From Octopus vulgaris (Eukaryota): 64,000 nucleotides of DNA. The translations under genes and the position numbers were made by a program. How positions within the stretch are numbered: position 1 is the stretch's first letter; each line of letters begins with the position of its first letter. The notes beneath the pieces are model-generated. The model worked only from the letters and a program-made list of their open reading frames with translations. It was not told where the DNA came from and ran no database searches. This document shows positions 1 to 64,000 of the stretch, in pieces. The stretch is from positions 32,798,001 to 32,862,000 of the forward strand of contig OX597823.1 in the NCBI GenBank assembly GCA_951406725.2, in the 5' to 3' direction.

Positions 1-458
1 TTTGCCAGCTCTGTCTGGCAACCGTGTCGGTGGCACGTAAAAGCACCATCCGTTCGCATCCGTTGCCAGCCTCGGCTGGCCCCCGTGCCGGTGACACGTA
101 AAAGCACCGTCCGTTCGTGGCCGGTTGCCAGCTCTGTCTGGCCCCGTGTCGGTGGCACGTAAAAGCACCATCCGTTCGTGTCCGTTGCCAGCATCGCCTG
201 GCCCCGAGCCGGTGACACGTAAAAGCACCATCCGTTCGTGGCCGTTCACCAGCTCTGTCTGGCACCTGTGCAGGTGGCACGTAAAAAACACCCACTACAC
301 TCGCGGAGTGGTTGGCGTTAGGAAGGGCATCCAGCCGTAGAAACACTGCCAGATCTGACTGGGCCTGACGAAGCCTTCCAGCTTCACAGACCCCAGTTGA
401 CCCGTCCAACCCATGCTAGCATGGAAAACGGACGCTAAACGATGATGATGATGATGAT
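1..458 (+). mobile_element. 3' end of RTE-type LINE (tandem ~60-bp 3'UTR units plus (GAT)n tail); continues off the window start
   Basis: Matches the 3' end of the RT-coding copies at 16597-19461 and 60040-61149 (…cacccactacactc…gttggcgttaggaagggcatccagc…catggaaaacggacg…gatgatgat). About five ~60-bp units lie at 2-290. Confidence 0.85.
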
Positions 459-1015
459 GGACCCATGAAAAATTCACAGAAAACTTTAAAAATGTAAGCA
501 TCTATAAACAGTGTCATGGTGCCATGAGAAATGTTTTGTATATTATGACCGTCTGTAGCTGTAATTCATAGGGGCCAGCCTCGTCATATTCTGTGTGAGG
601 CTGAATCTCCCTGAGAACTACATTAATGTTATGCATATCTGTGGAGTATTCAGCCATTTGTGAGTTAATTTTATCCTCATGTGGTAATGAAAAGTGAAAT
701 TGACAGCCAATATTTCCTACTGTCTCTCTCACTTTCTATCTTTCTCTTTCACTTCCTTTGTGTCCCTCTTCTCTCCCACTTTTGATTTAACAATGTGTAT
801 ATGTATCTACTTGTGATGTGATAAACATTTAAAAACACAAAACAAATGTTGTCACTGCTCACTGTCTCTTTCACTCTCTTTTTCTCTCTCACTCTCTCTC
901 TCACTCTCCCTTTCTCTCTCACTCTCTCTCTCTCTCGCTTTGCCACTTCTTTGAAGTAAGTGTGATGCACAACAGGTATGTACAAAAACAAAAAGTTAGC
1001 ATATTAATATTATTG

Positions 1016-1045
<30 letters not shown>

Positions 1046-1047
<2 letters not shown>

Positions 1048-1825
1048 GACACTGAGAGCACTAAACTGGCTCAAAGGAACCCTAAAAGAAGAAAAAGAGA
1101 TTGAGAGCACTATACTGGCAGGGCAAGACCAAGCTTTGGCCATGAACTGGAGGGTCCACTTTAGGAATGAGCAAGTGTCTCCACTGTGCTACATCCACAA
1201 TAGAGTGGATGAAACCATTGCCCATATCATGAGCAAATGCCCTAGACTTGATCAAAACCACCACAAGTTGTGGTGACGTGATCAATTAGCAAAAGTGCTA
1301 CGTAAGAAACTGTGCAAAAAGGTGGGGGGGGGTAGAGAGAGGCAAGATGTGGTATGAGCACAAACCACAGAAAGTGGGATTTCCCAGTCCAAACAAATCA
1401 AGTGCTAGAGCATAACAGACCAGACCTAGTGGTGGTGGACAAGGTGTATCACATATGCTATATAGTTGATGTTGCATGCCTCTTTGACCCATGAATAGTC
1501 AAGAAGGAAGGCAAAAAGAAAGATATTACCCTCCTAAGTACGAAATAGCCTGGCTATGGAAAATGAAGAAGGTGAAGATAGTGCCAATTATTGTTGAGTC
1601 CTTAGGAACAGTATAAGAAGGTATCAAGAGGAATAAAAAGGAAATTGGAATGGAGTGCCCAGTAGAACTGTAACAAAAGGTTTGCCTCCTTGGCATGGTC
1701 AGAATAATCAGGAAAGTATTAGATAGCTGAAAAGAATAGATAGCATGGTACCGTAGGCTTCAGGTAGCAAGCCTTCTACACATGCAAGAGTCCAGGAGCT
1801 CCAACAAAACCTGTGATAAAGAGAA
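1046..1825 (+). mobile_element. Degenerate 3' fragment of an R4/Dong-like (restriction-like endonuclease) non-LTR retrotransposon
   Basis: Translates as LKEEKEIESTILAGQDQAL…PLC…DETIAHIMSKCP, then RPDLVVVD (~1419-1442) and …VKIVPIIVESLG, across stops and frameshifts. These are zinc-knuckle and PD-(D/E)xK-type motifs. Flanked on both sides by (AAT)n. Confidence 0.7.
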
Positions 1826-1841
1826 ATAATAATAATAATAA

Positions 1842-2257
1842 TAATCCTTTCTACTATAAGCACAAGGCCTGAAATTTTGGCAGGAGGAGGATAGATTATA
1901 TTGACCCCAGTGTTCAGCTGGTCTAATTTTATTGACCCCCAAACGGACGAAAGGCAAAGTCAGCCTTGGTGGAATTTGATCTCAGAATGTGAAGATGGAC
2001 AAAATGCTGCTAACGATTCTGCCAGCTTGCCACCTTAATAATAATAACAATAATAATAATAATAATAATAATAATAATTACAAATTTTGCCACAAGGGCA
2101 GCAATTTTGGGGAAAGGGGTGAGTCGATTACATTGATCCTGAAAGGATGAAAGGTAAAGTCGGCCTTGGCAGAATTTGAACCTAGAACATAGCCACGGTC
2201 GAAATACAGCTAAGCATTTCATCCAGCATGCTAATGATTCTGCCAGCTTGCCACCTT
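1842..2257 (-). mobile_element. Two tandem SINEs (family B, Nin/Deu-like core) separated by (AAT)n
   Basis: Reverse complement of the element repeated at 14335-15625 (ggcaagctggcagaatcgttagc…gagttcaaattc…gactttgcctttcatcc…). Confidence 0.75.
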
Positions 2258-2689
2258 AATAATAATAATAATAATAATAATAATATCATCATCAATAATA
2301 ATAACAATAATAATAACACATTGGTGCAAGGAGAGAGTATTTAGTTAATTGAACTGCCCCCTCCTCTCCTTTATCTAGTCTATTGATCCAGAAGGTCAAC
2401 TCCAGTGGGATTTCAACTCTGAATATAATAAATAGCTAAATGCCAGAAGACATTTAATCTGGCGCTCAACCATTTCTGCCACTGGTCTGATGATGCAGAT
2501 AATGATTGTAATAATAATAATGATAATGAAGATAGTTTATTAAATAATTAATAGTGTCTTTTAATTAAAATGTTATATTGCTGAATATATCTCATTAATT
2601 CTCATTAGACTAATGGAAATGACTGTGATTATGCAATTTAATGATTATACAGTTTCCACATCTCCCATGTGCAGTAGTATATAATGTTA

Positions 2690-3030
2690 CCTAAATGTAC
2701 ACAATAATGCACAGAAGTGACACAAGTGCACACTGTTGCAGTAAGGGTATCCAATGTTTCAAGGTGCATAGGTACATGACTTGGTGCACAAGTGTACAAT
2801 GATAGCAGTATACAGAGGTGCACAATTTGGCACTGAGGTCACAGTATTGCATAGAGGTATACAGTATACCACAGGTGTGCAGCATGGAACAGAAGTGACC
2901 AGTGTTGTGTGGATGTGCACAGTATGGCACAGAGGTGCACAGCATGGAATGGAGGTGTATCATAAGGAACACAGATACACAGAATCATGGAGGCGGGGTA
3001 CAGTATGACACAGGGTTACACAATTTTGTA
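2690..3030. repeat. Degenerate ~20-bp minisatellite (consensus about CACAGTATGGCACAGAGGTG)
   Basis: Repeated cacag/acagaggtg/gcacagcatgga motifs at roughly 20-bp spacing. Confidence 0.55.
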
Positions 3031-4317
3031 TAAAATGCGCAGTAACACAAGCATGCGAACATGCAAAAAAAAAGCGCAAAAACCTATCATCATATAAAGA
3101 CAGTTTTAGTGTCTTCTTTTAGAAGTTCACCTGAAAACAGTTATTTGTCTGATGTTTTACCTTTATGTTAATGAACACATCCTGATCAACAGGTGTAAAA
3201 TATATTCCATTAATTATTTATTGTGAAATTAATTTGAAGAACACCTGAAACAGTTAGGGCAAAGATGTGTTGTTGGTTAGCCCCAGATCCACCATGAACA
3301 ATCTTTCAATAGACAGGCAGGTAGTCAACCAAACAATGAATTACAACCTAGTTTTATTTTTCTATATATAAACCACGGCATCACCTTGATGAAGGTCAGA
3401 CTGGTGATAATCCAGATATGTTGCATCATCTCCTCTATTCAGTAGAGTTGAAGATCCTGGTGATGGCGACAATGGAGATTGACATGGTGGACTAGCAAAC
3501 AAACGGACGAATACACTGCATTGTTGTGTAAATGAGAGAGTAGGAAGTAAAATTACTTTATTAATGAGTTTAGGAATACAGAATATTATGTTAAAGAATA
3601 TATATTGACAATGTCTATAACTTCATTACGGTTTGTTTGGTTCAGTCTTGGTTATTAGATGATTTATTCTTGACCTCAGATATACATTGATCACAGGCTT
3701 GATTCAAACAAACAATTTTGTCTCATAACTAAGGGATGTGATTTCTTTGTCCCACCAGACCAGGGAAGGGGTGGGGGATATGAGTGAATGACAACTGATG
3801 ATATTCAAAGATCAAACTATTTGAAACAGATATAAATATTGTAAATATATACACTATAAAGTGTAATAGCATAGCTCATGGTTTCTCGATTGGTTTTCTT
3901 TTTTTTTTCTTTTCTTGTCTCATGCATCACTTTGATTTTCAAATTTAGAAAATTAAAAGTGTGCTTCACTGTGAATAGACACAGTATATAGCATGAATAT
4001 AATATACAAAGGGAAATCAAATATTATCTGCACTTTTGCCAAAACTTTCTTTAGATTGGCTGTGCTTTCTTCAGTGCTCACATACTTAAAAGTGGTACTC
4101 TTGTAATGACATAACTGAGGTTTGACCTTGGTCCCTCCAGTTCTCTTTCTGGTGTTGCAGAGTAAACATGGCCACTCCACTGGTCATGTGCACCGACAAA
4201 GAACAGTGATCGGTGATCTGAGAAATCAGATCACTGAAGGTGTCAGGGGCTGAAAAGCATGGTTGTCCTTGCATATCAGCATGTCCCCTACATCCCTCTT
4301 CAGCTTAGCATTCCTTA

Positions 4318-4541
4318 TCTTGCAGGTTTGTGGGTGCTGGTGCCACATAAAAAGCACCCATACCAGTGCTGTGTAAAAGCACCCAGTCCACATTCGGTAA
4401 AATGGTTGGTGTTAGGAAGGGCATCCAGCCATAGAAACCATGCTAAAACACATGGGACCTGGGCAGCCCTTCAGCTGGCCAGCTCCTGGCAAACCATCCA
4501 ATCCACACCAGCATGGAAAACATACATTAAATGGTGATGAT
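4318..4541 (+). mobile_element. 5'-truncated RTE 3' end
   Basis: Similar to 240-458 (aaaagcaccca…gttaggaagggcatccagcc…ccagcatggaaaac…gatgat). Followed by (TA)n. Confidence 0.7.
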
Positions 4542-4984
4542 TATATATATATATATATATAGAGAGAGATAGAGAGAGAGAGAGAGACAGTGAGGGATAA
4601 AAGAAATTTTGATTAAAATGTCATTGCAAGTTTTAACCTTCACAAATTATTACCGTACCCACCACCTTGAGAAATATTGATGTCATACAGATATTACATA
4701 TACTCTAAATATGTTAATGGTGTAGATATATTGTAAATATATACACAGTAAAAATAAAGTTAAGTGTAGATATAACTATAGTAAATATGCACCATAAAGA
4801 TGTGGTTAATAGTGTGTACAGAAATGTTGTAAATATACTTTACATACTTTGAATTGTGGTCAGTAGTACAGAAAATTATAATCTTAATGAACAACTAAAG
4901 ATATTTGGGGATTCATAATTACTTCAATATCATTTTTCAGCTTTGTTAAAGATTAAACTGGAATTAATTAAAATTATATATATA

Positions 4985-5269
4985 TACATTAGACAAAATG
5001 AGATAACAAAGCCAAGGCTGTGAGGAGTTTTCAGGACATTGGTAAGGAAAAAGATATATAGTCTTACAGCTACTGCCATGATTGACCGCTAGCTACTAAG
5101 CTCTTTTTTCCTTTTTTGATTCTCTCTCTGTTTATTTTCTCGTGCTCCTTTCTGTTGAAGAGTGTAGGCTCAAAACATAAAAGACTTTCTCACTTTCCCT
5201 AGCGTTAAACTAATACATCTGTTTGCTGTTTACACACCTGTCTTCATCTTTTGTTTTGTTTTAAATTCC

Positions 5270-5272
<3 letters not shown>
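4985..5272 (+). mobile_element. Penelope-like element remnant between (TA)n tracts
   Basis: Carries a hammerhead-like motif at 5148-5183 and is flanked by TA repeats on both sides. Family assignment is inferred. Confidence 0.5.
5148..5183 (+). ncRNA. Degenerate type-I hammerhead ribozyme (variant core CUGUUGA)
   Basis: cttt-CTGTTGA-a-gagt-gtag-gctc-[A]AAA-ca-TA-aaag. Stem I cttt/aaag and stem II gagt/gctc are present. GAAA to AAAA and cg to ca both look like CpG decay. Confidence 0.55.
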
Positions 5273-5301
<29 letters not shown>

Positions 5302-5305
<4 letters not shown>

Positions 5306-6168
5306 TACAGTGAATAAACTGTTGTATAAATTGCGTAAAAATGAAAATAACACTGACATCTCGATATATTTACCAAAATTATTTTAAAATATTACTTGAA
5401 ATACTAAAGAGTGAATTTATTCAACAAAATCATCATTGGCTTCAACCATGGCCCCCAGAAGACTTTGGAATCTCTTACAACTCTCCTGAATGGTCTCCTT
5501 GTTTAAGTTAGTGAATACTGCCATAATCATTGCCTTCAGTTCATCCTTGTTGTTACAAGGAGTTTTGTTGGTCTCTCACTAAACTGCACCCCACACATAA
5601 TAATCAAGGGGGTTGTAGACTGGAGACTTAGAGGTGGTGTGGTCGCAGAAATTGTCTGACAGCCACAATTGGGTTCTCCTGCTTGTGTGGCATGGTGCAG
5701 AGTGCTTTTGCCAGGCACAGGGTCATCCAGCAGCCACTCTCATGACCCAGGGCAGAACTACCTCCTCCAGGCACTTGATGTTGGCCTCTGTATTGAGTCT
5801 GTAGCCATGTGAGAAGATGAATGGACACATAACGTTGTTATCACTGGTGATCACTCCAAACACTATGATGTTGACTGTATATTTGATTTTTATCACTCTC
5901 GGTACATATCTTCAGATTGCACTGTCCTCAGATTGACACCCAAACACTCTGATGTGTTTGTATTGGAGCTTCCAGCATGAATGCCAAGCAGTACAGCATG
6001 TCATTTCCAAATTTCTGGCTGAGTGAATTGTGTCTTGGTGCTTTTTTTTCTCACAGATGGTACCCAACTGACCCTACTATACTGTGAAGTTGACAAAATC
6101 AAAAATAAACAATGCGCATGTGCAAAATTAAAAATATAAAATGGCGACAATTTGCCCATCGCACCCTG
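5302..6168 (-). mobile_element. Tc1/mariner-superfamily DNA transposon relic
   Basis: The minus strand gives WLSDNFCDH…SPVYNPLDYYVWGAV (SPDxNPxD-type motif, ~5583-5666). The right end …gcgacaatttgcccatcgcaccctg|TA matches a degenerate left TIR at ~5302-5330. Confidence 0.75.
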
Positions 6169-6324
6169 TATATATTTGTATATCTTAACATTGTTGGTAC
6201 AAATGGAGGGAGGAGACATATTAAATATTTCATTGTCTTCTACTATATGTTTTCTGTTTGTGTGGCCACATTTTGTATAAAAATGCTTCTTATTATTCTT
6301 ACTTGAGAAATTAAAGCTCTTTCC

Positions 6325-6536
6325 AGCCAGCTTCTCTGGCCCCTGTTCCAGTGGCATGTAAAAAGCACCCACTACAATCTCAGAGTGGTTGGCATTATTA
6401 GGAAGGGCATCCAGCTGTAGAAACACTGCCAGATCAGATTGGGGCCTGGTGCAGCCTCCTGGCTTCCCAGACCCCAGTTGAACCGTCCAACCCATGCCAG
6501 CATGGAAAACACGTTAAATGATGATGATGATGATGA
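6325..6536 (+). mobile_element. 5'-truncated RTE 3' end just upstream of a DGK exon
   Basis: Near-identical to the RTE tail at 245-458 and 60940-61149, with a (GAT)n tail. Confidence 0.85.
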
Positions 6537-6573
6537 AATGTGGTTCTAAGTTTGTTATTTTTTATCTTTTCAG

Positions 6574-6722
6574 ATTATATGTATTTCGGAATGTTTCGTA
6601 CTATAAAATCTTAGTCTGTGGTGGTGACGGAACTGTTGGTTGGGTTCTGTCATGTTTAGATAATGTATGCCAAGATGCTGTTTGTCAGTCTCCTCCTTTG
6701 GCAATAATTCCTTTAGGAACAG
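6574..6722 (+). CDS. DGKQ: Diacylglycerol kinase (theta-like), internal exon, catalytic domain
   Basis: ttttcag|A…ACA G|gtatgg. Encodes LYVFRNVSYYKILVCGGDGTVGWVLSCLD…PPLAIIPLGT, with the DAGK GGDGT and PLGTGND motifs. 149 bp, phases 2/1. Confidence 0.95.
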
Positions 6723-6837
6723 GTATGGAAATCTCTTTCTCAACTTGTCTAATGCACATATTTTTATTTTGCTTTGTATCTATGGGTGTGAGGATTAATT
6801 CTTTTTTAAGGGTGACTGTCTGAACAGCTACTCAAGA

Positions 6838-7105
6838 AGTAGGAGCTGGGACTGGTTTGAGAAGCTTGCTTCCAAACCATGTGGCCTCGGGTTCAATCTC
6901 ATTGTGCAGCACCTTGGGCAATTGTCTTCTACCACAGCCTTCAGCTAACAAAAGCTTTGTGAGTAGATTTGGTAGACAGAGACTGAAATAAGCACATCAT
7001 GTGTGTGTGTGTGTGTGTGTGTGTATATACCTGTGACTTGACTTTATATGATGGTTGTAAATGAACAACACCATTATAAAAGTGATATTGTCTGTTTCCA
7101 ATCTT
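6838..7105 (+). mobile_element. tRNA-derived SINE (family A), degenerate
   Basis: gaagcttgcttcc…gggttcaatc…caccttgggcaa…gatttggtagac…, the same family as 9779-10155. Confidence 0.65.
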
Positions 7106-7748
7106 CTGCATTTAATGTCACTGGTTCTCACTATTCAAATTTTCATCAAACTACAAATGTCCAAAAATACACACAAAATACATCTCCCTTCATGTAACCT
7201 GTTGTCAATAAACTAGCAGTATGACTAGTTATGTTGTGTATACTTTGATGATAGATATCATGTACTTCAACGGTGTGTTTTGAAGTACACGAGTGCCCTG
7301 AGTATATTTTATTGTGGCACCAGCACTAAAGGGTTTACCATGACCTTGTCAATACAAAAGTGGCCTGTCAACCTTACACTGTATTTGTGATGTTTGATAA
7401 ATAGAAACACATTCAATTAACCAGTAAATTACTCTTTGGTATATTTTAATATTAATATATTGAAATACACTAAAGATTAAATTGGCAGTTAAATGCAGAG
7501 TTTGGAAGAGAATTATGAGTGGAGAAATGGCTGCAAGTGTGTGTAATATTTATGATTGATGTAATATTTTACAGCTGTTGAAGTGAAGTGGGAATATATG
7601 ATGATTACTCAGTAAGAATTGTTTGAATTTTAATGTGATTGTTATTTTAAAGAAAATTTTTTTATCATGTGACTTAAGCTTTTTTCACGTTTCGCAGTTC
7701 TATTTGGAATATGGCCCCTAATAATCTTTCATTTCATTTTTATTACAG

Positions 7749-7857
7749 GAAATGATTTAGCTAGAGTATTACGCTGGGGTCCTGGATATACTGGCGGGGA
7801 AGATCCCCTTAATTTACTCAGAGATGTAATTGATGCAGAAGAAATTAAACTTGACAG
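7749..7857 (+). CDS. DGKQ: DGK-theta-like exon
   Basis: tattacag|GA…GAC AG|gtaagt. Encodes (G)NDLARVLRWGPGYTGGEDPLNLLRDVIDAEEIKLD(R). 109 bp, phases 1/2. Absent from the ORF track. Confidence 0.95.
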
Positions 7858-9778
7858 GTAAGTAACAAAATATATATTATTTTTTTTTAAATACATGCAG
7901 TGTTCTTGCCATTAAGGTTTCTATCCCACTTCTGGGATTTCAAATTTTGATTTTTCCTTTTTTCTGTTTTTGGTATTTCTTGTGGAGATAAATTTAGTGA
8001 GCAATATTCGTGCTCATTCTGTTTGTATGTGTGTGTGTATATATATATATATACATACGTACGTACGTATGTATGTATTTTTTTCTCTTGAGACAATTTG
8101 CGCAATATATTGTTTTTGCATGTCTGAGTGTACAAGGACATGTTAAACATGATTTTACATTCATTCAACACTGCTTAGCATACCTCCAATTAATATATGT
8201 GTGTGTATGTTTGTCCTCCCCACCACCACCACTACCACCACCAATTAACAACCAGTGTTTGTTTACATTCCATAACTAAGCAGTTCAGCAAAGGAGACCA
8301 ATAGAGTGAGTAACAGACTTCAAAAGTCTATACTGGGGTCAATTTGTTCAACTAAACCCTTTCAGGCATTGCCCCAGCCTGGCCATAGTCCAATGACTGA
8401 AATGAGTAAGAGATGAAAGAATTTAGAGGAGGAGTTGTAATGCCAATATAGACTTCACTTGTAGACTGGTGGGATTCATATTTATTTACAAATCAATGGT
8501 TTTATGAAAAATGTATGGTGAAGAAGGGCCTAAGATGTAGACCCTTGGACTAAATGCTTATAATAGAGTGGACTTTTCAAAAAAAGGTATCTGGCAGCTA
8601 CCAGTCAACAGCAAATTATTGGGGATCAAACTGATGTCTTAGAGGTTCATACAGTTCTTTTTGCTTTGTTAATTATTTTTGTCCATATTTTAAAGTAATT
8701 ATTGCTCTTTCAATATTTCATCTCTTTTTAGTGTTTATTTAGAAGGTTTAAAATTTCAATTCAAATTTTAAAAAAAGAGACTCAAATTATCAGTTAACTG
8801 ACTAAATGCTACCATTTTTGGACGAATTTCAGTTCTCTGTCCATCCTTTGTAGTTTTTCAATAATTTCTGCTGCTATTGTCTGCTTTTCACCCTGACCTC
8901 TGTAGCTCTTTATTTTCTCTCTCCCCCCACTAAATCACAATATACAATTTTATCTGTTCTCAAATTACTCCTCATTAGAATTGTTAGTTAGGTCAACATG
9001 TCAATAACAAACTTTAATTAAAGCAGTCCCACCAAAATCAACCTTTTCCAGTTTTAATCTTTGAGCCAGTTCTTTGAAACACTAAATCAGAATAGAAATC
9101 TTTACTTCCAACACCATATATTTGTCTTGAGAAGAAACTTAGCTGCAACTATGCTCACCTCATCTGGGTAATATTTACTCCACTACCATCCTGTACCACC
9201 ATTTGAATTACATGCAATATTCCGTATCCAGGTGTTTTGCACTATGTGTTAAGTGTGTAAATATGATGTACCAAAGTTATACTTCCTTCATTGTCCATTT
9301 TAAACCATGATAGATTTTGTATTCCTCCACCAGTTCTTTGATAAAATAATGTTTCCTGCCATGTCTCTGAAGTTTGATTTTGAATAATTTTAACTTCAGC
9401 CTAAATCTTAACCAAGAACACCTTCGGGTGTTCATAGTTTCCATGGATTAAACTAATTCTGCTGCTTCTGTATTTAGTCTGTTATGATAACTCATATCAG
9501 TTCCATACATTTCAAAGAACAGGAGGAAGATGTGTACTAAGAGGGACTTACCTCAAATTCCTTATGCTGCTACTACCATAAAATCCATTTGTCTTGCAAG
9601 GCCATGGATCCTTAGTAAATGCATTGTTTATAATTGCCCTAAATGTACTCATCACTTAACACCTTTCAGGAGCCATTCTTTATGATTTGTAGTTTTACTT
9701 ACAGTTGTTATTATTTCATTGTGACTGCTGAGAAAATGTTAACCTAGCTATACAAAAATTTACACATTTTAAGCATAT

Positions 9779-10155
9779 AGGCATGTAGCTTGCTTACCAA
9801 CCAAATGGTTCCAGGTTCAGCCCCACTGCGTGGCACCTTGGGCAAGTGTCTTCTTCTATAGCCTTGGGCCAACCAAAGCCTTGTGAGTGGATTTGGTAGA
9901 CGGAAACTGAAAGAAGCCCGTCGTATATATGTATATATATGTGTGTGTGTGTGCTTGTGTTTGTCCCCCCAACATCACTTGACAACTGATGCTGGTGTGT
10001 TTACGTCCCTGTAACTTAATGGTTCAACAAAAGAGACCGATAGAATAAGTACTAGGATTACAAAGAATAAGTTCTGGGGTTGATTTCCTCGACTAAAGGC
10101 GGTGCTCCAGCATTGCTACAGTCAAATGACTGAAATAAGTAAAATAGTAAAAGAT
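9779..10155 (+). mobile_element. tRNA-derived SINE (family A), near complete
   Basis: B-box-like ggttcagccc, then gcaccttgggcaagtgtcttc…gtgagtggatttggtagacggaaactgaaagaagcccgtcg, an internal (TG)n, and a 3' …gtcaaatgactgaaataagtaaaa end. Related copies or fragments at ~8200-8420, ~13030-13340, ~19795-19940, ~22770-23075(-), ~23604-23760, 26719-27095 and ~55069-55196. Confidence 0.8.
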
Positions 10156-10641
10156 ATGTTGTGTGAAATATCTGTACCCATCAGTGACTTAGCAGATAAA
10201 ATAGTTATTTGCCTTAGTTTAGAAATCAAAGTTCCTAATTTGAATCTAGTTTGGTACAATTTACATATCCAGGAATAAAACACTTCCTTTGGGGATCAAA
10301 CTGATGAAGACATAGTTTATATGTAAACACTGAAAAATCTTTCATCTCTAAAGGTGAGGCTAATTATCCAGAAAATCTCTTTTGAATTTATTTTTCGACA
10401 AATATCTATAGTTATTCAGTCTTTCATTTAATCTTATTAGACATACATCATGCTGTGGAAGGAAACTCTGGTCGTGAGATGCTGGATGGATACATCCAAT
10501 TTCTCCAGGTTCTTAGGATTTATAAACTGTTGCTAAGTATTAATGTTCTGTTGCAACACCAACTATTACCTTGCACAAACCAGTGTACTTTCCCTCTGTT
10601 TTGTTTTCTAATTAACTTTTCCATTTTTATTCTGTTGATAG

Positions 10642-10848
10642 ATGGACAGTAATTTTCCATCCTAATGAGAAAGAGATGCCAGATGAAACTAAGGTTGCCA
10701 TAGCAAATGATACAAATTCGGCTAATACCAATGAAGACAATACCACAATGTTTGTAATGAATAACTATTTTGGGATAGGAATTGATGCTGACCTCTGTTT
10801 AGATTTCCATATGGCCCGTGAAGAGAAACCAGATAAATTTAATAGCCG
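10642..10848 (+). CDS. DGKQ: DGK-theta-like exon, start of accessory domain
   Basis: tgatag|A TGG…AGC CG|gtatgt. Encodes WTVIFHP…[33 protein letters not shown](R). 207 bp, phases 2/2. Confidence 0.95.
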
Positions 10849-11079
10849 GTATGTATGTCTTTGTATTTTTTACTATTACTTAGATACAACAGACATCAGT
10901 TATTTTTTTATACCTCTTCTTCCTTTTCCTTTCTTCTCTTCTGTCTCTCTCTCATGTTATCTTCTGTTTCCTCTCTTCTTTCTATCCATTATACAAAAAT
11001 AACTGTAGTTTTTAACCATCAACTTTAAATCAATGTATATCATATAATTTATATTAATTGAAATATGTTAGATTTTACG

Positions 11080-12055
11080 CATTTTTGTCAAGAAGAAACA
11101 AGTCTATTTATTCTGGTACCTTAGAAATCTTGAATCCTAGAACTGATGAATTCTTCAAACAGATTTTGAGTTGCTTTTTGCTTTTTTGATAAAAACCCTT
11201 ATTTTCTAAGAAGTTATAGAGATGTTTGAAAAGTGGTTAGTCAATCAGAGAGAGGTCTAGGGAGCAAGGTAAGAGAGGCAGTATTTCATACTCAATTTAT
11301 CCAATTTATGCTGAGTCATTTGCAAGACATGTCATCAGGTGTTCACGTGGAAAAGAATTGGTCTTTTTCAATTGACCAATCCTAGATGTAAATGTTACAG
11401 TTCTCTGTACATTTTGTCAATTTCCTAGAAATACTTTTCTATTGTGACGGTTTTGACAGAATTCAAAAAATACTCGAGGTTTATTCCACTTACTGCCCTG
11501 CAAACAGTGATTATAACCTTCTTTTGATGCAGTTTCAGTTTTTGAGAAATATTTTGGCTTTGTTTCAGTCCAGTTACTGTTTGCAAAAACCATCAACTTT
11601 TGTATAGGATTCATTTTTTTCATCACATGTCACAATGTGATAAAGAATTGGATTGGTTTTATTACATGAAACAAACAGAATTTTTTTCTTTCTTTTTTTC
11701 TTTCAATCAGTTCATATGGTACTCATTTATTTAGCATTTTTGACTTGCAAATGCAGTGAAAATGTTGAACAACTGTTGAATGGTCAATGTTTAATTCTCT
11801 TGCAACCTTCTTGAGTGTCTCCTATAAATCTGCTTCACTAATGACCTTCAATTAGTCATCAGTTGCTGAAGGTTGTCCATGACTTTCCTTGTTTTCATGA
11901 CTCCTGTCTCCATCATTAAATTTTTGGAACTATTGTTGAGCTGTATGTTTGTTGATTGTCAACTCATCAAAAACCTGGTTAGTTGATATTGCAAGTTGTT
12001 TCAACTTTGCTTTCCATTTTAAACTATTGCAATAAACTTACTCAAATTTGCCTTT
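11080..12055 (-). mobile_element. Mariner-type transposase relic
   Basis: The minus strand gives IVTCDEK (~11616-11636, first catalytic Asp motif) and VARELNIDHS (~11777-11812, HTH region). Many stops; ends uncertain. Confidence 0.6.
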
Positions 12056-12071
12056 TTTTTTACCTACTTAA

Positions 12072-12265
12072 CCCTTTAGCATTTAAACCAGCCATATCTG
12101 GCTGACATATTCTGTTTTATGCTTGAATCAGCTAGATCAAGTTTCTTACACCTACCCTACAATGTCATTCTAAAAATGAACAACTACACCATCAAAATCT
12201 CAAAGCTGCAAGATAATGCATGATTAATTCAAAACAATGAATAAATAAACCTCCAGGCTGAGGGG
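12072..12265. mobile_element. TTAA-flanked piggyBac-type MITE
   Basis: TTAA|CCCTTTAGC…GCTGAGGGG|TTAA. A related sequence starts at ~15647. Confidence 0.6.
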
Positions 12266-13931
12266 TTAAACAAGAAGAAAAAAACACAAAAACAAAACAC
12301 TTAGCATAGACCGGGCTCTGTACTTCAAATTGCTATATCAGCATGAATAGAGTTAAATGAAAGTTTATGCCAAATGAGTATCAATGATAAAATTTAACAA
12401 GAAAAGAGAAAAATGTTTTTCTTTAACCTAATATTTATGCAGATGCAGCATGGAATTTTGTTAGTGAACAAGTCATGGTCTCAAAGCAACGAAAATATTT
12501 TGGCAAATTAAATTTAAATGTTGAAGTGAATCTAACGGTTTTTGCGTGTTTTAAATGGCTTATAAACACCTTCCATGCTGCAATTGTTAAATATTTATAT
12601 TATTCTGGGTTTTTCTGTTACAAAATACCAACTCATTATGTCCTATGAAAAGGAATCAAAACTACTTGAAACTGTATCAAGACATTGTTTTGTTGCTTTA
12701 AACGAAGCCCAGCCAGTTCAACTCTACTCATCTCACAGGGCCAGTGAAAGAGTGCCTCTACATGGCCATTGAACCAGCTAGAAATAGCAGCCTTAAATCA
12801 TACCTTATTGTCTTCAAGTGGTATGATACCTAAGATAGAGGAATATGTGAAAATGAGGGGTGAATCTATGCTTCAAGATACTGAAGCCTGAAAGAAATGA
12901 TGACAAAATCTGAGAGGAGTGATACTATGTGGTATAACAGACCTATCAAACTCATACCTGTTTAGGAAAAGTGGAGCTGAAATCAGTGAAAATATTTCAA
13001 CCTTTTGACAGCTGTGCTTCACTGAGTACAGGGACAGCTAAGTTTGCTTCTGAACCACGTAGTTCCAAGTTCAATCTCACTATCTGGCATCTTGGGTAAA
13101 TGTCTTAATACTGTAGTTTCCAATTTCCAAGTAGGAAATTGTGCAGAAGCTATAGCTGTTGTGTTGTGTGGTTTGTTGGTACCAGTGTGTCCCTTTGTGG
13201 TGAAAGGTAACTTAATAATTTGACAGAGAGATACAGAATAGATATCAATCTGAAATATGTTCTGAGATCAATATGAACCATTAACATTCTTGAAGTTGAT
13301 GTTCCAGCGTGGTCGTAGTTCAATGACCAAAACCTATAAAATATTGAAAGAATGAATGAAGAGGTTAAAATATACTTAGTAAACCGAAGGTCTTGGTGAA
13401 ACATTCACTTTACAAAATTAAAGTAGGCAGGAGATTTTGTTTTATATCACAGTAATTAATGATGTCTACTGATTAACACATTTTTATATCAATCTCTAAA
13501 AGACTACACCTGTTTCTATAATACAAACTTCTTGTTTCAAAGTGTTCTAAATTGAACCTTCCTTCAAAATTCCATATTAATATACATTCCAAACACCAGC
13601 TTAATAACAATAAAGTTCATCCTCATTTAACATCCATGTTTCATGCTAGTATAGTTAGGTAGTTTGTCAGGGTTCGACTGGTCAAAGGACTGTTTCGAGC
13701 ACCAGTGTCTGTTTTGATAAGGGTTTCTATGGAAGCCCTTCCTGAATGCCAGCCACTTTACCAAGTGTAATGTTATTTTACTAAATTCTTCAGTATTTTT
13801 CAAAATTAAAACAAAGGCAGCACTTTTCAACCAAAGTATGGTAGCAGAAGAGGATTGAATGTGTGTTAGTTACCAAAATATGTTTTATATGTCTTTTCTT
13901 TAATTATGTGTCTTGTTTTCTCCTTTCAAAG

Positions 13932-14087
13932 GCTTCATAACAAAGGAGTCTACATAAAAATGGGATTACGGAAAATGGTAAACAAAAAAGCTTGCAAAGA
14001 TTTGCACCGTTGCATCAAGTTAGAAGTCGATGGCAAATTAATTGACCTTCCACCTGTAGAGGGTATCATCATTCTAAACATTCTTAG
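13932..14087 (+). CDS. DGKQ: DGK-theta-like exon
   Basis: cctttcaaag|G CTT…CTT AG|gtaaga. Encodes LHNKGVYIKMGLRKM…LEVDGKLIDLPPVEGIIILNIL(S). 156 bp, phases 2/2. Confidence 0.95.
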
Positions 14088-14334
14088 GTAAGAGACCATT
14101 CTTATTGTTGTTCTTGCTACTGTTGTTGCTGTTGCAGGTCTTAGCCAGAGAGCACATGTAACAACATATTGGACATTTCACTATGGCTGTTATTTATAAT
14201 AAGCAATGATATATTCTAAAGAAAGGAAACCAGACTTAGAGAACTAAGATTCTGTTAAATTTGTAACATTTCAGTTTTGAAAAAGTTTTAAGAGAATTGA
14301 GTATTTATTATTATTATCATTATTTTTATTATTA

Positions 14335-14494
14335 TTCAAATTCTGCCGAAGTTGACTTTGCCTTTCATCTTTTCAGGGTCAATTAAATGAGTACCAGTTA
14401 TGCACTGGGGCTGATCTAATTAACTATCCCCTTCCCCAAAAATTTTCATGGCACTGTGCCTAGAGTAGAAATAATAATAATAATAATAATAATA

Positions 14495-14550
<56 letters not shown>

Positions 14551-15625
14551 TACTACTGGTGGCAAACTGGCGGAATCGTTAGCATGCTGAGTGGAATGCT
14601 TAGCAGTATTTCGTCTGTCCTTGCATTCAGAGTTCAAATTCCACTGAGGTCAACTTTGCTTTTCATCCTTTCAGGGTCAATAAATTAAGTACCAGTTGTG
14701 TACTGGGGGTTGATTTAATCAATTTAACCCCTCACCCAAAATTCCATCCCTTGTGCCTTTAGTAGAAAGGATTATCATTATTAAGGCAGCAAGCTGGCAG
14801 AAGCGTTAGCCCGCCTGGCAAAATGCTTAGTGCTATTTTGTCTGCCATTACGTTCTGAGTTCAAATTCCGCCGAGGTCGACTTTGCCCTTCATCCTTTCG
14901 GGGTTGATAAATTAAACACCAGTTACACACTAGGATCGATGTAATTGACTTAATCCCTTTGTCTGTCCTTGTTTGTCCCCTCTATGTATAGCCCCTTATG
15001 GGCAATAAAGAAATAAGAATTGTTAGCACACCAGGCCAAATGCTTAGTGGCATCTTGCTTATCTTTACATTTCTGAGTTCAAATTCCATCAAGGTTGACT
15101 TTGCCTTTCATCCTTTCAGGATCAATGAAATAATTACCGGTTGAGAAGTGGGGTCAATGTAATTGACCTAACCCCTTCCCCAAACATTTCAGGCCTTGTA
15201 CCTATTGTTGAAAAGATTATTATTATTCTTATTATCATTATTATTATTATTATTATTATTATTCTACCAAGGTCAACTTTTCCTTTCATCCTTTTGGGGT
15301 CAATAAAAATAAGAACCAGTTGGGCACTGGGGTCAATGTAATCGACTCATACTCTCCCCCAAAACTGTTGCCCTTGTGGCAAAATTTGAAACCATTATTA
15401 TTATTATTATTATTATTATGATTATTATTATTTTTGAGTTGAAATCCCACTGAGATCAACTTTCTTTCATTCTTTCAAGAGTTGATAAAATAAAGTACCA
15501 GTCAAGTACCTTTCAAGAGTTGATAAAATAAATTGCCAGTCAAGTACCATTGGAGTCCACGTAATTGACTGACCCACCCCCACCCCATTTAAAACTGCTG
15601 GCCTTGTCCCAAAATTTGAAATAAT
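14335..15625 (+). mobile_element. Head-to-tail chain of about 6 family-B SINEs separated mostly by (TTA)n
   Basis: Repeated …gagttcaaattc…gactttgcctttcatcctttc…ggggtcaataaa…agtaccagtt…, starting at about 14335, 14557, 14784, 15018, 15262 and 15435. Confidence 0.85.
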
Positions 15626-16130
15626 TGTTACTGTTGTTGTTATTGTTTAACACTTTAGCATTTAAACAGGCCATTTCTATTCCAAATATTCTACAATCTC
15701 ATTCCAAAAATAAGCAATCACATCATTGAAATCTCAAAGCTATAAGATAATCCATGATTGATTCGAAACAATTTCTGTTTTATTAGATAAGTGACTGTGT
15801 GTCACTTTGAAAACTATATATTTCAAACAATAATTTAGCAACGCCATCTCTAGCTGAACAGTTATTCCCTGCTGATAAAGGGAAATAACCCAGAAATCGT
15901 GATACACAGATATTTTGTACTGAGTGGGGATGCTAAACTCCCTTGTTTGAAAATATAAGGACAGATTGTGTGTCATATAGCCAGCTGGAGATGATGTTTT
16001 CTGGGGTTAAATAACTATAACATTCAACTGCCACATTATGTTGGCAAATAATCTAATGTAAATCACATTCGACAGAATAATCTGAATGCTAAAGAAAAAT
16101 AATTTTAACTTTTCTTCATTGATATTTCAG

Positions 16131-16296
16131 TTGGGGCTCTGGAGCTAATCCATGGGGCCCTGAAAAAGAAGATTCTTTTAACAAACCCACCCACTATGAT
16201 GGCATGTTGGAAGTTGTTGGTGTGACAGGTGTGGTACATATGGGTCAGATACAGAGTGGACTACGCAATGGCATCAGAATTGCTCAGGGCGGACAT
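16131..16296 (+). CDS. DGKQ: DGK-theta-like exon
   Basis: atttcag|T TGG…GGA CAT|gtaagt. Encodes WGSGANPWGPEKED…DGMLEVVGVTGVVHMGQIQSGLRNGIRIAQGGH. 166 bp, phases 2/0. Confidence 0.95.
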
Positions 16297-16546
16297 GTAA
16301 GTTCTTGGATTTGTCTACCTGCACTTACATACACATATAAATGTATTCATGCACACACTTGTTACCACATTGACACACATACACATCTAAGATTATTCTA
16401 AATATATATATATATGTTTGTGTTTAATATTCACAAGCATAGCCAAAGACAAGAAGATGAATAGAATCTACCACACTCTCAGTCACTCTCTCTTTCTTTC
16501 TTTATATATTTGTATGTGTGTGTGTGTGTGTATATATATATATACA

Positions 16547-16596
<50 letters not shown>

Positions 16597-16597
<1 letters not shown>

Positions 16598-19459
16598 TAA
16601 CTTCAGGAAACCTGCCAGTCACCTGTTCACCTACCAACCTGGTGGGTACACTAGTCAGATTGACTATATTCACACCAGTAAACAAGAAAGATAGCTACTT
16701 ATAAATGCCAAAGCTTCCTTAAGTGAAGAATGCACCCCACAACATAGGTTAGTAGTTACCAACTTCAGGATAAGGGCTAAATGGTTGCCCAGAAGACAAC
16801 CAGCATGGACAGAGATTTAGAGACGTATTACTTGAAGTTTTTGATGAAAAAGAGGAGGATATAGCATTACATAATGTGGAAGACAAATAGACGTTCCTAT
16901 GGGACAATCTGTTGAGGGTTACTGTGGCTGGTGCAAAGTCCCCTCTTGACCTAACGTAACATGGTGGTGGAACAATGTAGTTGACAGGACCATTAGGAAA
17001 AAGAAACAAGCATGGAAGGACTGGAAGTGTGGTGGTAGCAGGGTACTGTATCAGAACGCCAGAAGGGAAGCTAGGAGACAGGTTTACTTAACCACAGGGG
17101 AAGCAGATAAGAAAAAATTTGCCAATGTTCTGCATCATTATGACCAGAGACTTGAAATGTTTCAAATTGCAAGACCGGGTGTGAGAGAGAATTGCGATGT
17201 CATGGGAGAGAAATGTGTCCACATGGATGATGGCTCACTTGCATTTAATGATGCTGCAAAGAGAGAGACTTGGAGATGCCACTATCAAAGGTTGCTAAAT
17301 CAAGAGAATGAATGGGAGAAAGAGAGTCTGCCAAATGTTGACCCAACAGAGAGACCAGCTATTCAAATTGACAGTACTTTAGTAGATAAAGCAATTAAGA
17401 GTATGAAGACAGGGAAAGCCCCCGGCCCATCAGGAATCACTGCTGAGACGCTTAAAATATCTCATGATGTGGGCTATAGTCTAGTCACACATATGGTTAA
17501 ACAGGTGATATACGAAGGAGTCATACCCAATGACTGGTGTAGCAGCACCATAGTCAACTGCTACAGAGGTAAAGGTGATGCATTAGATAGAAATAATTAC
17601 AGAGGTATCAAGTTATAGATCAGGTGATGAAAGTCAGAGAGGGTCATAGCCCAACTAATTAGGGAGAGAGTTAGTTTAGATGAGATGCAGTTTGGGTTTG
17701 TACCAGAGAGAAGCACCACTGATGCTATATTTCTGGTAAGATAGCTGCAGAAGAAGTTCCTAGCCAAAGATAAATCTCTGTCCTTGGCTTTTGTTGACCT
17801 GAAGAAAGTCTTAGACAGGGTTCCCCATTCCCTTATTTGGTGGTCAATGAGGAAACTAGGGCTAGATGAATGGTTGGTGAGAGCTTCACAAGCCATGTAC
17901 AGAGATACTGTCAGTAAGGTAAGGGTTGGAAACAAGTATAGCGAAGAATTCCTGATAGAAATTGGGGTTCACCAAAGATCAGTCCTCAGCCCCCTCTTGT
18001 TCATCATAGTCCTCCAGGTAATAACAGAGGAATTCAAGACAGGCTACCCCTGGGAGCTCCTGTATGCTGATGACCTTACTCTAATAGCTGAGTCACTACC
18101 AGAACTAGAGAAGAAGTTTCAGGTGTGGAAGCAAGGTCTAGAGTCAAAGGGCCTGAGAGTTAACCTAGCAAAAACCAAAGTTTTAGTAAGTAGGAAGCAG
18201 AATAAATCACAAATCCCTTCAGGTAGATGGCTGTGCTCAATCTGTACAAACTCCATAAGATGTACTCAGTGTAAGCCTTAGACATATAAGAGGTGCAGCA
18301 ATATCAAAGGATGGTTAACTGGGGAGATAGATTTAGTGTGTGGCAAATGCTCAGGGGCAATAAACACTGAAAATGTACAGAAAACAGATTCCATCACATT
18401 CCAGAGGGAAAAACTAGAAGTAGTTGATAGCTTCCACTACATAGGTGACCAAGTCAGTAGTTGGGGTAGATGAGAGAATAGCTGCTAGAATAAGAATAGC
18501 CTGGGCAAAATTCAGAGAGCTCCTCCTCTGCTGGTAACAAAGGGCCTCTCAGTCAGAGTGAAAGGTAGACTGGTGCCTGTACGAGAAAAATCATGCTACA
18601 CAGCAGTGAAACATGGGCTGTGACTGCTGAGGACATGTTGACTTGAAAAAAATGAAGCTAGTATGCTCTGCTGGATGTGTAATATCAGTGTGCATACATG
18701 ACAGAGTGTAAGCGCCCTGAGAGAAAAGTTGGACATATGAAGCATCAGATATAGTGTACAAAAGAGATGACTGTGCTGGAATGGTCATGTGATGTGTATG
18801 GATAAAGACAGCTGTGTGAAGAAGTGTCACACGCTAACAGAGGAGGGAACCTGTGGAAGAGGTAGACCCAGGAATACATGGGATGAGGTGGTGAAGCACA
18901 ATCTTTAAATGTGGGGCTTCACAAAGGCAATGACAAGTGACCGACCTTTAGAGATATGCTGTACTTAAGAAGACCCAGCAAGCCAAGTAAGATCATAGTC
19001 GTGGCCAATGTCACTGTCACATAACTGGCCCATTTAAAAGCACCCTTCAATCGCCAGGCGATATGCTGTGTTTGTGAAGACCTATTGAACCAAGTGAAAT
19101 CGTAGTTGTGGCTAATGCCAGTGCCACCAGACTGGCACCCATGCCAGTGGCATGTAAAAAGCACCATTTGAGCATGGCCAGTGCCACTAGTCTGGCACCT
19201 GTGTCAGTGGCACGTAAAAAACACCATTCAAGTGTGACCAATGCCAATGCCACCTAACTGGCACTCATGCTGGTGGCATGTAAAAAGCACCCACTACACT
19301 CTCAGAGTGGTTGGCATTAGGAAGGATATTCAGCTGTAGAAACCTTGCCAAATCAGATTGGAGCCTGGTGCAGCTTCCTTGCTTGCCAGTCCCCAGTCAA
19401 ACCATCCAACCCATGCCAGCATGGAAAGCAAACATTAAATGATGGCAACGATGATGATG

Positions 19460-19461
<2 letters not shown>
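16597..19461 (+). mobile_element. 5'-truncated, inactivated RTE-clade LINE (end of APE endonuclease, RT and 3'UTR)
   Basis: TNFRKPASHLFTY…SQIDY; KTGKAPGPSGI; NYRGIKL; AFVDLKK..DRVP; GVHQRSVLSPLLF; LLYADDL; RIAWAKFREL; LRWYGHV-like motif; tandem 3'UTR units; (GAT)n tail. Multiple stops and frameshifts. Flanked by (TA)n on both sides. Confidence 0.92.
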
Positions 19462-19535
<74 letters not shown>

Positions 19536-19539
<4 letters not shown>

Positions 19540-19778
19540 TAACATCTGTTTTCCACACTGGCATGGGTTGGATGGTTTGACTGAGGTCTGGAGAACCAGC
19601 AGCTGCACCAAGCTCCAATCTAATCAGGTAACGCTTCTACAGCTGGATGCCCTTCCTAATGCCAACCATTCCGAGAGTGTAGTGGGTGCTTTTTATGTGC
19701 CACTGGCATGGGAGCCAGTCAGAGGGTACTGGCATCAGCCACATTCAGATGGTGCTTTTTATATGCCACCGACATGAC
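19536..19778 (-). mobile_element. Inverted RTE 3' end, tail-to-tail with the preceding LINE
   Basis: Reverse complement of ~19200-19440. Confidence 0.85.
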
Positions 19779-20471
19779 GTATATATAAAAGTGCAGGCAT
19801 GCCTGAATGGTTAAGAAGCTTGTTTTACAACCATATAGTTTCAGGGTCAATCTCAGTGTGTGTTATCTTGGGAATATGTCTTCTGTTATTGCCTAAGGCT
19901 GATCAATGCCCAGTAAGGGAAATTTGGGTCTGAATGGCTACTACATATATACAGAAAGACCAAGGAAGACTGAGTCAGAAGAAGTGAAAGCTGATCTCAT
20001 TTCTTCTATGGCAGGATGCTTTTCCTCTCTAATTTACAGAGAGTTTTGGATGCCTTCCTTTTTAAGCACCAATACTTGTGAGGTTGTCTTGTGTAAGACA
20101 AAAATGTCGTCCTCACAATTATATGCTCTGCTGTGTCTGTTCACTCTGTGCAGTGTGAACAGAAAGGTGAATGACAGATAATAATGATAGGAGAAATTAA
20201 GTTTTGTGAGTGAAGGAAACCAGTGTATGATGGCAGTGGCAGAGAGGGTGTGGGGGGGGGGGAGGAGAGAAGAAACGTCAAGTGTCAGAATAGAAAAGAT
20301 GATGGTTGGGTGTATGGAGTGCAAGGTGGTAGATTCTTCATCCACATGTTCCATTCATTTTGAGCAGTCTACAATTCTTTATGCAGACTATCCATAACAG
20401 CAGCCTTCTCTCTTACACACGCACACACATTCATATATATACATATATATATACATATATCTATCTATCTA

Positions 20472-20516
<45 letters not shown>

Positions 20517-20596
20517 ATATATATATTTTTTTCCTTTTACTTACTCATTATCTGGATGTTAAACTCACCATAACCCACATATGCATACATAATCAA

Positions 20597-20693
<97 letters not shown>

Positions 20694-20767
20694 CCAAAAA
20701 AGACATCAAAATACAATAAAAACAAACCATTTTCTAGTTTGATGATTCAGAATTCTTTCTATTTCAG

Positions 20768-20866
20768 TTAAGAATTACACTTTTAACAGATCTACCTGTA
20801 CAGGTAGATGGGGAACCTTGGATTCAACCTGCTGGCCAAGTTATGGTCTTACGCTCAGCACTCAAG
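20768..20866 (+). CDS. DGKQ: DGK-theta-like exon
   Basis: atttcag|TTA…CTC AAG|gtaatt. Encodes LRITLLTDLPVQVDGEPWIQPAGQVMVLRSALK, with the PVQVDGEPW motif. 99 bp, phases 0/0. Absent from the ORF track. Confidence 0.95.
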
Positions 20867-23800
20867 GTAATTAACTTCCTTCTAATTAATTAGACTTATG
20901 CTACCTCCATCCAGGGAGGCCTCAAAAGTATCCTGCAATGAACAGCAACCTGGACTCATTCACCAACAGAAAGATACAGTTGCTACATATAGCTTTCAAT
21001 TGAAGAGTCATGGCTAAGGAGATTCTTGCCAAGAAATCACTAGAAAATCTGGCCATAAATTGTATGGTCAGTTTGTACCTACAGGCTGTGATGCATGAAA
21101 GTAACCTCTGTGTAATTCATGGGTGTTCTGCATGCTTTTGGGTTGTTGCTGTTTTTCCTTTTTGCAATAGTTTGGTCAGGAAGAAGGAATTCTGTACTCC
21201 AAGATCATAAAGATCAACAAGGTTATTGTTCCCCATGGACTTTTTTTTTTTAAAGCTCATATCTGACAAGGAAAATATATGCAGGAAGAGAATTCCAGAA
21301 GGTTGACACTTTGTGACGAGTGTGTAGCCTTGAGTCTCATAACAGCAAAGAAAGCATTATTTATATCATTGCATCATGCCCTCACTGAACTCAAGCCCTC
21401 ACCATTATTCCAAATAATTGGAGACACTATCATCAAGGATCCATTTGGTGAAAGTACAACTTTAGCATAGCAAGAACTGCGTACCAAAGACTCACCCGTG
21501 TCTTCACAGCCAGAAAATATTTCAACCTCCAACAGCTACTGACACTCTACAAGGTTCAAGTGAGGCTCATAATAGAGTACATCTCCCATGAGTGGCACAA
21601 TGCCATTGCTATTCACACACATATTCAGGGCCACATGCTAACACGGGCTATTCAACTAAGTGGTATTCAAGCTCTAACAGACATGTTCCAGTTAATGGCC
21701 TACTGCCACATTGTCTTCTCTCTCTGTTTTTTCTGTCACTACTATAATGGCCTCTGTTCCTCTTTTCTGGCTGGTCCATCACTCAGGCACCCACTTATTT
21801 TTCTGTTTCTTGTCACCTCCAGTATCTCTAGTCCTTTTGGCCCCACACAGACCATTATGTCAATCCGTTCTCCCCAGAACATCAACTTTCCGAAATCTTC
21901 TACCTGCATAAAGCTTTCTTGCAGATGTTGACTGGCAACAGTTTTAAAAAGAAACATCAAGAATAACAAGCTCACTGCCTTTGGAGAACTTGCAAAAAAC
22001 ATGGACAATGTCCATTCTTCCTGACTCAACCATTAAAAAACAAAAGAGAAGTGATGTTGTTAAAGGAAATACAAATAATCTTTATTGAAATCTTTCATAC
22101 TTTACACTTTTGTTTTTCTTATTCCGGTACTCTTTCTCATATCTAAGGGCCCTTTATTTCTCAGGGTTAACCATATAATTGTCTGTATGTGCAAGCCTGG
22201 GTGAGGTCTTTGTGTATGTATGTAAGACACGCACATCTCTCCTCACTAAACATGAGCCCTCGCAATCTCTCCAAACGCTGGGTTTCACTATCACAAAGGA
22301 TCTTTCCTCGCAAAAGCACATCCTCAGTATAGCTAGGACTGCATCTTAAAGACTGGGCCTTCCCTTCAGGGTTAGAAATATTTCACTCCTTATCCATTGC
22401 TGACAGTTTACAAGGCTCAGGTGAGACCCATGAGAGCATACAGCCCCAACATCTTGGATGTTGCTGCTGTTACTTTGTAATGATATAGCTTGATACCAGT
22501 GCCATTCTAGGTGTTACTGTCAGCACCAGAACGACTACTGCAAAGCATCTCATCGAATGATTTCACAGTTCTGCCAATCCACAGCCCTGGATTGCTACTT
22601 CCCTCCATTATTAGTTATTTCATTTAAAGATAGATAAAGGGTTTTGTATTGAAATCCACGTGAAATTTCCTAAATTGAAATTTCCTTCATTGTTGGAGAA
22701 GAAAAGCAAAAAGTTAATTGTTAGCATCTTTCAACATCTCTCAAACAAAATCTTGGATCTTCTTTAACCTGTTTGAGTCATTGGGCTGCAGCCTTGTTGG
22801 GGCACCGCCTTGAGAGGATTTTTTCAAACAAATTAACTTAGTTTAAGTCTGCTATTTATTCTATCAATCTTTTTTTGCCAAACTGATATGTTACAGAGAC
22901 ATAAACCAACACCAGTTATCAAGCTGTGTGTGTGTGAGTGATGGGCTTCCACATTGTTTTCATTTGCCAAATTCTCTCACAAGGCATTGATGAGTTCAAG
23001 TTGAAATAGAAAACACTTGCCCAAGGCTGCTGTACAATGGGACTGAACCCAACATCACACAGCTATGCCTGCACCTACAAAGTCAGTGTTAGTATAGTTG
23101 GTTTATGAAGCCTGCCTGCCTGGTCGGTTGACAGATTTTCTTTCATAGAAAAAGATTTAGGAATAATTTTTGGCTGGTATAAGTTGCCTAATTAAAGATA
23201 AATTGAGCTGAGGGAAATAATTCAAATGAGCCAATGACATAAATTTAGGTAATTAAGGGTGATGTATTGTATGCTGTACATAGGAATTATTACCCAAGGG
23301 AAATAAAACTGTCTTAATACTGTTCCCTTTCACTCTAAATACTGTGTATTTAGTAGCTTATTAATGAATTCACTAATTGTGTCTGTCAAGTTAATTATCT
23401 TACGCCTCATTAATGCTTGAACAAAACACTTTATAGTGTCAACTTAACTTAATTTTTCTCATTTGTCTTTGTCTTAAACAATACATATTTCTTATTTCAT
23501 TTTACCATTTTTTTTTTCAAAAATAAAAATTCTGCAGTGACAGCCATTTCAGAGAGAACACAATTATTCATTTACTCTGCATATTTTTTAATATTTATAT
23601 ATATGCTGTGTGATTAAGAAGCTTGCTTTCCAACTATGTGGTCATGGGTTCAATTCCATTACACAGTACCTTAGGCAAATGTCTTCTGCTATAGCCCTGA
23701 GCCAATTGAAGCCTTGTGAGTGGATTTGGCAGGTGGAAACCATCATGCAAGTGATGTTGTTCATTTCCTGTCTTCCATGGCAATAGATGTTTGTTGGCAA

Positions 23801-26042
23801 GAAGGGCATTCAACCATAGAAAATCTGCTCAACAAATTCTGTCTGATTCATGCAAGCTTGAAAAAAGTGGGCACTAAACAATGATGATGACTGTTATAGA
23901 AAAAGAAATGGGAGCCACCAGTTTTCTATGTGCTCAATGACTGCCACACCGATTCACTGATATAGTTATGACATAGCAATCATGTCATCTGTCACCTCAA
24001 CTATCTTTACTTCAATAGTATTGATGAAAACCCTGATATATTGATCAGGAGAGAAACTCAAAAAAATACATAGTTTTTAGTAGTAATGTGTACTTACATC
24101 ACTTGGCTCTTTTTGAAGCACTTGAGGAGTGAGTTTCAGTCCTTGAGATGTTGTATCCCAGAGCAATGAGTGATCTGAGGCAGAGACAAAACGGGTCATC
24201 CTGTTCCAAGTATTTGTCATCATGATCCATTATGCTGGGCTCTAAAAGTCACCAATATATCTACCAACACTTGGAATCGTTTGACTTTTTTGTCTGTCTC
24301 AGCATATCAAGTGAATTCCAAACACTGAAATGATGTCCTTGTACATATTCTTGCAATTTTTTGATATACCAACACCTTAAGATTGGTGTACATTTAAAGA
24401 ACCATGCCAACTTGATAGGTGTTGTTGTCCAGTTTAATAATAATGTGGGACACTGGTGGCTGTTGAACTAAGCATTGTTCTATAGCTCATTAGCAGCTGC
24501 CAACTACATAAGATCTTTTTTGATTTTGTATATCTGCAGCACATATTCCAAATGTCTCATCTTTGATCCATTGCTTCTTTTTTTTTACTTTGGTTTACTT
24601 TTGACATGAAAATTAATGCATTCATCCAAAAAAAGCAGTCTATAGATAAGGCAGAATTTTTTATATTGAAAATGATCCTCTCAACTACTATAGTATGCAA
24701 TAATGAAATATGCTGGAAGAGCAGGGTTGGTCACTGGCTTTTTATAGGTAAGGTAGCCTATAACCAGCTGTTGTTGAAGCTAACATTGAATATATCTGTT
24801 AGTGTTTTCTTTATCAGTCAATCTATAGTAATGAAGTGATAGATTTCCTGTTACCTTGCAGTTGGACAAAGGGGGTGTACCAACCGACCAGTTGCTTGTC
24901 TTGGGTAGAAATCTTCCCAGGTGTGCTTCAGTCATTGATCTCTTGACAATAGCTGTGATTACAGACACACCTTACATGTCTTATATCTGGAGTTTGAGAA
25001 TAGTATCAAAGACAATGTTGGTTGATATATGTGTTGTATGTTTGTAGATGTCTTTTTTTTTTTTAATTACATCAAATATGTTTACTTCCCCCGCACCACA
25101 CACACACACATTTCTTAAAATGTAGACTTGAACATCATCATCTGAATTTGTCAGTTTAATCTTCATTCCAAGTTGCTAGCAAAAGAAAAAAAATATACCA
25201 AACTAATCCTGAAACTTAACATCATTTTAAGACTAATTACATATGGATATGATTAAATATGTAGCAGGATGTGTAGCAAAAGGTGTTGTTTATGTAGCAG
25301 ATGAAGATAGGTGTATTGAACAACATCAAAATAAAACAATGAAGAAAGCATCAGAATGTAGTCTAAATAACTTATTTGATCAACACTTGCATTTATGTGT
25401 TAGATACACAAAGCTTGCTTTACAATATCAATAAAATTACCAACTGTTTCAAGTTGGCAAAGTAAAAAAAAACAGCAGGGGAAATATTGTGTCAATGTGA
25501 TGAAGTAGTACAGGGCATGTTTTGTGTCTATGTGCATTGGTCATTTGGTTGGGCCGTGTTGTCTTTCTGTCTTGTCTGTTTGTGTTCTGCTACTGTGTTG
25601 TGTCGTTGGCCACTGCTTCCTCATGGCCTGCCATCTAGCTCTCTCTTGACTGTTTGCCTGTTGCTAGCCATATGTTTATCTGTCATGTGTCTGGCTGTAT
25701 TTATAATGGTCATCCTAGCAAGAAGAGCAGACATACCAAAGGAGTAATTTCTACATATGTAGGTTGCCTGCTGTCCAGTTGAACCTTCAGTGACACAGCT
25801 CAGGTTGAAGGGTGAATGGAAATCCATCCAGCACTTTTTGACAGGACAAAGAAATTTCTTTTGCACCTATTCGGCCATTGATGGATCAGCTGAGCAAGAA
25901 TCCTTAGATTCAGTTTCGAATCTCAGCTCGGAAAATGAAATGTTAGATTTTACAAGTATATATTTATCTGAATGTTGACTTTTACTTTTCTAATTATTGT
26001 TTTCTGAAATGTTTGTGCCAGTTGTAATCTTAATTCTGACAT

Positions 26043-26049
26043 TACTAAC
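26043..26049 (+). promoter_or_regulatory. Consensus branch point TACTAAC
   Basis: Exact TACTAAC about 30 nt upstream of the acceptor AG at 26077-26078. Confidence 0.7.
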
Positions 26050-26078
26050 ATGGAAGTTCTGTTATGTTTCAAATTTAG

Positions 26079-26204
26079 GCCACAATGTTAAAGAAAAGTA
26101 AGAATAAAATCAAGAGGCGAAATACAGAACCAAGTATTTTCTTCCCCGATAATGAGCAGACCAAAACTACCCACTCTCCTAATGAGGAGAGCAGGCCACT
26201 TTAA
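26079..26204 (+). CDS. DGKQ: DGK-theta-like last coding exon
   Basis: aatttag|GCC. Encodes ATMLKKSKNKIKRRNTEPSIFFPDNEQTKTTHSPNEESRPL*, phase 0 as required. As I recall, ATMLKK…KRRxTEP resembles invertebrate DGK-theta tails. Confidence 0.85.
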   Translation, partial: ATMLKKSKNKIKRRNTEPSIFFPDNEQTKTTHSPNEESRPL

Positions 26205-26718
26205 CAGAGTATGTACATATTTACCTCCCTTCCTTTCCAAGTTTCTTATTTGAGCTAAAAATAATCTTTACTTCTCTACATAACACTGTTTAACTAACAA
26301 CACTAATAAATAACTTAACTATCACAACACCATTTTGTGCTTGAGTGTTACTATAGCAACAGTTCTCAGCTACATCTGTGATCTGGCTACATCTTTGAGG
26401 TTGTCCTTTTTTAAGTTTGCGCAATATTGAACTCATACGACAAAGTAGAGATGCATCAATTTGTAAATTTTATCTCAAAGTTCAAAACATTATCACTTTG
26501 TCTTGGTTACTGGAATTCTTTTAAATCAGAGAGGAAAATAACCAAATAATTTGACCAATTAATGTTAAAGCTAAGTATTCCTAAACACTTGACCATCTTG
26601 TGTAGTGGTCATGTGTCCTTTAATACTTGACTAGCTGATATAATGGTCTGCAAGGACATTGCTGGCATGAGATGTCATGGTTTATTTGTTGAGATGACCC
26701 CATATTGAAATGTGAAAT

Positions 26719-27095
26719 AGTGCAGATGTGGCTGTGTGGTAAGAAGCCTGCTTCCCAACTACATGGTTCCCGGTTCAGTCTGACTGTATAGCACCTTGAG
26801 TAAGTGTCTTTTACTATGGCCTCAAGATGGCCAAAGTCTTGTGAGTGGATTTGGTAGACAGAAACTGTTAGAGGCCTGTCGTGTGTGTCTATGTCTGTCT
26901 CCATCACTGCTTAAGAACTGGTGTTGGTGTGTTTATATTCCCATAACTTAGTGGCTCAGCAAAAGAGACTGAAAGGATAAGTACCAGGCTTTAAAAAAAT
27001 AAGTCCTGGGATCGATTCATTCAACTAAAAATTCTTAAAGACAGTGCCCCAGTATGGCCACAGACTAATGCCTGAAACAAGGAAAAGATAAAAGG
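26719..27095 (+). mobile_element. tRNA-derived SINE (family A)
   Basis: gtggctgtgtggtaagaagc…ggttcagtc… (A/B boxes). Body matches 9779-10155. Confidence 0.8.
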
Positions 27096-27395
27096 TTATA
27101 CATAAAATTCACATACTTTTTATTCAAGAAAATGTCAAAAGGCTGAAATTCCTGACCTCCTCAAAGATTCTACTGAGGCCATGCTTTCTGTAGACAGTCT
27201 TTTGTGTGGTGAGTGGTAGAGCAGGATATTATTTGCATTACTTTAGAAATATTGCAATTATGAGAATTAAGGTGAGAAAGGTCTTGTTTGATTTAATAGA
27301 GAGTGACACTGTCTAAGTCTTTTGATTCCAATGAATTGAGTGTGGAAACATTGAAGTACCTCTACTAATGTTGTAGTTCATGGTACCTTGTAGGT

Positions 27396-27729
27396 TATGA
27401 CAACAAGGGTTCCAGTTGATCTGATCGACGGAACAGCCTGCTCATGAAATCAACGTGCAAGTGGCTGAGCACTCCACAGACATGCGTACCCTTAACATAG
27501 TGTGACAAGGCTAGCCCCTTTGAAGTACAGGTACAAAAGAAACGGAAAGAGAGAGTGAGAGAAAGTTGTGGTGAAAGAGTACAGCAAGGTTCCCCATCCC
27601 CCACCGGAGCCTCGTGGAGCTTTAGGTGTTTCCACTCAATAAACATTCACAACGTCCGGTCTGGGAATCGAAACCGCAATCCTACAACCGTGAGTCCGCT
27701 ACCCTAACCACTGGGCCATTGCACCTCCA
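27396..27729 (-). mobile_element. tRNA-derived SINE (family C)
   Basis: The minus-strand head tggaggtgcaatggcccagtggttaggg…ggtttcgattcccagaccgg has A/B boxes. Second copy at 54675-55040. Confidence 0.8.
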
Positions 27730-28061
27730 CATGTTTTAGTTACTCTCTACTGCACTCAACATGAATCTCAAAATAACAGTTATAGTTATTCTCTAATTGT
27801 TGTACTGTACAGGAGAACATTTATAAGAATTATCATTGCTTTTTAACCAAATATAACAGTTATTCTTACTTTTTAACTACTGTACTCTGTGAGAATACAA
27901 TTATAACAGTTACTACCCTCTAACCAAGCATAAAAGCTATTTACACTCTCTAACCAAATACATTGTTGTTACTGTTGTTGTTATTACTTTTTTTTTCCGA
28001 CATGCTCGCAATTGTCTCGAGTTTACTACAGCGTTTTTTGTTTTGTTCTCTTCTATTTCAG

Positions 28062-28150
28062 CCTTCCCCCAAGCAACGGTGATGGCACTGTGTTTGTCCT
28101 GTAAATCTAGAATGTAAATAAAATAAAACATTATTTGGTAGTTAAAAAAA
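28062..28150 (+). other. Candidate terminal (3'UTR) exon of the DGK gene
   Basis: Strong acceptor ttttttgttttgttctcttctatttcag| at 28061, a donor-like A|gtatgt four nt after the stop (26209), and AATAAA at 28117 and 28122. The 3' end is uncertain. Confidence 0.45.
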
Positions 28151-28463
28151 TTAAAAGAAAAAAGTCACTTTTAGATCCTTGCTGAAAAGAATTAAAAAAA
28201 AAAACAGAAAAAAAAGAAAAAAGAACAAAATGCAAAAATATCAGCTGTTGTCATTGAGGTGGTCACCAGCTGTTGGTATGGTGACCACCATTGCTGACAA
28301 TATTGTGATCCCTGCACTGTTAATGTGCTGGTCATCATATTGTAGTGATCACCATACAACTATTGTGGTGGTCACCAGCTGTCTCCTAGGTATGCAACAT
28401 ACATGAATACTGGATGTGTCTGTGTGCACAACAAAAAACAAATTGACACAAACAAACAAGCGA

Positions 28464-28512
<49 letters not shown>

Positions 28513-28717
28513 TGCATACGTTTGCAGTCATTTACACAGATGCACACACAACTACACATACAGGCAAACATGCACGCACATTCACATCAATTGCAATCTT
28601 TTACGTTTTATGTATTAAATGTATATTCTGTTGAAAAAAAAAAATCCCGTGCCTACGGAGGACACCAAGGATATTTGACGGAAACAAATATATATACATA
28701 TATATATATATAAATAC

Positions 28718-28781
<64 letters not shown>

Positions 28782-30448
28782 CTATCTTTGTCCAGCAAGC
28801 TGTGGAGGGAACTACAGCATGACCATTCACCTGAGCCTTTATTGTCTGTCTGTTTGTCTAGATTGTGGGCCAACATTGTTCTGTATACAACAGATAGATT
28901 CCTGATACAAGGCCAGGTGGATAACTTGAGTCTCCTTGCTCAACAAATCAAATGCATTGCTCACCCACCCTTCGCAACCCCTCCTTAACCACCTAATTAA
29001 CAAAAAAAAATTCTTTAAAAAAAAAATAATGAATTATTATAGAGAATATACAAAAGAAAGCATACAGGCTCACACACATAAATACAAACACATGCACATC
29101 ATCATCAATGATGATTATAATTTATACACACACACTCACACACATGTGTATATATATATATTATATATATGCACATGTAAAATGAAATGAAAAATATCTT
29201 AAAATTCCACTTCCCCCACAAAAAAAGTGACTTGATACAAAGGAAATATAAACATTGTTTGTCTGAGAGACATTTCTGGTGAAAGTAGAAGAGATGGTGA
29301 AGGTTTGATATGAGAGACAGCAAAATATTGGTTTGAAAATAAGAACTAAAAAAAATAGTTATATTAATGTGTGAGACAATTTAAAAAAAGAGGAAATATG
29401 TATGTATGTATGCATGGAAATATATATATATGCATGTGTGTATATATATACATATATGTATGCGTGTTTTATACATATATATTACATTTATATATGTATT
29501 TATATATATGAATGCATACATATATACATGTAGCAGCACATAGTCGCACATTAAAATGCATGGATGTAAGAATGAGCTTTAATTAAGTGTGATAATTGGT
29601 GACTAATGCTACCACGACAACCCACATTACTAGACCTAATTATGTCAGGTAGCTAAACTAGATGGACACTTAACAACAACAACAACAAAATACCCTCACT
29701 CCGCAAAAAAAAAAGACAAAAAGCAACCAAAACTCCCCTAAAATTCCAGAAAAGAAAAAACTAATCTTAACCGATCATGTCCCTAATGTTCTATTTTATC
29801 ATGATATGTCCATGTTTCTCCCAAGCCTCCATGTCTTATTATTATTATTATTACTGTTATTATTATTAATAGAAATTATTATAATTTTCTTGTACCTGAT
29901 CATGTCCACCCCTCCATATTTGTTCTATTGGTCATGTCTTCCCATGTTCTATTTTATTATGTCCCTCTAACATCCATCCCTCTGTCTTTGCGTTCTGTTG
30001 ATCATGGCCCAGTCACTGCTCCCTCCCTTCCCCCCACCCCTGCTCTAATGTTGTTGGGTTTTTTTGGGTTTTTTTTATGTCTGATGTATAACTCTAATTT
30101 ACCTTGTTGAGGGAAAAATATTATCACTTAATCTGTGATCTAATTTCTTTCTCTGTGAAGAAAGATTCTATTTGGCATTCAGCCCTACAAACATCTGCAG
30201 TAAGACTTTCAAAGCATTCACTCCAATACTACCATATTTCCAACATGACTTTTTACTCCAAGACTTATTTATTCTTTTTCATTTCCTTCTCCTACCTTCA
30301 CACCTTCCCCTACACTTCCACTAAAAAAAGAAAAACCCACTTTTCTCATCATTTACCATTTATTTATGTTTTCATTAAATTTTTTTTTTTTGCATACAAC
30401 TTCCATCACCCTCTCAAACTTATCTTTTACACACACACACACACATAT

Positions 30449-30506
<58 letters not shown>

Positions 30507-30776
30507 AGAACAAAAAATATTTCATAACAAAATTTAATCTTTTAATGATAGTTGCAACTTTTCTTGGACACTGAAAGATGGAAGTCTTTTGGCACACTTT
30601 TGGCTTCTACTGTGACATTCATGCATATGATATGTATTTACATACATACATATATACACGCATAGGACATACACACACACATATATATAAACATATTTTT
30701 TGCTTTTGTAAATTCAAATATATATATATATATATATATATACTGATGTACTTCATTTGGTAGTTAGTTGGATAAT

Positions 30777-30855
30777 GTTGATTCTGTTTCGATCCCAAAA
30801 GAATCGGTTCATTTGTTGAGAATAGATTCATTTTTAGGATCAGAACAGAATTAAC
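30777..30855. other. 79-nt imperfect hairpin (pre-miRNA-like or ADAR-substrate-like)
   Basis: gttgattctgtttcgatcccaaaagaatcggttc / loop / gaatagattcatttttaggatcagaacagaattaac. About 31 pairs by eye. Confidence 0.5.
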
Positions 30856-30982
30856 TCTATGAACAAGAGACCAATATAATGAAAGCAGTTCAGAATCTAG
30901 GTTTAAGCCATATATTTGATAATTACAAGAACCCCTAATACATTTGTTTTAGAGGTCCTTGTAAATATATAAACACATACAG

Positions 30983-31013
<31 letters not shown>

Positions 31014-31327
31014 TATATGCACATACATGAACTTGTATGTGTGTGTATCCATACATACATAAGTATATAGAAACATCTGTGTATGCACATATATTGCTGT
31101 ATGTATGTGTGTAGCAACTTATTGTATGGTTTTATGATACAAATAATAATAGAAACAGCTACAATAATAATTAGAAGTGGATAATATGTTTGTAGACAAC
31201 ACTAATTAGAAGACTAATTAAACAGCTTATTTTTATTAGGCCACTATCTTCCAATAGCAGTATTGTCCCAATCTACCCTCTATATAAGGTATGTGTGTAT
31301 GTATGCATATATGTGTATGTATGTATG

Positions 31328-31389
<62 letters not shown>

Positions 31390-31682
31390 ATGTATTCTTT
31401 AAGATATGATAATGATATACACACATGCTTATATATATGTATATATATTTATGTGTGTGTGTGTGGCATTTGATTTGCCTATCTGATTTGTTGCTCTCTG
31501 CTCTAAAAAATCACTGGCCACATTTATATTGATCACTTTCCTTCACTTGCCATTTCTAATGTTCTTGATCAAATTCTGTAAGAGTTCACTCCACTTTTCA
31601 CCCGTCAGGGTTAACAAAATCACCCACTATTTAACACCCTGAGCCCATCTTGGGCTGAGTTTCTTCCCATGTCTGCAACATT

Positions 31683-31833
<151 letters not shown>

Positions 31834-32080
31834 GTACTCATGTGGATATCTCTTCTCGAAGGGGACGGACACACACATTCATGCACAGATCTTTAATTCT
31901 GGAAAAAATTAATCAGTAAAAAGTTTAATTTTTTATTAGAGTAATCATCACTAATTTAAATTGTTAGATGATTAATGAAAAAATATAGATAAATGATTCT
32001 GCATAACTCTGTGTGGATGGGGGGTTTGCATGTGTATTTGTGTACACAAGATATCATTTAAAACACAACTACAACTTTAA

Positions 32081-32297
32081 CCCTTTCATTACCAACCCAG
32101 CTGAAACCAGCTCTGGCTCTGAGTCTTGTTTTCATAAGTTTTGAATTAAATTCTTCCACCAAACCTTAGTCACAATTTATGTTCCTAACACTAGCTGAAT
32201 GATAACTAAGTTATTTTACTAAATTCTTTGTTATATTTAAAGTAATTGAAAGAAACACAGAGCATCTCAAAAAAAAAAAAATACTGTAACGAAAGGG
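32081..32297. mobile_element. TTAA-flanked piggyBac-type MITE
   Basis: TTAA|CCCTTTCATTAC…GTAACGAAAGGG|TTAA, a 12-bp TIR with 1 mismatch. A similar internal sequence occurs at ~13540-13620. Confidence 0.8.
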
Positions 32298-34731
32298 TTA
32301 ATGATTCAGTCAACTATAATTAAGAACTTTATGTTTACTACATATAGATTTTTTTTTTTATCTTAGTTCAGAGTGTACTATGGATGGTTGAGACATGACC
32401 TACTAAATAATGAAATGATGATGATGGTCCTAAAATGTCAGTTTGACTGGTTTGGAACCAGAGCATATGAGTTGGAGATCACTGAGGAACCAGCTAAAGG
32501 ATAGGAAGAGTAAAGGATAATAATTATTATTACTATTATTATTATTAGGTTTTGAATTTTGGCAAAAGGTGGAGAGCTACACTTGGTTAATTTGAACCCC
32601 AGAACATAGCAGGTACTTATTTTTGTCATCCCTGAAAAGATGAGAAATGGAATTGATCTGAGCAGGATTTGAACCTAGAACTAGATATTGTAATGTCTTT
32701 AAGTCTCTCACTCTACCATTCCTGCTGTTCCAACACACTTTTATAAATTAATAATAATGATAATTATTTTAAAACTAGATTCTAAATTATTACTTTCCAT
32801 TTCATTCACTATATATTTCTTCAAATACACACACACGCACATATACTCAATTATGCACCCACATACAGGTACATACACATCTACACAAAAATATAAACAT
32901 ATATATAGATGCATACACATGCACTCATACATATGTTCTAAGATTTACACACACAGACACACACACACACACACACATATGTACATAAACATGAAACACA
33001 TCATTTATTCATTTGTCTACAACTATATGTTGCTCTGTATATGTGTGTGTGTGTGTGTACTGCTTAGTTGAAGTTGATGATGATGATGTTTTTTTCCCTT
33101 CTATATTCCTCTACCTTTCACTTTATAACTGCTTGTTTTAGTCCTTTGCAGTTAAATGGTGGCTGCCCCAATCACACACACACACAATTATATACATTAA
33201 ACTGTTTAACTCACCTGTATTAACTGAACTTCTCTCTCTTTCTGTGTGTGTGTGTGTATGATTACATACACAAATGTATGTACATTATGTATTTGTGTGT
33301 GTATACACACACTCAAACATGTACCATGTAAACATGCAACACACACATGCATGTATATTAACCACAGTTTGATAGGAAACAGGATGTCCTAACTTGTCAT
33401 TTTCCAGTTGATTGTATAATTTATAATAGTTTAGTAGTGATGGTCATGGCTGAATTTAAGGGAAGGATCTACACAGAATCTAATGAAACCAAGATAAGGA
33501 AAGTATTTTATTTAGTGTGTCATTCAATCTTGGTTTGGTGTCTTAATGAGACTATCTTAATCTGAAAGCTGATTATCATAAATAATACGCAAACACTGTG
33601 AACTAAAACCAGAGCCAGATTAATTAGTTTTGTAAGGAAAATAAACATTTGTTTAGGTAACCAGAGGAAGAGGCTAACACACAGTGTTGGTGCCATATGA
33701 ACATTGTGCAGACAGTGTGGCTGAACCAGGACTCAAATATATTGAAAATTTGCATTTTGCTTTGTTACTCTTTTTATGAGTAAGCAAACTGCTGGTGTTA
33801 TTTACTGCTATTTAAGGATCAGTAGCATAAGAAAACAAAAAACGCTATATGATTATGTTTAATATACTTTATTGGTCTGGCTTGGAAGAAAACTTAATTT
33901 TTAATCTGTTGAAATTTAGCACTTATGTCTTAATGTGTTGTAAGACAGACAGTGGAGATGTTGGAATGACACTATTGTTTGGCTGTGATTAGGGCATTAG
34001 TTGGTCTTAATCTAGGACAAACTATAACATACAGCTCATGTTGTAGCTTGTTATTTTAGTTGTTGGGAAATGAATATATTGAATAAATATCTGTCTTGTT
34101 TATACCTTGGAAGTATTAACTGTTTATTGAATACAATCTCTGTGTGTGTGTGTGTTTTCAATCTTTAAATTTATTTTGTTGATCCCTTCAGCACTGAACT
34201 GTCTGCTTGAACACAAATTGTGTTTCTGCTTTAAATTTGAGTAGTTACCAGAAGAAAAGGCATTTAGTTCTGTAATTAATTTTTTTTTTTCAATGTGTTG
34301 TCCCCAAAATATGTAAATATATATCTGTTGAAAAGCTATCCTAGCCATGTTTCTTTGAGGAACATAATGGAAGTAAAAACGAACAAGTATTTCACCAAAA
34401 CATCCCCAAATGTCTGTGATCAATGACATTATTTATTTCTTATGATTGAAATATGTCTTCCCTTTCCTGTTGGACGTAAACAAGGTATATGGTTGTAGAG
34501 AATGGAAAATAAGGTTAGCTTCATAACAAAGACCAGTTAGAAGTTCATAATTCACAGGGCAGAAAGAATTACACACACACACAGAGCTTTTCGGTATAAT
34601 ATGGCACTGACAGAAAACATTTTGGTAAAAATGTTCATGATGATAAATATTTCAGTTTTTAATTATGGATCAGGAAATGAAGACTTGTTTTGGTTCTTTC
34701 CCCTCATTGTTTTTTCTCTGTGTGTGTGTGT

Positions 34732-34771
<40 letters not shown>

Positions 34772-35344
34772 ACATGCATACACATGCATTCACCTCTTTC
34801 CATCACTTGGTTACATTTGCTAATACTAAAACATTTTATAAATATTTATTTTTGAATAAATATTCTTCCCATGTTCCTCACAGTTCATCATCAGGTGATA
34901 GCAGAAAGTCAAACTGACCATGAATCTCGCCAGTAACAGAGAACCTGCAATGTGTACAAGCACTGGCTCTCTGCAGATATGTCTTGCACAAATCTGGCTT
35001 AAGATAATCAGATTACTGTCAGACTAACTTCAAGGTCTCTAATTGAGCTTAGTTTCTCCACTGGTTCAGGCTTACTCCAGCAAACTGATAATGTCTCATG
35101 GATTGCCAGTTCATCTTTTACTGGGACTGCTTTTGTTGAGTCTCTGAGACAAGATATTTTGTTCTACATTACCTTGCTTTGAGATAAAGAAAGTCATCTG
35201 TGATATGCTAGTATTACTAGCCAAGGGGAGATTTGTACCTCATCTGCTAAATGCTACAGGAACCAGAGTTAATCACACATGTCATTTTTCCATGTGAAGA
35301 GAGTATGAGATACCAATTGTTGCTATTTCTGTAGGAGCAGGTTT

Positions 35345-36215
35345 ATTTTCTTATTTCTTTATTGCCCACAAGGGGACAAACAAGGACAGACAAAGGGATT
35401 AAGTCGATTACATCAACCCCAGTGCGTAACTGGTACTTAATTTATCAACCCCGAAAGGATGAAGCGCAAAGTCAACCTTGGCGTAATTTGAACTCAGAAC
35501 GTAATGGCAGACGAAATAGCGCTAAGCATTTCATCCGGTGCACTAACGTTTCTGCCAGCTCGCCACAGGTTTATTTTCTTGGCCTGTTTTAGATTATTTG
35601 TTATTCATAATACTCTCTCTCTCTCTCTCTCTCTCTTTACTTCAGGTTCTGTAAATTGAATCTGTTCATAGAATAACAATAATTTTAACAATGACAGCAA
35701 CACTTAATATATACATATTCCTTAAATAGTTGAAAAAATTTTTCCTTTTTTTTCAAGTTCCAAGTTCAGTTCCTGTCAGGTTCAGCTTCATCTTTCATTT
35801 TTCTGGGGGTCAATAAAATAAAGTACCAATCAAGCACTGGGGTCAGTGGCATCAACTAATCCCCACCCCACTTCAAATTGGTAGCTAAATTAGCAACATT
35901 ATTATTATTATAAAGGTGGTGAGCTGGCAGAATGGTTAGCATGCCAGACAAAATGCTTAGCAGCATTTTACCCATCTTTAGGTTCTAAGTTCAAATTCTG
36001 CCAAGGCCAAATTTGCCTTTCATCCTTTCAGGATCAATAAAATAAGCACTGGTGGGGCCCTGGGGTCAAAATAATTGACTAATCCTCTTGACCAAAATTT
36101 CAGGCCTTGTACCTATAGTAAAAAGAATTATTATAATCATTATTATGGGGGTGATATAATTGACCTACTCCTCCCACAGAATTACTGGCCTTGTGCCCAA
36201 ATTTGAAATCATAAT
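35345..36215. mobile_element. Family-B SINE cluster with opposite orientations (35345-35565 minus; ~35760-36215 plus)
   Basis: 35345-35565 is the reverse complement of 14784-15015. 35913-36130 is a direct copy of the family. Confidence 0.75.
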
Positions 36216-37466
36216 CATCATCATCATTATTATTATTCATGGTTTAAGAACTACATCAAGAATTTCTTACATTAGAATAAATTGCGTACATTTTATAAAT
36301 CATCCATGAAAATGTAAAATGTGTGAGAATAACTGTAACCATATTTATAGTTCCTGGTATTTTCTAGAACATACCTATGTGTATCCTGGCATATAATGTC
36401 AGTGTCTCTGGGGATATGTTTATATATAAATCTTTATTCAAAGGCATTGATAGGTTGTACCCGATGGATACACACCATAGTGTTAATTTAGCGTATTAAT
36501 ATTAATTTATTACTGCTGATATTGTAATTGTTTATTATTGACATGAAAGCAGATGGCAGAGCAGTTGAACTAGTAAAATGAATTTCTGTGTAAAATAACA
36601 CTAAAAGTAAAATATTTTGGTTTGGTTTGGAGATAGATAGAAGAACAGAGATCTGTGTGAAGATCCCAATACAAAATATTTATTACGGCTAACATAAAAG
36701 TATAGTTGTTATGACAAACAACAAAAAGAGGTCATTTAAACCAAGTGAACAGCAGATCGTGTGAGATGTGTCAGCCATGTTTGTAAACTGTAGCAGTTAT
36801 TATCATGTAACCAATGTTGAATTCATATAGGTATGATCTTGCCTGGGCTGCAACCACTGACTAGTTAGCATATAAACAAATGTGTATGCAGGCAATGTCT
36901 GTTAAAGAAAAGGCACCAAAGATAAAAGTATTAATGACATCTTGTTTCTACAAGAGATTTGAGTGGTCAGTTGTTTATGGATGTCATCAATCCTTGACAG
37001 AATCCTGTTTGTGTTATTTAGTTATTTTAATGTCAAACAGTGATTCAGGTTTGATTCCTAGACAGTGAGTTGATGTTTGGGACTTTGCCAAATGTTCCTG
37101 CTATAGTGTATACTATCAAGTATATTTGGGGACAAAGTCCATCATTTAGAATCTCCTTTTCTGCTACTCCAAATATCTCTGACTTTCCTCTACATGCTAT
37201 CATCAGTATTAGCTGAAACATTACCGTGTCATACAAAATACCTGCAGCATTTGTTCCAACTCTTTGCATTCTGAAATTATCTTTGTCTTTCATGCCTCCC
37301 CAGTTGATAAAGTAATGTACCAAACACACACACACACACATGCTCACACATCTAAGAATATCTGGTATCATAGAGAAATATAAGAGAGAGATAGCCAAAG
37401 TTGACATCACAAACTCTGGTAAAGTTGTTTCCAACTTGCTATTTATTTTATTTATTTATTTTGTGT

Positions 37467-37506
<40 letters not shown>

Positions 37507-38419
37507 TGTTTTTTGTTTTGTTTTTTTCAATAACTTATCACTGCAGTCCTGGTTGTTTCCTTACACCTACCTGGAGGAGCTTTGATAAAAGTCTCCTGCA
37601 GACTGTCACAGTAGAAATACACTATAGCAGAGAAAAAAAAAAGGTTGCGGATGAAATTTGGGAAGCATATTTATAAAATATCCCCTCCCTTTTTATCAAA
37701 ACAAAAAAAAAAAAAATACTAAATATTTTCCAGCATTGATTTATATAAAATTGACTGCATTAAAAGGTGCCAGCCCATAGCCATATGACATATACTTAAA
37801 GATTACAGCTTTCTTTGTTTACCTTTTTATTCTTAATGGTGTGTGTGTGTGTGTGTGTGTTGTTACTCCTGCAGGGGTACTCTGGTGTGAGCTAGTGTGT
37901 TTTCAGAGCAAATAAAGGACTCTGAATAAGGATTTCCATCCTGATACCACTCCCCACCCCTACCTCCCAATACCACTCTTCACTTGTTCACACTTGCAAT
38001 GCATGTATAGGAACAAAGTCAAATCATAAGAAAATGTGCGTGTGCAAACACTCACTCATGCATACACATATATACACACAAACAATTTTAGGAAAAAATA
38101 TATGTATGTTTGTATACCTATATGTGTGTATCTCTGTGTTGATCTATCTACACACACACACACACATGCATACAGATGCACACACATATTTCTGAATGAA
38201 TGTCTCATCATTGTTTTAAGATTCACTTCTCCATGCTTGCATGGTTGGGTCGGGGGAAATTTGTTGCTGCATATTTTCAACGATCACATGCGTTTTCTGT
38301 TGTCAACTCTCACCTCTTTCCAAACAAGGTAATATTTCTCCATAGTTGGACATGTTTTCACAGAAAATTAGAAACGAAGCATGTTTGCATGTATGACAGT
38401 GATGCTCAGCTATGACCAT

Positions 38420-38660
38420 AAGGTAAAGATCCTTCCTGACTCATATAGACTCATCGGGCTGGTTTCCCGGTTTCCGTGGTGCATGTATTTCTCCCCTAGA
38501 TGGGATGCCAGCTCATCACAGGTTTATTCATTTTTGATAATTGATTGGACTTGAGCACTGTGAAATGAAATCTTTGGCTCAAAAACACTGCATTGTCCAG
38601 TCCAAGAATCGAAACCACAATCTTATGAACAGGAGTCCCACACCTGAACCACTAAGCCAT
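38420..38660 (-). mobile_element. Probable tRNA-derived SINE (additional family)
   Basis: The minus-strand head tggcttagtggttcagg…ggtttcgattcttggac has A/B-box-like motifs. Confidence 0.5.
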
Positions 38661-40297
38661 AAACCACATTTACAACTGTCACACAGTGTCATGGATACAG
38701 AGAAACAAATACACACACACATACACTCATTCATTTATGTACGTTGAGATTCTTTCAGTTTATATGGTCCAAGGTGCCACACAGTGGGTTTGAACCTGAC
38801 ACCACATGGGTAGGGAGCAAACTTCTTAACCACCTGCACATCTATCATATATAGGTGTGTGTATATACATTTTTGTATGTCTGTATAGATATATATCTAT
38901 ATATATGCATGTATATACATGTGTGTATATGCAAATATATAGAGATGTTTGTATAAATATATATATTAATATGAATGTATACATGAGTGTATATACATGT
39001 ATTTGCGTGTGTTTGCATGTATATGGTTGTATGTATATATATATATATATATATATATACATACACACACGTGGATGTGTATATGTATGTATATAATACC
39101 TATATATATATAGGAGCCTAGCACAAATGCATTTTATATGTGGCCCTGAATCAATGTGAAAACTACTATTTAATATGTTTTAATCAGAAGATTCAACACT
39201 TCTCAACCTTCAGTTACTCCACATTTTTTCTGATATCTCTGCTCCTCTTTTATTCTTTGAACTCATCCCAACCAATAAATTGTGACCATGCTGGAGCATA
39301 GCTCTTGTGATCTTTATTGCTTCTTTGTGGTTTTGCTTTTACTTATCAGTTTGTTTTGTTTTTTGCAAATTCTTAGCCCCCCCCCCACACACACACACAC
39401 ACATACATATACCTTTCCTTTGTGTTTTTGTAGTTTTAATTTTGTCCTCCTCCTTCCAATCTCTCTCTCTTTCTCTATTCTCCTCATCCTTTTACCCCCA
39501 TAACCAGTCTTCTTTTGTTTTTTATATTTGCTTTTTTAATTTCTACAACAAAAAAATGAACAACTTTTGTTCTGGTGTTTCTATTATTCTTTTTCTGTAG
39601 TTCTGACTTTGCTGCTGTATGCACTCATATGTACACTTGTAACACAAGATGTTGTGTGTGTGTCTATACACACTCGCACATATAAATCACATAATACTTC
39701 TCGAACAAACTACAAATTTGGAATATTTATGAGTGTGTGTGTGTGTGTACACATGCTGATAGGAATGGAACCAGACCATCTGGAAATATTACCTGTCAGA
39801 GACTATTATACGATCCAAAGCTACATTTATCTCAGACAATTGGCCTTCACTCTCTTATGTTGTCATTGATACATTTAACATTGACAGGGGAGATAACTTA
39901 CCTGGTGCAGTAGAAGGCTTGGTATGGAACAACCTCGTCAGCCTGTCGTCAGTCAAAAGATATTTGTGTCTCTTTACATTCTGACTTTAAATTCCGTCAA
40001 AGTCTACTCTTGTCTTTCATACTCAGGGGTTGATAAGCTAAGCACCAGTCCTGTTCTGTGATCCACTCCTCCTAAAATTCTTTGTCTTTCGTCTATATTA
40101 ACAAGCACTATTTCACTTCTTTTACAATCTTAATGATATTAGAAGAGGTCTGAATGTACAAGCTTCCATTATATACTGCAGCTAAAATATTAATTAATGC
40201 TTAATTAAGAAGTTATTTCAGAGATGTACTTGCCAGGCAAGTTATCTGAGACCAATTGTTGAAACTAAAATAACTACAGTATGGAAGACATATATTG

Positions 40298-40493
40298 GCC
40301 ATTCAAAAGCACGTAAAGCTTATCTTCTCTCAAACATTCATTACTTGGTGTCAAAATTTTCATTGGACTAACTGCAACGTAGTGACTTGTGGAACCACAT
40401 AAGTAACCTGGTCACAGTTGGTGTAACAAAAATTTTGACCCCAAATAATAAACATTTAAGTGAAGTTAACAGTTTTTATTGTTTTTCAATGGC
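40298..40493. repeat. Old imperfect palindrome (foldback/MITE-like)
   Basis: Matching arm segments: gccattcaaaagca/tgtttttcaatggc, ttggtgtcaaaatttt/aaaattttgaccccaa, aactg/cagtt and gtgac/gtcac. Confidence 0.6.
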
Positions 40494-40841
40494 TCCACGC
40501 TGTAATTGTAAGAAGTTATTATATTTCTTATAAATAACTAAGTTCAAATTTTGCCATGGTCAATTATATCTTCCATCTTTCTGGGGATGATGAAGCATCA
40601 GTGAACTACTGGGGGCAATGTAATCAATTATACCCCCTCTGGAGCTTTATGTTAGGATTAAAGGTAATGTAGTGTGTGGCATGGGACTTATCAAATCATT
40701 TAATCAATTTTAACTCTTAGTCAAATCATTATGGCTTCATATCTTGCTTTTAAAAATACCAAAACTACATCATCCTACATTGTTTATATTATTTACCTGA
40801 TTTACATTTGACGGATATTTGCCCTCATCTTGTTTCTTGTT

Positions 40842-40887
40842 AACACAATGTTTCGGCTGATATACCCTCCAGCCTTCATCAGGTGTC
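40842..40887 (-). ncRNA. Type-I hammerhead ribozyme, left arm
   Basis: Minus strand: gacac-CTGATGA-a-ggctg-gagggtatat-cagcc-GAAA-ca-TT-gtgtt. Core intact; the minimal stem III palindrome acgt is changed to acat. Confidence 0.8.
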
Positions 40888-40940
40888 TTGGGGAAATTTC
40901 GAACCTGGGTTCTCATTCCTAAGGTTTGAAATTTCCCCAA

Positions 40941-40986
40941 GACACCTGATGAAGGCTGGAGGGTATATCAGCCAAAACGTTGTGTT
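40941..40986 (+). ncRNA. Type-I hammerhead ribozyme, right arm (core mutated)
   Basis: gacac-CTGATGA-a-ggctg-gagggtatat-cagcc-[A]AAA-cg-TT-gtgtt. Confidence 0.75.
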
Positions 40987-43256
40987 AACAACAAACAAGA
41001 TGAGGGCAAATATCCGTCAAATGTAAATCAGGTAAATAATGTACATAATTCCTCATCTCTTAAATATAGAACTGTACATCATCCTATATCAGCATTTTTG
41101 GGGTTTTTTTAAACTAACCCTCACACACTACTACTCATTAAAAAGTATTAAATCATCACTGAAGCAGTGGCTGACACATCACTGTGTTAAACTGTATCCT
41201 CATCTGTTAGGATTCAGATTCTCTCTCTCTCTCTCTCTCTCATTGCCCCGAAATCAGTATTCCCTTGTAACTATCTCTTCAGGTGGCTCAATAAGAATAC
41301 CAATAATGGATCTCCATCAATTAAGAGGATGAATGATCAATTATCTCCCCCTCCCTCAAATATGCAATCTCACTCAGTCAAGAGCACTTTTCCATATTTT
41401 CTTTCTTTTCATTGTCTTGCAAGTTACTAGTGCCAGTACACACTGTAAATTAGTTACGTTAGGAAGAGCATCAAGGCATAGGAACCATGCCAAAGCTGAC
41501 ATTGGGGCTGGCTGCAGCCCTGCAGCTAGTTAGGCCCTGTCAAACCATCCAACCCATGCCAGCATGGAAAACAGACATTAAATGATAGTGATGAATTAGC
41601 ATGGAAGTGACTGAGTATTCCACAGACATGTGTACTTTTAATGAAATTCTCAGACAGAATCAGTATTACACAGTGTATGACAAAAACTCGACCCTTAAGT
41701 TACAGGTACCAGGGACAGACCCAAGGGGGGAGGGAGGACTGAGGGGTACTGCCCCCTCCCTCAAGAAAAGAAGTGCACCCTTCTAAATAATGTTTTTACA
41801 CCCTTTTCTCATAGAATTGTATTCCCTTCTGACCTTCAGAAAACTCTTGGGACTACACCTGGGTATAATCTATTTGATAGGTTTCTGAACAGTTTGCTTC
41901 ACTTGGGCCAGTCAACTTGAAGCCTTAGTAAAAAAACGCTGGTCCCAGATGTTACACAGTAAGATTGAACCTAGAACATTTTCATTGCAAAGTGAACCCT
42001 TAACTAATAAGCTGTCCTGATACCTGTGTAATAAACTTCAAAAATTGGCTTCTGTAAGGAGACAGAATATACCTTAACTACTACTACTACTACCATTGTT
42101 GCTCTTATTCGTTTCTCTCTCCACCTCTTTTTGTTGCAAATCATCACGTAATAATTATTTACTACAGGATGGTAGATGGCAGAATTAGTAGAGTGACATT
42201 TAAAATACCTTGTAATAATTGATTATCTCTCTTTACATTCTGAGTTCAAATCCTGCCACAGTCAACTTTGCCTTTCATTTCCTTCTCTCTCTTTCTTTTT
42301 CTTTTCTTTTTTTTAGGGTAGGGGCAATTAAATAAAATACCATTTAAATACAGAGGAGGAAATGTAATCATTTTACCCCACTCCTCTCAAATTTATGGTT
42401 CTGTGCTTATGCAAGACATTATTATTTTCAACATCAGATGAGCCCCACCACCACCACCACCCTATGCAATATCTCTGACAGGATTTTTTAATTAAGTCAA
42501 TGAAAAAATAAACCAAACATCTGTTTCTAATTACATAATTATGTATTTTGTGTAATGTAAACACATCCCAACACATATTTGTTTGCCCAGCCATACCCAC
42601 CCCTATAAATCTATGTTTACCCTTCCACACCCTGTATTTACACTACCACATCCAATCCTATACATCCTTTCCACATATACACACACAACCACCTGACACA
42701 TCTAAAATTAATACTCTTCCACTTTTAACTTAATTAACCCTGTTACTAATTATTTAAGTTTATTTATTTATCGTTATTGTTAATGATTTGTTTAATTTTG
42801 TTGTTATTAAATATTTCATTTTAATTAAGTTTTCTCGTTGCTATATCCAGCCTTCTACCCCAATTATCAACTGTGATCTTAACGACATGGCATTTCTGTT
42901 ATTGGTCAACGCCATAACAAACCTTCTTGCAATTAGTAATCATTAAAAATCTGATTTGGTTATATTAGTACTAAATTCATTTTTATGAAGATGTGTGTGC
43001 ACATGTGTATCTTGTGTATGTGTGTATGACTGTGTTAAAAGTTAATTTATCAATGCAGTGACAGCTAAAATCTATGGATAAGGAAATTAATGTGTGTGTG
43101 TGTCTTCACATTTTAGTAGCTGAATCATTGTAGCTGTTAAAAATTATTCAGAATAATTAAAAATACTATATTAAAAGCTATTAGAAACGCTGTTAATTGA
43201 TCCACTATTACTTTAATGTATTTGGTAATAAAATATATGAAAGTTTTTTCAAATGG

Positions 43257-43308
<52 letters not shown>

Positions 43309-44015
43309 TTGTTCATAAGACATCTACAACTTGCTCAGAGACACTCTAATCCATTGTCTCAATGAAACAGAGTATCAGGGAAAAAAACAGGTTCAGTGTA
43401 TTAGAATATCAGTGAGCAGGTCTTAGATGTATAATGCAAAGACAATATAAAACTCAATAAATATTGTCACAAACAAATAAAGTAAAAGAAATATATATAA
43501 TAGTGTAGGTTTAATGTCTACTATGATTCTGGCATATATATGTGTGTGTGTGTGTATGTGTATATAGATGTATATATGTGTGTGTATGTGTATATATACA
43601 TGTGTGTGTGTGTGTGTATATATATAGATATATGATTGTATATATATACATGTATATGTATGTATGTATATATATATATATACACACATATATGCATAGA
43701 CAGACACACATATGTGTTTTTCATTTGTTTTATTTGATCTGAAGGCTGCTCTATTCCTAGACTGGCTAACAACAACTGTGATGGTCTCAGACTATAATCA
43801 ACTCTGTATAATTCACTATTATATATACACTCTCTCCTTCTTGTCTCTTTGTTGTTTTCATTTCCAAAGTTAAAAATATGAAAGGTGGGCAGAAATGTAG
43901 ACTGTTGATATTTGTTATGTACAGAAGTTACACACATGCACACACACACACTTCTATATATGCATTATATATATATGTATATGAATCAAAGTATTCAGTA
44001 TTATAGACCGATAGC

Positions 44016-44095
44016 AGCCAATTTTATCAATCAGTTTCACACAGGATATTAGGTAATCAGACAATTATCACTAACTCTGCTCATCAGAGTTGACT
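44016..44095 (-). ncRNA. Degenerate hammerhead-like motif
   Basis: Minus strand: agtcaact-CTGATGA-gcagagttag…ctaatatcctgtgt-GAAA-ctgattga-TA-aaattggct. The stems are imperfect. Lies near a (TA)n tract. Confidence 0.45.
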
Positions 44096-46373
44096 GGCAT
44101 ACAAATACACACACACACACGCACACATGTAAAAAAAAATTCCATAGAAGAGCTTGATAAGGTTTGTTTGCTTGTATTGCAAAATTATTTGTTAGTAATC
44201 TAAGTAGAGCGTCTTTGTTTTATGTTGTTTTTCAACTCCCCACAACTATTACTGTAATTATATAACCACACGAATGACACACCATAATTCTATAACTACA
44301 TCAGCTACCACACATGCACATCATGACATCAGCACAATCAGATCGTTGGTTATTTGTGATTAAAACAAGTGCCAGAAGAGTAGAAGTTTCCAACAAGCCA
44401 ACCTTGTGTCCTGGTTTCAATTTCACCTTGTAGCTGTTCCAAATATATATATAATATTTCTTTATTTTATTCCCAAACCCTTCTATAAAGAAAAGCCATT
44501 AACATTACAACTTCTCATTTCACTTTGAATAATTTGAAGCTGTCTGTGTAAGAAAGCAGGTTGTTATTATTGCAGCCAGTAACAGAATCTGCAGAGCAAC
44601 AACCAAAATAAAATACATTACTATATTTAATTATGTTTTATTACATTTTGAGTTCAGATCCTGACCCATTTCACTGAATATTTTATCCTTGGTGACAGTG
44701 AGGGTGAAGCATTTTCAATCACGTACTGGAGTTAATATAATTGATTATGACCTTTCTTACAAAATGTATAGGTTTGTGCCAGCAGAAATGGTAGTGTTGG
44801 ACTTAATGCCTTTTAGGATCAGCTGCCACTGAGCACTGTCCACTTATCATTCTGAGACTTTCTGCCAAAGTTAGAAATTATTATTAATGTTGTTGTTGTT
44901 GTTATCATCCTCATCACCACCTTCATCATACATAGTTATGTTAAATAGCATCTGTGTAGAACCATTTGTTGCAACTTGTAAGTCTGTATGTGAACACAAC
45001 AAATGAGGATGGTGGTGATATCTAAATTAAAGGAATCTCTTGTCAAACTTGTAGGACAAGTTGTGATGTCTGAGTGTCTGCAGTCACTAAAACCAGTGAA
45101 TTTGGGTAAAATTATAAATACTACTATAACTATTAATTATGATAATAACAGTAATAAAAATTATAATGATGATGATAAATTAAAATTAGATAAACAAATG
45201 AAACTACTACACATTTTTAATGAAACACTACAACAAAACTAGCAAACAAAAGAAGTTCAAACTGGTTTTATATACAATTCCTGACAGTCTTTGGTGGGAA
45301 GAAGTAGTAGAAGAGGGTGGGGAGTTGCCTCAGGGTGGGTCAGATGGAATGTATGCTTATAAGAATGAATGACTTCTGACAGAAAATTGCAAAATGATAA
45401 AGAAAAAAAAAAGATATATATCAATAAAAATATCTCTAAAAAAATAATAATACTATTAATTAAACTAAAGATAAAAATTCAATATTCATTGACCTTCTTC
45501 TAGTTGCATGGCAAAGAGAGATACAATTATTTCCTGTTTGTTAAGTACTAACCTCAAATGACCGAAAAAATAAAAAAAATGTCTGTTAGTCTTCAATATA
45601 TAATATAATATAAACATATATATATATAATATGTGTGTATATATATATATATATATAATATAATATAATCGTATATATATGTATGTATGTATACATATGT
45701 ATGTATCCATATGTATATATATAAATGTAAACGTGTGATACTTGTATGTGTGTGTATATGCTTGTGTGTGTGTGTGTATATATATATATTTATATATATT
45801 TATACATAAATATGTATACATGTGTATGTGTGTGTGTATATATATATATATGTATATGTATAAATATGTGTATATGTATGTATAAATATATATATGTGTG
45901 TATATATGTATTTACATGGGAAATGTATACATTTCGATATGTATGGGTATATAATGTAGACATTCACATATATACATTATATGTATATATATCTGTATGT
46001 ATATATGTATATGCTTATGTGTGTGTGTGTATATATATATATGTATATATATATTCATATATGTGTATATATATAATAAATATTTATTTTATTCCCCAAC
46101 CCTTCTATAAATGTTATGTCTATCTATCGTAACAAGCTAATCTCCATCCCCCACCCCCTCTTAAACATCAAACAAAATTTTGAAAAAATTTTTAAAAAGA
46201 CAAAAAAAAATAAACATGAATAAACTGCTCCACCCCACCCTGCTCCCAACAAAAAAAAACTTTTCATTGCATGTCCATCTTTCTGCTATTTTAATCTATT
46301 GTTACTGTTATTGTTATTATTATTATTATTGTTGTTGCTGTTGTTGTTATTCTCATCATCATCATCATCAACT

Positions 46374-46419
<46 letters not shown>

Positions 46420-46677
46420 TCCTACTACTACTACTACCTTTCACAAAATAATTTTCTCTTTTTTTTTTATTCCATCAAATTAAGGAAACAGAAATTCAAT
46501 AATTATATTTATTGTTGTTTTTTTTTTTTCTTTTTGTTATGTTATTTTTTGTTGTTATTTTCTTCTATTTTATTTCATAATAATTGGGTTTTTTTTCTTC
46601 TGTTCTTTTCATTTTTTGACTTACATATACACATGCTCACACACAAACACACACGAGTATGTGTATTCAAGTATGTA

Positions 46678-46735
<58 letters not shown>

Positions 46736-47120
46736 TAATGTTTACATGCATTCATACTATATATTATAAATAACACCACAAAATACTAGATCAAAATGAG
46801 TGTTTTTCCCCTGATTTGCTGCAGTAGAGTTTGTCTAAGTTTCCTAAATAGTTGCATTCCTTTTCACTATATAGAGACAGACAGATAGTGAGGCACTGTT
46901 CTGTCAGTTTTAACCTTTTTTTTTTTAGAGAACTTTCTCATTCCTCCTTCCAGCTATGGTTCATCAATTTAAAGATATCTTCACAAAAGAAACAAACTTG
47001 ACCAGTTGACCACTAGCTACAACATACATACACATGCTTAGGACATTATTTGGGGCAGCTTTTTCCCTTTTTTTCTTATTTTTTTTAATGGTATGAAAAT
47101 GGTCACACATGATGATGATG

Positions 47121-47154
<34 letters not shown>

Positions 47155-47993
47155 GGGGATTACAGAATACCTTGTGGGTTTCATTTGACAACAAAACTTT
47201 GAGAATTGCATATTACATAAAAACGTGTGTGTGTGTGTGTGTGCGTGCGTGTGTGGTGTATGTAAATATGTGTGCATTTATGTATGTGTGTAAATATATT
47301 TATATACATGAAATTAGTAAAGCTGAATTTATTAATTACGATAAAATATGTGCTCAAAATTATTGTATAATGATAATAACAAAAAATATATTTGTTCCTA
47401 TGTAATTATATGTGTGAGTGTGTGTGGGTCTCAATATATTTAAAATGTTCTTTACGTCTTTTTTTTTTATAACTTCATTAATCACACACACACACATGTA
47501 TACAAATACAAACATTTATATGCACACATAAACTTATACATCTAAGATATACAAATTACACTTTTGTTGACATTTTAGAAGATTAAGTTTTATCTCTTCA
47601 GTTGTACTTCAGAAGATTCTCACAAAATTACATCAATGTTTGCATATTTACTCTCTATTACTTCTCTTTCGTTTCTGCTCCAAACTATAAACCCTTGCTC
47701 CCCAATGCTGCCTGTGGAGTGCCAATTGAGAGCAGGCATCAATGCTATTTCTCTCTCTCTCTCACACATACACACACACACACACGTCGACTCATCAGTA
47801 ATGTCTGCTTAACTATTTCAATACCCTGAGATCATAATTATTATGATCTCAAACTATATATTTCATGTCAAAATTATTTATTTAATCAACGCCACTAATT
47901 ATTATTATCATTATTGTTATTATTATTATTGGTTTGTTTTTGTTAATTTCTCATAATGTATATTTTAGTTATGATAATAATAACAATAATGAC

Positions 47994-48030
<37 letters not shown>

Positions 48031-48066
48031 CCTCATCATCATTCTGTTCTATTTTTCAGAATTCTT

Positions 48067-48137
<71 letters not shown>

Positions 48138-48145
48138 TACACATG

Positions 48146-48176
<31 letters not shown>

Positions 48177-49419
48177 GCATGTGTGTATTGGTATGTATGT
48201 GTATGCATGTCACATATATACACGCATTAGCAAATACACATTTTTCATATTCAAAAGAGAAACAAAAAAAAAACAAATTTTTCCATTGCTAATTCAATAA
48301 TTTTTTTTTTTTAAAACTTTTTTTCCTCCAAGCGGTGTGAGGTGGAGGGGGGTTACAAATCTACGTTTGCTCCCCCTTCTTGCCTTCCCTTCCCATTCCT
48401 CGTTTGTCTGACATCATTGTTCTCATCCCTATTAAAACAGCTCTTTAAGCTCACTGAAAAAAAAATTGTCTGCAATACAACCACAGCCGTTGCACCAGTA
48501 CATAATTCTTGCTGACCCTCCCCACTTCTTTATCTCTCTCTCTTTCCCTTTCTGTCTTTCACATTCTAAATATATAGTTAGAATCTTTATTCTTCTTTCC
48601 TCACACTCTCCTTCCTTCCTACTCTTTTTCTTTCTTGCACCCCATTTTTTCCCCTTTTCCTTTATATATTAATGGATTTGAACAATTGAAAATAGCACTG
48701 GGATGTCTTAAAAATATTTCTAAACTATTGAATTGCAGAAATTTTTTCTCCCAAGTTTAAAACGGTGTATCAGGATTTTTTGAGATTCAGAAAAACTCTG
48801 CAAAGTTGCTTGCTTCTGTGCAGATTTCTGTGCTCAGAATACCCTGCATCCAACTTCATTTGGACTGTGATTTCTGTACAATTCAGTAAGTTTGTTTTTA
48901 GGAATGTGTATGTTTAACACATAAACAAAAATAGTTTTTTTTTTGTTCGTTTCTTATTTTATTTTTCAAATTTGCTATCATTGCTGAATGCAAATGCTGG
49001 TTGTTTTTGCAGACAGATGAACCACACTAGCAGACTCTCAGGAGGCTGACCTTTGACTAATGCAACACAATATTTGGTTAGTGACCCCTAGCAGTGTTAT
49101 ATACCACAAGAACTTAATTGAAATTATTCATTGGCTGATTTTGGGTAGAAAAATAAACAAAAAAAGTTATTTGCTCAGAATTTGACATCATAAAAATAAA
49201 ATATACATATATAAATATATATTTATAATATATACATCCGTACATATACACGTGTATGTATGCATGTATGTATTCTATTCCAAAATTGGCCAGTGTTATC
49301 AGTGCATATAAAATGCATTTAGAAAAACAACTGTCTTTATTATTCTCCTTAAGTGAGACAAAAAGTACAATAAACATACATACATTCAATGATCTGTTAT
49401 TATAGATACACATTTGATA

Positions 49420-49461
<42 letters not shown>

Positions 49462-50489
49462 TATACATATATTTATGTATGCATACACATATATATAATT
49501 ATATATACATGTGTGTATATATATATATATACATATATATATAATTATGTATATGCATATATATATATAATGAAATTACATTGTGTAAATGGCATACTGA
49601 GCTGTTTTAAGAAGAGATAATTTATTTTGTTAATCCTGATACCTTAATCCTGGAATATTTAAAAATCTCTATGTTTTTGCTCTGTGTTTTCATGTAATAA
49701 AATTTTGAATGTCTCCTCCTGGTTTCCTGAAAATTTTATTTAAAGCATTTTTTAAAAATAAGTTTTTTATTTTCTTTTTCCGTTTCTTCTTTTGTAATTT
49801 TTTAATTATCCTAAATGACAAAACAAAAATCAAGCAAAATTGAAAAAGAACAATTGTGAAACCCCTGAAAATGGTACTATAACCAGTCTCCTCCTTTACT
49901 TCATCACTGAAGTTTGACTTTTCAGATACAGAGGATAAGTCACCATTACAAGTTTAGTTAAAAAATCTATTAACCATGCAAATATTTCAATATTTTTGAA
50001 CCTTCCTCATCCTAATCTGATCTAAACATCCACCTGACCCTTCCCGCCAGTTTTTGCTATCACAAAATCTGAGCATGTACTATTTATCAGGCTATATCTA
50101 TATAGCTGTTAATATTTTCTCTTGTTTTAATACATTCAAGATCATTTGTAAACTATTTGTGGGTCACATATGCATAATGCTTTTAAAATCTAATAATTTT
50201 CTTTCAAATTTCTCTCAAATACCATCACTTGTATGTAATATTTATAAAAAGAAACAAGCATAATTTTTTCCTGCTCCATAAAACTCTCTTTCCCTGACTG
50301 TAAAAAAACCCAAAAAACACTCAAAATGGCAACCACATTTTCCACTCCAGTTTTATTATTTTTCACTGTTGTGAATATATATGTGTAGGTGTTCTTACAT
50401 CTTCTGATGTTTATAATACCTGCTTTTTCTTTCATCTGGTTATCATGTAGGCAACACACTAGTCCTGCACTGCAATATTAGAAAGCTGT

Positions 50490-50642
50490 CATTGGCCAAA
50501 TATATGAAAGCTAATGCCATTGATTGAAAATAAGAAATATATTACCAATGGTCAAATATATGAAAGCTGATGCCATTAGTTAAATCTAAGAAATATATTG
50601 CCATTGGTTAAATATAGGAAATGTATTGCTATTGGTTAAATA
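50490..50642. repeat. 27-bp tandem repeat with alternating variants
   Basis: cattggccaaatatatgaaagctaatgc / cattgattgaaaataagaaatatattac, repeated ~5.5 times. Confidence 0.75.
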
Positions 50643-51408
50643 CATACTCCAGTTAATTAATCATCTCTAGATTGGTTATGTGTGGCTCACATTCTAGAAC
50701 AATCATTTATCGCAAAAAGAAATAAAACTACAATCATGATATTAATACAAGCCTTCTTAAATATATATTGCTCAACGCACATTAATATCACTTAGAGGTC
50801 TGGTACAAAACAACACATTATTGGCAGAATGTTTGCTGAAATGTTATGTATAGGATTCATATTTGAGATATATTTTTATGGCTATACCTTAGACTTCAGT
50901 TATTTGTTATGAACAAGTAATCATTTTATTCTTCTGCTTAAAAAATGTGCATACAAATTAGGAATCTATGAAAATTGGTTTGGGGGTTGAAAATGCAGCT
51001 AGTCTTAAAACAAATTGTTTTTTTTTAATTTTCTTAAAATTTATTAAAATACTATACCAGTTTCAACCATTTTTCTTTTCTTTCAAGGTTACATAAACTT
51101 TACTAAACACTTGAATTTTCAGCCTATAATTTTGTTATGAAACCTATTGAACATTTGAGTTTTGAGCATGTTTTGTTGCTATAAAACCTTTTTCTCTGCA
51201 TTTTCTTTTCTTTTAAATACAAGCCTTATTTTTTATTTATGATTGAAAAACAAAGAATCGTTGAAACCAGGGTGGTATTTTGTGAAATCTAAAAAAGAAC
51301 TACAATTCCTTTCAAGATCCCAATGCATTTTCAACCCCAAAACCAAGCTGAATGTGTATAGGCATGTGTGTATTTTGAAAAAGGTGTTCAGAATTTTGTA
51401 TAATTCTT

Positions 51409-51448
51409 TATTAGTGCTTTTGTCTCATTCATGGAGACTCCTCAGATA
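51409..51448 (-). ncRNA. Type-I hammerhead in inverted pLTR (core mutated)
   Basis: Minus strand: tat-CTGAGGA-gtctc-catgaat-gagac-[A]AAA-gcac-TA-ata. Confidence 0.65.
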
Positions 51449-53232
51449 TCAGTTTTACAGAAAATTTCTTCGCCTTTTATCCAAATCCTGAAAAGAATGT
51501 CTTTTTTTTGTTCTATGTGTGTATATATAGAAAAAGGAAAGAAGGAAAGGAAGACAGAAAAAAAGAGTGTTTTTTTTTTCTTTTTTTTTTCTCCTATGAG
51601 ATGGCTTTTATTGTTATATTTTGGAGTGGTCTCTGGTTTGTAGTTTTTTCACAGGTGACTGATGTTAAATGACATTTTAAAATGTCAATTTTGATTTTTG
51701 GAAAGAGAAAGGAAGATAGAGAACAGTGCTTCTTTTCAATTGTTTTGTATGGATGTGGTGGTCAGCCTGTTGAAGTTTAATTCCAATTCAAGATATCAAC
51801 TTTGATTTAGTCATTGTTTTTGAAAGCATTCAGAATGAAGGACTGTGGATACAGCAGATGTGGACCATGTAGCAACAACAACTTCAAATATTTGGACAGT
51901 GGTTCCCACATAAAATTTGAAAGCAAATTCTCCTTCTAAACAAATAAAGATATGAACAAGACACAGAACCTCATATACTGCATCCCAAGTGCAAGGAAAA
52001 TTATATTAATGAAACCGACAATTCTCTTTGCCAACATGCAAGAATCTGCAGACAGCAACTAAAGGAATTATGCAATATTCTACTGAGGAAGAATCTGGAA
52101 ATATGTGAAAATGGCAAATTCAAAGATTTTTCCCTTCTACAAATAAATGACCAAGAGATGACTCAAAGTTTCAAAAGACAATGAAACTATATTTTATCAA
52201 AAAATTATCAACAAAATAAAACATTTGACAGAAAAGCAATGCCAAATACACTCTTTGAAATTGAACAAGTCATAGACACTACCTTACATAGTTAACTTAT
52301 ACAGGTACTGTACCTTGCTAACTTTTCCTGAAAATATGGTCAGAGTGAAATAATCAAATGCAAGTATTGAATACTGCAGTTTGACCCTCTACAAGTGTAT
52401 CATTTTGTATGAAATTAATCAACATTGGAACAAGTATAAACTGGACTTGGACATTTTGGATTTCTTTCATATTTTATAATTATAACTGTTCTTGCTTAAG
52501 AATCACTTTTTCAATCCTCGACTAACACTCAAAACACCTTGGCAGTATAAAATATATATGCATATATACACTTGTGTGTATATGTGAGTGTGTGTGCACA
52601 TATGATAGTTAGGATGTACATATGCAATGTGTATATGTATAATATGTGTGTGTGTGTGCGTGAATATGTAGATGGGTGAATAGATGTGTATGCATGCTCA
52701 TATATGTATATATGCATACATATTGGGTGTATTGTGTGAGTGTATGTATGTGCATATTTACAAACATGTTAATATGTATATAAGAGAAGACGAGACAGAT
52801 GTTTTCAAAAGCAATGACTGAATCAAAGTTGACATCTTGAATTGGAATTAAACTTCAACAGGCTGACCACCACATCCCTACAAAACAATTGGAAAGAAGT
52901 AACTTTCTCTTTGTCTTTCTTACTCTTTCCCAGAAACAAAATTGACATCTTGAAATGTCATTTAACATCAGCCACCTATGAAAAAAACCTACAAACCAGA
53001 GACCATCCACAAATATAACAATAAAAGCCATCTCACAGGAAAAAAAAAAGTAACCACTTTCTCTCTTCCTCCTTTCTTTCTTTTTGCTTTCTTTTCTCTT
53101 TTTTGTCTTCCTCTCCTCCCTTCTTGCTTCTTTTCTCTTTCTATAAACACATGCATATAACAAAACAAAACAAAAAAAAGACATTCTTTTCAGGATTTGT
53201 ATAAAAAGCAAAGAAATTTTCTGTAAAACTTA

Positions 53233-53272
53233 TATCTGAGGAGTCTCCATAGATGAGACGAAAGCATTAATA
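53233..53272 (+). ncRNA. Type-I hammerhead with intact core
   Basis: tat-CTGAGGA-gtctc-catagat-gagac-GAAA-gcat-TA-ata. Perfect 5-bp stem II, short stem I and minimal stem III. Confidence 0.75.
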
Positions 53273-53458
53273 AAGAATTATACAAAATTCTGACCACCTC
53301 CTTTTTCTTAATATATAAAATCTTTACATAACTTCAAACAACCTATACATATATACGTATATATATATGTATAAATAATGTGTATGTGTATACATACATA
53401 TATGTGTGTGTATTTATATAATTAATGAGAAAGATGGAAGATACGAGAATCTTTATTG

Positions 53459-53564
53459 ATCACAACAATCATTTCAACCCATCTAGCATCAATCCCTTGT
53501 GGGTGGGATACTACACAACTGGTTTAGGTGTATTGCTCAGTGTAGATGTTTCTTCTCAGGTGAT
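53459..53564 (-). ncRNA. Hammerhead with long stem II (core mutated), within repeat 53422-53602
   Basis: Minus strand: atcac-CTGAG[A]A-gaaacatctac…ctagatgggtt-GAAA-tgattg-TT-gtgat. Confidence 0.6.
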
Positions 53565-54274
53565 TTCAAGAGGTATCTCATTAAAATAAACTATTTCACA
53601 CAACTTATTATTGCATGTTTTCTTGGTTTTCATAGATAGAAATGGCAAAATCACAGATACTGCTTCTTTCTTAGAGAAGATTAATAACAATAATCAGATA
53701 CAAAAGGAAACAAAATACAGCCAAAAAATTTATTATTTATATACCGTTTGTAGATATGGATGTGCAAACACCCACACATACATGGTCTGGTGCATGTACA
53801 CATGGTCATACAAATGCACACTCACATACAAACACACATACAAACACACACACACACACATGGTCTGGTGCACACAGAATTAAGTAGGTATTAATAAAGT
53901 CAGTGCCAATTAATGGCAAGTGATACAATATTCTTTGGTGATGAGGCACATATTCTGTGCTGCACTCCATTGGGTCTTACAGATGTATCTTTAAGGTACT
54001 CATAAATGCAGACATAAATATTGACATACACTCATACGTACTCACATGGACATAATCACACAGTCCAGCATATATTGCTATATGTTTACATAGTCATGTT
54101 AACATGCATCTATTGTTGCATCTTTGTGGGTTTGTATGCACACACATACACTTAAACACATTTTTGTACATAGTTTCTTCCACATCTTTATAAGTGTATA
54201 AATAGGCACATAGATGTATATACTTATGTGAAAATAGATGTATATACTTGTGTGAAAATGAGATACATCTTGAA

Positions 54275-54381
54275 ATCACCTGAGGAGACACATCTACAGC
54301 AAGGGATACACCTAAACCAATTGCGCAGTATCCTACCCTGTGGGGGATCAGTGGTAGATGGGTTGAGATGATTGTAGTAAT
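54275..54381 (+). ncRNA. Hammerhead with long stem II (core mutated), within repeat 54248-54425
   Basis: atcac-CTGAGGA-gacacatctac…gtagatgggtt-GA[G]A-tgattg-TA-gtaat. Inverted paralogue of 53459-53564. Confidence 0.6.
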
Positions 54382-54594
54382 CAATAAAGATTCTTGTATC
54401 TCCCATCATCTGTCTCTCTCATTAATCACATACCCAACGAACACTAAGCCAATGAATGTGTTTTACCGACAAACTACCAGGTCTATACCATATGATTTAT
54501 TAACTATATATCTATTTACATATGTGTATATATAATTTTATGTGTGTGTGTGTGTGTGTGTGTGTGCATATATGTATGTGTGTGTGTATATATA

Positions 54595-54648
<54 letters not shown>

Positions 54649-54674
54649 CATATATACTCATAGCACTCCGTTGG

Positions 54675-55040
54675 TTATGACGACGAGGGTTCCAGTTGAG
54701 CCGATCGACGGAACAGCCCACTCATTAAATTAACGTGCAAGTGGCTGAGCAATTCACAGACATGTATACCCTTAACATAGTTCTTGGGGAGATTCAGCAT
54801 GATACAGTGTGTGACAAAGCTGGCCCTTTGAAATACATGTACAGCAGAAACAGGAAAAAAGAATGAGAGAAAGGTGTGATGAAAGAGTACAGCAGGGTTC
54901 ACCACCACTCCCTGCTGCAGTCTCATGGAGCATTGGGTATTTTCAATCAATAAACAGTCACAACGCCCAGTCTAGGAATTAAAACCATGATCCTACAACC
55001 ACAAGTCCACTGCCCTAACTACTGGGCAATTGTGCCTCCA
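54675..55040 (-). mobile_element. tRNA-derived SINE (family C)
   Basis: Homologous to 27396-27729. Confidence 0.8.
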
Positions 55041-55297
55041 TGTATGTGTGTATATATATATATGTATATATGTTAGGAAGCTTCCTTCCCAAACTCATGG
55101 TTCCTGATTCAATCTCATTGCATGGCACCTTGGGCAAGTGTCTTCTAGAAAGCCTTGTAAATGAATTTGGTAGAATGAGACTGAAAGAAGCCTGTCATAT
55201 ATATATATGTATATACATATATATTATATATGTATATACATATATATTATATATGTATATGTGCTTATATATATATATTATATATTATATATATATA

Positions 55298-55525
55298 ATC
55301 ATCATCGTTTAACGTCCGCTTTCCATGCTAGCATGGGTTGGACGATTTCGACTGAGGGCTGGCGAACCACATGGCTGCACCAGGCTCCAGTCTTGATTTG
55401 GCAGAGTTTCTACAGCTGGATACCCTTCCTAACGCCAACCACTCCAAGAGTGTAGTGGGTGCTTTTACGTGCCACCGGCACAGGGGCCAGTCAGGCAGTA
55501 CTGGTAACGACCTCGCTCGAATCCT
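55298..55525 (-). mobile_element. RTE 3' end in a TA-rich tract
   Basis: catcatcgtttaacgtccgctttccatgc…cccttcctaacgccaaccactcc…gtgcttttacgtgccacc is the reverse complement of the RTE tail. Confidence 0.85.
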
Positions 55526-55540
55526 TTTATATATGCCATG

Positions 55541-55764
55541 CATATATATATATATTTATATTATATTATATTATATATATATCATATTATATTATATTAT
55601 ATATGCATATATATATATATGCATATATATATGTATATATTATATATAATATGTATATATATATTATATATATGCATATATTATATATGCATATATATAT
55701 ATATTATATATAATATGTATATATTATATGTATATGTATATATATATATGTATATATTATATAT

Positions 55765-55821
<57 letters not shown>

Positions 55822-55960
55822 TATGTATATATTATATATGTATATGTATATATTATATATATATGTATATGTATATATTATATATATATGTATATGTATA
55901 TATTATATATATATGTATATGTATATATTATATATTATATGTATAATTATATATATATAT

Positions 55961-55993
<33 letters not shown>

Positions 55994-56352
55994 GTATATA
56001 TATATATTATATTATATATATATATATGTATATGTATATTATATATATATATGTATATATTATATATATATATATGTATAATTATATATATATATATATT
56101 ATATATATATATGTATATATTATATATATGTATATGTATATATTATATATATGTATATGTATATATTATATATATTATATATATGTATATGTATATATTA
56201 TATGTATGTATATATTATATATATGTATATGTATATATTATATGTATGTATATATTATATATATATATGTATATGTATATATTATGTATATATATGTATA
56301 TGTATATATTATGTATATGTATATATTATGTATATATATGTATATATATATA
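55541..56352. repeat. ~810-bp complex (TA)n/TATATG/TATAT satellite
   Basis: Almost purely A/T with interspersed G. Abuts the 3' end of the PLE. Confidence 0.95.
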
Positions 56353-56381
56353 CGAGAAAGAAGCAACAAGAATGGATTAGT

Positions 56382-56472
56382 TTTTAGTACAATTGTTTCA
56401 TACAAAGACAGGCTTTATTACAAGTTGCAAAAATTGCAGCAGATAAAAGTGTCCCGTACTCATCAGCTAAAA
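56382..56472 (-). ncRNA. Type-I hammerhead ribozyme at the PLE 3' end
   Basis: Minus strand: ttttag-CTGATGA-gtacgggaca…tgtctttgtat-GAAA-caattg-TA-ctaaaa. 6-bp stem I, extended stem II, palindromic stem III and GUA cleavage triplet. Confidence 0.85.
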
Positions 56473-57781
56473 TACATTTGAGTTCTCTAGACATCTTAGT
56501 GGGTGAGGTTATACTCATGAAATATTGGAGATAGTTCCATTAGAGGCAGATATAGGTTGTAAACAGTTTTCCAAAGTTCCTTAATGATGATGCACAGTCT
56601 TATCACAGATTTTTAAAAACTTATTAGTTTCGAAGAGAAGATGAATCAATCCAGTGTAGATTTAAATTTCCAGAGATATGAGGAGGAGGATGCACAGACT
56701 TATCACAGGTTTTTAAAGACTTATTAGCTTCACAGAAAAGGTGAATTAATCCATAGTGAAGATTTACATTTCCAGTGGTAAGATGAGGAATTTCATACTC
56801 ACAGACGATGTATTTAACCATTATTAATCCACAATCATTTCATGCTATATGATAAGGTAATTTGCCATGTTATTGCTCTCTGTGCAAAACTGCTATGTTG
56901 AGATTTCTAAAGGCTGAAGGAATTTATTTGTGGGGCAAAGAAAAGAAAATAAAAGAAAAAGGAAAGAGACAAGGAAAAAAAGAAAAAGAAAAGGGAGAAG
57001 AAAGAAGGAAAAGAAAAAGAAAAAGAAAAAAGAAAGAGAAACGGGGGAGAAGGATAGAAAAGAAAAAGAAAGAGAAAAAGAAAAAGGAAAAGAAAAAAGA
57101 AAAAGTGGAATAGGGAGAAAAGAAAAGGCGCCTATATAGAGTATACTGCGACAACTTAGCGGGAGGGGGTTTTTAAAGTGACCAAATACAGAAGAATTTG
57201 TAGATAACTTAGTTAGCTTGAGTCTTTAAGAATTCAGGAACTATGAAAAAAATTATTTTTTTGACCAGTACACAGCTATTTACTATCAACCTGACACGGA
57301 TGAAAGCAGATATGGATCTAAAGAGAATTTAAAGAGATAAACAAGGTCAGGGGTAGAGGGGTCAAAAGCTATCGTCAGAAGGAAATACAATAAGAGAAAG
57401 GATCTAAGTGCAACCTTAACCAGAGGTCATTTAAATTATTTATTTATTCATGTTACTGTCTTAAAAATTGTAGCCGTTACTATCAATACATTAATGGACT
57501 ACCGGTCAAAAGCTAGAATTTAATTAACAAGGTGTGATGGAATTGTCTATTTTATTGAAATTTATCATACTACTTTCAAGGGAGTTTCTTCACTTAATTA
57601 ATTCTGTAATAGAATTGTTAAGCCTTAGTAACTTAATTTATTAAAGTAGTGTTACCTAAACTAGATTAAGTTCCAAAATTAAAAATTTAAAATTAAGATT
57701 TAAGAATTAAATAAACACTAAAAATTAAGATTTTGGTTATATTTATCTACCTATCTTGTTACGATTATTCTATCCAGTTAT

Positions 57782-59485
57782 TCACTTAAAATATTTTAGG
57801 GTCTTCAATTTAGCGTGGACACAAACTTGTCCTACTTCAATATGGTTATTTAACAAGTTTCTATTTTTTCTATGCCTTAGAATTTCATAGGTCTCCATTG
57901 AGCAGAGTTGGCAACCAACCCTGCTATTTTTATACGGTATTGCTCTCCTAACTATTTCCCAATTAAGATTATAATTCTTGTTATTATTTTTGAGTTCCCA
58001 GATTTTACTTGAAAGTGTGGTGGTACCAGCTTTATGACGTAATCCAAAAGATATGTGATTTCTAACTCTTTTATTAAAATTTATTGTGCACCCAATGTAA
58101 AAAAATTTGTTATTCTCAGTAGATATGGTACATTTATAGATTACGTTATTTTCCCTGCAAAGGCCGGGTGCCGGGCATCTTGACTTAATTCTACACTTAC
58201 ACGCAAGAGGAACAACTTCAGAAGTTGGATTATTCATGGGTAGATGTCTTATGTTCTTATTATTATGATTATCATGAGTATAATTATCCTTATTATTATT
58301 ATTATTTTTATAGTTGGTGCTGTTATCTAAAGTATTGTTATTATTTATTGATCCTATTGCTCCATCTTTTAGGTCTAAAGTCCTACCATGATTATTTACA
58401 TTATTAGTAATGTTACTATTATTGTTAGTATTATTATCAAACTGTATATTGCTGCTATAGATGTCACTGATATTTTCCTTCTCCGCGTTTTCTCTATTAG
58501 CCTTACTTCTATTATTAACATTTTTACTTCTATTAGTATCGGTATTATTACTACTCTTGTTACTGCTAATATTATTATTAGTCGTTTTGTGGTTACTGAT
58601 TCCATCCGTGTTTTGATAGTTACTATTGTTGTTAGTATTGCTATAATTGTTATTGGTATTCATGTTGTTATTATTATTTTTATTTTCATCTTTCCTGGCT
58701 AGTTTAATGTTGTTATTATTAATCTTAGCTGTTAAAGTGGACATATTTGGGAGGGTTGAATAAGAAATTCTAACTGTTTTCTTAGAAATAATTCTATGAT
58801 ATTTATGAGAGATTGGGAAATTTTTTTCTAGAATTACTTTGAATTTGCTCCGTATATTCGATTGAATCGCACAGTTGAAAGGAATATTCAGCCATATTAT
58901 ATCTTTTTTATTTTTATTTCTATTAAATTTCTTTGAATTAGAATCAGGGTTCGTAGAATTATTATTATTATTCATCTTATCAAAGTCATTGTACTTACTA
59001 CTATAATTTGTGTGCATCTTTGATTTATCTAATTCCATTTTATCCGAATTACCTGTGCTTTGGTTTTTACTTCTATTTGAATTATTGGGCTTGTACGCTA
59101 GATTTGCGGTTACTGTGAATCTATTTCTACTTCTATTTCGGGCCTGGTCTATATTGCTGCTTATGTGATTAATGATAACTTCTTTGTTAGGAATATGTAA
59201 GTTCCCCTTATCTATGAATGTAATTTTTTGGTTGTATCCTGCCTTAGTTAACGCTGTATTATAATGCTTAGAATGGGAGTTAAATATATCCTTATTTGAA
59301 GATAATTTTGAAATTCGTAATGAAATATTTCTGGCTAAAGATTCAATTATATTTGGTGGATGGTTGGATAATTTATTTACGTATCTCGTGATTTCGCCTT
59401 CTTTTCTAAATGAGTAATGCAGCTTGGAGTTAAGGTCTAACGTAATATCTAGGAAATTAACTATTTTAGTGCCAGGTTCATACAT
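57782..59485 (-). CDS. PLE polyprotein C-terminal part (RT thumb and GIY-YIG endonuclease), 567 aa uninterrupted
   Basis: VNFLDITLDL…YVNKLSNHPP…RISKLSS…ALTKAGY; IIWLNIPF; CKCRIKSRCPAPGLC linker; VIYKCTI…FYIGCT..FNKRVRNH; CQLCSME; LLN…CVH. The Met is not a true start, because the element is 5'-truncated. Confidence 0.9.
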   Translation of the reverse strand: MYEPGTKIVNFLDITLDLNSKLHYSFRKEGEITRYVNKLSNHPPNIIESLARNISLRISKLSSNKDIFNSHSKHYNTALTKAGYNQKITFIDKGNLHIPNKEVIINHISSNIDQARNRSRNRFTVTANLAYKPNNSNRSKNQSTGNSDKMELDKSKMHTNYSSKYNDFDKMNNNNNSTNPDSNSKKFNRNKNKKDIIWLNIPFNCAIQSNIRSKFKVILEKNFPISHKYHRIISKKTVRISYSTLPNMSTLTAKINNNNIKLARKDENKNNNNNMNTNNNYSNTNNNSNYQNTDGISNHKTTNNNISSNKSSNNTDTNRSKNVNNRSKANRENAEKENISDIYSSNIQFDNNTNNNSNITNNVNNHGRTLDLKDGAIGSINNNNTLDNSTNYKNNNNNKDNYTHDNHNNKNIRHLPMNNPTSEVVPLACKCRIKSRCPAPGLCRENNVIYKCTISTENNKFFYIGCTINFNKRVRNHISFGLRHKAGTTTLSSKIWELKNNNKNYNLNWEIVRRAIPYKNSRVGCQLCSMETYEILRHRKNRNLLNNHIEVGQVCVHAKLKTLKYFK

Positions 59486-59529
59486 TAATTGCTTTGATTG
59501 TATATATATATATATATGTATATATTATG

Positions 59530-59566
<37 letters not shown>

Positions 59567-59696
59567 GTATGTATATATATGTATATATATATATATATAT
59601 GCCTATATCTATATATATGCATTTTTTTTTCTCTAGTTTCTGCTCAGAGCAGTGGCCATGCTGATGCACCGCCGCTTTGTTACACTGTTATTATTA

Positions 59697-60010
59697 AGAG
59701 CCTCCTCTAAAATGTGGCACTTGGTGAAGCATAGAGTTTAATATAGCTACCCTCATTTGCACCTCCTGTAATGAGGTAGGTTCATCTGGGTTTCTCGACA
59801 GGGAGAGGTGCAGGTTAAAAACCCCTACATCTACTTTGTGCAAGTTCCTCAGACTCTTTGGGAGAATATTAAAAAGCTGTAGGCCTTTGAAACCCAGGCT
59901 GTTGCAGTAACTTGTCCTGAAGTGTGATGGCATTGCTGAGACCTTTGGCACTATGCAGTGTTGTCCTGTTCTGGCATTGGTGTAGCTTTCAATGCCAAAA
60001 TTTTGCCCAA
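59697..60010 (-). mobile_element. CR1/L2-group LINE 3' fragment
   Basis: …NARTGQHC…YCNSLGFKGLQLFNILPKSLRNLHKVDVGVF…PDEPT resembles CR1-group ORF2 C-termini. The clade is inferred. Confidence 0.55.
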
Positions 60011-60039
60011 TTCCTTCCTGGCTAACTGGGAAGATAGTT

Positions 60040-61149
60040 TTTCTATGTGGCTGATGCTCAGGAGCAATAAACACTGAAAATGCTCAGAGACCAACTTCTG
60101 CCACATTCCTGGGAGAAAAACTAGAAATTGTTGATAGCTTCCGTTAACTTTGTGACCAAGTCAGTAGCGGGGGCGGGTGTGCTGAAAGTGTAACTGTTAG
60201 AGTAAGAATAGCCTGGGCAAAGTTTAGAGAGCTCTTACCTCTGCTGGTGCCTCTCGCTCAGAATAAAAGGCAGACTGTATGACGCATGTGTATGAACAGC
60301 CATACTACATGGCAGTGAAACATGGGCCATGACTGCTGAGGATATGCGTAAGCTTGCAAGAAATGAAGCCAATATGCTCCGATGGATGTGTAATGTCAGT
60401 GTTCATACTCGACAGAGTGTAAGTACCTTGAGAGAAAAGTTGGACCTAAGAAGCATCAGTTGTGGTGTGCAAGAGAGACGTTTGCACTGGTATGGTCATG
60501 GGGCGAGAATGGATGAAGATAGTTGTGTGAAAAAGTGCCTCACCCTAGTGATTGAGGAAACCTGTGGAAGAGGTGGTGAAGTACGACCTTCGAACTTTAG
60601 GTCTCACCAAGGAAATGACCAGAGACCGAGACCTTTGGAAGTATGCTGTGCGTGGGAAGACCCGGCAGGACAAGTGAGACCATAACCCGTGACCTCTACC
60701 TGGGACGTAGCCAGCCCACTTATGCATACCTTTCCTTCTTGTGACACAAACCCTACTTGTGAAGACCTGTTGAGGCAAGTGAAAATCAAAATCAATCAAC
60801 ATCAATGGAAATTGTAGCTGTGATACTAGTGCCGGTGGCATGTATGAGAACCATCTAAACGTGGCCGTTGCCAGTGCCGCCCCGTCTGGCGCCCGTGCCA
60901 GTGGCACGTAAAAAGCACCATCCAATCGTGTCCATTTGCCAGCCTCGTCTGGCACCTGTGCAGGTGGCACGTAAAAAGCACCCACTACACTCACGGAGTG
61001 GTTGGCGTTAGGAAGGGCATCCAGCTGTAGAAACACTGCCAAATCAAACTGGGCCTGACGCAGCCTTCTGGCTTCCCAGACCCCAGTTGAACCGTCCAAC
61101 TCATGCTAGCATGGAAAACGGACGTTAAACGATGATGATGATGATGATG
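60040..61149 (+). mobile_element. 5'-truncated RTE LINE
   Basis: Homologous to 18335-19461 (RIAWAKFRELLP, NEANMLRWMCNV, RRLHWYGH), with tandem UTR units and a (GAT)n tail. Confidence 0.9.
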
Positions 61150-63857
61150 CGTGTGTGTATGTGTTTGTGTGTGTGTGTAGATGTGTGTAGGTACATATAT
61201 ATATGTGTAGATATATATATGTATATATATATATATTTGTTCATGTATGTAGATAGATAAGTGTGTATATGATTGTATGTAAGTATATATAATCACCCAG
61301 TCCTATAAATAAATGTGCATATATGCCAGCTGTTGCACAGAAATTGCCTTTGATAATGCTATAATGAAATGTAGAAAATTTCAATTTTGTTTCTAGTATT
61401 GGAAACAGTGATTGTAAAAGGAGATGAAAGTAACAAAATAACTAGTAGTTACTTTCAGTGTTAGATATGGTGTCATACTTTAATGTATTTTACTAACTAA
61501 ACTGGAAATATAATTATTTACATATTTTCACCATTAGTTATAATTCATCAATAAATCCTGTGGTTTTTGAACTGTTTAAAAACAGCTGCAGCTGGTTTTG
61601 GTTTATATTATACACTTCTATAATGTTTACCTTTGATTCTCGTTGAAAATCTCCAATTTCTCATTAAGATTGAAAGCCTTAACTCGTTTTGTTTTTGACA
61701 CAAGTGTTCAATGTTATTTATAGTAGTTTTCTTGGGGGAAGATACTTTTTATTATATAGTCAATGGAAGAGTGCCAGCTCTCATGACCTTTGTATTTTAT
61801 TCCCACTTTGAAAGATGTTTGCTACATACAAAATCTAGGCTTTTTTAGCACCATACAATGAATTCTTTTAATTTCAAGTTCCAGAGTAATTGTCACTAGT
61901 ATCAGAAACCTGCCATATATCAGTTACCTGATGTGTGTGTGAGAGAGAGAGAGAGACTTTTATCATATCTTCTCACAGGAAAATTTATTGCTATGTATAA
62001 TTTCAGAAAACATACCCAGCTTCTGCTAATTTCTAATGGTATTTTATTTGAAATATTTGTTATCTTCATTATCACCACTTCTATTTCATTAGACTAATAA
62101 AACAAACATAATATATTTAAACAGTATTTTTATGGAATGTCCATGACTTATCCAAATGCAATCTCCAATTTAGAATTGACATGGCTAATATCTCTAGAGT
62201 AACTTTTAGGCAACAATATAAAGCTGTACTTCATTTCATGATGTTAGAATGTTACTTTTCAACATTTATATTCTTCTGTTTTCATCAAATCAAATTTGAT
62301 GTTAAATGGAAGATCTAGGGAGATTTGTTAACAAGATCTAGGAAGACTTAGTTTTCTAAGCAAGTTCAATCAGATCACAGAGTGATATTCAGCTAAATGT
62401 TTTCTACCAGTTTGCACATAGCAGCCATTCTAAATCAATCTTCTGTCAACACTTTTATTACCACGCTTCTGTTGAAATAAACCACTTTCCTGTCAGTTAA
62501 TTTTTTAAATAATGAACAATGCAGTAAAATTTCCACATCATCAAACTGACAATTGGAACATAAATTAACGTGAAATTTGTACAGTAAGTCTTCAGATGAC
62601 TTTAAACCAAGAACTCTGTACCATAAAAATGAAGGTAGTTTTAGGTGGTCTTGTATCAAAAGGGTTAAACTGCAGCTTAGTTAATTTGCTGCAAGACCCT
62701 AAGAATGCACAAATCACAATTTACATTATGAAATCATTGAAAACTATTTTTATTATATATTTTCAATTCTTTCAAGAAAAATTTTCAAACTCTGTTATTA
62801 ACAGAAATATCATAGTTTATAATATGATCACACAACTATAATGTAAATCAGAAAACTTATATGAAGAGAAGTTAGCCATCTGCTGTTTTCTGTCATTTAA
62901 AATAATAATGAAATTATTGTATACAATGCTCAGGTGCACTGTTTTGGTCAAATACTGTTGTGTGGTACAAATGGTATTAGTACTAGAGTACTTGGTCTTC
63001 CAAGTCTAACCCCCACCCCCACCAGGCTAGATAAGTAAATATCAATCCATTAAATCATTTATACTCTTCTACAAAATACTGGCTTTGTGCCAAAGCTAGA
63101 AATTATTACTAAATTTAGGCAAATATATTTAAATTGATATAATGTTGACTTTAAAGCTTGAAATGTTATATATTTTTCTGATGTATGGTTGATATACTTT
63201 GAAATATCTTTCTTTAGATGTCAGTTCTTGCTGTTACCATTTCAAAAATGTTTCAGTGGAATTGTTTATTAGTTTCCAGAAAAATTTTCAAAAAACTTTT
63301 TTTTTTTTTTTTGTTCTAGTAACAACCAGTTATGATATGTTATTAGTTGGCAATAGGTTGCCTTCATATCAAACCCAAACTAAGCGTCAGACTAATGAAA
63401 TCAACCATTCTTTTTTAAACATAGAACTCAGTATTTTGTGCATTTTATTTCTAAAGGCTCCATCAGATGTCAAAATATTTCTGTCCTTGAAATCACTGCT
63501 CACTTTTCTTTATCTTCATTATAGTTGTCTTATTACTTGTTTGGCATTCCTCATTTTCCTTAATTTATTGTTTGCCATCAGCTCTTTCAACCAAAGATTA
63601 TGGCTCTGCTCACTTTGAAAGAAGTTTCACATTTATGTTACACCATTGACTTGTGTGTTTGTTACAACATGTAACTGAAAACAGTGAAACAGCAGTTGTG
63701 TGTGTATGTGTATTAAAGTTTGTTTCTTTGTATAAGGGTAGTGGTGGGGGTTTGTTAAAATATAGGAGGCAAATCCAGTGCCATTCATTCTTAGAAGGAC
63801 GGTATAGAGTATTGTACAGTGAATGGAAAGGAGAGTTAGTAATGGAGATATTAATCT

Positions 63858-64000
63858 TTTCTTTTCTACCTTAGGTACAAGGCCTGAAATTTGGGGGGAG
63901 GGGGCCGGTTTATTAGATCAACCTCAGTACACAACTGGTATTTAATTTATCGACCCTGAAAGGATGAAAGGTAAAGTCGACTTTGGCAGAATTTGAACTC
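63858..64000 (-). mobile_element. Family-B SINE, continues off the window end
   Basis: caaggcctgaaatttgggg…tcgaccctgaaaggatgaaaggtaaagtcgac…gaatttgaactc. Confidence 0.8.

Follow-up and report, generated by a model that had tools for sequence, protein, structure and literature searches.

A compact palindrome at positions 40766–41086 of the window (the whole stretch of 64,000 nucleotides analysed here) carries a hammerhead ribozyme motif on each strand, and raises the question of whether such a structure moves as an element of its own or is what remains of a larger one. The initial annotation had described a non-coding insertion of about 297 bp with a 12-bp target site duplication (TSD). This was borne out, with a 297-bp insert (40778–41074) located inside a 12-bp duplication, tacatcatccta, whose left copy lies at 40766–40777 and whose right copy lies at 41075–41086, both on the plus strand. 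The final 2 nt of the left copy also match the element and, since the terminal TA of the TSD matches it at either side, the insert boundaries are uncertain by 2 nt. The palindrome itself is present as described, but its arms (40779–40906 and 40922–41049) are 128 nt each and not about 119 bp; they are 95% complementary and are separated by a loop of 15 nt (40907–40921). Folding of the whole insert gave −217.6 kcal/mol (z −29.6), with none of 100 shuffled sequences equally stable. Contigs running from the flank into the element were present in three of four public contig sets, all from runs that are not on record as RNA, and no joint corresponding to an empty site was found at the insert among the matches listed for these four sets.

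Mapping resolved the insert into two pieces of the terminal repeat (pLTR) of a Penelope-like element (PLE). An inverted, 5′-truncated pLTR copy without tail (40778–40925, minus strand) extends from a series of 9-nt repeats through the loop to the inversion junction, and a sense, 5′-truncated copy with tail (40922–41074, plus strand) completes the insert. The junction (40922–40925) is a 4-nt microhomology, AGGT, common to both arms; its complement ACCT lies at 40903–40906, and a small hairpin can close there. On the sense arm, the 9-nt repeats (41020–41043, plus strand) are in frame in the parent open reading frame (ORF) and mark the place where tail-less arms end. They are followed by a 31-nt PLE 'tail' (41044–41074, plus strand), found on this arm only and without a mirror partner. 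The left arm contains one 9-nt repeat more than the right arm. The 9-nt repeats are likely to be an internal start site of reverse transcription, and the end of the tail is likely to be a second one. The loop holds the ATG (40914–40916, minus strand) that opens the parent ORF, and in long copies this frame runs through the hammerhead and the tail into the reverse transcriptase (RT) ORF. The insert itself is therefore non-coding as first stated, but its sequence corresponds to the first 50 or so codons of its parent's ORF. A short, non-coding, near-perfect inverted repeat flanked by a TSD could also suggest a MITE, or another foldback element of the DNA-transposon type, with hammerhead-like motifs arising by chance. 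The ends are however asymmetric and variable, TSD lengths vary (9–13 bp), and every base maps to the pLTR or ORF start of a PLE; this mapping to an RT-encoding parent refutes the MITE-type origin, whose probability we regard as negligible.

The parent PLE that we sought was indeed found: past the tail, family copies run into a PLE ORF whose ATG is the one in the window's loop. A tail-variant pattern with 12 matches led to a locus (L102) where an open frame follows the tail, and the parent was traced from there. Its unit of about 2.7 kb comprises a tRNA-like head, (AAT)n, the ATG, the hammerhead, the 9-nt repeats, the tail, the RT and an endonuclease-like C terminus; then come a stop, about 30 nt and the next tRNA-like head. 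The same passage from the ORF end to the pLTR and its head was seen in 23 of 24 additional loci extending to the ORF end. A separate tRNA-headed SINE had been considered and was dropped, as long copies have the head directly after the ORF stop. The RT domain (PF00078) scored above cut-off in one of four parent ORF fragments and below it in another; a GIY-YIG endonuclease motif was recognized at the C terminus by eye only, Pfam giving no GIY-YIG match on that fragment. From its N-terminal and endonuclease motifs, the parent presumably belongs to the Penelope/Poseidon clade. The majority-rule ORF contained frameshift artefacts (breaks at codon 653 and codon 135), and codon statistics were computed on two in-frame parts. 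Long fragments are on average 92% identical to the family majority (maximum 95.6%) and the longest open frame among those listed for the family has 569 codons, so that the family looks old. No intact parent copy was seen among the family loci examined, and no relative was found in metagenome contigs.

Partial tandems are present at several loci (L102, L109–L111, L114, L118, L123 and L124): some 120 nt of ORF past the tail are followed there by the ORF start. The jump back occurs at the same place in several of them and produces a hammerhead-containing direct repeat unit of about 290 nt, possibly a retrozyme-like tandem sub-family of the parent PLE. A search with the GIY-YIG family (PF01541) did not return the parent among the 30 of 148 loci examined; it returned other PLE families with 781-aa ORFs, which show no DNA match to the parent pLTR in these 30 loci and served as controls. 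One of these families (L103–L105, at G000:C16:20834500–20841500 and other positions) is different from the parent and much younger, with many identical-scoring, intact 781-aa ORFs, and the hammerhead pattern had no match in the 30 loci examined.

How common is the window's arrangement within the family? A 25-mer of the hammerhead had 5,292 exact matches in the 2.8-Gb genome, which is that of an octopus to judge from a 100% match to a protein labelled Octopus sinensis. In a comparison of matched exact patterns, a 25-mer spanning the window junction had 12 matches, and the pattern in which this prefix is followed by its native sequence had 6,744; the window junction thus represents 0.18% of junction-spanning matches. 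Loose contig ends at 40925 show the native continuation in three public contig sets. BLAST with the insert gave 1,902 candidates; 40 of them were scored, which yielded near-full-length matches, and 30 were taken, corresponding to 25 distinct loci. Many of these have the window junction and about 10 have other junctions around the same hairpin. Because this sample was chosen for likeness, a second one was taken by position, from 99 of the first 100 hammerhead 25-mer matches listed, all within the first 55 Mb of contig C1. After removal of three loci representing the second arm of an insertion already included, 87 insertions were mapped. Head-to-head pairs, 136–806 bp long, account for 44 of the 87, and the window's junction occurred in none of these 44; the remaining 43 comprise single arms, tandems and pairs in which one partner did not satisfy the criteria. 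Across the family pairs, the junctions form a continuum. In many inverted pairs (for example L034, L196, L239 and L241), the junction lies at a short GC palindrome that immediately precedes the tRNA-like head, and overlaps reach 11–24 nt. Palindromes at pLTR junctions were reported earlier in Adineta (PMC3846280, excerpts).

These data support the view, already offered in the initial annotation, of an extreme PLE truncation and inversion product, since both a parent PLE and the canonical structure of a PLE insertion were found. The insert very probably consists of two 5′-truncated terminal repeats of one PLE family that were joined head to head in a single, dual-primed insertion event. In such an event, the RT/endonuclease of the element would prime reverse transcription from both nicked target strands, starting at the end of the tail on one strand and 31 nt inside on the other. 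Both cDNAs would stop early and would be joined through the AGGT/ACCT microhomology of 4 nt or by fold-back at the small hairpin, and filling of the staggered cut would produce the 12-bp TSD. We infer the dual priming and the joining step from this structure and from the distribution of the tail. In the 44 position-sampled pairs, the tail is on exactly one arm in 38 (86%), on none in 5 and on both in 1, where an independent choice of start site has a ceiling of 50% one-sided tails (p = 5e-7). The predominance of one-sided tails suggests paired priming at the two start sites. In the simplest account, one complex would prime both target strands, once per start site, and the cDNAs would be joined at their 3′ ends. 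PLEs are described as having an RT start site at either boundary of the tail, with both strands cut and extended and a dimer predicted; their ORF starts within the hammerhead, and insertion does not require cleavage (PMC11167929, excerpts). How PLEs come to have inverted pLTRs and a tail on one side only is described as an open question (PMC8557442, excerpts), and no description of twin priming in PLEs was found in the literature searched.

A single primer could also be envisaged, with one cDNA snapping back at the ACCT/AGGT hairpin and serving as template for the second arm. In favour of this, a small hairpin can form at the loop, self-priming has been proposed for the palindromic junctions of PLEs (PMC3846280, excerpts), and private variants are common to the two arms of one copy, three of them in the window copy. 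Among copies sharing the window's junction, the two arms of one copy have 0.75 non-CpG variants in common, versus 0.17 for arms of different copies; in 36 position-sampled pairs, the values are 0.42 and 0.15. Such shared variants fit either one template per insertion or later gene conversion. Snapping back, however, cannot add a tail that is absent from the template arm. In the window copy and in 14 of the 17 tailed copies with the same junction, the tail is on the loop-free arm, and the left arm of the window copy has the additional 9-nt repeat. We therefore consider a single-primer origin very improbable and retain dual priming.

The initial annotation had proposed that many copies with one junction but different TSDs would point to a mobilizing unit. 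Copies of this kind do exist, about 19–20 of them, but they do not support such a unit, as they share no derived variant. We reduced 42 candidate loci to 20 distinct copies within three mismatches, the junction being modified in one of them (L017). In 11 of the 20, TSDs of 9–13 bp were identified, no two of them alike; automated TSD calls of 5–8 bp were not trusted. Each variant was limited to at most 6 of about 37 arms. Arm distances between copies are identical for same-side and opposite-side comparisons (0.110), approximately twice the distance to the family majority (0.058). The tail is on the right in 14 copies, a group favoured by the BLAST query, on the left in 2, on both sides in 1 and on neither in 3. 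The 112-nt arm cores hold little phylogenetic signal, which limits the power of this test for a sub-family.

A non-autonomous foldback element, in which a palindromic master is transcribed from either strand and re-mobilized by the PLE enzyme, would account for the copies of the window junction (12 exact, 20 near-exact), which are of similar length, mostly 270–306 bp, and occupy different sites flanked by different TSDs. Several observations argue against it. The window junction is rare within the family, different subfamily variants occur on both arms of different copies with no shared derived variant among them, the side of the tail is not fixed, and other junctions around the same hairpin are frequent among the BLAST-selected neighbours. 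Furthermore, the palindrome has no tRNA-like head, where the RNA 5′ ends appear to lie, in its hairpin (−217 kcal/mol) neither the RT start sites nor the two ribozymes would be accessible, and there are no tandem copies, the defining feature of non-LTR retrozymes. A foldback element of this type is thus very improbable, and the distinct ambisense 'foldback retrozyme' suggested earlier finds no support in the junction counts, the variants or the position of the tail. Same-junction copies are more numerous than expected if junctions were spread uniformly. This is the main evidence against the reading of independent, dual-primed PLE insertions, and these copies may be a small star-shaped sub-lineage. 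It is likely nevertheless that the same junction recurred independently, about twenty or more times, at a minor hot spot of dual-primed insertion, for which the 4-nt microhomology or the small hairpin at the junction would be responsible.

Each arm contains one minimal type-I hammerhead motif, in agreement with the initial annotation (40842–40887 on the minus strand and 40941–40986 on the plus strand). Both have a 5-bp helix I, a 6-bp helix II, an unpaired base before helix II and a palindromic ACGU replacing helix III; together with the CUGAnGA/GAAA core and the G10.1–C11.1 pair, these features match min-HHR (PMC4209133, excerpts). In both arms, stems I and II form; taken alone, they reach only z −1.1 to −1.4. 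An Rfam scan of the insert returned no hammerhead family, only generic hairpin (miRNA) models below gathering scores. The minus-strand motif keeps its core, with a predicted cut site between 40847 and 40846, and its helix III ACGU has decayed by a CpG transition at 40849 (GAAACATT). In the plus-strand motif, which is predicted to be inactive, the core G12 is changed to A by a CpG transition at 40974 (AAAACGTT).

The letters of these lesions are as first reported, each arm being damaged where the other is intact. A complementary design does not follow from them: both are common CpG decays in the family and, being CG to CA transitions, need no special explanation. Most other family copies have the intact letters at both places, and across 103 family arms the core is intact in 47, carries GAAACATT in 18, the other CpG change in 15 and AAAACGTT in 4. 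As the ribozyme sits in the first codons of the parent ORF, any inverted pLTR pair has one per strand. The two hammerheads of the palindrome would therefore be passengers, both decayed by CpG transitions after insertion, and the window copy is predicted to be inert. The idea that folding competes with self-cleavage is not supported by the layout either: on whichever strand a head-to-head palindrome is transcribed, the antisense arm emerges before the ribozyme, and folding would pre-empt cleavage. A switch between folding and cleavage is thus unlikely. Minimal hammerheads require a same-strand partner and cleave poorly in vitro, and opposite-strand hammerheads 100–700 bp apart were already reported (PMC4209133, excerpts); the motifs of the window differ from these pairs in being 89 bp apart from start to start, with one CpG lesion each.

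The palindrome is thus ordinary PLE debris, with a layout already known for these elements. EN+ PLEs (D. virilis Penelope, Adineta Pen2a/Pen2 and Anolis Poseidon PAc) likewise have an inverted, 5′-truncated pLTR beside a sense pLTR, a tail of about 31 nt at one end, a TSD of 9–13 bp in an AT-rich target, and a pLTR that holds the first ORF codons and a hammerhead. An inverted, 5′-truncated copy with a tail of 30–40 bp at one end is the typical PLE layout (PMC8557442, excerpts), and in an Adineta copy the tail is 31 bp long, the TSD 9 bp, and the pLTR includes the first codons (PMC3846280, excerpts). Unlike the units of EN+ PLEs, the window copy has no ORF body between its two pLTR pieces. Animal non-LTR retrozymes resemble it in being about 300 bp long, non-coding and PLE-derived, with a type-I hammerhead; they are however organized in head-to-tail tandems, where two same-strand ribozymes release a monomer for circularization (PMC7229834 and bioRxiv 10.64898/2026.07.22.740005, excerpts). 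The window insert is a single head-to-head pair with one ribozyme per strand, both damaged.

Less ordinary than the palindrome is its parent PLE, with a tRNA-like head and a sense strand without T4. The pLTR starts with A and B boxes that fit the consensus, and for such a head no PLE description was found. Among 25 distinct host tRNA sequences, obtained from 30 of the 34 tRNA loci returned and covering only some isotypes, the head aligned best to tRNA-Arg(TCG), with z 9.1 versus shuffles. ARAGORN found no tRNA in the heads of 18 loci and Rfam gave 0 matches; no tRNA fold is therefore left, and it is by direct alignment with tRNAs of the host that the head is linked to tRNA. The majority of short family copies resemble SINEs that have a tRNA head and a ribozyme tail. 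Schistosoma SMalpha is reportedly another tRNA-headed mobile element. SINE2 and Helenus TRIMs begin with tRNA-derived A and B boxes (PMC10886601, excerpts), as does the terminal repeat of the window's parent, and a tRNA-like segment is present in the autonomous LINE RTE-1_DAn (PMC5786205, excerpts). In contrast to these elements, the head is here in the terminal repeat of an autonomous protein-coding element, and the window copy is truncated short of it.

Among 131 arms, 33 have their 5′ end within −19 to +3 of the head start and 12 run further into the ORF end. Furthermore, the 2.7-kb sense strand of the majority unit contains no TTTT. By base shuffling 6.6 runs were expected (p 0.0015), by a dinucleotide model 5.2 (p 0.0045), by a third-base model on 818 codons 4.9 (p 0.003) and by synonymous permutation 2.9 (p 0.031). 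T4 runs are scattered in individual copies (0.38 per kb), with none in 45 of the 72 copies. The depletion concerns one family and the controls are ORFs from outside its clade: ten other ORFs of at least 300 codons from stored loci contained 32 runs versus 27.6 expected, and another PLE family had 9 in 781 codons. The accumulation of 5′ ends at the head and the lack of TTTT suggest that the parent may be transcribed by Pol III from its tRNA-like head. The accumulation of 5′ ends would equally result from a Pol II start, or from a pause of the RT at the short GC palindrome that precedes the head, and Pol III has been argued to be too weakly processive for long units (PMC10886601, excerpts).

Were the parent transcribed end to end by Pol III, the internal start of PLE reverse transcription would allow one RNA to give rise to full-length copies as well as to SINE-like stubs with a tRNA head, in their thousands. 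The stubs would result from cDNAs primed in the 5′ repeat, whose synthesis would end at the RNA start, and a dimeric enzyme, using each start site once on opposite target strands, would build the mirror-image insertions. We put this combined scheme forward tentatively and hold it to be rather unlikely. A tRNA-headed or Pol III-driven PLE was not described in the literature searched, which comprised main texts of papers, and is not mentioned in the excerpts available of PMC13282606, PMC8967140, PMC6962438, PMC7229834 and bioRxiv 10.64898/2026.07.22.740005. Pol II is taken to transcribe autonomous elements of the non-LTR type, and Pol III elements are regarded as short and without coding capacity (PMC10886601, excerpts). 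If real, a 2.7-kb Pol III unit that encodes an RT, begins with a tRNA head and lacks T4 would cut across this division. It would also raise the question of how an uncapped RNA is translated, in which the hammerhead at the ORF start is possibly involved. Independently of transcription, the thousands of short pairs in one genome and the 86% of one-sided tails in our sample provide a direct prediction for an in vitro PLE system.

Single-nucleotide differences were also noted in the insert. At 40881, 40953, 40965 and 40966, A>G or T>C changes reach 13–16% of the depth in a small contig set (X17) and only 0.04–3% in three large ones. They could reflect A-to-I editing of foldback transcripts, and subfamily variants explain them equally well; the X17 run is not on record as RNA and carries another organism label. 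A second, older inverted repeat is located 300 bp upstream of the insert (40320–40469), with arms of 72 nt at 72% and a spacer of 6 nt. It is unrelated to the PLE, low-copy by contig depth and possibly a decayed MITE; contigs of three runs skip 40291–40443 and may represent an empty site or a relative. Finally, 450 bp downstream, positions 41526–41627 hold another short repeat of very high copy number, with contig depth in the millions.
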